Assembly (NCBI RefSeq): GCF_037042905.1
Contig: NC_087251.1
Location: forward strand, 2,482,001 to 2,546,000
DNA: 64,000 nucleotides
Source: Lytechinus pictus
Lineage: Eukaryota
Direction of reading: 5' to 3'
Under the pieces are notes generated by a model that searched no databases, was not told the origin of the DNA, and saw nothing but the letters and a program-made list of their open reading frames with translations. Positions within the stretch are counted from its first letter, which is position 1. The number at the start of each line of letters is the position of its first letter. Shown here one piece after another: positions 1 to 64,000 of this stretch. A program made the translations under genes and the position numbers.

Positions 1-1328
1 AAGGAGTGTTCCATGGTAGTGAACATTCTCCTCTTGTGTGGGTTAGGATCAATCATTGTGCATGCATGAGTTGTATATCTTTATATAGCTTAGAATCTCC
101 TCTTTCAGAAGGGCTACTTAACTAAAATTTCATTTCTAGCGACTTTTTGAGGGTTTTGTGACGCCTTGTCACATATTTTAGAATTCTGTAATTCAATTGA
201 ATTTTTTTCAAGATCATAAATTTGCTTCATTTGTTGTACATTCATTGACAAAAATATGTTTTTCTTTTTTCATTTAAAACCCATCTCAATGTTCACAATG
301 CATGCATGACTGAGTTCAAACAATGGAAACTGGTTCTACAGAATTTCCATTTGCACAAGCAAATGACAGGTTTTAGTGAGTTTATCTGACTTCTACTGAT
401 ATCTAACATGTGTAGGAAACAAAGTGCCTAAATATCCATCTTTTCTTCTTTCATACATTCTTTCATACAATTTTCCCAACAAAGCAGACAATGGGTTAAT
501 TTTTTATTCTGGGATGCACTGTATATAATAAAGTGATTGCTCATGTAAATCTTTATTATTATGGAATCCTTCAAGAACTTAAGTTTGAACATTTGAAAAG
601 TAATATATATTAATCTCATTTTGGACTTCTGTTAGACAAAATGAACAAGATGCTTATAGCATTTGAATTTCAATGTTTAATCCTGTCATTGAATATGAAA
701 AAAGTCTGTAAACTAAGCAACAACTCAGTGTTTTTGCATTTACTATTTTGAATGTCATGCCTGTGTATTCATTTATACATAGAAAGGAAGTCCTCCCCTG
801 TGTATGTTGACTGTTAGACAGCATCCTAAATAAACGTCACAATTCAGAGCCAAATGCAGTCCTTATCCTAAGACAACCATTAGCAAAGTACAGTCACCTG
901 ATGTGAGAGGAAGATAACATCCTTATTGTTCCATGCAAACCTACCTTGTTAACCAGGGTAGTTTTTTTTTCTTCAAAATGTGCCTTTTGGCAACATATTC
1001 TTGCCTCTTGTGCATGGATGAAGATTGGGAGGGGGGGGGGCTGACACACCTAAGCTGATAGGATATGAAGAAGATCAAGATATTTTTTATTAAGATACTG
1101 TGACATTGTGATGTTGGGTGGATTGAATTGCATTGCAATGTTTGCTCAAGACGGGATAGAGAGTGCTGACGCTATGATGGTGTGGTGTTTTGTGGCGTTA
1201 ATGCTATGCTAGGTGACGTCTGTAGCACTCCTTACACATCAATCATGAGGGCAGATATGATGGGGGATTGAAGAGCAGACAAGGTATGTGGGAAGAGACA
1301 ATAATAGAATGAAGGGCAGACTAGCTAT

Positions 1329-3944
1329 GAGAGAAGATATGATGATAGAATGAAGAGTATAGAAGACATGAGAGGAGTATAATGATAGAGTGAAGAGCAT
1401 AGAAGACAGGAGAGATAATGATAGAGTGAAGAGCACAGAAGACATGAGAGGAGAGATAATGAAAGAATGAAGAACATACAAGACATGATAGGAGATATAA
1501 TGATAGAGTGAAGAGCAGACATGAGAGGAGAGATAATGATAGAGTGAAGAGCAGACATGAGAGGAGAGATAATGAAAGAATGAAGAACATAGAAGACATG
1601 AGAGGAGATATAATGATAGATCAAAGAGCACAGAAGACATGAGAGGAGAGATAATGATAGAATGAAGAGCATAGAAGACATGAGAGGAGAGATAATGATA
1701 GATCAAAGAGCATAGAAGACATGAGAGGAGAGATAATGATAGAGTGAAGAGCAGACATGAGAGGAGAGATAATGATAGAATGAAGAGCACAGAAGACATG
1801 AGAGGAGATATAATGATAGATCAAAGAGCATAGAAGACATGAGAGGAGAGATAATGATAGAGTGAAGAGCAGACATGAGAGGAGAGATAATGATAGAGTG
1901 AAGAGCAGACATGAGAGGAGAGATAATGAAAGAATGAAGAACATAGAAGACATGAGAGGAGATATAATGATAGATCAAAGAGCACAGAAGACATGAGAGG
2001 AGAGATAATGATAGAATGAAGAGCATAGAAGACATGAGAGGAGAGATAATGATAGAGTGAAGAGCAGACATGAGAGGAGAGATAATGATAGAGTGAAGAG
2101 CAGACATGAGAGGAGAGATAATGATAGAGTGAAGAGCAGACATGAGAGGAGAGATAATGATAGAATGAAGAGCAGACATGAGAGGAGAGATAATGATAGA
2201 GTGAAGAGCAGACATGAGAGGAGAGATAATGATAGAGTGAAGAGCAGACATGAGAGGAGAGATAATGATAGAGTGAAGAGCATATAAGACATGAGAGGAG
2301 ATATAATGATAGATCAAAGAGCACAGAAGACATGAGAGGAGAGATAATGAAAGAATGAAGAGCACATAAGGCATGAGAGGAGATATAATGATAGAGTGAA
2401 GAGCAGACATGAGAGGAGAGATACTGATAGAGTGAAGAGCAGACATGAGAGGAGAGATAATGATAGAGTGAATAGCAGACATGAGAGGAGAGATAATGAT
2501 AGAGTGAAGAGCAGACATGAGAGGAGAGATAATGATAGAGTGAAGAGCAGACATGAGAGGAGATATAATGATAGAGTGAAGAGCAGACATGAGAGGAGAG
2601 ATAATGATAGAGTGAAGAGCAGACATGAGAGGAGAGATAATGATAGAGTGAAGAGCAGACATGAGAGGAGATATAATGATAGAGTGAAGAGCAGACATGA
2701 GAGGAGAGATAATGATAGAGTGAAGAGCAGACATGAGAGGAGAGATAATGATAGAGTGAAGAGCAGACATGAGAGGAGAGATAATGATAGAGTGAAGAGC
2801 AGACATGAGAGGAGAGATAATGATAGAATGAAGAGCAGACATGAGAGGAGAGATAATGATAGAATGAAGAGCATAGAAGACATGAGAGGAGAGATAATGA
2901 TAGAATGAAGAGCATATAAGACATAAGAGGAGAGATAATGATAGATCAAAGAGCATAGAAGACATGAGAGGAGAGATAATGATAGATCAAAGAGCACAGA
3001 AGACATGAGAGGAGAGATAATGATAGAATGAAGAGCACAGAAGACATGAGAGGAGAGATAATGATAGAATGAAGAGCATAGAAGACATGAGAGGAGAGAT
3101 AATGATAGATCAAAGAGCACAGAAGACATGAGAGGAGAGATAATGATAGAATGAAGAGCATAGAAGACATGAGAGGAGAGATAATGATAGAGTGAAGAGC
3201 AGACATGGAAGGAGAGATAATGATAGAACGAAGAGCAGACATGAGAGGAGAGATAATGATAGAATGAAGAGCAGACATGAGAGGAGAGATAATGATAGAA
3301 TGAAGAGCAGACATGAAAGGAGAGATAATAATAGAATGAAGAGCATAGAAGACATGAGAGGAGAGATAATGATAGAATGAAGAGCATAGAAGACATGAGA
3401 GGAGAGATAATGATAGATCAAAGAGCACAGAAGACATGAGAGGAGAGATAATGATAGAATGAAGAACATAGAAGACATGAGAGGAGATATAATGATATAT
3501 CAAAGAGCACAGAAGACATGAGAGGAGAGATAATGAAAGAATGAAGAGCACAGAAGACATGAGAGGAGATATAATGATAGAGTGAAGAGCAGACATGAGA
3601 GGAGAGATAATGATAGAGTGAAGAGCAGACATGATAGGAGAGATAATGATAGAATGAAGAGCAGACATGAGAGGACAGATAATGATAGAGTGAAGAGCAG
3701 ACATGAGAGGAGAGATAATGAAAGAATGAAGAACATAGAAGACATGAGAGGAGAGATAATGATGGAATGAAGAACATACAAGACATGAGAGGAGAGATAA
3801 TGATAGTGTGAAGAGCAGTCATGAGAGGACAGATAATGATAGAGTGAAGAGCAGACATGAGAGGAGAGATAATGATAGAGTGAAGAGCATATAAGACATG
3901 AGAGGAGAGATAATGATAGAATGAAGAGCATATTAGACATGAGA
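1329..3944. repeat. Purine-rich minisatellite with interspersed 36-bp and 41-bp units
   Basis: Unit GACATGAGAGGAGAGATAATGATAGAGTGAAGAGCA (36 bp), and a variant with an extra YAGAA (41 bp). Explains all ORFs at 1239-4083. Confidence 0.97.
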
Positions 3945-4394
3945 AATCAGAAAGAAGAAGAAGGATCGTGAGAGTGAGAGAGTAAGAGGGGGAGGGGTAT
4001 GGTAGGAGGAATAACTTGAGAGTATCTAAATATTCATTGTTTTCAACATTATATATGTTAAAGAAATCTGCAATTATATACATGTTCGTTAATCCTACAA
4101 CTATTCAATTCAATTTATTTATTTAACCATCAAAGGTATTAACAAAACAAGATGAGGATTCACAAAATAACACACACACAAAAAGAGAAAAAAAAAGTTA
4201 GAGCAAATACTTCAGAGATGGCTCGGAGACCCCAGAGAAGCAATGCTTATATAAAGGGGTCACCATAAGAAATGAAAACATTACAAATAACAAAATCAAA
4301 GATAATATAAATCACATTATTTATAATAAAAACAAAATTAAATTTCATATGGTTAGATCAAAGCTTGCAAAATGAATTAAAGTGAAAATCTTAA

Positions 4395-4979
4395 AGGAGA
4401 ATGAAACTCTTGGAGCAAGTTAGCTTTTGTGAAAGCAGAAAAATCAAAGAATAAGATCAACAAAAGTTTGAGTAAAATAGGACTAGCAATAGAAGAGTTA
4501 TGAGCATTTGAATGTCGAGATCACTAATGCTATGGAGATCCTCCCATTGGCAATGCGACCAAGATCTATGATGTCACAGATGAACAACTCTCCCCTTTTG
4601 GACACTGAAAATATACCCAAAAACATCTCTTTTTGCTCATTCTAATCATATGACAAACGATTCATCAATGATATAATGTTGTGAAACCTCTGTACTTGTC
4701 CTCTCATAAAGAGAACACCTCACCTTGTGATAGACTCTATAAAAGTGAGAATATAAGTAAAAATAAGTACTAAAGTAATGAGGGAGTTGTACGTGTGTGA
4801 CATCACAGATCTTGGTCGCATTGCCAATGGGAGGATCTACATGGCATTAGTGATCTCAATATTCAAATGCTCATAACTTTCTTATTATTCATTCAATCTT
4901 CCTCAAACTTTCAACAATATGTTTCTTGGATTTTTCTCTTTGATATGGATTCAGCTGGTTTCAAGGGTTTCATTCTCCT
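4395..4979. mobile_element. Kolobok-like MITE with long imperfect TIRs
   Basis: TTAA|AGGAGAATGAAAC...GTTTCATTCTCCT|TTAA. Inverted arms of about 190 bp, e.g. CCTCCCATTGGCAATGCGACCAAGATCT / AGATCTTGGTCGCATTGCCAATGGGAGG. Confidence 0.88.
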
Positions 4980-7900
4980 TTAAATTAAATTGAACTAAAT
5001 CAAACACTCATGCAGCAAAATAGGGGATAGGATGGAGGGGGGCACTAATGTATAATTTAAGATTACATGCCTTACTTTGGCACAAATCAAAATTTCCATC
5101 ACTGCAAAAATATCTCCTGATCATCCAAGTGTTAACACATTCCACATAAATATGGTATCAAATTATTTTGGAGAACATACTCTTTCACGCCATATATAAT
5201 AATTATGTGTTCATTACACAATTTTTCCTTAAATTGAGGATTTACAAGGTGTAATTTTTTTTTATTCACATGGTGTAACATATGTTTGAATTATGTGGTC
5301 TAAATAATTGCTTTGACTTCAGGCATTTATTGGACTTTTGGAAGGTTGACTTTAGGCAGAGTTAATTGTATACAGGTCGGGGACTATAGAATGTGTGTTA
5401 TATATCACAATTAGTCTCCAATGGTAACAGGTTAGTTAATAAAGACCCTTTGTTCACTCTTGTTATAGATTTATATAGAAAAACTATATAGACATAATGT
5501 TATTGAATTTACATTCAATTTTATGTTTGAGAAGTCTGTTTAGGGTATAATACCAATATGCACAAAAAAATTATAGAATCTTATTTTTATTTGCATAAGA
5601 GATTTTATTTCTATATTAAGCCCATTGAAATCCCAAATGTGGTAAATCTGTGGACATGACGTTTGCTAAAGTATGTTAAAGCTAAAAAGATTGCTTTCTT
5701 ATTTCAAATCTGAAATCACTTGAATATGATTTGACTATCTACTAATTTTTTCTGCTTTTATTAAAACCAGTGAAATATCAGGCAGACTTTCCATCATTCA
5801 TTTTTTTATAAAGATTAAACAACTTAATTGATAACGAATGAAGACGGATGTGATTTATTTGATTTTTGTAAATAGAAAGGAAGGGTGGCTTCAAATAAAA
5901 TGAGATTGCATTCATTTTAAAGGAAAGTGAAGTGAAACATGATGTAATGATAATTTTCAATGATTTTATGGATGGAAGGCTAGAACTCAAGGATGATACA
6001 AAACATGGCTCGTTGATTGAAAGAACCAAACTAAGTATTCTACTCAGACAGGGTGAGGTGAAACAGAGAGCGAGGGAGAGAGAGAGAGAGAGAAATAGAG
6101 AGAGGGGGAAGGAGAAGAATAATAGAGGGGAGAGGGAGAAAAATAGACATTAGGTAGAGAAAGAGAAGATGATGAAAAGAAATTTGTCATTATAGAGAGC
6201 AGTCTACTCCCACGCACTTTGTCACTATATGATGTAGGTCACATGTTACCATAGCAACCAGGTGATGTCAAAATTGGTTTTCTCCTTGTCTCTCATCCCT
6301 GGGCTTGATTTCTTTTATAGTGAAGGCCTCACTCTACATGAATGTAGATGCAACACAGAATTGAGAGAGGGGGGGGGGGGGGTGAGGAGCAAAGGGTGGA
6401 AGAAAAAATTATCTTATTTTATCTCTTCTTGTCTTGCTAATATTGATAGTATCAAAAGTAATAATCTTATTATAGTGTAATTACATGGATGATCATGATA
6501 ATAATTTTCACCCCCCTCCCCTGGATTGCTGGCAATATTAATGATGCTGCTGCTGCTGCTGATGATGATGATAATGTTAATAATAATGACTTTTAAAGGC
6601 ATAATAATATCAAGTAGCAGGAAAGCAAATAAGTTTATGAACTTTAATCAGAGAACAGAGGAGAGAAAGATGAAGAGCAAAAATGGAAGAGGAGAGAGAA
6701 TGGAGGAATGGGATGAACAGATGGGAGAAAGGAAAATAGGAGGGGAAGCAGAAGGAAATGGAAAGGAGAATAAGAAGGAGATAGTGTAGGAGCAGAAGCT
6801 GAAGAAGAGAAAATCTTAGTGAGAAAGGAGGGGCTATGAAAAAAAATTAAATTGCATGATATGAATTAAATCTTAAGGTTTACTCTGGTATAGCCTTGTT
6901 AACACCCCCTCCCCCTTTCTCGGTGAATCGGTATTATAAGCAACATTTTTTTTTTCATTATCATTTTTTTATCTCTCTGAGTCCATTGTTTTCATGTTGT
7001 ATCAAAGTGTCTTCTAGTGAAAAATGAAATTCATTTCAAAGCAAATGGTCTGGAAATTGTCTTTTTTTTTGGGGGGGGGGGTCATGGAAATCATACATGA
7101 ATGTGTTTCATGTTTATGAAAATTGTCCTTCAACCAGCTGTGCAGGTATGTATAGCATTCAGTTCGATTTCATTACTTTGTAAATCTGTATTATGTATTT
7201 CCCATGATCAATTAGTCATGGAATTTTAAATAATTCTGTTACAGAAGTTAAAGAAATTTTGAAATTATGGAAGTGTATGTTGTATTGTGACTTCATTTAT
7301 GATGTTTCACGGGTTACAATGGACTGAAAGTGCAAGAAGCTTGGTTTTTTTCTCTTACCCCCGGCCTATGATGGGAGAGATGGGAGGAAAACAGAGTAGG
7401 TAACCTTTGGTTAGATTTATGTGAGGGTGTGTGTGTGTGGGATGGTGAGTCTGAGAGAGAGAGAGAGAGAGAGAAATAGAATGAAAGCCAGTCAGAGAAA
7501 GTAAGTAAGATTATTAGTATCGTGGCCAGATAACAACTAATGCCAATACCGGCATCATCGCTTTTCATGTCACTCAATAGTGTGGGTCTGGAGTTACCAT
7601 GGTAACTGGACGATGTCGTCAGAGTCACACGCCGTTCCCAGCATGGTTTGTTAGGAGATGGGGAGGGCGGATGGATAAAGAAAAGGAGAGACGTAGGTTA
7701 GGGTAAACTTTGTCTGCTCCTCATCTATGGTCTCCCATTCTCCTTCTATTATTCATATACATGCTGACAAATTTTATTTGATGAGGCTGGCCTCTCCTCC
7801 TCTCATCATTACGACAGTCACCATCCTGTATGATCTACAGTACATCCCTCTACGTTACTCACTTCCCAAAGACTCTTTATTCATTATAATCATATGAACC

Positions 7901-9699
7901 TGTAATACTAAATTTGTTAATCCTCATAGGCTCAGTATTATCAACAGGGTCCTTTTAAGGTAATGGTAATGGTAATGGGGGGGGGGGGATTCCAACAAAG
8001 ATTTAAAAATCGACTAAAACTTACACTTATTTGTGTTTCATGTGGTATCACATCAAGGCATTGGTCAGATCAATGCTCCTAGGACCTGCAATGATGCGTA
8101 ATCACTAAGAAGAATGCGTGTTGAATAATGTGTGTGTTAGGTAGAAATGTTAAGTCACGCTAAAACTATTTGTAAAACAGCCCAGAAGTGGATCACATTT
8201 CCATGATTGGTTCACATTTCATCAGACAATTATTTTGATTCTTGCATAATTATACTTATGACCAGCAATGATCAGTCACATAGTATTATGACCGGTTATA
8301 ATACCGTTGTCTTTTAAACAGTGTGTTTTAACTGGAGTTATACTTTTTGATAGAAAAATGAGTATGTTTACACATGGCAAGGTAGACTAAACAAAGTTTG
8401 TCCGATGAAACAAAGTTTACCCATGTGGTCACCCAGAATTATGGGAGACCTTCGCCCCGTCTTACAAAGAGATAAGATAGATCAATCTCAATTTATCAAA
8501 ATAAGCATATTTAAGAAAAAGGAAGTTTAGATCAATTTCAAAGATTGTTTGTATGAATCTCAGAGCTCTTTAAAACATATTGAGTCCTGATGACTATCAG
8601 ATTGTAAAAACTTAATATGAAAGTTGTTTATGAATAAAATATTATCATAATTATATGAATAACACAATAAATTAAATATTGTTTGCAAATTTAATATGTG
8701 AATTTTTTATTCCATTTGATATAAAACCCATTATTATGCATTAGAGGTGATTAATGACTCACATGTTCGAGTATACTATGTTAAGATCTACTGTAGATGC
8801 AGTTTATATACAGCTCCAAGTCATATCTTTCAATTACATACAGCCATAATGAAATGAACTTTCTGATAATTTGGTTTAATTTTTTAACAAATCATTAGTC
8901 ACTGAAACTTGGACCTATATAAACTGTGTATAACGCCCACCTGCTTATAAATATCAGTCTCATATCTCTCTTGTAGGTTGAAACCCAGGTTTCTGTGAAT
9001 GAAATAATATGATAACAAGGGATAAAACTATCCCCAAATCCCTCATTTCCACCGATCCCGATGGTGGTTAGTTGCTCTATGCTTTGAATTACAGTGCCTT
9101 TGTTCTTTCCCTACATAGATGTGATAAAGCCCATACAGGCTGTGCTGTAATAGATACCCATGTCCCAGTTATGTGCAAGCTATTTCAGAGACCTGATCAA
9201 ACATGCTCAATCTGTAAATGCTTTACTTCCCCCCTCTTCCTGTAATGGATATTCCACCAACAAATTCATCAAGAAAACGTGAAATGCACTATTAGAATCC
9301 CACTTCTTTCAACATTAAAGTTAATCATTTAAAATGTTTAATTGAAATTAATTGTTATCCTAATTCGGGTAAATTAGATTGGCCCAAGTCAAGAGTCTTC
9401 TATAAGAATGTACATTCCAAGATGGATTATCATTGAATATCTTATGCCATACTGTGGTTAAATACATTTTTTAAGGATATGATTGGTATATATTTTTTCT
9501 ATTGTTGTTTTGTATTAATAATGTGAGATAAGGCCTACATTCCTACATTGCTTTGAATATATTTGTATGATTGACTGTTAACTATTTATTTCATTCTTTA
9601 TTTTACAGTCAGAGTATCCTGAAATTATTATAATGTAGATGATATACCAGGAAGAATTTCTTGAATGTTGAACAAGATTAACCCGGTTGTTTTGTTTCA

Positions 9700-9882
9700 T
9701 CCATTATCATTATCACCACCACCACCATCATCATCATCATCACCATCATCATCATCCCCATCACCTTCATTATCAACATCATCATTATTTTTATCATCAC
9801 CATCACCGTTATCATCATTATCTACACCATCATCCTCCTCGTCATCATCATCATCATCATTAGCATATTATCATTATCATCA
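9700..9882. repeat. Degenerate (ATC/ACC)n microsatellite
   Basis: Runs of catcatcatcac directly visible. Confidence 0.9.
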
Positions 9883-9885
9883 TAT

Positions 9886-10175
9886 GGGTGTATTGTGGTT
9901 TAGTAGTTCTGACTCTCGCCTTTCAAACAGAGGGTCACAGGTTCGAATCCTGGCCATGGCATGTTTTCCTTCAGCAAGTAAATTATGCACACTGTGCTGC
10001 ACTTGACCCAGTTGAGGTAAATAGGTACCTGCCAGGATTAATTCTTTGAATGTACATGTACTGAGCGCTGTTGAAAAAGTGGTAGCTGGAGCTGAAGTCA
10101 GGGTAATGATAGCAGCGCTTTGTATTTTCATCTGGCAAAAAGTACTTATATAAATTCTGTTATAATTATCGTCAT
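9886..10175 (+). mobile_element. tRNA-derived SINE, diverged
   Basis: A-box-like TGGTTTAGTAG, B box GGTTCGAATCC, body homologous to 53244-53536 (TCCTTCAGCAAG...GTGCTGCACT...GGTACCTG), AT-rich tail. Confidence 0.85.
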
Positions 10176-10223
10176 CATCATCATTTAATAAATGATTATT
10201 ATTCTTATCATTTGTTCATTCAG

Positions 10224-10329
10224 GTTGTAGTTACCAATCAGATTACAACACATTATACCAAACCAGTAGAACAGAATCCAGTTACCATGGAAACAGATGA
10301 TACTGAATCATTTTCTGTTGCTACATCAG
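10224..10329 (+). CDS. RAD51B: RAD51B internal exon (equivalent of human exon 8), phase 0 to 1
   Basis: ttcag|GTT...TCAG|gtaggc, 106 bp. Translates VVVTNQITTHYTKPVEQNPVTMETDDTESFSVATS, matching the RAD51B VILTNQITTH motif. Splices in frame to the next exon. Confidence 0.93.
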
Positions 10330-11135
10330 GTAGGCAAATCTTTATTTTTTTCTGTCCTTTTTTACCCTTGTGTCTTATCTTTTCAGATGGCATCTTTTTA
10401 ACCATTAAATTTTGCATAATACATGTAAGTATTCTTCCAGATCAAAATTATGTTTACCATGAAATAATAACAATTTTCACGTCTTTAAGTTTTTCTTTTA
10501 TATAGTTTCTTGTTCTCCCACATATAATTTCAAAAATGTTTTTCAAGCCGAATTATTAATGTTTAATTAAATTTTATATATATATGTTTTATTCTTGGAT
10601 ATCACCTTACAAGTCCGGGTCGAGGGATGGAAAGCCTGTGGGCAACAGTAATTTCTTTTACTTTTTCCTTCCCCATGCATGCTGGACTTGTACTGTAGAC
10701 ATCATTGTGTTTTCCCTCTTTGTACTCATGTATTTACTTTGTAACTTAATCTTTATTTTGAAATGACAAATAAAAATGTTAATAATACAAACATCTAAAT
10801 TATTTCCATTTTTAGTATTTTCCCCCATTTTCTTCTTTCTGTATTCTTGGATTTTTGTTTGCATTATTCTTATTCAATATTATGAGAATTGACTCACTAC
10901 TCCCCCACTCAATTTGCCCTCTATTGACCTGCTTTAATTTCTAGCCGATGGTCAAGCAATCACTGACATAGATCTCATTTAGATCAATCCTCCGTCTCTG
11001 ACCTTTCTATTATTGATGATAGTGATTAAACATCAATTAACTGCTACATGGTGTTTGGTGCTTATTTAGCACCTCATTTCATGTAGATACTCTCTGTACG
11101 AATGTATTCTTCCGTTGCTTTTTCCTTTCTATATA

Positions 11136-11764
11136 AACTGGGTTCCAAAAGAAACTTATCAAACTTCACAAGTGCACTACACAAATTCAACTCAGTCAAA
11201 ATGAACAAAATTTTGACACAGGCTAGCTTCAATAATCTTCACTAAGCACATGTCAATAATTAAGAGATTGGTTTAAAGGTAAAGAGACTGTAGCCCCTCA
11301 AATCAACTGGTTCTGGAGTCCAAAATCACAAAATGGCAAAAGAAAGACCAATGAAAATGAGATGGGATTGAACAAACTTACCAGTTTATTAAAGTTCACA
11401 GTATGACCTTTGGTATGTTTAATTGATTGCCTCAATAACTAAGAAATTACAGGAAGTTAAGATTAACATTTTAGACACACATATTGAGGTCAAAGAAGCA
11501 TAATGCATAAATGGACTCAATAGCAATTAAGCAAAGAATGACCATTTGGTTGAGACTGAAACTGAGACTTTTGTGATTATTTATTTTCTGGAACAATTGA
11601 TTTGAGGGGCTACAGACTCTTTGTTATAAACCAATATCTTATATATTGACATGTGCTTAGTAAAGATTAGTGAATCTAGCCTGTGTCAAAATTCTGTTCA
11701 TTTAAATTAATGGAATTTGTGTAGTGAGCTTGTGAAATTTCATAGTTTCTTTTGGAACCCACTC
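11136..11764. mobile_element. Tc1/mariner-like MITE with long TIRs
   Basis: TA|AACTGGGTTCCAAAAGAAACT...AGTTTCTTTTGGAACCCACTC|TA. Inverted arms of about 180 bp (CTAAGCACATGTCAATA / TATTGACATGTGCTTAG; TGTAGCCCCTCAAATCAA / TTGATTTGAGGGGCTACA). Confidence 0.85.
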
Positions 11765-11879
11765 TATTTTATTGGTTTTAAAACATACAGTATTTGAAAC
11801 TTTGTTTGTTTTTGTAAGGTATTAGAATGGTGACTGCATGCATATAGTTTTATTTTGTTTTCTTCATGACTTCCCTTTT

Positions 11880-14800
11880 CCACTCCTCATCCTACTCCAT
11901 CCTACCTCCTCCTACTCCATCCTACCTCCTTCAACCTCTATCATGTTCTCCCTTCTCCATCCCTCTTACTACTCTCTCATCCTACCAACTCCCCTCCTTC
12001 AACCTTCATCACGTTTTCCCATCTCCACACCCCTCCTACTCTCTCATCCTACCAACTCCCCTCCAACCTTCATCACATTTTCCCATCTCCACACCCCTCT
12101 TACTCTCTCATCCTACCAACTCCCCTCCTTCAACCTCTATCATGTTCTCCCTTCTCCATCCCTCTTACTCTCTCATCCTACCAACTCCCCTCCTTCAACC
12201 TTCATCACATTTTCCCATCTCCACACCCCTCTTACTCTCTCATCCTACCAACTCCCCTCCTTCAACCATCAACATGTTCTCCCTTCTCCATCCCTCTTCC
12301 CACATTCTTGTTCATCCTCCTCCCCTCCTTCAACCTCATGTTCTCCCGTCTCCATCCATCCTCCTACTCTCTCATCCTACCTCCTCCCCTCCTTCAACTT
12401 CTATCATGTTCTCCCGTCTCCATCCCTCCTACTCTCTCATCCTACCAACTCCCCTCCTTCAACCTTCATCACGTTTTCCCATCTCCACACCCCTCCTACT
12501 CTCTCATCCTACCAACTCCCCTCCTTCAACCTTCATCACGTTTTCCCATCTCCACACCCCTCCTACTCGCTCCTCCTATTCTCTCATCCTACCAACTCCC
12601 CTCCTTCAACCTCTATCATGTTCTCCCTTCTCCATCCCTCTTACTCTCTCATCCTACCAACTCCCCTCCTTCAACCTTCATCACATTTTCCCATCTCCAC
12701 ACCCCTCTTACTCTCTCTTCCTACCAACTCCCCTCCTTCAACCTTCATCACATTTTCCCATCTCCACACCCCTCTTACTCTCTCATCCTACCAACTCCCC
12801 TCCTTCAACCATCAACATGTTCTCCCTTCTCCATCCCTCTTCCCACATTCTTGTTCATCCTCCTCCCCTCCTTCAACCTCATGTTCTCCCGTCTCCATCC
12901 GTCCTCCTACTCTCTCATCCTATCAACTCCCCTCCTTCAACCTCATGTTCTCCCGTCTCCATCCCTCCTACTCTCTCATCCTACCAACTCCCCTCCTTCA
13001 ACCTTCATCACGTTTTCCCATCTCCACACCCCTCCTACTCTCTCATCCTACCAACTCCCCTCCTTCAACTTGTGAATTTTCATAGTTTCTTTTGGAACCC
13101 ACTCTATTTTATTGGTTTTAAAACATACAGTATTTGAAACTTTGTTTGTTTTTGTAAGGTATTAGAATGGTCACTGCATGCATATAGTTTTATTTTGTTT
13201 TCTTCATGACTTCCCTTTTCCACTCCTCCTCCTACTCCATCCTACCTCCTCCTACTCCATCCTACCTCCTCCCCTCCTTCAACCTCTATCATGTTCTCCC
13301 TTCTCCATCCCTCTTACTACTCTCTCATCCTACCAACTCCCCTCCTTCAACCTTCATCACGTTTTCCCATCTCCACACCCCTCCTACTCTCTCATCCTGC
13401 CAACTCCCCTCCAACCTTCATCACATTTTTCCATCTCCACACCCCTCTTACTCTCTCATCCTACCAACTCCCCTCCTTCAACCATCAACATGTTCTCCCT
13501 TCTCCATCCCTCTTCCCACATTCTTGTTCATCCTCCTCCCCTCCTTCAACCTCATGTTCTCCCGTCTCCATCCGTCCTCCTACTCTCTCATCCTACCTCC
13601 TCCCCTCCTTCAACCTCATGTTCTCCCGTCTCCATCCGTCCTCCTACTCTCTCATCCTACCTCCTCCCCTCCTTAAACTTCTATCATGTTCTCCCGTCTC
13701 CATCCCTCCTACTCTCTCATCCTACCAACTCCCCTCCTTCAACCTTCATCACGTTTTCCCATCTCCACACCCCTCCTACTCTCTCATCCTACCAACTCCC
13801 CTCCTTCAACCTCTATCATGTTCTCCCATCTCCACACCCCTCTTACTCTCTCATCCTACCAACTCCCCTCCTTCAACCATCAACATGTTCTCCCTTCTCC
13901 ATCCCTCTTCCCACATTCTTGTTCATCCTCCTCCCCTCCTTCAACCTCATGTTCTCCCGTCTCCATCCCTCCTACTCTCTCATCCTACCAACTCCCCTCC
14001 TTCAACCTTCATCACGTTTTCCCATCTCCACACCCCTCCTACTCTCTCATCCTACCAACTCCCCTCCTTCAACTTGTGAATTTTCATAGTTTCTTTTGGA
14101 ACCCACTCTATTTTATTGGTTTTAAAACATACAGTATTTGAAACTTTGTTTGTTTTTGTAAGGTATTAGAATGGTCACTGCATGCATATAGTTTTATTTT
14201 GTTTTCTTCATGACTTCCCTTTTCCACTCCTCATCCTACTCCATCCTACCTCCTCCTACTCCATCCTACCCTCTTACTACTCTCTCATCCTACCTCCTCC
14301 CCTCCTTCAACTTCTATCATGTTCTCCCGTCTCCATCCCTCCTACTCTCTCATCCTACCAACTCCCCTCCTTCAACCTTCATCACGTTTTCCCATCTCCA
14401 CACCCCTCTTACTCTCTCATCCTACCAACTCCCCTCCTTCAACCTTCATCACGTTTTCCCATCTCCACACCCCTCCTACTCGCTCCTCCTATTCTCTCAT
14501 CCTACCAACCCCCCTCCTTCAACCTCTATCATGTTCTCCCTTCTCCATCCCTCTTACTCTCTCATCCTACCAACTCCCCTCCTTCAACCTTCATCACATT
14601 TTCCCATCTCCACACCCCTCTTACTCTCTCATCCTACCAACTCCCCTCCTTCAACCTTCATCACATTTTCCCATCTCCACACCCCTCTTACTCTCTCATC
14701 CTACCAACTCCCCTCCTTCAACCATCAACATGTTCTCCCTTCTCCATCCCTCTTCCCACATTCTTGTTCATCCTCCTCCCCTCCTTCAACCTCATGTTCT

Positions 14801-15300
14801 CCCGTCTCCATCCGTCCTCCTACTCTCTCATCCTACCTCCTCCCCTCCTTCAACTTCTATCATGTTTTCCCGTCTCCACACCCCTCCTACTCTCTCATCC
14901 TACCAACTCCCCTCCTTCAACCTCATGTTCTCCCGTCTCCATCCCTCCTACTCTCTCATCCTACCAACTCCCCTCCTTCAACTTCTGTCATGTTCTCCCT
15001 TCTCCACCCCTCCTCTCTCATCCTACCTCCTCCCCTCCTTCAACTTCTATCATGTTCTCCAATCTCCATCCCTCCTCCTCTCTCCATCCTACCTCCTCCC
15101 CTCCTTCAACCTCATGTTCTCCCGTCTCCATCCCTCCTCCTCTCTCATCCTAGCTCCTCCCCTCCTTCAACCTCTATCATGTTCTCCCATCTCCACCCCT
15201 CCTCCTCTCTCCATCCTACCTCCTCCCCTCCTTCAACTTCTGTCATGTTCTCCCTTCTCCACCCCTCTTCTCTCATCCTACCTCCTCCCCTCCTTCATCC
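11880..15300. repeat. Pyrimidine-rich minisatellite (about 61-67 bp variant units) in three blocks
   Basis: Core ACTCTCTCATCCTACCAACTCCCCTCCTTCAACC with alternative tails. Interrupted at 13069 and 14073 by copies of the roughly 150-bp segment starting at 11729. Confidence 0.96.
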
Positions 15301-15401
15301 TGATCACGTCTTCTCATCTCAGTACTCCTCTGACTCTCTCTTTCCACTGTCTTTCCCTTAACAATCTCTCTTATATTTACCTCATGCCAAATTCTTTCAA
15401 G

Positions 15402-15502
15402 ATGGCGGAGAAGGTCATGTGACCACAGCCCTAGGCAACACATGGAGTCACAACGTTAACACTCGTCTTATTCTCCAGTATCTAGATGAAGTACATCGAG
15501 AG
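15402..15502 (+). CDS. RAD51B: RAD51B internal exon (equivalent of human exon 9), phase 1 to 0
   Basis: ttcaag|AT...GAG|gtatgt, 101 bp. Translates (D)GGEGHVTTALGNTWSHNVNTRLILQYLDEVHRE versus recalled human AALGNTWSHSVNTRLILQYLDSERRQ. Confidence 0.96.
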
Positions 15503-16018
15503 GTATGTAAAGATATGCCATGTCATTTGCAGTTTAAACCTACTTTTCATATTTTTGGATTACTCTGGAAATTCTTCAAATGTATGTAGATCGAGTGGAG
15601 CATAGAAAATGATGAATGGAAAATTCAAAATCCTATGAAAAGAATTTTTTTGCATAAACCTGGTTATTTTATCCTTGTCATCTTTTTTTTCCAAAGCAAA
15701 CTGATTTGATGTCATTAGAATCTAATCTAAGATGTTATTTGTTCTGTTTTAAACAGTGTTTTGTTTCATTAAGCTGTTCATAAATTATGCATTAATTAAC
15801 TGATGACCTGTTCTATTGTCAAATTTCCCCTGTTTTAATATTTCATTATAATGGGAGCGATTTTCCTGTAATCCTAATCAATTTTGGGGACAAATTATAA
15901 ACTTTGCATTCAGATGCATGTTTAACATTATCTGATAGACCCCCCCCCCCCCTCCAAGAACAGGTTACTAGTTGCACGTTAAGCCGTATGTAATGCAAAT
16001 ACAGCTTTGGAAACCACC

Positions 16019-16112
16019 AATATATATATATATATATATATGAATATATGCTCTGCTTTAGCATTGAGCACTTTGCACAATCATCGGCATCTACACATCT
16101 AAGGATATATAT

Positions 16113-16156
<44 letters not shown>
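16019..16156. repeat. Two (AT)n microsatellites
   Basis: (AT)n at about 16019-16041 and 16085-16156. Confidence 0.95.
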
Positions 16157-16159
<3 letters not shown>

Positions 16160-16648
16160 GAAAAAAATTGCCCTGCATTAACCTTTGTATCAGAAAAATT
16201 ATATTAAAGTTATTGCTCAGTAGATATAGAGTTGGCTCTTTGTGTATTTAACTAATTTTTCAGCCATAATGAAAATGACCTTGTATATGTTAGTTCCTAA
16301 ATTTCAAATAACGTTGCTTGAGCAAAATTGCTTCAGAAATGTCTTTAAGATATTTTTTGAAAAGAAACAAAAAATAAATAAAAAATATACCAAATGGCAA
16401 TGTTGAGATGAGAATGGAGTTTGTCCATCTTACAAATGCTCTTGTAATACAATTGGTCCGGTTTTCATCTCTAATGGCAGAACTTTGTAATAGAATCCAC
16501 CAACAAGGACCGCATCTCTCCATCTCACTCTCCTGTCTCAACCCATCTCCTCCAAAAATCAAGCCAGCGTGTCAGTGTAAGGTTAGGTTAATTCAGAGTA
16601 CTTGTCTTCTAACACTTGACTTTGATTATCCCCTCTTGTTGTGTACAG

Positions 16649-16727
16649 ATATTGATAGCCAAATCCCCGCTTGCTCCATTCGCTAAGGTAATCTACACCA
16701 TCCAAGATGCAGGCTTAGTTTCTACAG
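16649..16727 (+). CDS. RAD51B: RAD51B internal exon (equivalent of human exon 10), phase 0 to 1
   Basis: tacag|ATA...ACAG|gtaggt, 79 bp. Translates ILIAKSPLAPFAKVIYTIQDAGLVST versus recalled human ILIAKSPLAPFTSFVYTIKEEGLVLQ. Confidence 0.96.
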
Positions 16728-17977
16728 GTAGGTTCAACAAATCTTATCCTTTTTTTTCTTCTTCCATTCACCTCAATTCAATGTTTTCTTGATTTGCATA
16801 AAAACTCAAAAGTGTATAACAAGATTTTAAAAAAGTGTATTTTGTTCTTTACATTCATCATAGCGAATAGAAAAAAAATATTAAAAAATGTTTAAGCTTA
16901 CCTCTTCTTGCATCCTGAAAAAAAAAAAAGGGCAGTGCTTATAAAAGAATGCAGCGTGAATTTGTAATGTCTGTAAGGTGCTGTGATGATGTATGATAGA
17001 TATGAGCACCATACAGGATATTAGTACATGAAGATAAAATGTGATAACATGCATGCAATATACACATGTAATTTAATGCAGATGAAAGGAGAAGTAATAA
17101 TTAGTGATTGAATGTTCTGTAATAATTGTTTAGTTTGACCAAATTGATCATATTTAGTGCCCCCTCTCAATAACTCTTTTTCCCTTGGTAAAGTCACTTC
17201 TAACATTAATTTTTTTGTTTGTATATCATAAACTTTTATACAGAGAATGTATGATTAAGTTTTATTGTCTTTAATTTGTACTTGAACAATGGTTTTATAC
17301 CAAACAGAAAGAAAATAAAAATATGGTCAGGATCCAACATATATATTTTTTTTAAATAGATTTTATCATATATCAAATTTAGATTGCATCTTTCACACCA
17401 AATGAATTTTGTAAAATTTTCATATCATTTAAAAAGCAATTTCTAATTTGTAAATGAATAATCTTGAGATGGACTTTATAGAGGCTTTAACATGAACTCA
17501 CAGCATTACTGCCTAAAGATATGATACCTCCTTACTAAAGAAGTACTCTATGTGGCTGTGTATCAAGTATCTACTCTCAAGAACATAGATACATGGGGTT
17601 CATTTTCCTCTACCAGAAGAGAAAGACGGAAGGGGAGGGGATGTTGTGATTGTGATTGAACTTGAATTCACATTCTTGTATTTGATAGATGTATTCTCCA
17701 TATACATATTTGATATATGTGATAGAGCATTGCACTTTTCACCTAGTGTTTTCTTTATAGATAATAGGGTTTTGGAAAGCCATGCAATTGCTACATCAAA
17801 GAGTTGTCTTTCCTGATTTAAACTTAATTATGGCAAATGAGTTATATAGGCATTCAGAACACAATGTAGAGTTGAATTACATATGGCACCCTATATATTT
17901 GCCTGCTTTACCAAAACTTGCTCATTCTCTTTAAGGTGAGAAGAATATACTCTAAAAAAAAAAAGGTTTTGGTGCTC

Positions 17978-18529
17978 CCCGGGGGGGGGGGGGGGGGGGC
18001 ACTCAGTATATAATGCATAGTGGGTACGGCCGCGGAGGGGACCCCCATTTTTACACTCAAATTTCCGTTCCAAGGCATAGCATTTTTGTCTTATTGAGAA
18101 AAAGAACAAATAAAGCCGCTCCAAAGCATAGCATTTTCTTCTTATCGAGAAAAAAGAAGAAAGAAATCCGCTCCAAAGCTTTGCATATTTTCTGTTACGA
18201 CGTTCCAGTCGTATTGATCTGCTACAATGAGCCACAATTTTGGTGAAAAGCGGCCGCAGAGCGCTTTCCGACCATCGCATCTGCGCTAGCGTACCCGGCG
18301 CCCGTGCTGCCCGGCTAGCTGCATGCACGTATGCCCGTTCCATAGGAATGAATACGCAATCACACGCAGGCGACCCATTCCAAGGACCCCTGTTTTCACA
18401 AACATTTGTCGTTCCAAAGCCCGTTCTGAGGACCCGCCTTTTTACAATACGCCCGCTCCAAGGCCCCCGTTTTTTGTCTCGCCCACAGCACATACCCACT
18501 ACTTTTTTGGTCGAGTGCCCCCCCCTGGG
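17978..18529. mobile_element. Non-autonomous DNA transposon with CCC-G(n)-CACTC termini and 7-bp TSD
   Basis: GGTGCTC|CCCGGGG...GCACTC ... GAGTGCCCCCCCCTGGG|GGTGCTC. GC-rich interior; a second partial copy starts at 34750. Confidence 0.88.
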
Positions 18530-21500
18530 GGTGCTCCTTTTCAGGACAAAACATATGATCACAAAAGAATACATGGTGTACCATGAAACACTGATACATT
18601 AAGAACTATTTGATGAAATGTACATTTCTTGCTTAATTGAGAAAAAAATACCTGTAGCTGTAGACAGGGTTAGACAAGTTAAACAATACATATTTCTTGT
18701 TAAAGCTAGACTAAATGTATTACCACTGTTGACATATGGGAGCACATAGGTAATATGCATGTATATGTACCAATTTTATTGCACATAAGGACAAAATCAA
18801 GAGGGAGTTTGAGTGTTTATAGAGAGGTCCAGATGCAGATATAACAGTATGTCGATGATTAAGTGTTTTCATATCTACTACTGCAAGCAATGCACCAAAC
18901 ATTGTTCATGTTTACATTCTTACAAACATCACTCTCATAGTCGTGTGCACAATTGTGATTTAAAAACAAACAGATGCTGATTGCTCTCTAAAAGTTTGGT
19001 AGGTATTTTAAGACAAAATCAGATTTATTGGCATGACTCAACACAATAATGTATCAAAAACTGAGAAAAATAAAGATATAAAGACATTTACCTAGATTAC
19101 TGCCATCATTTCATGTTGTCACTGAGAATGGCGTATGGAAATCAATATCAAGTATGAAAAGCAAGTGATGTCATAATCAGAAGCTTTATGCACTGTCCTC
19201 TTTCAAACAAAATGCAAACCATCTATCAATAGTATTATGCTCAGGCACTATAGGTAATAATTATGTCCTGACTGGTCATCCATAGTTGAGATTTATTTGA
19301 GTCAATCACACTCTGTATAAAACAGGATTGGGATGTTGAAAGGCTTTCATTAAAAACTTTAGCTTATGATATACTGCCTCTTAACGGGTAATGATCTAAT
19401 ACCTGTGTCAAAATTAAATTCTTGTTATTTCTGTGTTGGATTGAACATGAATTTCAACAATGAATAAGTGCACTTGATGTCAGACATGTCCATGTTTAAC
19501 AAGATGTAGATGTTTTGAGTGACCGAAGAACAAGGAAAGAGTATTACCGTGATAGCCCAAAACAAAATTATAATTTAGTGCAAGCTTTTTAAATATTATT
19601 ACAGACCTACCAACATTTAGTCTATACAGACTGGATAAACTGACATTACTGTAACTCATTCATTCATCAAGGCTTTAATATGGTTTCATTTTTAATCCAT
19701 GAATATGGAGAACAGGTGAATAATTGCATAACAGATGTGTGGAATCATTCTTTCTATAATCAAATAAAAGTTGAGATTCAAAATTCTTGGAAATACTATG
19801 TTTCAGTGAAAAACAACTGTAGTGATAATCTCAGACCCTCAAAGGATTTTTATTGAAGAGAATAATAATGACATAATTAGATTTACCTTCTCACAGCTGC
19901 AAATGGCTGCAAATTCCATTTGCTAATTCACAATGAAATATTTCTTAATATTCAGACTCAGATTTAATTTTTTTTCTCTATCATCTTTCTCTTTCAAAGA
20001 TGTGTAATATATAAGAATCAAATCATTTTAGTAGATGTGTGAGGTCACAATATTTAAGTCCGGACCAGGGGGGGGGGGGCTGATGTCACCCCCACACCTG
20101 GAAACAAAAATCAAATCTGCACCAGCGATGCAAATGACATTATATAATTTATGAAATCTTTGCAAACTTGATTGTTAAAGAGAAACCTAGTTTTGATTTA
20201 AATTGCATTTTTCATAGAGTAAATAATGAATGAATAAAATGAATAAGCGTTTGTAAAATATCATAATTAAAAAAATAGCCATTGTTATTTCAAATTGTAT
20301 TCAGTATTAAACATCAAAACTATCACATGATTTTAGATAAAATTGATTGATAATTTTATTATAAGATTTACCTTTTCTTTTTTATTCATAGATGCAAAAA
20401 ATCCATTGGCTGACTTCAGAATGAAATAGATGAAATAATAGATGAATGCATACGTAGAATAATATATTAAGAAAATAGTCATTATCACTTCAAATAATAT
20501 ATTATTAATCGAGAAATGTAAAATTTTGTAATAGTATATTTGATATAATTAATATATTATATTTAATATTGTTGATCTTAAATCACATTTGTTAAGGAGA
20601 CAGCCTAGTTTATTATACTTACAGCTGGATTTATGTATTTAGAGGGGGAAGAATAAAAAAGTACATGGGTATAGAGAACAGAGTATGTGATGTGATGTAA
20701 GTGATAGTAAACTCCTTTGTATAGTTGATTTCATGTTTGACCCTTTACACTCCCTAAAAGTGGCAACCATGGCAGTGTTCGTCTAGTCCCCTTAGTATGC
20801 GCCAATAGCGCCATCTCAAGTCCTCAACTACTCATACTTGGCCAGTGTCCTGACCCATAATGCTAGTGTAGTCTAGTAATATAGACCCATTTGAATGATA
20901 ACATACTAATTAACTACTTGATACATTTATACCGCAATAATTATGTTACCAAGTAGCAAAACAATTACTTTTCCTCTCAAAACATTTTAGTTTCTCTATA
21001 CAAAATACAATTGTAGGTCAATTTATTCTCTGTAGTATTAGTAGATATCTGAAAACGTATATCTTAAGACTATGTATTTATAACACAGAGACAGAGAAGG
21101 AGAGGATGATGATTTCAGCAATGGCTCTATAGATGGCGCTGTTTTAAATATAGCTGATTGATACGTTGACATGTCATGGGACTGTATATTATCTGATTTA
21201 CTGGAATGAAGTTGACTGCATAAATTTAACAAAGATTAAAAAATCTTTTTTGTAGATTCCACTTAATTCCACCTTCCTTAAGTCAAGTAAATGGCCTTTA
21301 ATTATCAAAGCATTTTTCAAGACATCATGTTCTTAAAACTTTAAATGATAATATTAATGATAAAGACATTTGTAATGTGCAAAACATATCCAACCTATTA
21401 AGGGTGCTCGAGGCACTTTGATGTCAAATTTTTATTAATCTATTAGTTACCAATTTCGGTAGACTTTGTAAAGGTACAACCCATTTGCAGTGGATAATCG

Positions 21501-21606
21501 GTTATAAATAAAAGCGATTGTTCAGGACCTTCACATATTATGGGAAGAAGTTCAATTGCCAATCTATAATGTGGAAACACTTTTAAATCTTCAGGGGTAT
21601 TTTTAA

Positions 21607-22086
21607 AGGAGAAGTTCACCCTGACGAAAAGTTTATTGTAAAAATAAAAGAAAAGAAAAAAAGATACTGGTGAAGGTTTGCGGAAAATCCATGAAATATT
21701 AAGAAAGTTATTGGAAGTTTTTAATGTAGGACGTCATAAACGAGCAGCTGCCCCATATGATGTGCATAGATTTCATTTTTTTAATTGTTCCTGATGATTT
21801 ATTTTTCATTTTCTTTTTAGGAGCGAGTGTGAATTGATTTGTGTATGGATATATGGAAGGTACAATAACAACCATTTTCAATTTTCTAAAAAAATGACAT
21901 TTAATTGATTTTCTACTATGAGATATGTAAAAAAAAGCTGCTGGGATATGACGTCACAAATCAAATAATTCAAACTCGAATAACTTCTTTCTTCTTTGAT
22001 GGATTTTCCTCAAACCTTCCACAATATTTTTTATTAATTTTTCTGTTAATTTTTCAATAAACTGTTTGTCAGAGTGAATGTCCTCT
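21607..22086. mobile_element. Kolobok-like MITE
   Basis: TTAA|AGGAGAAGTTCACCCTGAC...GTCAGAGTGAATGTCCTCT|TTAA. Homologous, in inverted orientation, to 31797-32281. Confidence 0.82.
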
Positions 22087-23920
22087 TTAAACTATTATTT
22101 TTCCTGCATTGGTAATTTATTAGATTCAAATATACATTAAAAGGTCATTACTGTCCCCAATTCTTTTTTTTATATTCAAATTGACTTATTTATTGAGTGG
22201 TACTGTGCCTTCTTGCAAAAGGTGTATCATGTATTTATATAGTGATGCCTTTTATTACTTCATCTTAGCATTCTGCTGTTATCTATTTAGCACCCTCTAT
22301 TGACCAAAGATAAATTGCTGCCATGATTTTTGTGTTCATACTGGTTTTGAAGTCTGCCTTACGTCAAGTTGGTTTTAATAAATGCTGAAAAAAATAGAAA
22401 ATATTGGTCAAGTCAAACTCTCAAGTGAGGATAGTGAAATTTTATTAAAAGCTTTTCTGATAAGATGATAGCAAATTAAATGTTTTTTTTTCCACTGGAA
22501 TAGTCAAAATTTAACAAGAACCAAACAATGTTTCATCCAATAGTGAAAGAATTGTGAAAAAAGAAAGGTCTTTAATAATGAAAATATAATCTGCTTCACT
22601 TTTATTCTTCTCTGTACAATGTTTTCAGTATGATATATACTGCATACATTAGAACAAGTTTACAATTTATACAATGTATACAATATGTTTACCTAGTCTG
22701 TTTTGTAGTTGCCTAACAGTTACTTCAATTAAAGATGAGATGATCAGGAGCGAACATTCATATAGCTCATTTTGAGTCGCTATTTACAGGTTCTGTTGGT
22801 ATTACTAGTTCAATAATTAATCTTAACCCTCACTACCAATAAAGATATAAATAAATAGAAGTGAAATTAAGAATAGAAAATAAATGTGTAGAATATAAGA
22901 AGGTTGATTAATGATTAGTAAAAGTAAAGTTAATAAATGAATGATTGGATGGATTAGTAAAGCACACTAATACAATTAAAAATATTGTATCAATTTTTGA
23001 GATATTATAAAAAGTATGTCAAAATAAGGCGAAAAGTGGGTACCTTTCAGAGTATCTGGCTTCAGCTGTAGTTCCCTTCATGAATAGGGACTATTTAGCT
23101 GTAAGCTATACTCCATGATTGAATTAACTACTCCCAAGGTTTTCACCCCAGCAAGGAAATTACCCCAAATCACTAAACTATGTTACCTCGTTAAGCTTCC
23201 CCACTACTCTATTGGGAACACCTCGTGAAAATGAAGAAAAGAGGAACGAAAACAGACGATATTATGACACACCTGTCATTTACAGCCAAACACTTCTACA
23301 AAACGATCTCCAACTCTCTTCTTGTTTTCTTCAAAGTTAATTTAAAGTTCGTCCAAATGACGTCTTCTCCTTTCATACCATAAACATCCCTCTCTGTCTC
23401 TCTTTCTTTCTCTCTGTCTGTCACTCTCTTGTTCATATGATACGTCTCAAAATTAATGTGTAGAAACAGAATCACAAGCGGTAGATGATGAATTAGATAA
23501 GTGGTGGAGTTTTTCCTCCCTCTTTGCTCCAGGACGGCTTTATCGGTTTGCGCTGAGGATGGATGTTAATTTGCGGTACATGGCAGCATATAATGAGGCA
23601 AACTTTGATGACTTAATCATTGATTATCACCTTTGCAATGCCAGCATGCCAGGATGGCAATGAACTCTTACACGCACTTCTATGACTCTGTTTTTCTTAC
23701 CAAGCTACTTTAATTCATTTTAGGCCAATATTCTAAATAATAAAATGTTTTTCTCTCATTGGTCATAAGTAAATCAAGGTATAAAATATAGTTTCATCTA
23801 TCATTTTTTTGGTGAAAATTAGGTTAGACCTGGATGGACCTTACCTTTGATGTGAAAGCACATAGGCGGGTTTAAAATGTTAGGCTTGCCTCTAGCTATG
23901 ATGTGAAAGGACATGAAGTT

Positions 23921-24100
23921 AATAATAATATGCAACATTCATATCGCGCTTAATACAATGTTCCTAAGCGCTGGATACTATTACCCTGGCTTTAGCCCGG
24001 CTTCTCTTATCGAGTGCTTGAGCATTCAAAGAATTTCTTCCTACCGGGTACAAATTTACAACATCTGGGTGGAGAGTGGCAAATGTAGATAAATGCCTGA
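23921..24100 (-). mobile_element. SINE 3' fragment
   Basis: ATTACCCTGGCTTTAGCCC is the reverse complement of GGGCTAAAGCCAGGGTAAT in the 53244 SINE; (AAT)n tail on the left. Confidence 0.7.
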
Positions 24101-24140
24101 TGGACAAGGTAACCATTGCTGGTCAGCTTGTACTGTATGG

Positions 24141-24671
24141 CGCATACATTCGTAATTCCGAAGGTTCGGATATTCCGAAGGTTCGTTATTCCGAAGGTTC
24201 GTATTTCCGAAGGTTCGTAATTCCGAAGGTTCGTTAGTCCGAAAACGAAATAAGGTTCGTAATTCCGAAGGTTCGTTAGTCCGAAAACGAAGTGAGGTTC
24301 GTAATTCCGAAGGTTCGTTAGTCCGAAAACTAATGATTAACGAACCTTATTTCGTTTTCGGACTAACGAACCTTCGGAACAACGAACCTTATTTCGTTTT
24401 CGGATTAACGAACCTTCGGAACAACGAACCTTATGTCGTTTTCGGATTGACGAACCTTCGGAACATCGAACCTTATTTCGTTTTCGGATTATCGAACCTT
24501 CGGAATAACGAACCTTCGGAATAATGCCACAAATGTTCGGATTAACGAACCCTTTTACGTTTTCGGATTAACGAACATCGAGGTATAGGCAATTTACGTG
24601 TTTCGGAATTACGAACCGTCGGAATAAAGAACCTTCGGAATTATGAACCTTCGGAATTACGAAGTGTAACC
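24141..24671. mobile_element. Foldback-type element built from inverted arrays of a roughly 15-bp repeat, probable 8-bp TSD
   Basis: CTGTATGG flanks both ends (24133-24140, 24672-24679). Left half is TTCCGAAGGTTCGTWA repeats, right half is the reverse complement CGAACCTTCGGAA; orientation switches near 24335. Confidence 0.88.
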
Positions 24672-25611
24672 CTGTATGGTACCTTTGTATTAGTGCAGTA
24701 AAGAGGCTTCCAAGGATTATGATGTAGATTTCCTTTTCATTTAAGTGAATTTTATTATCTGCACAATCACCCTTTTCAGTGTTCTACCTCCCAACTCAGT
24801 GGTTTCATGTTTGTGTATAGCATTTATTTTACTTTTAAGACCAATGATTAATTTGCAGGGAGTTATACCTTCCAACACCCTAATAATTGCTTGAATAAAG
24901 CCTTTGATCACAGAAAAAAGGGGGTAGAACAAATGGGGTCTGAATATCTTCTTGTTAGGAAACAGTAATATTTAGTACAATTTTGTTTTAAATTTCTAAG
25001 CATTACTTTACATATATCTAATATCTGAATGGTGCTTAATCCAATTTTGGGACAAAGGAGCTTTACAAGGTTCAAAACTTTCAAATAGTCTTTGATGGGT
25101 CTTAAACTCATCATCCATTCTCCTTCTCAGCAAAAAAATTGGTGGTCAAACCCTGACCTGCATGAAGTCAGTATACCTTTACTAATCCTTCAAATCCAAA
25201 CAATTAGCACCAGCTTTCTATATATACATTCACAGTATATTCCCACTGGGGTACAAACCATGACGTTTGCCAAAACAAATAATCATCTATGCAATTCTAT
25301 TAAAGTACTAATGTTGATTAGTATGAATTATTACTTAAATTATTTTTCTCTCCTAAACGCTCATAACTTAGCAGAGAATATTAAAGGGATGTCGAAAGCA
25401 GTAAAAATTGCTTCTGGTTGAATGAGAGTTATACCATATCACTTCCTTGTGTATAATTAATAATACCTGAAACTTTTTGACAAAATGGAAATCATTATCT
25501 AGAAAAGGGAAAAATAATTGAAGTTTGCCAAACCCCTTGCCCAAGAGTGTCCAGCAGACAGAACTTGTTTATGTGCCAGGGCAGGGGGCTGCAACACACA
25601 GATATACAAAA

Positions 25612-25910
25612 CAATAATAATACTAATGATAATAATGATAATAGTAATAATCTGGTTACCTATAGTGCGCCCAAGACACACATTATACATATCTAAGAGC
25701 TTACAGATTTATTATTACCCTGCAATGGTCATCAGATTTAATCAGTCATTCCCCCACACAATGTATGCACATCCTCCACTCCCTGGGGAGGATTCAGGCC
25801 AGTCGCCAATGAGGCGCAAATAATGTTGGACAAGCTACCAGGTACCAATTTAGCACATGGATGGAGAGTGGCAAAGTGTGGATTAATGCCTTGTCAAAGG
25901 TTGCTAGGCC
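25612..25910 (-). mobile_element. Diverged SINE fragment
   Basis: (AAT)n tail, ATTATTACCCTG, and GGTACCAATTT...GGAGAGTGGCAAA shared with 24047-24083. Confidence 0.65.
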
Positions 25911-26439
25911 GCAATGCCTATTACAAGATTTTTTAATGGTACGGTGGTAGCTAAATATTTTGATAAATGTATGACCACTTATAAACTTCAGGTGATTTCT
26001 GTCTCACCTAAAAGTGTGCAATAATGGTTTTATAATAGTACTCCCTTTAACACCCCCTCTCCCCACATCTACCTTCTGAACTTTATAAAAACGTGACCAA
26101 GTAACATGGCATAGTCAATTCAATCCTAGCAGTTGATGTCTTTATCTCACTGTCAATATCAAACCAAATAAGTTAAGTGAATTCAAGTTGAAGGTCATAC
26201 TGATAGGTCTTAATTCAATCTAAGGTAAGAGTCAGCTGGAAAATATGACTAAAAGAGAGACACTCAGACAGAATTTGTGTACAAAGTGACATAAAATAAT
26301 TTGTTTATATGCCCTCTGCAAACAACTGGAGAAAGTGTATAACTTATGCAAAACACTTTTTACAATGTTAACTATTTATTAGAGTTTATCCTTTTTGATA
26401 AACCACTACTACTACTAATTCCTATTGATTGTTATTATC

Positions 26440-26490
26440 AACATTATTATTGTTGATATTATTATTACTACTACTTTAAATTATTATTAT

Positions 26491-26523
<33 letters not shown>

Positions 26524-26609
26524 CAGTAGTAGTAGTAGTAGTAGTAATAATAGTAGTAGTAGTAGCAGTAGTAGCAGCAGTAGTAGTAATAGTAGTAGTA
26601 GTAGTAGTA

Positions 26610-26647
<38 letters not shown>

Positions 26648-26684
26648 TAGTTATTATTATTATTATTCTTTTTGTTGTTGTTGA

Positions 26685-26718
<34 letters not shown>

Positions 26719-26760
26719 TCCTCATCATCACCCCACCACCACCATCGTCATCATTATCAT
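26440..26760. repeat. Compound (TAT)n-(TAG)n-(TAT)n-(ATC)n microsatellite
   Basis: Long TAG run at about 26490-26646 flanked by TAT runs. Confidence 0.95.
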
Positions 26761-27833
26761 CAAAACTAGCAATTTAATCATTGTTAAAGATATTAATATT
26801 GGAGTCATTTTGTAGAAAAGATGAGTATAATGAGTCTATATATGTAACAAAAAGCAATAACATGTTTACAGATTGAAGCCTTGCAAGTAACCTGTGATAT
26901 AAACTCTTTAAAATGAAAGAGAAGAAAATGGTTCTACCTAAACAACGGAGAGAGTTAGTTGTAGAATAAATTCTTTCTCTATTTGACTGTATTCTCTCCC
27001 ATAGGGTCTCATGATGGGGTCTTAAATCCTAAGTCAGCTAGGTACCTTTCCATGGGTAGAATAAATTGGTACAAATTATGTCAATAGTAGAGAAAAATAA
27101 AGAAAATCATATTTTAGGAACCAGGGGTGGATATTATTGTGTAGGCGAGGAAACCTTCTATGATATCATTAAATCTCTCTAGCTTCTCAACATGTCTCCT
27201 TGCAAAAGTTTAAGGAAATTTCCTCTCCATTTTGCGCTTTTCTTTCTTTACTTCATCTAGCTGTTGTCGCTCTGCTTGAGACGGCCTCTCTAGGGAATGT
27301 TCCACTTTGGTCCCGTAGAAAGCAGGTTGAACAAGATTAGGGATCTTGCTTGGAATTGTTCCTAATTTGATTTAGAGGGTCCTCTTTTCAGAATAGTTAT
27401 CCGAGCCTCATGGGTTCATGGACCTCGACTTAAAGATTTCTTTTAATGTCATTTCAAGAGTTTGCCGGCATTTATGGTGTGTAATTTGATTATAGTGAAT
27501 TGAAATGGGACATTTTTTTATTACTAAAATGCTTCAATTTTCAGAGGCTTTTGGATGTGGAAATGATTGTATTTTGAGATTGTTATTTTTACGTGAAAAA
27601 AAAACATCTGTAAACAATAACGATAATAGTGATGATAAAACTCAAGTTATAGGCCTATTTGGCCAATCACTATAGTACATGCTCACTGGTTGATGGATGA
27701 AAACACTTTCAAACCACTTTGCAGTGCACAACATCCACTCCCTGGGGAACATTCCTGATCTGGCTACTTCATGGCATTGGATGGCACTGGAAAATTCATT
27801 TAGGCCTAACAGTACAATATTGACATCACACTA

Positions 27834-27996
27834 GGGCCCTGTTGCATAAAAGTTACTATTATGGTAACTTTGCCCTCCATTGGTAAGTACCATGGTAACG
27901 ATGTTCAACAGCCAATCAAAATCAAGGATTTCATGCAATTACAATTGCATGGCCGAGTTACTAACCATAAATGGTAACTTTTATATTATGGGACCC
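27834..27996. mobile_element. Short MITE
   Basis: GGGCCCTGTTGCATAAAAGTTAC...GTAACTTTTATATTATGGGACCC imperfect TIRs. A related inverted fragment lies at about 52005-52075 (ATCCTTGATTTTGATTGGCT...GTTACCATGG). Confidence 0.7.
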
Positions 27997-28628
27997 AGGT
28001 AACTCTCGAGCACAGAATGACAAATATGATAATTTAAATTAACTAGAAATAAACTTACAGTTGTTTTTGGATTGAATAAACTTCTAAGAAGATAAGGTCT
28101 ACTTTTAATGTTTTGTTGATTTAACATAATAAGAAAAAATTAATTTATGAGGAATAGACATATCAGAGGAATAGGGCCTATATGTTTCTGTAAAACAATA
28201 CAGAAGCCATTCTTTTCCATATGTTTGATCATGATCCCCCCACACACACACACTATAGCTCAGTCAAATATTATAAGTGTTGCAGTGAGATTTGAATCCT
28301 GATCCCCATGTTTCACTGTCTAGATCCTCGTCCACTTATCCAAAAGACATCTATTGAGGTTGGATCTGGACAGCAGCAACCAATAGGTAAGGGTCACCTG
28401 AGACACACAACCACAAAGAAATGTGGTCATGTGCCCTCTAGTGTTCAGTTTCTTTTAACTTAATTGCTAGCTGTAGAAAGTCAATGTTGATTCATGCCTA
28501 CTTCAGATAGGAATTTATCACAGAAAAATACACTTTTATATCATGTGCTTTATTTAAAAAAATCCCATATGGGTTAAACACTAAGCTGATATTCTCATAA
28601 CAAGTCTGTAAATGTATTGTTATACCGA

Positions 28629-28834
28629 GTTTTTTTTTTTTTACCTGACTGCTAAGAAAGCATGAATGCCTGTGAGCAAGCAACCAGGGGACCAACGGCT
28701 TAAGGTCCTCTCCGAGGGACCTGGTAATGAGGATAAATGCCTTACCAAGGGGCACTAGCGCACCACTTGGGAATCGAACCCGGGTCACCGGAATTCGAAA
28801 CCCCTGCTCTACCGACTGAGCTATCGCGCCTCCC
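28629..28834 (-). mobile_element. tRNA-derived SINE, second family, well preserved
   Basis: Minus strand GGGAGGCGCGATAGCTCAGTCGGTAGAGC (A box)...GGTTCGATTCC (B box), about 110 bp of non-tRNA body, poly-A tail. Confidence 0.88.
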
Positions 28835-29160
28835 TATGATGAAATGAAATGAAGGGTAATTGTTTTTGAAGGATCAAAATTTTATTTTTCAATTTGTAAT
28901 TTCAATTTCACTTTGCCTCTACAACATTACTTTAGAAACACTGTCCATGAATTTCATCATCTTTGATCTAATTACCCAATCGAAGGTCTGTATGATGAGA
29001 TTAACATTTCTTCTAATTTTCTTCTGTTTTCTTTCTGTTCATCAAGAATTTAGAGTTATTTTAAGACAATACAGAACATATTTATCTGAGGTTCTGGGTT
29101 TGGTAAACAATGATTTTGCAAGTGTTTGATCTTTCAGCCAGGTCTGCAACCAGTGCGTTA

Positions 29161-29540
29161 TACCCCTTTCATAAACCCATCCTCCAATTAGCCGCCTAAG
29201 AGTAATGCGGATAATTCAATAAAAATTGCGTTCACAAACTCCGAGAATAATCCGCACTATTTTTATGAGCGCCCGTCCTGAAAAAGGCGGATAATCGTCA
29301 TGGCAACCGCACACACCCCTCCGATGCGGTTGTGGTGGAAAAGGGTGACCTTGTGACCGCACCATGGCAATTATACGCATTACTTAGGAAACGCGTTCAT
29401 AAAGTCAAAATCTGGTCCCGATGCCGCTATTATGCGGATAATTGCAGCATCAAAATAATGCGGATAACTCTGGTCCTCCTCCGATTTTATGACCAAATTA
29501 TGCTGCTATTAGCCGCATAATTGGGTTTATGAAAGGGGTA
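29161..29540 (+). mobile_element. PIF/Harbinger-like MITE family A, copy 1
   Basis: TTA|TACCCCTTTCATAAACCCA...TGGGTTTATGAAAGGGGTA|TTA; three copies in the window. Confidence 0.92.
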
Positions 29541-30507
29541 TTAGTCAAAAAGATACAATCCTTTTATCTGAAAATCTAACCATTCATCAAACTGTCAAAT
29601 TCATTTCTTATTGTCTTACCAAGAATATTTTTATAGAGCACTGAAAATCATTCTATCCTGAAGATTGTCTTCCTTATCTTGCTTTTTATGCTATCATTTT
29701 AAGTTAGTACTTACAATACCCCCACTTTATATTTTTGCTCTCTTTTGAATTGATTTAGTGGTACAGATGTGTCATACAGCTGTCATTCAAGCTAAACTTT
29801 ACGAGTGTACAATAAATAAGCAGTAACCATGTTCCTAGTATTATACACCCACCTGATGTAACTTGTGATATGTGACATCTTACCCCTCTGTGCCTTTAGA
29901 TATATTTCTTTTACCACATAAATTGTTTCCTATGTCCTCCAGTGCTTTCCCTCAATCTATAAATCTCTCTGACCTTTGACCTCCCATAAAGCGCTTGATC
30001 CATTTGACCCTGTTTGCTGGTGAAAGGTCATTGGAAAAGAGAGAGAGAGAGAGCACGAATGAGGGGAGGGGATATTCCAGGCTCTTCCAGTTATGTGTTT
30101 ACAAGAGATTTTGCAAGTAACATTTTGACATGGGCAATTTAGTGTTCCACATTTTAAGACACAATTATGAAATGAAATCATTTGGTTAATGCTCCTTTAC
30201 AAATTTGTGAACTTGGCAAAAGAATTTAAAAAGAACATACCCTAACAACTTTGCTAACGCTGATGACACTTGACAGTGGACTCTTTAGAATGTTTCAAAA
30301 CAACAGATGGAGATATTGTTAGTTTTCAAGAATAACTGCATGAGTGGTATGTGTGAAGATATATGAGAAGTAACATTTACCAGGAGACTCCACCTTCAAC
30401 CACAGGAAAGTTTATTCACTCCTGTCAAACAACCCTTTCACACGCTGCCGGATGCTATACCTTCTCTTCAAAACATAAACCTCTTTTAGACTGGCCTTAC
30501 TCTTTCA

Positions 30508-31097
30508 AGGTCAAGTCCACCCCAGAAAAATGTTGATTTGAATAGATAGAGAAAAAGAAAACTAGCATAATGCTAAAAAAAATCATCAAAATCGGATGTA
30601 AAATAAGAAAGTTATGACATTTTAAAGTTTCACTTATTTTTCACAAAAGAGTGATATGTAAATGAGAGTCGATGATGTCCCTCACTCACTATTTATTTTG
30701 TTTTTTATAGTTTGAATTATACAATGTTTCATTTTTTACAGATTTGACATTGACAATAAGGACCAACTTGACTGAACCATATAGTATTAAACAATGCTAA
30801 ATCCACATGTTCAGGGAGAAATTAATCATTGTTTCACTTGACAATGAAGAAATAATTAGAATATTCATATTTCATATAGTAAAATACAAAAGAAATAGTG
30901 AGTGGATGACGTCATCAGTCAGCTCATTTGCATACTGACCAGGATGTGCATATAACTGTTTTGTGAAATTAAGCGAAACTTTAAAATGACATAACTTTCT
31001 TATTTTACATCTGATTCTGATGAAATTTTCAGTGTTATGCTTGTTGGATTTTTCTCTTTTTATTCAAATCAACTTTTTGTTGGGGTGGACTTTTCTT
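30508..31097. mobile_element. Kolobok-like MITE with long TIRs
   Basis: AGGTCAAGTCCACCCCA...TGGGGTGGACTT; inverted GATGTAAAATAAGAAAGTTATG / CATAACTTTCTTATTTTACATC. TSD is degenerate. Confidence 0.82.
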
Positions 31098-31796
31098 TTT
31101 ACTGCAGGGCTGCACTAAAACAGTCTGCACTAAACAGTAAGAGCAGACCATGCATATATCTTTTATTAACACCCTTCAAACTGTCTTGGTAAATGCACTG
31201 GCCAATGGGAAGCATTTAGTTTTACATGCAAGCATGGACCTTCAACAACATGATGCAAGCAACAAGTGACCACTGACTGGGAGGAATATTGGCCCAGATT
31301 AAGCTATTGCTCCCTTCCAGTCAATCTCTGGTTCATATGCCTGGTGCGGATCTGGCCCATGCCTGGTGCTTCTAAACGCAGTGTGAGAATAGCATGGACT
31401 ATTTTGGCCGTGACCGAAGCCAATTCATAACTTATCTCCAGATAATATGTTATGACTTGGTGTGAGTCAAGCTCAAGCGTGGACCAGCACCAGGGGTTGT
31501 ACTAGTTTTCAGTGAAGTTGTGTGATATCTCATCTGTCAGAGGTCAAAACTGTTTCAGTGATTTGGGATTTGTGCTACAGGAAAGCAAAAACATGATTTC
31601 TTGAGCCGGAATAATATTTTAAACTGTGTTTGAAAATATGAGTATAGATAATCTTCTACAATCTGGTGGTGGTATCATCAGTAGTAAAGAAGGATAGGAG
31701 CCCTCGTTTTTCACAATTTTCAAGGAAACTGGGTAAATGAGAATAGATTTATCTCTAGGAATCCAATGCCTCTTGTCAACATCATGTTGGAGTTAA

Positions 31797-32281
31797 AGCA
31801 GAAGTTCATACTGACAAAAAGTTATTGTAAAAATAGCAGAAAAAATATTTTTAAAATATGGTTGAAGGTTTGAGAAAAATCTGTTAAAAGAATAAAAAAG
31901 TTATTCGAATTTTAATTATTTGATCTGTGACTTCATATGCAAGCAGCTTTTCTACACATCGTATGGAAAAATTTAATGAAAAGTCATTTTCTCAGAAAAT
32001 TGAAAATGGTTTTTACTGTACCTTCAGTATATCAATACACAACTCATTTCACACCCGTTCTTTAAAAGAAATTTTAAAATAGTCATCATGAACCATTAAA
32101 AAATGCAATTTATGTATTTTATAATTATATTACATGGGGCAGCTACTTGTTTGTGACGTCACAAATCAAAATCTTGAAAGTCTAATAACTTGAATGGATT
32201 TTCCTCAAATCTTTCTCTAATATTTTTTATGATTTTTCTGCTGTTTTTACAACAAAGTTTTTTTCAGTGTGAACTTCCCCA
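31797..32281. mobile_element. Kolobok-like MITE, same family as 21607-22086, inverted
   Basis: TTAA|AGCAGAAGTTCATACTGAC...CAGTGTGAACTTCCCC. Internal ATGGGGCAGCT...TGACGTC is the reverse complement of GACGTCA...AGCTGCCCCAT near 21730-21756. Confidence 0.78.
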
Positions 32282-32613
32282 TTATTTTGCATCTAACAGG
32301 TTGATACAAAAATGGAACACATGACTCCATAGGACAAACACTGTAGTTAAGGAAGTGAGATTCTCCATCTAAATCAGTATTCAGTAATAAATAAACTTTG
32401 ATATTTAATTATGTATTTCAGTCAGGTCCTTGTGTATTCAGACAACTCATTCTCATGACATCTCAAAATGAAAAGAGTCACTGCAATGTCTACATTTATT
32501 ATGTCAAGATCATGGAGTGAGGGGGGGGGGCAATGTCATTACAAGTTGGACATCATGTTGGTATTTTTTTTTGGCCGGGCATTGTACGGGTGTAAAATGT
32601 AAAGGGTGTCAAT

Positions 32614-33100
32614 AGGTGGTTTCAGACCGCCTCGAAGTTCGCCAGTTCCAGGTATTCTCTGATCGGGAAATTTACCCCGATCAGAAAATACCAGGTATTT
32701 TGGCGATGTGAAAGCAAACTACGCGTAATATCCCCGAAAGAAAATACCCGATAAATAGTAAGTACTTGGCGAAATTACGAGAACTTTCGCGGGGATTTTT
32801 CCAAGGTCGTTGGTATTTTGGCGGTCTGAAAGCAAATTACGGGAACTTTGTGCCCAGCGTGTCGTTGGGTGCGGCGCCGTGGGTGGCTGCTGGGCTAGTG
32901 ATTTTGAATCTCGCGCCTTGCTTGCTTATCAGACCATACTGCGCATGCTCGTAACTTCAGGAACTACTTCAGGAACTTATCCCGAAGGGTATGTTTCAGG
33001 GCGGTGTGAATGCAGGAATAATTAATGGGTATTTTTCAGCCTAAAAAAGTTCTCGTAATTTAACGGGGATTCTTGTGATCGAGGCGGTTTGAAACCACCT
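32614..33100 (+). mobile_element. Harbinger-like MITE family B, copy 1
   Basis: AGGTGGTTTCAGACCGCCTCGA...TCGAGGCGGTTTGAAACCACCT; inverted copy at 61588-62059. Confidence 0.9.
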
Positions 33101-33131
33101 ATTATTGCCAAAATCAGGTAGATAGTAGGCC

Positions 33132-33169
33132 TATGCTGTTGAGAAGTATAGATACTTCTCAACAGCATG
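33132..33169. other. 38-bp palindrome, possible P-type excision footprint
   Basis: tATGCTGTTGAGAAGTAT-ag-ATACTTCTCAACAGCATG; 17-bp perfect arms; no clean TSD. Confidence 0.55.
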
Positions 33170-33575
33170 GTATTTGCATGGAGCTACTAACATAGAAAGC
33201 TCATTGGTATGTGTAAGCATTATTTCGCCTTAAAGAATAATCAAGAAGAATATTTGATAGATTATTTACAATGGGGAATAATAGGCCTTGGGTGTACAAG
33301 ATTAATTCCATAGTCTCCTTCTTGTAATGATAGTGTCCCTCCTCCTTCTCCACTTTCAGATGTGCAGAGGGGTTTCCCATATGCAGGATCATGACACTGA
33401 GTGGTTCATTCCAAAATACTCTCCAATTACCAGTGGTTTCACCAGTGGAATGCCATATTTGGTCAAACTCCATCAGTCAGTGCTGGCATGGTCCAATCTC
33501 TACTTCTCTGTCATATCTCTTCAATAGATGCTCTCAAATTCATTCCTCATTATGATTACTTGTAAATGGAGTTAA

Positions 33576-33974
33576 AGATAAATGAAAGTAGTTGCAGTAA
33601 ACACTGATTTCACGAGAAAGTCAGTAAAACCAGGCTTAATTGTCACTATATCATCGAGGATCTAGATCTGGTACAGTTATATAAACTGAACTTTGTGAAA
33701 TCTTGAAATCTACGCTGAAAAATGTTCACACTGAAGATCACCAACACAGATAAGCGCACACACGTGGGACAGTGTATTATTATTGCCTTGAGTGTCGTGC
33801 CCGACGCTTGACCCGAATCCTGTGCTTATTTGCTAATTTCTCAGCAATTACACCATTTCTTCCAGAATCCTTTGGCACATATTCTTTATTTATACAAACA
33901 GACACTTTGGTGGTCATTTTATTGGATTCTGTACGAACTCATTTTGAAATCGTCGCCACAACTAGCATTTATCT
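33576..33974 (+). mobile_element. Kolobok-like MITE with short TIRs
   Basis: TTAA|AGATAAATGAAAGTAGTTG...CAACTAGCATTTATCT|TTAA; its 3' part recurs at 58458-58591. Confidence 0.85.
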
Positions 33975-34749
33975 TTAAAGCTATGGAAGCAACTACATGT
34001 ATTTCGATTTATACCAACTTTCATCAACAGAAATATTCAAGTCGGAATTGTTAACTTATTTTTGCCTATTTCATTAATAATTTGATAGTCTTTTGTGTTC
34101 AGGAGAATTTAAATTTCTATAATTTTTCTATCTCTATTTTATTCCATGTGGAGCTGTGTGCTATTTAGTAGTCATGATTATTGTTGTTAATTTTCTGGTC
34201 TACCTCTTTCAATTCATTAAGCCTAATTGATTAATTCAGTTTATTCATATGGTTTGTTTTTACCTGAAGAGTGAAATGTGTGTTGAGAGAGCCTTATCAC
34301 CTAATGTGTTATGATATTAGTTTCCACTCTACTTGGTAGACTAAACTTCCTGAGATTCCCTTACACCCTCAGGCTCCGAACAAGCTCAAGTTTCATCATA
34401 ATCAGAAAAAAAATCCTTCTTAAAATCTTTGACTTGTATACATTGAAGATAAGAAGCTAGGTTTTAGCATCACAATACCATGTGAAATAACATTCTGCAA
34501 CCTGACAAAGTGTCAGAGATTGGGGGGGGGGGGTCAATAATAGTTCACATTTGGAAATCGAGAGAATTATGTGGAAAGAGTAGCATTTGTGTGTGCAGCG
34601 CTTGCAGCATGTCAAAAGTGCTTAAAATTTTTGAACAAGTACATTTTTTTCATAAAAAAGTACAAATGAAGGGGAAACGGGTAGGTATCTTGATTTTATT
34701 CATTTCTTACTATTACTAGAGTTTTCTTCCCCCCTGTGAAGTGGAGAAA

Positions 34750-35134
34750 CCCGGGGGGGGGGGGGGCACTCAGTATGGGTGTTGGGTATTTGCCGCGGAG
34801 GGGACCCCCATTTTTACACTCAAATTTCTGTTCCAACTCCAAGGCATAGCATTTTTATCTTATTGAGAAAAAAACAAAGAAAGCAGCTCCAAAGCATAGC
34901 ATTTTCTTCTTATCGAGAAAAAAAGAAGAAAGAAATCCGTTCCAAAGCTTCACATATTTTTCGTTACGCCGTTCCGGCCGCATTGATCCGCTACAATGAG
35001 CTGCAATTTTGGTAAAAAGTGGGCACAGAGCGCTTTCCAACCATTGCCTCTGCGCGAGCGTATGCCTGTTCCATAGGCCCACATACGCACTCACACGCAG
35101 GCGACCTGTTCCAAGGACCCCCGTTTCCACAAAC
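34750..35134 (+). mobile_element. Truncated copy of the 17978-18529 element
   Basis: CCCGGGG..GCACTCAGTAT start, collinear to CCAAGGACCCCCGTTTCCACAAAC, right TIR missing. Confidence 0.88.
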
Positions 35135-35307
35135 CTTGAGAAACTGCCCTGAGGAAGGGGTAAAGTTTCTAATTTAATACATTAATCCTCTCTTATTTCC
35201 ACTCTGATCCATTCTAAATAGCATTGTTTTGGGGGTAACAGGGGCTCACATGCATGTGCTGAACTGAGCTTTGCCTCTCTCTACCTGCTCACACTATGTT
35301 TTACTTA

Positions 35308-35701
35308 AACCCCTTTCATAAACCCATTTCATAAACCCATCCTCCAATTAGCCGCCTAAGAGTAATGCAGATAATTCAATAAAAATTGCATTCACAAACT
35401 CTGAAAATAATCCGCACAATTTTTACGAGTGCCCGTCCTGAAAAAGGCGGATAATCATCATGGCAACCGCACACACCCCCTCCGATGCGGTTGTGTTGGA
35501 AAAGGGTGACCTTGTGACCGCACCATGGCAATTATCCGCATTACTTTGGAAACGCGTTCATAAAGTCAAAATCTGGTCCCGATGCCGCTATTATGCGGAT
35601 AATTGCAGCATCAAAATAATGCGGATAACTCTGGTCCTCCTCCGATTTTACGACCAAATTATGCTGCTATTAGTCGCATAATTGGGTTTATGAAAGGGGT
35701 A
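35308..35701 (+). mobile_element. PIF/Harbinger-like MITE family A, copy 2
   Basis: TTA TSD on both sides, near-identical to 29161-29540, with a local duplication of TTTCATAAACCCA. Confidence 0.92.
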
Positions 35702-38700
35702 TTATCCACATAGTTGCATAGTATAGTATATATCCAGGGAAAATTCCCTTGTACACATACATGTATGGTCAAATTATAGGCAATGGGGGATGGAGGAAAT
35801 AGTTTCTTCAGTAAATTATATAGAATGACATTCCCACATGTGGTCTGCCTATCTGATCATAACACAACCATTAAATTATCACCAAGTACAAGTTGCTCGC
35901 TTTGCTCAACAAAATGTGTTTCATAGTCTGAAAAGCCAGACTTGAACAAATTGAAAAATATATGATGGCCTATATTGGTAGGAAGAGCCATGTTTTATTG
36001 ACACTTTATCATTTAATCATCATTATCAAAGAATTTCACTTTTGTTCCTTGATTATGATTACTTTGAAATAAAACCTGATAACAGTTTTTATAGGCCCTC
36101 ACAGCTCAGACTTTATTTTCAATTTCATTTTTTCAACCATAAAGAATAGTATCATTAGTTTTGGGCTATAACAAAATTGTAATTATTTTCATATGGTTCA
36201 ACTCATAACATCAACTTGATAATAAAGAAATGCATAATGATAAAGAACTATTAAAACCAAACCATTTTTCATAAAAAAGGTAAGAGTATAATTTGAAAGA
36301 GAGTTATAATTTCTGGACTCTTTACGAGAAAAGGGGGTCTACTTGTTAGACTAGTGATCTGATTTGTGAGATGTCAGTGAATCTGGTGTATAGCAGATTG
36401 ATGAGTTAAATTCATTATGACATCCTGATACAGCTGTAAGGACAGACAAGCAAAGATTGGAAGAGATGGAAGATGAAGATATGAAAAAAGAAAGGATGAA
36501 GCCACCAGCAGAGCTTGGTTTCCCACGCTCACCCATCATCATCATCTCACATTCCTCATCATACAAACATCATTCCTCAAGTGGACTCAGTAGTTTACAA
36601 CTTTCAGACTTCTCTATTCCCCAAGCATCATCACAATGTGTATCTGCTCATTGTAGAGGGTTTTTTTTCTCACTACATATCATATCAAATAATACAGTAC
36701 AAATCAATGGATGCAACATGAACCTGTGTAGGAGTATATTTGAAACAGAAAACAGGAACAAATATCAATAGACAAATGTGATAGAGCAAGGCAACCAAGC
36801 TGATTAGGGGGGTTTTATTTGGGAAGTCGACCCCAACAAAAAAGTTGATATCTATAGAAAGAGAAAAATAAAAAGGCATTATGCTGAATATTTCAATTAA
36901 AACAGATGCAAAATAAGAAAGTTAAAACCTTTTTTAAATTTTTCTTAGTGTCAAGAGCATCTTTCAAATCTACCCCCTAAAAAGTAGTTTTTTTTTGTTT
37001 TTTTTTGTATATAGGTATATATGTAGACTCTACCTTAACTTGAAATTCGTAATCATGGAGACAAATGGATGGAATTTTGTGATCCTTCTTAGTATATTAG
37101 ATTATGAAAAAAAAACTGCTTCTAGCCACAGGATACAATAATTCTAAGTAGTACAAAGCAAGGGGGAAACCAGACAGAAAGAGAATTCTGAATGTTAGAA
37201 TATAAGCCAAATCTTAAGTTTCAAGATTATATAATCAAGAAAAAGAAATTGTTCCAGACTGTTGTAGGATCAAAGCCAGACTCTCTTTCTAAATGTATCC
37301 TGCTATGTTCATAACTGATAAGTCCAATATGAGTTATTTTTAGTATGAAGATATGAATCTTGTCTCCAGAAAGGAAAGTCCTATGGATTATAATGATACA
37401 TCAGATATATCCCCCTCATCACTTTCTCATTGTTTAGGCCTCCTACTTTACCCTTATTCACACTTGCAAATTCTTTTTAAAGTTTACAAATATATCCTAT
37501 TAACTTTACCCTGATATAATAATGATATTAATAATAAAAATACATAGGATTTATATAGCGTCTTCTCCATTTTTGATAAAATGCTCAAGGCGTATAGAAA
37601 ACATAAACAAAAGGTAAAGATACAGTAAGTACAAGAAAAGGCAAGAGTGCTTTGTTTTCCATTTATGGGTGATTTTTAGGACTGATATTTCTTCCATTAA
37701 TTTTTTTATAGAAATCCACAATAATAGTAATAAAAAATGAATTGATATAATCCTTAAAACCATGCAAAAGAATAACAGTTGACATAACTTTTTTTACTTT
37801 GGTCGTTCTTGATAAGCTATAGTAATAAGAAATGTTTCCAAACAGAAATCTAACTTTATAGTTCATTCTTGTTCATTCTTAAGTCCAACGTCTTAAAACC
37901 TACATCAGATCATATTAATAGTTAAAAAGGTGGTACTGTGAAGAGTCATTATTATTAAGCAGGTCTACTGATCTTGATTTTGATTGCGAATGTGACAAAG
38001 ATAACATATAATTATCTGTTTAAATAGGCATTATTAAAGGTAATTGAGATGTAGATGACTAAGCATGCCTGTACTTTCTTATTTTCTAGGCCAAAACTCA
38101 TCTTTAATTTTATGTTCAAAACGGTGCGTCCTTTGTCATTTTCATTGTTTGTAAAATAGTGTTTTAAAGGTGCATATGAGCATTCCAAAGTGCTCAAGTG
38201 TGTTAACAATGAGAATTTCAAAACGCTCATTTACATTCGTATAATGAAGTTTAAACATGCTCTGCGTCTCCAACCATTTCTTCTGTATATCATCCAGAAA
38301 ATAATACTAATAAACCATAGTCAGGATGTCAATGAGTAATAGCTAAATGCCATGTCATGTTACTTCAAATACCCCTTTCACACTCGCATTCTGAACCAGT
38401 TTAATTTTTTATGGTTGATGTGAAAGGAGGAAGTCTATGAATGTGAAAGCAAATCTTTTTCACTGAGGGTCTAAGTAGGCCTATAGTACATGATTATTCA
38501 CTGTACATTTAAAACAAAGTATCTTCATAGCTTTGCATATAATTTACAATTTAGTAGTCAAATGCATCAGGTTTATAAATATTTTCAACAATTCTATGTA
38601 AAGTCAATGAACTTGTGTTGGAATAATGAAATGAACTATGAAAAGTGGAAATTGTCTCCCGTTTTTCATAACGTTGTACATAAAAATTTGTTTAACTCTG

Positions 38701-38914
38701 ATAAAAGATGATGGATGGAAAGAGACTATAACATGAAAAAGTGAATGTAGGCTTACAATAGAGGTGATCAGAAAATGGATAGCAATTGGGGAATAAAGAA
38801 GGAGAAACTAAAAAGAGACAGAAGAGTACAAAACATTCAAATACAAGAATACAGTACAACAAAGAATGAATTAGAGAAGGATTTCAGTAGAATTAAAATT
38901 CAACCTAATATAAC

Positions 38915-38942
38915 CATGGACCTATTACGTAATAGGTCCATG
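38915..38942. mobile_element. 28-bp perfect palindrome with 7-bp TSD (P/Galileo-like footprint or micro-element)
   Basis: ATATAAC|CATGGACCTATTACGTAATAGGTCCATG|ATATAAC. Confidence 0.8.
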
Positions 38943-39907
38943 ATATAACTTAAGAAGTATAGATTTCAAAGATGGCAGAAAACAAAACAAAAGAAAAAAA
39001 GAACAATATTTTTAAGAAATAGTAGTAGAAAAGTTTTCATTTAAACCAGGAACACAAACAGATCAATAGAGTATAGAATATTTGACAAATTTGTATGATA
39101 TTAGTGAGGGAATAATCGCGGTAAAACTCATTTTTTAATATTTGATATATTTTCCCCTGGAGTTATTCCCTTTAATAGAGCAAGAAGTGGTCAATGACCT
39201 GAACAGCATGGTGAGGGGGATCATAAGGGATTATATATGAGGATGAGTGAAAGGGGGAGTTAGACAGCTGGCATTCATTCAATTCAAAACACTCTCCAGA
39301 TGAGACAAGATGTGTTTACTTGATGACATTACAACTCATGTCAACATATCACTTTGAATAGCATGGAATTTGAAATCTTTGGGAAACCTGCTGATTGTAT
39401 GACTTTTCATGTGTTACAGTGGATAATAATTATAACCCAAAACGTTATTAGGCCATATGTTTATTCATTCATTCAAGACTTGTGAAATAAGAAATTCATA
39501 CACGAATAATGTAGATTTATGATTAGATTTGTCTTGTAATGTGAGGATTTCCCTTTTTTATGGGCGAAAAGGGATATGGAATTATTTCATTTGATGATTT
39601 GAATATTCTAATTTACCATGTTGAATTATTTATTTACTTTGTTATTTGGTACTTCTAAATCATGGTGTCTCCTTACCAGAATGCCTGGAGCATATATCAC
39701 TAGTGCATTTTGTGATTTCCATTTTTGTGTGTGATATTATGTGAATACTCTTGTGATTTGTCCAGGTGTTGAATGAAAATTAAATTGGTGTTATCTTCTT
39801 CCTTTCTTGTTCTCTTCTTTTCCTTTCTGCTTTCCATTCCCATTCTTTTATCTCTACCTTCCTTTTTATCTTTCTTCCCCACACCCTTCCTTTCTCTTTT
39901 TTTTCAG

Positions 39908-39987
39908 ATGAGGAAACTGTTTCTACATTCAGAGGTACTGATCCTGGTTTGCAGAGGATAAGGGTCAGATCAGCCATCAGAAGATAG
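39908..39987 (+). CDS. RAD51B: RAD51B terminal coding exon, ending at TAG
   Basis: Long pyrimidine tract then ttttcag|AT, phase-1 compatible with the previous exon. Translates (D)EETVSTFRGTDPGLQRIRVRSAIRR*. GTDPGLQxIxVR resembles the C-terminus I recall from non-mammalian RAD51B. Confidence 0.82.
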
Positions 39988-40002
39988 TCAGCAGAAATGA
40001 TA

Positions 40003-40337
40003 TTATCAATACCAATATCAACATCAACATTGACAATAACATCATCATCATCAACATTGACAATAACATCATCATCATTAACATTGACAATAACATCATC
40101 ATCATCAACATTGACAATAACATCATCATCATCAACATTGACAATAAGATCATCATCATCAACATTGACAATAACATCATCATCAACATCATCATTTTCA
40201 TCAAAATCAACAACAACTATGTCAACAACATCATCAGCACCACCATTATCGTCATTATCAACATCATCAACAACAACATCAACATCGTCACCACTGCCAT
40301 TATCAGCATCAATCTCCATCATCATTATCATCATGAT
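40003..40337. repeat. 27-bp minisatellite (about 6 copies) grading into (ATC)n, in the inferred RAD51B 3' UTR
   Basis: Unit ATCAACATTGACAATAACATCATCATC at about 40022-40190. Confidence 0.92.
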
Positions 40338-40500
40338 CATTAAAAAAAACCATCATCTTGAGACATGATTAAAAAAAACGCCAAAGAACTGTCAGATAAT
40401 GGTGGACAAATATGTTTTCATTTAGAAAATGTGAAGAAAACTATCTAGAGAGAACTTGGTTTGCTTTGATTTTGGACAAAGAGCTGTTGATGTTTTCAGA

Positions 40501-40506
40501 AATAAA
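40501..40506 (+). promoter_or_regulatory. Candidate polyadenylation signal for RAD51B
   Basis: First AATAAA seen after the stop codon; ATTAAA variants near 40340 and 40368. No transcript evidence. Confidence 0.25.
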
Positions 40507-43033
40507 TGCATCTTTTTAATTTACATCATAATTATGACTTATATCAAATGGGAAGTGATATGAAAGAAAGTACTTCTTCTACTTAAATTGACCCGATGAA
40601 TGTAGGATAAGTGATTAATAGAAAGGATTACCAACCTGGATCAACAAGGAGCTTTCATCAGCTGGATTGACAAGTATTAAGGTAAGAATATTTCCTGATT
40701 TGAGTTCTATAGTTCATCGGTTCTTTTTCTTCATCTCATTTATGTTTCTATTTTTGTTATTGTTTTTTCATTGTTAGTGTTGTGTTATTGCTTTTATTGT
40801 AAGTTGTAGTAGTAGTACAAGTACGAGTGTTTTGTTACACTTATCAAAGATGGGTTGGATTCAGATTTTTTAAACATTTGGTTCTAAGGAGTGATTGCAA
40901 AATATGGAACTTTTGCTGTAGGTCACTTCAGTACATACTGGTACACTGCTGTATAGAGAGAGATGGGGGGAGGGGGTTACAAATATGAATATTTTCTATA
41001 ATACATTGTAAAGCACTTGATGTCAAACACCTGTACCTATTATGATTCGCTACCCATGTAAAGGTATTTGATGTAAACCTTCAGCTGGCTATCCCTTATG
41101 TTTAGTATTGACAGATTGACTCGAGCAATAGTTCTGCCATTGAGGACATATGGGGTTATTCACACTTGGCAAATGCAATGGTTTAGTATTGGATCAGAGT
41201 CTATTCAGCATATTCATACATATAAACAACAAATATAAATGATAGGATAAGGAGAGTGATATGGAAGGGGGGTCTCTCTTTGCTATTCATATCTGGGCAA
41301 GTGTGTAATGATTTAACAGTAATATACACAAAATTCTATAATGAATAATCATAGTTTAATAGCCATCCCTCAATTCACTGATAAGTAGGCCTAGGCCTTA
41401 TCTGTGATAATGAATCCTCTATCAATGGTTGAATATTACCTCTTTGTCCTAGTGTGAATACCTGTATAGACTGTTATTTTGCTAAACAATGGAAAATTGA
41501 AGCATCTATGACGGTGGTGAGATATTTATGGTTCATCTTGGACAGGAAATATACTATAATTTTCATGTCCACCCTGGGAATATGCCTGTTATGAACTTTT
41601 ACTGTAGAAATATTGTATAATCTCATGCATAAGGCTGCAAGTTGTTGTTTTCTGAATTAGTTCCTGACTTTGGAAGCCCCAAAATGTATCAATGTGATAA
41701 AGATCTCTTTAGATCATAAATAAGCAAGTAAAATCAGTGATAGGTTATGGGCATGATGATAGTGGATAGATAGTGGTTCCACTCAAATTTAGCTCAAAAG
41801 TAGAAGTGGATCAATTTTATTGACTCAATGCAGTAGAATATATATCTCTGTTTCCATCATATCAACACCTTCAAGACTGTTTTATACTACTTTTTTAAAA
41901 ATAGAAATAGACAAGCCACTTTTATGAGTACCCCTATTCTGGCCCATGGTTCAATGAAAGTTACAAATATTTATGCAACCACACATAAATCACCACCATC
42001 TTCCTTTCTGTCTTGATGCATTCAAGTCACTTTTAAGGCATATATCAACTTTGTGAGTATCCATTAAAACTATGTGGCAAACTTTGTATTAACTTAAGAA
42101 AAAAGTCTGGATCTAACACAAATTTATATAAAATGCTTTGGATAAGACAAATGGGCAATTTTGGGACATTCTATATTAATTCACCAGCACAACAAAGATT
42201 TTTTTTTTTCATTTTGAAACGAGGTTTACTTGGATGTTGAATTAATGAAACACACAGATTTGAGTGTTAAATTGTAGTTATATTTTAGCTTAAGCTAGTC
42301 GTCTTGTTCTTTTGATCTTTGCCTTAAACCTTTGAAACTTTCTCTGTAACACTTTGCCTTTAATTTTAAGTTATTATTGATCATTTACAGACATATCCAA
42401 AGTACATGTATATTATTGAGTGCATTATATCAGCTTCAAATGATGTTAATGCCGTATTATAATGTTCATTTTCTAATGTTTATAATCTTTTCAGGCTTTG
42501 CTGAGAGATTCTGAACCATTGTACATCTGATGTGTCCTTCCATCAAGAGGGCTAATTTTGGTATGATTGTCATTCCATTAATTTAACTTCAGGAATTTTT
42601 ACTCAAATAATTGCAAGGTTATGATGAAAGCTTTGTCACATTTAACCTCAATCTGACGTTTATAAGACAAACATCCTGACTGATTGGGCTAAAAATAATT
42701 CAACGCTGTCATTCAAAACAGTTCAGTCATGATTTTATTGTTGTATTATAATGAGAACAGACGGCTATAATAATACATTGCGTGTTATGAGTATATATTT
42801 TTATTAATAGGCTTACTATTAGTCTTTGTAAAGAATAATCAAGGCAAGTGACGATGCAAAAGTGATTGAAAAGATATTAAGAAAAGTGATTAAAATGTGA
42901 GTACTTAAAAGGCAATAAGAGGATCAAGACACGATAAGCCTACTTTGTCACTTATACAAACTTTGTTTAGAAATCCATTTATTTTATTCACCAAACAATT
43001 AAAGTATTGGCAGGTATAGCTCATCATTCAGTA

Positions 43034-43274
43034 AGGGATGCACCATTTGATATCCAGGGGGGCTGGAAGTTTTTCCCCAAAAAAATTGCCTTGCTATATG
43101 AGCCAAAAAAAAACAAACTTGACTCACCATCAGAGTAAAATATAAAAACCTTGGTTTACTGACAAATCATCTGAAAGGTGAAAAAAAAACAATAAAAGAA
43201 GAAAGGAAAAAAAATTGCATCAATCCAAACTTACAGCCCCCCCCCCCCCCCTCAGTATATAATGGTCTGTCCCT
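43034..43274. mobile_element. Degenerate short MITE
   Basis: AGGGATGCACCATTTGATATCCAGGGGGG...CCCCCCCTCAGTATATAATGGTCTGTCCCT imperfect TIRs. Confidence 0.6.
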
Positions 43275-43587
43275 AAAAACCATGGCCTTTCCTTTCTTGG
43301 CACAATTGCCACTTTCATACACTAAAAAACATTCAAAATATACCATGATGAATTATCTGTAAATAATAAAACTTTGAGATTGTGAATTATCTAGCATTTA
43401 GTGCATCAATTAAGAAAACAAAGGGAAATCAAACCTTTTTATTAACATGGTATGTGTGAAACAAGCAAATTAAGACAGAGAGCATGTTCAAAGTTTGGAA
43501 GAAATTGGACATTCCTGGAGTTTAGACTGTAAATGCAGACATATGAGACATAATTATTTAGTGTATAAATTGCAAGTTTGAGACTGA

Positions 43588-43985
43588 TACCCCTTTCATA
43601 AACCCAATAAAACCCAATTATGCGGCTAATAGCAGCATAATTTGGTCGTAAAATCAGAGGAGGACAAGAGTTATCCGCATTATTCTGATGCTGCTATTAT
43701 CCGCATAATAGCGGCATCGGGACAAGATTTTGAGTTTATGAACGTATTTCCAAATAATGCGGATAATTGCCATGGTGCGGTCATAAGGTCACCCTTTTCC
43801 AACGCAACCGCATCGGAGGGGTGTGTCCAGTTGTCATGACGATTATCCGCCTTTTCAGGACGGGCGCTCGTAAAAATAATGCGGATAATTTTCGGAGTTT
43901 GTGAACGCAATTTTTATTGAATTATCCGCATTACTCTTAGGCGGCTAATTGGAGGATAGGTTTTATTGGGTTTATGAAAGGGGTA
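43588..43985 (-). mobile_element. PIF/Harbinger-like MITE family A, copy 3, inverted
   Basis: TGA|TACCCCTTTCATAAACCCA...GAAAGGGGTA|TGA; interior is the reverse complement of 29161-29540. Confidence 0.92.
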
Positions 43986-45391
43986 TGACTTGTTACTTGA
44001 ACACCAGCCTTGTACAGATTAAGCAAATTCTTTCACGGGTTTGGTCATGACCAGTCAACTTTCGGCATTATAATAAAGTAGAAACCATCATGAACTAGAA
44101 CGTTATAGCTCCCCCTGTGGTGAAGTATGTTGAGTTTCTATTGTTTCATGATTGACTTTCATGGCCTTCTAACCTATGATGGTTAGAGTAGCTTCATTCG
44201 GGTGGGTCTTCATCAGAACATGGATCCAAGTAGAAGAAGTGGTTGATCTTGCCTGCTTCATGGTGGATCAGCTAGCTGAAGCAAACTTTAGTTTGTATAG
44301 CATCTTCATCGGAATGAAGTCAGACAGAATGCTCAACCCTGAGGTTGCATGCATACGTATTAAGGTGATGATTGGGCTGCATGAACTCAGACTGTGGCAT
44401 GGTCTGGTGAAGACGCCCAGCAAAATGTGACAATCTGTGGTTACACAGGCTATAAAATCAGAAAATCCAAAATGTTTTGGGCTGAGTTTTTGAGAAAAAC
44501 AGCAGACTAGAGCAAGAAATGAGCCCTATATTTTATCATCAGGTGAAACCTGCTCCAGGCTGACAAAGCTATTAGGCCTACATTGTTTCCAATGACATAG
44601 GCCTATATCTTGGTTCAGTTTGGGTTCGGTTTCATTGGTGTGACTATCATTATTGATAGGATCAGTAATAGTGGGTGAGAGCACCAACTTCATTCTGATG
44701 AAGACACTCCCAAAGCTACATCTTGAGGTAATTTCATCTGCATTTGGGTTCTTGCCAAGGGTGATGTGATCAGAGTATGATCTTATCAACAGAGCTGAAA
44801 GATTGGAAAGAAAATACCCTTACCATACAAACTAGATATAGTCTGAAGGAATCAATATTCTTCGTTGGAAACTTGATCATTTTCATTTGTTGACTGTGAT
44901 ATTCCAACCCCCAATGCTCAGGAGAAAGTTCTGTCTAGAAGATAAGAATCTTGTTATGATGACAAACTCAAAGATTGTTTCTTGAATTGACTTTTGAGTA
45001 AGAACTTCAAAATGATTTTCATCATGATATACCACTAGAAATATCAGTCAGGTTGCATGTTGTGCTGTTTACTAAAAATGCTTTAATCCATGCATTTCAT
45101 GATATTTTTGCAAACTTGCACCCTCATCGACTCATCGTGATGTTACCCTTTGCATTTACCCTGAGAGATTGGTTACAATAGTGTACGCCTTGCATAAATC
45201 ATTGTGATGCCTTTTCAAAGCGATTTCAAACCCTGGTTAAACACTTCAGCTCTCCTAGGATCTCACTTGTACATCATCTGATAAATTCTTATTCTTCACT
45301 TCACCTGGGATTCATTGTTCAGTTCAATATTTCATATATTTTTCAATTCCTACTTATTGCATGTGCTATCCAGAACAAAAGCTGTTGACCC

Positions 45392-45615
45392 CAGGGGCGG
45401 ATCCAGAATTTTCCAAAGGGGGGGCACATTTTCCTGAGGAAAATTTTGACAAGCAAAAAAAAAGCACATTTCGTCCACGAAAACATTTGACAAGCAAAAA
45501 AAAAAGGTCTTCACTTTCAAAAGGGGGGCACACTTATGTTTTAACAGCATTTTTACATTACAAATTTTAATTGTGCCTCTCAAAGGGGGGGGGGGGCACA
45601 GGCCGGCTTTGCCCT
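45392..45615 (+). mobile_element. hAT-like MITE fragment with CAGGGGCGGATCCAG terminus
   Basis: CAG terminus, internal GGGGGGCAC and TTTGACAAGCAAAAAAAAA repeats, right TIR missing. A similar end occurs at 61550. Confidence 0.6.
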
Positions 45616-48600
45616 TTAGTATGAAAATAACTATAGAACTATATGAACCATACTTTTTCAGAATAATAAGCCTTATTTAGTTTTCAAATCAACCAGCGTT
45701 TATGTCATTTTCCAAACAAATATTTGGAATAGCGAACCTTCTGAATATCAAACCTGAAAAAGAGCCTGAACCCTATATCACTCTCTGACTGTAACTACCT
45801 CCATGCTGTAACCTTCACTAACCTGTATTTGTGTTTTGCCTGTCTGTTAATTCATTCATTCTTTCAAAACTCAGAGATGCAAACTAAAAGTCAGTGGTTA
45901 TGACATTTATAAAAACAATAGTATCTGGTATATCACTCACTACTGGTTTTTCTTTTCATTCATTGCCTTATCTCTCTGCTAGTACCTTTCCTGATGTTAT
46001 TCTCGGAACGGCACATGACCTATTTTAGTCTATCTTTATAATCATTATAATATTGTTTGTCTGCCATTGTGGTTTAAACTAACTAGTCTATCCAAACAGT
46101 CACTGATTGTGAACAAACGACATTACCGCAGAAAAGTATTAACAATGATTATCTTTCTGAAAATTGAAAAATGTAATATGCATTATTGTTATTATAGGTA
46201 CAGTTGTCAATTAAGGAAAATTGTCTATAACTTTTCAGGATTTTTTCAAGGTGATATATTATGTTTGTGTGAAAACTCCAGTTTGGAACTTATAGGATAT
46301 CATTACAATGAGGAGAAAGTGGTGTGTTCACATCAGCAAGAGGTTTAAACAAAATCAGGATTTTAACCAGGTCAATACTACCCCCCCCCCCCAAATAACC
46401 AGCAGCCAAAAAAAATATGTATCAGTTAAATCCAGCAGTAAGCAAAAGAGGCGTGGCAATCTCTCGGGTTGACATGCCTGTTACCAAGTAATAGGGAGTT
46501 TTAGAATTTAACTGGTATGAGATGACATTGTTTTAAGTCATTGTGCATGTGTCATGTCCTAAGATATGTAAAAAAGGATTAAAGTAAGTGGAAGAACAAG
46601 TGTACACAAGTCGCACCCTCACAATGCCCAACCAGTTTGTGAAGTGATGGTACACCAGATCCCCTTGGTTTGGGAGTGTATCGTGGCTCGTTTGCTATCA
46701 CGCTGTTTCATATTAACCTTTTACAGACATATGTTTAAGTATGCATCAAGTCAAATGTAAAATCTGTATCTGTTGGCATTTGACGGTAGTTGACAAACTT
46801 GATAAGTCAAATGGAACACCCCTCTCTTCAACGATGCTCTAACTCCCTACTGATAATACACTTGCCAACATGTTTAGATCTGTGTTGGCAGTTTTTCATC
46901 ATACTTGTGTTTCATTCAAAGTAAAGATTCCCTTATTGCACAGCAGGTTTACATAATATAAGTAATGATTATCATCATTATCAATAGACCTTTATAAAGC
47001 ACCATCTATCTAGAAATATCTCAAATAAATATGATTTTCAGTAATTTGACTGCTTTCTTTGCAAGTGTATACTGATTAATGGCTGATGATTGTCTCACAA
47101 AAATTAGTGGAGTGAGCAAATGTTGCAGGTATTTTCAAGAAATTTTTGTCTGCACTGGTATGTTATCATTGATGTAAACCAGTAGTTGATTTGTTATCTG
47201 ACGGCAGACTGTGGAACAGTGATGATGAAGAGGTCTGAAGGTGACGTAGACTAGGGGTTGTCCCAGCGGTCCACTGGCCTTGGATCTAGAACCCAACGAG
47301 AGCCAGGATGTCCGTTACAAGGGTCCTGTTCTGTTTATCCGCAGACACTCCAACTTCCTGTCAGGAAGGACTCACAATGCATCGTGGGAATGGGGGAATT
47401 TGGCCGCAAGCCTCACCTCTTCCCTTGTTACTTTTCATTGCTAGCTCAAGATCAGGAATAGAAGATTACGATCTGTTTTCGTCCACTAAGGGGTAAGGGT
47501 AGTTTGTCCCTTTTTTTCCTTTTTTTTTTATTTTGCAGTTGAGAAAAAGATACAGTCTTTGTATTAGCAGTGAACTTTTGTAAATTGTTTTTGCTCTATA
47601 AATATAAAAAGTGAAAATTTTGTTTAATGTGCCAAACTAGACGTAATTATGTGCCTTGAAAAAAAATTACCTGATACTCTTTGATTAAGAAATCTTTCCT
47701 TATTTATCCTTATCAGAAATACTAGCTACATTACCAGTGTGAAAGAAAATCAATGGTACTAAAAAAAGAAAATGAGGTTTTTTAGTACATGGTTTGTTTT
47801 ATCAACATACACAGTTGCAATTTACATCATTGGCATATCTATGGCGCTGCTTAGCTTTCTGCCCCCTCCCCTCCAAGCAACCCTTGGTTAATTTTTCTAG
47901 ACCTGGGTAATTAGCAGGGTAGTAAAATACTGGGTGTGATAAACAAAAATTTCAGCACACTATTTGTTTCGTAATCTGTTCCACTAAATTTAAGGAAGAT
48001 CACCATATCAACCATATGCAAATAAGAAGTGGCCAACCCAAAAGCATCAAATTAGAATACAGCATTATCACTTATTTCTTTCAACATTTTTGATACAATA
48101 GCTAGGTTACACAAAGCTTGCTGTAATTATTTTTTCAACATTATCATATTTGCTATCAAGTAAATAATAGATCAAATATATTTCAATTCACACACAAGTT
48201 AAGCTGTTGTTTACTGGAACCGGTGATGTCATGTACAAAGCCAATGGGACTGAAAGCATTCAGCAGGTAACAGGTAAAAGTGGGTTCAAATGTGATTGGG
48301 AGAGTTTTGTATATAGGCTATCTTGGTTGTAATCAGTTTGACCTATCTATCATAGTATGTTCACATCAGATGAAGATAGCACTGGTATTGATTATTATCA
48401 GTTTTAATGTGCAATTGTATTTTTGTACTTTTTTTAATAAAAACATCTAAGATAGCGTAAGAACATGTATAATTTGGTTTGTTACTGCAGGCTTTTTTTG
48501 TATTAACTTTCTGTTTGGGTAATCTTGGGCTTTTTAAAACTGAATCAGATGATAAAGTTTATCTATCACTAAATCTGACAATGAATTCTAACTTTGAAAA

Positions 48601-51600
48601 TGAAATCTTAATTTGTTACCATGGGATTCCTATGGGATTTGATATGTAAGAGTCTCTACATTACTTTTCATAATACAATAGTTACAATTATTTTCAACAA
48701 ATTTTAAAATATGCTATTACCCTTATTAATTTGCCAATGCTCATATCATTCCCCCTGCACCCTTGAAGTGGTTGTATACATTGACACCTCGTAATGATCT
48801 TATTGGTCATTTTGTGGTAGAGGGTCCTATTAATGATCAAGTATACTGTCCTTGATGTCAACTAATGACATACATAATATCTTTACCAGGGATGTATGTG
48901 TGTAGAGGTCAATGTTTGTCAACTACCCTCTCTCCTACCCGTTCACACCTGTTTCCTGACGTACCATTCCCTAACCACACTACCGTAAACCTCCCTCAAG
49001 AAGTATTTCAAGCCTCTGACTAACAATGTGCCAAAGATCTCCCACACCACAACATGTTCAATCTCTAGACATGAAAGGGTCTTCTTGTTTCTTAAACAAG
49101 TAGGCCTACATGTATCTGATTTGATTTAGAAAGGTGTAAACTCTGAAAGGTTTAGTAGTCTAGTGGTAGTTTAGCTCAATGCTTGGCTAGTGTGCAGTCA
49201 GGAGACTGATGGCTTTACATCCTGTCTGATAGACCTTGTATATTGAAATAAGTGCTGTACTAAAAGTCATTAAATGATTGGCTAGTCTGAGCAATTGTAA
49301 TAATTCATGTAGTCAAGTAATGTATGCTATCAAGTATCATATACTAAGGTTGAATGCAGTACATTGCTGAAGGAAGTTATAGGATATGAACTCAGTCATG
49401 ACCTTCTAAATGAAGCAGAGATTAACTGTATCATGGTGCTTCCCTGGGTGCTACCATGAAGCTGAAAGGCCACTCCAAATCCTTAGAGGGTACCGTAGGG
49501 CAGTGACACATTTACTTGGTTTCAAACATGGCTCAATTTTGTCTAGTAATGATTTGATTTATTGTCTTATATTAGTTGTCTGCTTCTAGGAGAGATTCAT
49601 ATGAAATAAAATACTTTCATCTTTCAAGATGTTTTGCCAGCCAGCTGTATTCTGAGACTGTGAACACACCTTGCGATGATGAGCGTTGAAAGGTTGTTTG
49701 ACACGTCAGCTTGCGAGATCTGTTTGAGTTGCCCTGCCCACCTGCTACAAGCTGTTGGCTGCTCATCAACCATCTATGTCATGTAACAATGATTAACGCT
49801 TGAGGTTGATGACTTTAGAACTCAGAAATAGACAGGTCAAAAGGATTATAATATAAACATCCTGTGGAATAATATTTCTATGCTGTTTTAATATTCATTA
49901 CATGAAGAATAATTTACAAGATGGAAGGGGTGAGAGTAATAAAGTCTTAATTAAAGTTCTGAACCTTCACAAAATAACCAATTGCCAGTCTTTATAAGAA
50001 TATTTTTAATTGATTGGTAAATGCTCTGTAACCGCTTTACCTCATTTATTAGAGGAATGAGATTGGAGGGGGGGGGGGCCTTTCTACATACCTCCCCTAA
50101 ACATAATTTAGCACATATACAGTTTCATTTAAAGTAGATTGTGTTACAATGGGTCTCTTGTCACTTGTACTATGTCACAATAACCATGGACATAATAAGT
50201 ATTGTAGGATTAATGTTTAACATGGTGAATTCATGAAAGTGACTTTGTGGAAGTCATGAATGTTGCTAACACATGTTGTACCCTTGACTTTATTTAACAA
50301 ACACTAAAATTGTCAGGATTATTGATCCTGATGCCAAGATAGATGACATGCATGTTTACTTACCGCTGTTTCATGTTTATATCTCTCTTGATCTTTATTA
50401 CTTTCTCAATTCATTTTAAATGTAGGTCTATGTGATGCAAGATATTCTTAACCATCAATTGACTTTGATGTTTCAATTTTTAATGGCTGAATTATCTGGT
50501 TAAAGATACTTTACAACTTGGTTGTAATCATAATTTTTATTTTGCTCAGTCATGGATTGAATACTTGACTTTCTTGTTCATTAAGCAGGAGTTGAACCAA
50601 TGTGCCAATCTCTTACTGACTCTTTAATAGTATACAGAGTTGTCAACCTAGTTCTTTCTAATGGTGAAAATTGTATTGCCTAAATCCTTGTCACCGGGGG
50701 ATTAGGGGATCCCAAATTTGTTGGTTTTCAAGATTTAAATTAAAAACAATATGATTTCCTTTCTTTTGTAAGTGTTGATTTAATAGTCAGTTGGGTGTGA
50801 TATTGCATTTAGTTCTGGTCAGAAACGTTGATTGTTAAATGATTCTAACCAGCACTGACAACTAAAGTGACAACGCTGGTAGTATTGTACAATTAATCAG
50901 TTATGATGTTGGTCCAAGAGCAAATTTTATATAATGGTGCAATACTTGTGGTATGGGAGGGTACTAACTATGAGCATGTCTAATTGATTGAGTTTCATGT
51001 TAACTGTCAGTTAAAATAATCCTTGCCAAGATTAAATCATTCTTTCCTTGAAAAGGATGAAAAAGAAATGTGAAGGCAGTAATATGAAGGAAAAAAAAAG
51101 ACTTGAAAAATAAAATGAGTTAGGAGTAAGACGTAGAAGGAAATCCTTAGCAGACGAGTCAGTCATTCAACCACCAAATGAATTCAATTGGATCAAACAG
51201 GATATCCTCTCATATCAAAGAAAAGGACTGAAACCAACACAATAATTGGAGCTTAAAGGGATATCCGACCATGGCTGTTAATTTCTCTACATCAAATATA
51301 AAAATAATAAACTTAGTTAGGTAGGCTGGTAAATGTCTTTTCGTCTATTATTTATCACAGAAAGGGTAATGAATTAAGGATTTGTCATTGTGAGAGGAAA
51401 AGTTGCAACTTAAACATCCCAGGAGGGCTTTTTTCATAACCTTATTTTTTTATTGTTTCATTATTACATAGCTTAGATTGAAAACAGTGAAATAAAACAT
51501 AATCAGTTGTTGAAAATAATAAATGATAAAATTTTACTGCAAAAGAAACAGTGACATGAATTGTAATGCTATCATTGTTTCATATCCATACAATAAAAAC

Positions 51601-53243
51601 ATTTTATTAATTGTTGATGTTGACTTAATTGCTCCCATTTTATAGTGCATGTAGCTGTTGAATTAATTATCATTTTGCCAGTCATTTTTGTGGATGATTT
51701 TGTGATTTCCTGTCTTTGTCCTATGAAAGTAATTGAACCCTCGGAAATTAAATCAACTATCACAACCTTCGATATCTCATATTAAGTGGTTACGCTCCAA
51801 CATTTATTCATTGTGGTTCATTAAGAGTACACAAATATTTTTCTTTATTCTGGTAAATGAATGTCATTCATGAATAATTCTTGTATATAAAACATTCATC
51901 CAAAGTGGTCGAAAGTATCCATTGGTGTGTTTTCTTTATATACGAGCATAACTCTGATTCATGAATATTCATTTCAGATGTACTGGCCTGCTGAAATTTA
52001 CTGTTAACTTTCATTGAATCCTTGATTTTGATTGGCTCCTGAGTATTGTTACCATGGTCACGATGGTAGTTACATTCATATATTAAAGTTGTTGTTTTTT
52101 TCTCCCTTACAAAAGTATCAGGTTCATTGTTTCAAAGAATTCAGACAGCTGAATGGAGGGAGGAGGGGGGGGGGGCATTGATAAGAATCCAATGATGATA
52201 TTATGAGAAGAAGAAAGAATGGTAAAGGGTTAGGTCAAATCAAATGTAGTTCCACTCTCATCCAATCAAATGCATGCATTGGGATCGGTACTCCATTAAA
52301 AAAAAAATTGTGCTTGAACCTCAAACACAAGTCTCTTTCTCTTTGAATTAGACACTGGACTGTTTCGGAAGTGAGAAAATTGAACGTTTAAATTAATTTG
52401 AACTTGGGTATTTGTTTTGAAGTGGAAGGATCATTTTTTTATTGGTTCATTGATGTTATCAAGTGCTATATCTGTCAGAATGATTATAACCTTATAAAGT
52501 TCAACACAATGTCAACAGTACTGCTGTGCATGGAGTAAAAATTGGGTTTTATAGCAGAATATGGGAAAGAAACTTATAAATAGAATTCTGTTGCATCTAT
52601 TCTTTGCCTTCATATTGTATTAAATGTAATTGATTGATAATGACAACAACAGGATAACACTGTCCAGACAAGATTAAATCATAGTATTGTTCATGGAAAG
52701 TATAAGTGCCTGTTAGTATGAACAACAGTTGTTGGCGACGATCTCAGATCATGACCACTTACAATCCATGACATGACAAGTATAGGCCTATAACTACAAA
52801 TATTAAAGAAAGAAATCTACTGTATTCAAACTTTTGAATTTTATATTTCACCCATGAAAACCGATTAACATAATAAATTTCTTTTTATCATGAAAATCAA
52901 TTCCCCCTCTAAATTACTCCCCCCCCCCCCCTTTTCCTCACTCCTCACTTATCTCTCAATTTATTTTCCATTAGATCTCATTCTATCTTATCATTAATCA
53001 TAACAAGTTTAATCTATTTGATTGAATTCATTTCAAATTTAATTGAATGAAATTAAATTCATTTTTCTTCTTTTCACTTGCATAATCCATTCAATATAAT
53101 CTATAATTCATTTAAAATCTTTCTTCTAGTTATGCTTTCCGAACATATTCATAAGGGTTTCCTGAAAATTGACAAGCTATTTTGAATGAAAGCTGGAAAA
53201 GCACATGAATACTAATATGTTATATATGTTAATCGGTTTTCCT

Positions 53244-53536
53244 GGAGCGCTGTGACCCAGTGGATTAGTCTTCTGACTTTGAAACAGAGGGTCGTGGGTT
53301 CGAATCTCAGCCATGGTGTAATTTCCTTCAGCAAGAAATTCATCCACATTGTGCTGCACTCAACCCAGGTGAGGTGAATGGGTACCTGGCAGGAATTTAT
53401 TCCTTGAAATGCCACCGCGCTGTAAAAGGCTGCGGGGCTAAAGCCAGGGTAATAATATCCAAGTCCTTTGGAAGCGCATAGGGACGTTATGACATAATGT
53501 GATCTGCGCTATACAAGAACTGCATTATTATTATTA
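53244..53536 (+). mobile_element. tRNA-derived SINE, full length
   Basis: A box TGACCCAGTGG, B box GGTTCGAATCT, core GTGCTGCACTCAACCCAGGTGAGGTGAATGGGTACC, (ATT)n tail. Same family as 9886. Confidence 0.9.
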
Positions 53537-53994
53537 TGTCTAAAATAGTAACACTCTGTCTTTCAGGTGATGTAGTGGAAGTAAAACAAAATGCCTGTTT
53601 TTATCAACTTCTGGACACTATTCTTGCTTTCTAGATAAATTTGTGTTTTTTGGGGTTTTTTTATAGAATGACTTTAAAAATGCAAACTCTATCTTTCTTT
53701 ATTTTCAGATTGATAACAAAACAAAGTTCTTCTTGCACAGGTGACATGAATGATGAACCATCTTGCCTAGTCTTGAACTAGACACACCTTAATGTAATAA
53801 GAACTTAATGTGATTGACCTGGTAATAAGGCTACTTATTGACCTGATGAATCATTATAGTATCTAGAATATTTTGATGATTTGATAAAAGGTCACTTTAA
53901 AGAATCCTGCTTCCTGATTGGATTATAGTTTTACGAGACAATAAAAATAAAATAAAGTTGTGGTCATTTTAAAGGTACCATAACTCTGTCAAAT

Positions 53995-54021
53995 CATGGA
54001 CCTATTACGAATAGGTCCATG
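53995..54021. mobile_element. 27-bp palindrome with 7-bp TSD, second copy of the 38915 element
   Basis: GTCAAAT|CATGGACCTATTACGAATAGGTCCATG|GTCAAAT. Confidence 0.8.
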
Positions 54022-55485
54022 GTCAAATTTAGGAGTTTGCTTTCTTATTTCTGAACAGGTTTGTGACAGCAAAGGGCAAAAGGTGATGAACTGGCATAAT
54101 AAACCAAAAAACAAAACAAAATTGAACTGAAACAAAACGAGGCAAAAATTTAAAGCAAAAGTTACATGAATACATAGATTTCTCCAATGATATTTGCATA
54201 ACAAATAAGATAAACCTCAATGTTTGAACTAAGATTTCTTCAAAATAAAATCTTCCATTAATTATCCTTGGGTACATTCATGTATATCCTACGCACCTGT
54301 ATTGAATGATGGATATTATCCCGGTATAAACTATGATTGAAATAAGTAAGGTCTACACACTCTGTTTTCCTAGATTTTATTGGCTCACTTTGTAATTAAG
54401 AAACTTGACACATGTTTGTTATCTATTGGGTGCTAGCCAATATTTTCATTTAGTATCAAGCCTTTCCCAGAATTTTAATAAAATTCAAAATATATTAGGG
54501 AAGCGGGGGTAATAAAATATAACTTAGTCACATCACATTACCTTTTTAAAGGTCGGGTACAAATTTTGTAGCAAAATTAACATTTCCTTTAATTTTCTAA
54601 AGTTACTTATTACAATCCAGTGGCAAAATGAGCCGAAATTTTCAGAGGTTCAGACATGGAGTATGGGGAAACATTTCTAAAGAGCTTCAATCAAACTAAG
54701 TGAGCATTTCAATTTTTTAACATTTTTCATATAAAAGTCTAATTTTGTAAATGATGTGGACATAATAGTCAGAAAAGTAATATTATATCGTATTCCACAA
54801 TTTATCCTTTCCTTTTTTTATTTTCTTTTATTATATTTTTTCTTGGTTGTGTAACTTTAGGAAGTCCATGGCCCCCCCCCCCTTCCCCCCCCCCCCCCGT
54901 CTGTAAGTCAGTGTTACAAACTTTATTGAAATATATTTGTAGGATATTTGAACCCTACGACCAATTAACTGTTGACTGCTCCATGTGAGGCAGTTCAAAA
55001 GCTGTGTTCAGTCAATAAAACAAAATCTTGGAAGTTTCACATGAGTTTACCTTAGATTTACATGGCTTTCCAGAAAATTTGGTCATCTTTCATTTGGTTG
55101 ATATTTATACTGAGATAACCTTTACAACATATTTATGTTACCCCTTTAATATGTTGTAGTATACTTTAAGTGTTCTCCACTTTCTTCTTCCTTAGGCCTA
55201 TATTGAGGTATAAATTTTGATTGACTTCATTCCTTAGTAGTATAGTATCCTGGTTGCCTTGGTTTTCTGAGAACTAATAAAAAATAATAATTGTTCGATT
55301 ATCACAGAAGCTATGTTCACATGAAACAGTCAGAAATCTAAACTTTAACTCAAAGTTATTTACATTAATCAAATATTGTAGTTTAAGCCTCTCCTAAAGA
55401 TGTTTCTCTGACAGTTCTAACGTCCATTACGTCATACACTTTAATGTACTAAAACCGTTGTGGTATGGATGAAAATAAATTACAA

Positions 55486-55812
55486 TGGCCGTATTCTGAA
55501 GTCAGGTTTAACTTTTAAATTGCCCCTTAAGACCATCAATGGTCTTAATTCTGTTCTAAAATTATGGTAAGTAATATATTTCAAAATTCTGTTTACATTG
55601 CATGCTATTTCTGTTTACTTTGCTTTTTCCTAAATCTTTAATGGTAAAGACAGTTATCTTATTTATCCTTGCCAGACATTGAGGAATGATTTGGGAGTCA
55701 AATGAGCTAAATCATAGAATCCCTTCTGTTACAGATTTATGTCACAATTGGCTAACCATAGTTCAACTTTTAAACCAGAGTTTAAGTTAAACCCGACTTC
55801 AGAATACGGGCA
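55486..55812. mobile_element. MITE, possibly Harbinger-like
   Basis: TGGCCGTATTCTGAAGTCAGGTTTAACTT...AAGTTAAACCCGACTTCAGAATACGGGCA; TSD ambiguous. Confidence 0.8.
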
Positions 55813-56129
55813 AATGTGTTATAATGGATACATTTTGGGATCTTACACTAAAAATTAAGTTTGTTTAGGATCCTGAAGAAAATAATAAGTGCATTTTTTA
55901 AAATAAATTTAATGTTCATACCTGGAATGTGCTGAAAAATATCAGGATATATATGAGCAAAGGGCACTTTAAAAATTGCCTATAGAAGGAGCTTGATATT
56001 CAGAGAGGTAAAATTCATATTTTTATAATGAATAAAAATGAAAGAATGAATAAGTGAAATAAATAGATGAGAGAAAAATAAAATGTTAGGTGATTGAGCT
56101 TTAATGAAGCTTTCAACATTGGACTTGCG

Positions 56130-56686
56130 CCCGGGGGGGGGGGGGGCCACTTCCATTGAAGAGTGGATACCATGCGCGACCAAGGGGTCTTGAAAAGCAC
56201 CCTAAACACGTATTTTCCATAGTCTGAAACCCTACCCTTAACAAGTATTGGAAACAAAACGATACCATTGGCAAGTATTCCCTGAATTGCACCCATAAAC
56301 AAGTACAGCGATATTTCAATTGTTTTGTCACAGTCGTCAGTCGTCGGTTTTACCTTTACCTACATCATTGGGTATACAGCCCCACCTCCCACACCTCGTG
56401 CAAATCGTACTCTAAACACGTTGTGTTGACTGTTGGGGCAAAAAGTACATCCTTTATAAAACATTTTAGTCTTAATTTTTTATACCATCGCAAATTCGAC
56501 CCTAAACACGTAGCTTTCCTAGCGAAAAAAGATACCCTATTTTCATTATTTTAGCGTTGTTGACACCCTTATTACGTTACGTAGGAAACGTGCCCTATCT
56601 TGAAAAAGACATCCTTTTTACATGTTTTTTTGGTCTCGCATGGTATCCACTCGTCAATGTAAGTGGCCTCCCCCCCCCCCCCCGGG
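56130..56686. mobile_element. Non-autonomous DNA transposon with CCC-G(n)-CCACTT termini and 7-bp TSD
   Basis: ACTTGCG|CCCGGGG..GCCACTTCCATTGAAGAGTGGATACCATGCG ... CGCATGGTATCCACTCGTCAATGTAAGTGGCCTCCC..CGGG|ACTTGCG; internal repeated CTAAACACG motifs. Confidence 0.9.
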
Positions 56687-57355
56687 ACTTGCGCAACATA
56701 GTTTTGATGTTATAAATTATAGGCAAAAAATCTTTTATTGCTCATTAATTTGGCATATGAATTTTAGATGGTCTCCCTGGCATATGAGTTTAGAGGGATC
56801 AAGCTGGAAGTATTTTCATTCCATTACAAACATGTACTTTTATCCACAAATAAATGATAAGAAAAAAAGGTGGCATTGCTTTAGACAGCATCCACTGTGT
56901 GATGTTTTCAGCAGATTATCTCATTTGCCAGTGGGAAATACCATCATCATCCTCACAAAGCGCTTGGGAGCTTTAGAAAAACATTATGTCTATAATCTCA
57001 CGATATTTCAGAGGTTTTAATGATTTTTACTGGATTCCTTAGGTATTGTACTATCATGATATCAAAAACTAAATTCAATCACATACTTTACACCCTACAA
57101 ATACAGCCTTTATTACATGCTTATTTGAAATTGTTTCTTGCTTGTGAAGTCCTATTTGGATATTTTCATGAAAACTACTAATGTGCTGTAAACAATCAAG
57201 TTAATGTGCATATTATTAACATGATGGATATGAAACCATCCACCATTTATTATATCCTTATCACTGCACCTGGTAACCATGTTACACTAGGGTAGAGAGA
57301 GAGAGAGGAAGAAATGTACAAGTGTCTAAAACAGGCTGTTACACATGTACATTTT

Positions 57356-57720
57356 TACCGTGTTTACACTTAATCGGCATTTGAATCGGCTCGCGGTTCT
57401 GAACCGCGAGCCGATTCAGCATCGGCTTTTTCATAGCGTGTAAACGCGAGCAACTTGAATCGGCTCGCGGTTCAGAACCGGCAATTTGCACCCCCAAAGT
57501 AGTAGGTTCTGAACCGCGAGCCGATGCAGAATCGGCTTTTTTACTACGTGTAAACAGAAAGCCGATTCTGCACCGGCAATTTGTGCGCATTTCAATTACT
57601 TTACCATTGTGACGTAATTGTAAGCGCACTGATCCAGCGTTGTCTTTATTATGACGTATATTGTAGGTATGCGTATCATTTCAGGTTTTTGCATCGGCTC
57701 GCGGTTCTGAACCGCGAGCT
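57356..57720. mobile_element. Truncated palindrome-rich DNA element, possibly Harbinger-like
   Basis: Starts TACCGTGTTTACACT; repeated palindrome ATCGGCTCGCGGTTCWGAACCGCGAGC; CpG-rich; no matching right end. Confidence 0.65.
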
Positions 57721-57739
57721 GTAACAACGTGTAATAATT

Positions 57740-58359
57740 TGTCACAGCTGAGCGAGAGTCAAGAGCTAGCTTGCGTTGTATTTTGGTTTTAGTGCGACTT
57801 AAGCTGGCGCTATTCATTTAATTTAACCCCTCAAAGTCCCGTTTCGCGCCAGCTTATTTTTTCCTTTCCCGTTTGCTTTTCATAAGATACCATGTACACC
57901 GTGCACCACGCACGATAGAGACGGCACGAAGCCGTCAAACAACTGGAAAAAAATACAAATTTCTTTGTTTCTTGAACCTTCCTGTAATCCCGTATCCAAA
58001 ATTCATGCTAAGACATCGAATGCTAGACAAATTCTGAAAGTGATTGTGAGGTTGTGATGCAAGAAATGTGAAAGACACAGATCACAATTTGATAAGATGT
58101 ACTGGTACTAGTGGTACCGTATCGAAGTTTGAAATGTACATGTACAAGAAAGGCAGTGCTGTGTGTGTGTACACTGTGACTGTGAGGTGAGTGAGTGTGT
58201 AAATTGCCAATATTGGCGGGACCTTTCTTTCTTGCTAACATTTGTAGATGAATTGATCAAGAACAGCAGATTTCTGCATACTGGTAATCTCTTTGAATAC
58301 TTTGAAATCTTTAACTTAGTTTTTGTTTCTTCGTACCTCAAATATGCATGTAAATATGA

Positions 58360-58406
<47 letters not shown>

Positions 58407-58455
58407 TGGGGGTGCGGTTTATACACGGGTGCGGTTAATACACCGTTACTTACGG
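57740..58455. mobile_element. Right-hand part of a Tc2/pogo-like element
   Basis: Ends GGGTGCGGTTTATACACGGGTGCGGTTAATACAC...TACGG|TA, a CCGTA-type terminus with a subterminal direct repeat. Left boundary uncertain. Confidence 0.55.
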
Positions 58456-58457
58456 TA

Positions 58458-58591
58458 CACATATTTTTCCAGAGCCCAGAGCCAATTGGCACATATTTTT
58501 TTTTATTTATACATGTATACAAACACTTGGGTGGTCATTTTATTGGATTCTGTTTGAACTCATTTTGAGATCGTTACCACAACTGGTATCT
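58458..58591 (+). mobile_element. 3' fragment of the 33576-33974 MITE family
   Basis: GGTGGTCATTTTATTGGATTCTGT..GAACTCATTTTGA..CCACAACT..TATCT|TTAA aligns with about 33850-33978. Confidence 0.8.
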
Positions 58592-59473
58592 TTAAAGTTA
58601 GAGCGCCACGTTCATCTGAACGTGATAATTTTAGAGTATAACTGTAGCAAAATGCCATGTGAATGTATCATCTAAAAGGAAAGCGTGGGTGTTTAGGAGA
58701 GTTACCTCTCTCTCTTGATATTATCTGTTTATGTTTCCTGAATAGTAGGATGACGAATGACAGAAAGGAAGTAAAAGATTATATCTATACCCACCCCACT
58801 TCACCCTTACTCCCTTCATTACATAAAGAACAATGTTTTTATACTGACTGGAATTTTTGAGAATGAGGATGTGACAAAGCAGTTATAAACTTTCTCAATT
58901 TTGCCTTTTCTAAATCCTGACTTTCCTGAGGGAGAATAAATGTTATTCACCATTTTGGATTGAGTCATGAAAAGATGGCATATTAAAGGATAAAAATTGT
59001 CAAAATTTATTTAGACTTTACCATAATCACATCACATTCAACAAGGCAACAGATAACTTGTATTGGTTTTGTATATTAATAGATAAGTCAGGAAAAATAA
59101 GTTTTGCTTAGTATATCAACACATCTTTTTATGAATGTTTCTTCTCTAGCTTCGTGATAAATTGAATTTAAAAAAAATCAACTCAATGCAATTGACAAAA
59201 AAATGGTTTTTATTCTTGATCACACATGTTTCTTATACTATTGCATTAAAAAAACAGAGCCGCAGCAAAAATCTTCATGTAAACAAGTTTGTAGGCACTA
59301 TGTATAATTTCCAATCTTTTGATCATTTTAAATTCATAGAAAGTGGATGGATTTCAGGGCAATATTATCAATTCAGTTTCATGCTAGATATTATGAGAAC
59401 GCTTTTCTGCATAGTTATTTTATATGTTTAGAGGTGGATCAGTAAACATCTGTAATGTAAACAAAACATATAA

Positions 59474-60265
59474 GGGTGTGTTTATGCGCCACTTTTTACC
59501 CTAGAATCATGATCTGAATCATGATTCAAATCATGATTCTGCAGAATCTCGATTGTGTTTAGTCAAATGTGAAAATAAACTTCTTTCAAATCACAAACAT
59601 GAAACACAGAAAAAGGGGTGTTTGGAAAGACGTTTCTGTAGAATCAAGAATGAAAAAGGTTTTTTAAACGTAATCGTGATTTTAATCATGATTCTATGAC
59701 ATCACTGTGTCGGGCTACTTCCGGCTTGACTCTGCTGCGCTCAGTCTATGTACATAATTATGTATTCTCCATGCATTTCTTGTCACGTGCATTTATTTAA
59801 GTTCTGTGTTGGTCATCGCATCGTCCGCTGATTTTCATTTTCATTATTCGTGTTTTTTGTTAGTGCTTCAAATTCAAGTTCTTGTAAATTAACTAACTGA
59901 AAAGACGATGAGCTCAGTTGTTGTCGAGTTAACAGTGCCAATATTAAAATGGATCTACGCTGTAATTCACTTCCGAACACCATTTCCGATAGTCACCGAC
60001 AAGATGAATAGAAGTAAACAAAATGAGGTATAATAGATTGAATTCTAAAAGCAAAAGGTTGATTTTTCGAGAGCCGAAACACGCGCAAAAAAGTTGACCT
60101 ATACTTCCTGGGTCAAACTGCGCACTTGGATGCGCAAGCGATAGACCCGAATCCGAGGAGAAACAGCATTGGAATGAAAGTCGTCTGAATGCTGATTCTG
60201 TGGTAATGTGATTCATGTTTGTTTTTTAAATCATGATTCTGGCTTGAGGTCACATAAACGCAGCT
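59474..60265. mobile_element. PIF/Harbinger-like non-autonomous element
   Basis: TAA|GGGTGTGTTTATG...CATAAACGCAGCT|TAA; repeated palindromic AATCATGATT motifs near both ends. Confidence 0.82.
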
Positions 60266-61587
60266 TAAAAGTAATACAGACATAGAGTTGATGGTCAAGG
60301 ACACAATATTCTGGTTTTACACTCCTCATATTTTTATTTTGTCATGATCATTATTTTCTCGTGATTAATTTACCATAAGTATGATTACTTCCTATCTTTG
60401 TTATGTAGATGAAAGGCAAGGTTATTTGAATGATTGTTTTTTTTTCTCATTTGAATGTAATTAGTTATGCTGCTGAAGTGTAGACTATCAGCTAAGGTTC
60501 AATGAACTCCTGTGGGGGTTTCTTTACTTCCCCTCCTGTAAGACTTTAACTTTGATGAGCGAATGGCTTTTCTAATTATTAAATTGACCACAGTTATTAC
60601 GATGTGGTCACTTCAATCCTCAGGATATTGGTTGTTGGGCGTTTATTACCCTTTCAACCAACTTTCTTATTTGTCAATAAATATGACAATAATATTGTAA
60701 ATGTTTACACTCTAAATTCTATGGATTGTAAATCAAAAGTTAGGGTATAAAAAATGATAATCATTTGAGTAAAATATGATCAAACTGAAATTTGTTGGAT
60801 AATTTCCCATACAGAAAACATGTAATTTTTTTTTTTTTTTTTAAGTGGTGATGTGACATAATCTGCCAACTTTGTGCATATTCTTTCCCTAAAATTATGT
60901 TTAACTTTGATATTCTAAACTTCATTAATTTTCACATGATTTAATAAAATTTTCTGTGTTATGCTTGTTTCATTTTCCCCTATTGATCCAAATCATATAA
61001 CTTTCATCCTGTAGTAATACTAACTGCATTTATATCTATGTTTTAATAGACAACCATATATCATATATGAATGAGTGTATAAAAACAAGAAGAACAAGCG
61101 CCAGATCTGTAGAGTAGTTGCTGAAAGAATTCATATTTATCTGAAACAGGCCTTGGAAAAGACTTCATCAGCTTACACCTCATTTAATTGCTCTAAGAAT
61201 AAGAAAGAGGTTATTCAACTTGGGTCTTATCTTTCTTCAGTGTGTATTATCCAAATGCCCTTCATATTTTCAGGAATGATATTTGATTCATTAAATTCTA
61301 GGATTAAAATTTCTTCATAAAGAAGGAGTATAATCATGTACATTTGCAATTAAAGATATCACTGAGCTATTGAGAACTAGAAAACAGATGCTTGGCAAAT
61401 TTCCAAAGTTCAGCTGCATTATTTCAGTTTACTTGTGCTGGATTGTGAAATATAATTGTCACTCATGTCTTAATTGCTTATACAGCTAGTCATTAGTTTG
61501 AGATTTATTATATCATACTTAGGTTAATGTAATTGTGGTTAGTTGTTAGCAGGGGCATATCCAGGATTTCTGAATTTAGGACACAAA

Positions 61588-62059
61588 AGGTGGTTTCAAA
61601 CCGCCTCGATCATAAGAATCCCCGTTAAATTACGAGAACTTTTTTAGGTTAAAAAATACCCATTCATTATTCCTGCATTCACACCGCCCCGAAACATACC
61701 CTTCGGGATAAGTTCCTGAAGTTATGAGCATGCGCAGTATGGTCTGATAAGCAAGCGAGACGCGAGATTCAGAATCACTAGCTCAGCAGCCACCCACGGC
61801 GCCCGCGCCCACCTACACATTGGGCTAAAAGTTCCTGTAAATTGCTTTCACATTGCCAAAATACCTGCGACCTTGGAAAAAAATCCCCGCGAAAGTTCTC
61901 GTAATTTTGACAAGTACCTACTATTTAGTGGGTATTTTCTTTTGGGGAGATTACGCGTAATTTGCTTTCACATTACCTGGTATTTTCTGATCAGGGTAAA
62001 TTTCCCGATCAGAAAAAATATCTGGAACTGACGAACTTTGAGGCGGTCTGAAACCACCT
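61588..62059 (-). mobile_element. Harbinger-like MITE family B, copy 2, inverted
   Basis: AAA|AGGTGGTTTCAAACCGCCTCGA...GAGGCGGTCTGAAACCACCT|AAA; reverse complement of 32614-33100. Confidence 0.9.
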
Positions 62060-62767
62060 AAAGAGTGCCCCCTTCGGGATTTGCGCCCAGTTGTTATTAA
62101 AAGAGAAGCTAGTTTTAAAAAGAATTTTAACTAATGACTTTGCAGGTCTTTTTTATTCCCTTTCATGCTACTAGATTTTAGGTGTAGATTTGATCTTTTT
62201 TATTTGTTCTCTGTTTTATGTTGGTTAAAAATGGTTTAATGATTATGTTTCCTCCTGTTCTTTAATTGAGAATGGTATGAGCCAGATAGAATTACAATTT
62301 TTGAAGTCACTTGAATTTGATAGTTCTTTACACTCATAATGATGTTTCTTAGCTGTAGTTATGTCAGGGCTTCTGAAACTTCAATGAATTTCTTTGACCT
62401 ATAATAACACGAGAAGTTTGTAAGAATTACTATGGAAGAAAAGTAACATGAATGCTCCCTTGAAGAAAGTGTGTTTCGTGACTCATGTTGCATTTCTGGG
62501 TTTAACAATGCACCCAGAAAGACTCTACTTAATTGACCTTTAAAAACTATGCAAATAATCAACTCTAACCATTGGAATTGTGTTAGTGATTTAAGAGAGT
62601 ATGATTCATTGTAGGTTTCAGAAGGGTCTTATAAAGCAGATGTAAGGAAATGAAAAACTTATTTGGCAGTAAGCTTGCCAATTCTCATCTAGAAACCATT
62701 TCGCTTGAATGTCTTTTCCTTCTTACCACATCAAGTTCATATTAAAAGTTACTGACCAGCTGGTTTA

Positions 62768-63160
62768 ACTGAAATCTAATTTAGCTATGGCAGGCCATTC
62801 ATACCACTTTAAGGAGAGGGGTTGACAAAAATCCCATTTAGCTATAGCAGGCCATACATACCACTTTCATGAGAGGAGAGGACTGTCTCACTTAGCTATG
62901 GCAGGCCATTCATACCACTTTCACCAGAGGTATTGACTGAAATCTTGTTTAGCTATGACAAGCCATGCATACCACTTTCACCAGAGGGGCTGACTGAAAT
63001 CTTGTTTGGCTATGGCAGGCCATGCATACCACTTTCACCAGAGGGGTTGACTAAAATATTGTATAGTTTCGGCAGGCCATGCATACCATTTTCACTAGAG
63101 GGTTGACTGAAATTTCACTTAGCTATGGCAGGCCATGCATACCACTTTCACCAGAGGGGA
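62768..63160. repeat. Tandem array of seven units of about 57 bp
   Basis: Consensus TTAGCTATGGCAGGCCATGCATACCACTTTCACCAGAGGGGTTGACTGAAATCTTGT; units start at 62781, 62838, 62892, 62949, 63006, 63063 and 63119. Confidence 0.93.
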
Positions 63161-64000
63161 TGATGGTTTTGACTGAGTAATAGAGGTTTAAACTCATTGT
63201 AGTGATCTCGTGAGGCCTAAAAATGCCAAATTCTTTTGAACGCGCAATTCTTAAGAAAATCCATTTGGGTGAACTTTGAAGCTCTATAGCAAAAAAATCA
63301 AGCACATGGGTCCATGTTAATTTGCATATTCAGAATATTCAGTTGCTAAAGTACCTATGTGCAAAGTTTGGTGAAAATGACAAGGATTTAACTTTAACCG
63401 TGGAACATGGACCTCGCAACTCTCTGTGTGAACTATCTGAACTTTACCTCAATGTCCAAAATAATTGTGAAGAAGTGTATAGAAACCTTGGATATTACAA
63501 TTAATTAAAAATACATTTGATCTTAGTTTTGTATGTGATATCTGATATGCTTGCCTCTCAAGAGGTATACTGACCAGATAAAGATCAGTAGTGATCTACT
63601 TTTATTCTTGATCAATCATAAATCCATATCATTCTAGACATACTCCCTAAATTTCATAGATCTAATGTGTCTAGTTGATCTCTGCATTTAGGTTTGAACT
63701 CCAAAAGAGTTTTTTCAAAGTTTAAAGATTATAAAGAGTTCCACTGATAACTTTATATGCACAGCGAAATATAGATTCATTTTGAATGTATTCATTAAAT
63801 AAAAGTAAGATTTAATGAGGTACTCAAAAGGGGAAGCAGGCCTATGTGCAAAACACTAAAATATTTGTTAAATTGTAAATATTGAGAAAATTGTCTCTAA
63901 ACATTTTGATAAGTGAGCGTGAACGCACCTTTCCTTATATGTGCCTGTGTGTTTATCTTCTACAATTAGTTGATAACAGACCGAAGAATTGACTCATGTT

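What the first reader, a model, noticed from the sequence alone, without database searches (positions are those of the whole stretch)
38908..38949. 28-bp CATG-ended palindrome between perfect 7-bp duplications: candidate excision scar of a P/Galileo-type transposon
Seen: CATGGACCTATTAC-GTAATAGGTCCATG is a perfect palindrome flanked by ATATAAC on both sides, and it recurs at 53995 with a different TSD. Known: Drosophila P elements end in CATG and are cut with 17-nt 3' overhangs, so end-joining leaves both TSDs plus roughly 14-17 nt of each TIR. Galileo (P superfamily) makes 7-bp TSDs at a GTANTAC-like palindrome. Both TSDs here fit RT-NNN-AY, and the central ACGT is self-complementary, so two overhangs could anneal there. 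Inference: this is the scar of a recently active P-superfamily family, or a TIR-only micro-transposon.
Basis: partly seen in the sequence, partly recalled or inferred. Interest (0 to 1): 0.72.

Follow-up and report, generated by a model that had tools for sequence, protein, structure and literature searches.

The report
P-type transposon excision scars
The 28-letter palindrome is most likely the scar left when a cut-and-paste jumping gene of the fruit-fly P-element type left this spot, and a related family of such scars in another animal suggests these enzymes do not all cut at the same depth.

Summary
Observation confirmed, with one correction: the second copy (53995) is 27 nt (15+12), not the 28-mer. 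Both sit between exact 7-bp duplications, far beyond chance. A related organism (runs X1-X4) carries the palindrome at about 150-265 times single-copy depth, including the same 27-nt form at about 10%. A sister family with the same first 11 bases, in another animal's DNA, gives 73 distinct scars, 55 with exact 8-bp duplications. Their arms stop at 22 nt, the commonest forms are 22+22-2 and 21+21-2, and some have templated fillers. This matches published lab P-element junctions (17+17-2, 16+16-2; PMC2895639). Best reading (0.8): end-joined long overhangs left by excision of a P-type transposon, cut at least 15 nt deep here and about 22 nt in the sister family. No parent element, transposase or empty allele of the window sites was found, so P membership is inferred. 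The scar type is published, and this scan noted it before in this genome (e1-7810740). The 22-nt depth is the new point.

The parts
38908..38914 (.). Left target-site duplication of scar 1 (7 bp)
38915..38929 (+). Left terminal arm, 15 nt; the last two bases (CG) are shared with the right arm
38928..38942 (-). Right terminal arm, 15 nt; the 2-nt overlap gives the 28-nt palindrome (15+15-2)
38943..38949 (.). Right target-site duplication of scar 1
53988..53994 (.). Left target-site duplication of scar 2 (7 bp)
53995..54009 (+). Left terminal arm of scar 2, 15 nt
54010..54021 (-). Right terminal arm of scar 2, trimmed to 12 nt (27-nt core)
54022..54028 (.). Right target-site duplication of scar 2

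Best explanation
Each palindrome is an excision footprint of a P-type cut-and-paste DNA transposon. (1) The element inserted with a 7-bp staggered target cut and duplicated the site (duplication shown; insertion inferred here, shown for the sister family by empty paralogues). (2) Its transposase later cut one strand at each element tip and the other strand well inside the terminal repeat, leaving long single-stranded element tails on the host chromosome (inferred from Drosophila P chemistry). (3) Host end-joining joined the two tails, most often by annealing a self-complementary dinucleotide (CG here: 15+15-2 = 28), or after trimming one tail (15+12 = 27) (inferred from junction anatomy). The scar is inert. 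The inner cut lies at least 15 nt deep in this family (15-17 all fit) and about 22 nt deep (23 not excluded) in the 8-bp-duplication sister family.
For: Two copies with different exact 7-bp duplications and different core lengths. Related organism: depth over the palindrome is 149, 225 and 265 times that of the orthologous single-copy contig in X1, X2 and X4; loose ends at both edges have low agreement (0.42-0.48), i.e. many different flanks; a 1-base deletion at 38927, equal to scar 2 reversed, is in 6-7 contigs per run at 8-10% of depth. Sister family: 55 of 73 site rows have an exact 8-bp duplication and 6 have one mismatch; target consensus GT-n-R-Y-n-AC. Among 41 rows shorter than 42 nt the longer arm is never above 22 (12 rows at 22, 10 at 21). 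A uniform-deletion null of the 42-mer expects 12.9 of 34 clean rows above 22 and 0 are seen (P 3e-10; 0 of 17 distinct types against 4.7 expected, P 5e-4). Templated or complex junctions keep the duplication (L035, L079, L099). Empty paralogues: L064 for L073 (97.8%) and L057 for L042 (96.7%). The experimental P table shows the same classes, with 16+16-2 in 14 isolates and 17+17-2 in 5 (PMC2895639 Table 1). A natural 27-bp 12+15 BuT5 footprint is published (PMC3355041).
Against: No parent element or transposase was found: none in the window, and no whole genome was available. The empty site was not seen for either window copy; the orthologous contig replaces 38884-39042 (159 nt) with 141 letters that the tool did not print. 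For the window family only two core types were seen, and the 28-mer dominates. The cap evidence comes from a different family in a different organism. The sister family's repeat sequence beyond base 22 is unknown, so the cap is measured against the 42-mer, and a hairpin-tip-directed deletion null was not modelled. Some hAT families also make 7-bp duplications (PMC4455052 passage). Contig depth is not a copy number, and X1-X4 are one sample.
Confidence: 0.8

Rival explanations
1. The 28-mer (and the 42-mer in the sister family) is itself a mobile, TIR-only micro-transposon moved in trans. Shorter forms are later decay at the palindrome centre.
For: One form dominates: the 27-nt variant is only about 10% of depth in X1-X4, and the perfect 42-mer is 26 of 73 sister rows. 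No long parent was seen. Both window copies fold into stable hairpins (z about -6.5 to -6.9).
Against: Decay of a 42-mer should often leave one arm above 22 nt, yet 0 of 34 do. Complex templated junctions sit between intact duplications. The same modal palindromes arise de novo after P excision in the lab. Drosophila P carries internal transposase-binding sites besides its terminal repeats (PMC7776569 figure legend), for which 28 bp leaves no room (inference).
Confidence: 0.08
2. Excision footprints, but of a transposase outside the P superfamily that also cuts deep inside its own ends.
For: No transposase was recovered, and 7- or 8-bp duplications are not unique to P (hAT with 7-bp TSD).
Against: The long staggered cut is described as a distinguishing P feature (PMC7776569). 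CATG ends, 7/8-bp duplications and GT..AC targets match P, 1360 and Galileo. hAT enzymes leave hairpins on the flank, not element tails (own knowledge).
Confidence: 0.07
3. Extreme internal-deletion derivatives made by aborted gap repair or microhomology deletion between the inverted repeats of a resident element, with no fixed cut depth.
For: SDSA followed by end joining is the commonest outcome in wild-type flies (PMC2895639 passage). Microhomology is present at many junctions.
Against: Aborted synthesis should give a spread of longer arms that share internal sequence. Products longer than 52 nt were outside the search.
Confidence: 0.04
4. Chance palindrome or assembly artefact.
For: One sister locus (L072) is a mirrored contig, probably an assembly artefact.
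Against: Expectation below 1e-4 per window, two copies with different duplications, and high-copy presence in independent data.
Confidence: 0.01

Closest known systems
Drosophila melanogaster P-element end-joining footprints (PMC2895639 Table 1; 17-nt staggered cut, PMC7776569)
   Same: Duplication + up to one full tail + short microhomology or filler + up to one full tail + duplication. CATG ends. The commonest two-arm products are perfect palindromes made by 2-nt annealing at or next to the tail tip.
   Different: 7-bp rather than 8-bp duplication in the window family. The terminal sequence differs after CATG. Tails are at least 15 nt here and about 22 nt in the sister family, against 17. 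These are natural high-copy scars rather than lab products.
27-bp BuT5 footprint at the D. mojavensis 2s breakpoint (PMC3355041); BuT5 is a P-associated MITE (PMC3698922)
   Same: Natural 27-bp remnant made of 12 bp of one end and 15 bp of the other, the same split as scar 2.
   Different: Single copy, 9-bp exchanged duplications, non-palindromic ends, parent known.
Galileo and 1360/Hoppel (P superfamily, 7-bp duplications; PMC3698922, PMC4168063)
   Same: 7-bp duplication; target ends resemble GTANTAC/GTATTAC.
   Different: No evidence here for long foldback repeats or for sequence kinship. The flanking ANAGT/AANGT-type motif is only weakly met at the two sites (context). No Galileo footprint passage was found in PMC4168063.

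Membership tests
P superfamily DNA transposon (parent) | Transposase with THAP, P-type RNase H fold and GTP-binding insertion | not testable with these tools
   No genome held. 139 window ORFs of 62 aa or more gave no hit above a Pfam cut-off. No parent appeared in viral or prokaryote scans.
P superfamily DNA transposon (parent) | 7-9 bp target-site duplication | tested here: met
   7 bp at 2 of 2 window sites; 8 bp exact at 55 of 73 sister rows.
P superfamily DNA transposon (parent) | Terminal inverted repeats starting CATG as in D. melanogaster P | tested here: met
   P terminus as printed in PMC2895639 Table 1. Only the first 4 bases are shared with it.
P superfamily DNA transposon (parent) | Palindromic GT..AC-type target preference | tested here: inconclusive
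   Window n=2 fit RT-NNN-AY. Met in the sister family: G 60, T 59 of 110 symmetrised counts at positions 1 and 2.
P superfamily DNA transposon (parent) | Internal transposase-binding sites and subterminal repeats | not testable with these tools
   No long copy recovered.
P-type excision footprint | Both duplications kept around only the two element tips | tested here: met
P-type excision footprint | Heterogeneous junctions with microhomology, blunt joins and fillers | tested here: met
   Two types in the window family; 17 clean types shorter than 42 nt plus filler types in the sister family.
P-type excision footprint | Arm length capped at the overhang length (17 nt in D. melanogaster) | tested here: inconclusive
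   Window family: the longest arm seen is 15, from too few types. Sister family: a cap exists but at 22, not 17.
P-type excision footprint | Empty or full-element allele at the same site | tested here: inconclusive
   The orthologous contig does not align across site 1 and its letters were not shown. Empty paralogues were shown only for sister sites.
MITE (mobile TIR-only unit) | Homogeneous size, with evidence that the short unit itself moves | tested here: inconclusive
   One form dominates, but variants and a capped junction spectrum argue against it. Mobility cannot be tested here.

The most novel reading that the evidence does not exclude
P-type transposases do not share one cut depth. 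Two animal families with the same first 11 terminal bases leave tails of about 15-17 nt (7-bp duplication) and about 22 nt (8-bp duplication), against the 17 nt measured for Drosophila P. Accumulated natural scars then give each family's cleavage geometry, and the host's end-joining spectrum, straight from genome sequence. A still bolder reading, a mobile 28-bp unit, is listed under rivals at 0.08.
Probability: 0.55. Interest if true: 0.65.

Novelty: new member of a known kind. Interest (0 to 1): 0.45.

Why it matters
The long staggered cut is the oddest feature of P transposition. [quoted passage not shown] If scars report the cut depth, one can map how it varies across the superfamily and test how the looped-out terminal DNA in the transpososome scales, starting with a predicted 22-nt cutter. 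The scars also record excisions, which repeat annotation normally misses, and warn that tiny TIR-only 'MITEs' may be dead scars. The single scar in the window has no evident function.

Tried and rejected
No parent in the window: no other end within 3 mismatches of the 15-nt arm is paired; 50185 and 41030 are unpaired and at chance level by my rough estimate. No transposase or other Pfam hit above cut-off in 139 stop-to-stop ORFs of 62 aa or more with low-complexity frames left out; no Rfam hit. A crude exon scan named no host gene. Viral contigs: 0 hits for the sister terminus, 0 for the two-arm pattern, and 12 hits for the 15-mer, none with a second arm. Prokaryote genomes: 0 and 1 hits; the single hit is the same non-family sequence as L021. 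The longer-looking end at L040:1643 was first taken for a parent but is a 22-nt arm abutting what looks like a LINE 3' tail (tail recognised from own knowledge). Records behind the metagenome loci are not held for further search. Rows dropped before counts: L021/L031, L022, L039, L104 (no duplication, unrelated centres). The low word share of X1-X4 (0.05) was not used as evidence until laid. A paper search for the 11-base terminus gave 12 papers, 10 listed, none about transposons by title.

Full report
OBSERVATION. The sequence is as described: a perfect 28-nt palindrome at 38915-38942 between two copies of ATATAAC. A second copy at 53995-54021 lies between two copies of GTCAAAT. It is 27 nt, with arms of 15 and 12 nt, so it is not the same 28-mer. 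These are the only two short inverted-repeat elements between exact 7/8-bp repeats in the window. 0 of 60 simulated windows gave one with 12-nt arms, and the analytic expectation is below 1e-4. The window is AT-rich (about 35.6% GC), repeat-rich and without recognisable genes: no Pfam hit above cut-off in 139 ORFs, no Rfam hit, one tRNA-like call. Earlier scan notes call this genome a sea urchin; I did not test that label.

THE SAME FAMILY ELSEWHERE. Four runs of one sample (organism A) shared 5% of words with the region. Laid on 36500-39950, they align along most of it at roughly 90% identity, so they come from a related organism or a distant haplotype. Depth over the palindrome is 149, 225 and 265 times that of the orthologous contig in X1, X2 and X4. 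The tool warns that this is not a copy number, but loose ends at both edges have only 0.42-0.48 agreement, as expected for many different flanks. A one-base deletion at 38927 occurs in 6-7 contigs per run, 8-10% of depth, and turns copy 1 into copy 2 reversed. The 27-nt form therefore recurs. Only 12 of 62 indel rows and 40 of 180 substitution rows were shown, so other forms may exist. The orthologous contig skips 38884-39042 and has 141 unprinted letters there, so the empty allele is neither shown nor excluded.

A SISTER FAMILY. 115 of them, from 12 assemblies, carry a different terminus that shares the first 11 bases and then runs to 22 nt. Their flanks average 45% GC and have no BLAST match to the window, and none of the loci holds the window's cores. 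Four flank ORFs were scanned: three hit Pfam (a neurotransmitter-gated channel domain, an endonuclease, a PH domain) and one did not. I read this as animal DNA from another organism. Prokaryote and viral scans gave nothing relevant. Clustering by flank gave 76 sites and 77 site/length rows; 4 non-family rows were dropped, leaving 73. Of these, 55 have an exact 8-bp duplication, 6 have one mismatch, 2 end at a contig edge and 10 do not match. Of those 10, one has an exact 7-bp duplication, two keep the 8-bp duplication around an extra partial arm (L079, L099), one is a mirrored contig (L072), and six are unexplained or complex. Empty paralogous sites confirm insertion at two of them at about 97% identity (96 junction queries).

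The junction spectrum is the key result. The perfect 42-mer (22+22 with a 2-nt GC overlap) makes up 26 rows, the 40-mer (21+21, CG overlap) 9, and the 24-mer (17+11, 4-nt overlap) 6. The rest are blunt or filler joins such as 22+18, 22+15 and 22+13. Among 41 rows shorter than 42 nt, the longer arm never exceeds 22. Random central deletion of a 42-mer predicts 12.9 of 34 clean rows above 22, and none is seen (P 3e-10; by distinct type 0 of 17 against 4.7, P 5e-4). Limits: the repeat beyond base 22 is unknown, so 23 is not excluded; the pattern cannot see arms below 11 nt or cores above 52 nt; and a tip-directed decay model was not simulated.

MECHANISM. Drosophila P transposase cuts one strand at the element end and the other 17 bp inside the terminal repeat (PMC7776569, passages and section 6 of the paper). 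End-joining of the tails left on the chromosome gives duplication-arm-arm-duplication products. In Rad51-deficient flies the commonest two-arm products were 16+16-2 (14 isolates) and 17+17-2 (5), along with blunt, trimmed and templated-insertion joins (PMC2895639, passages and the section holding Table 1). The sister family reproduces this pattern shifted to 22 nt. The window copies fit it as 15+15-2 and 15+12. Shown: anatomy, dispersal, heterogeneity, and the cap in the sister family. Inferred: the parent, its enzyme, the excision event, and the cut depth for the window family (at least 15; 15, 16 and 17 all fit, depending on bases 16-17 of the unseen repeat).

RIVALS. A mobile TIR-only unit (0.08) explains the dominant form but not the cap or the templated junctions. 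A non-P enzyme with a similar cut (0.07) cannot be excluded without the transposase; 7-bp duplications also occur in hAT (PMC4455052, passage). Aborted gap repair without a fixed cut (0.04) predicts shared longer arms, which were not seen. Chance is excluded.

COMPARISON. It works like a P footprint. Membership is met for duplication length and terminal bases and is untested for the transposase. P makes 8-bp duplications, and 1360 and Galileo make 7-bp ones (PMC3698922, passages). Galileo's target consensus is GTATTAC/GTANTAC (PMC4168063, passages). A natural 27-bp 12+15 footprint of the P-associated MITE BuT5 is published (PMC3355041, passages). The zebrafish THAP9 preprint gives no overhang length other than 17 nt in the passages seen (PMC10983969). 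PMC3814204 (passages) added nothing. Nine searches (listings only unless named above) showed no report of these termini, of genome-scale P-type scars, or of a different overhang length. The library lacks most subscription journals and Repbase, and no supplements were read, so the families may already be catalogued.

EARLIER NOTES. I recorded my reading before the first look-up. Note e1-7810740 reached the same reading on another window of this genome, including the idea that scar lengths report cut depth; e1-7826970 describes a similar 36-bp fungal relic. These are unchecked AI notes and not independent support.

VERDICT. Real, and most likely a P-type excision scar (0.8). It is a known kind of structure in a new family and host, so interest is moderate (0.45). 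The part worth following is the apparent 22-nt cut in the sister family, which would make cut depth a variable trait readable from genomes.

Noticed in passing
   Followed up: yes
L040:1643-1665: A lone 22-nt arm directly abuts what looks like a LINE 3' tail, 330 bp from a 42-mer that lacks matching duplications; possibly a LINE inserted into a scar or captured at the break.
   Followed up: partly
L040, L060/L068, L062, L083: Sister scars with unmatched flanks (L060/L068 seen in two assemblies); possibly joins of ends from two different insertions, i.e. rearrangement breakpoints.
   Followed up: no
L004/L018/L020 and L073: The same position in paralogous copies of one repeat carries a 40-nt core in some copies and a 42-nt core in another; either independent events or later loss of two bases.
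   Followed up: partly
L049:1501 and L065:327: Two scars sit 6 bp apart in what appears to be the same repeat sequence, suggesting a target hot spot.
   Followed up: no
L039:1-100: A hairpin with arms of about 42 bp contains the window family's 14-nt arm on both sides but has no duplication; treated as non-family.
   Followed up: partly
window:38913-38946 (table 5c): One contig in X1 and X3 appears to carry two palindromes in tandem, separated by a further partial arm; possibly nested scars.
   Followed up: no
window:1-64000: TACATGTA occurs 8 times against 2.3 expected from base composition, in line with earlier notes on Tc1/mariner-type scars in this genome.
   Followed up: partly
window:4437-4937, 11199-11703, 24182-24663, 30513-31092: Foldback or MITE-like elements with long inverted arms; the one at 24.2-24.7 kb is built of 16/42-bp repeats.
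   Followed up: no
window:29173-29557, 35333-35718, 43610-43963; 32706-33114, 61574-61973; 21651-22090, 31793-32081: Three interspersed repeat families with two or three copies each, the first two at mostly over 90% identity.
   Followed up: no
window:1294-3930, 11925-15301, 62768-63163: Strand-skewed minisatellite arrays with periods 36/41, 65/67 and 57.
   Followed up: no
window:28758-28829: tRNA-Arg-like call on the minus strand, probably the head of a tRNA-derived SINE; SINE-like sequence also near 9930-10060 and 53240-53520.
   Followed up: no
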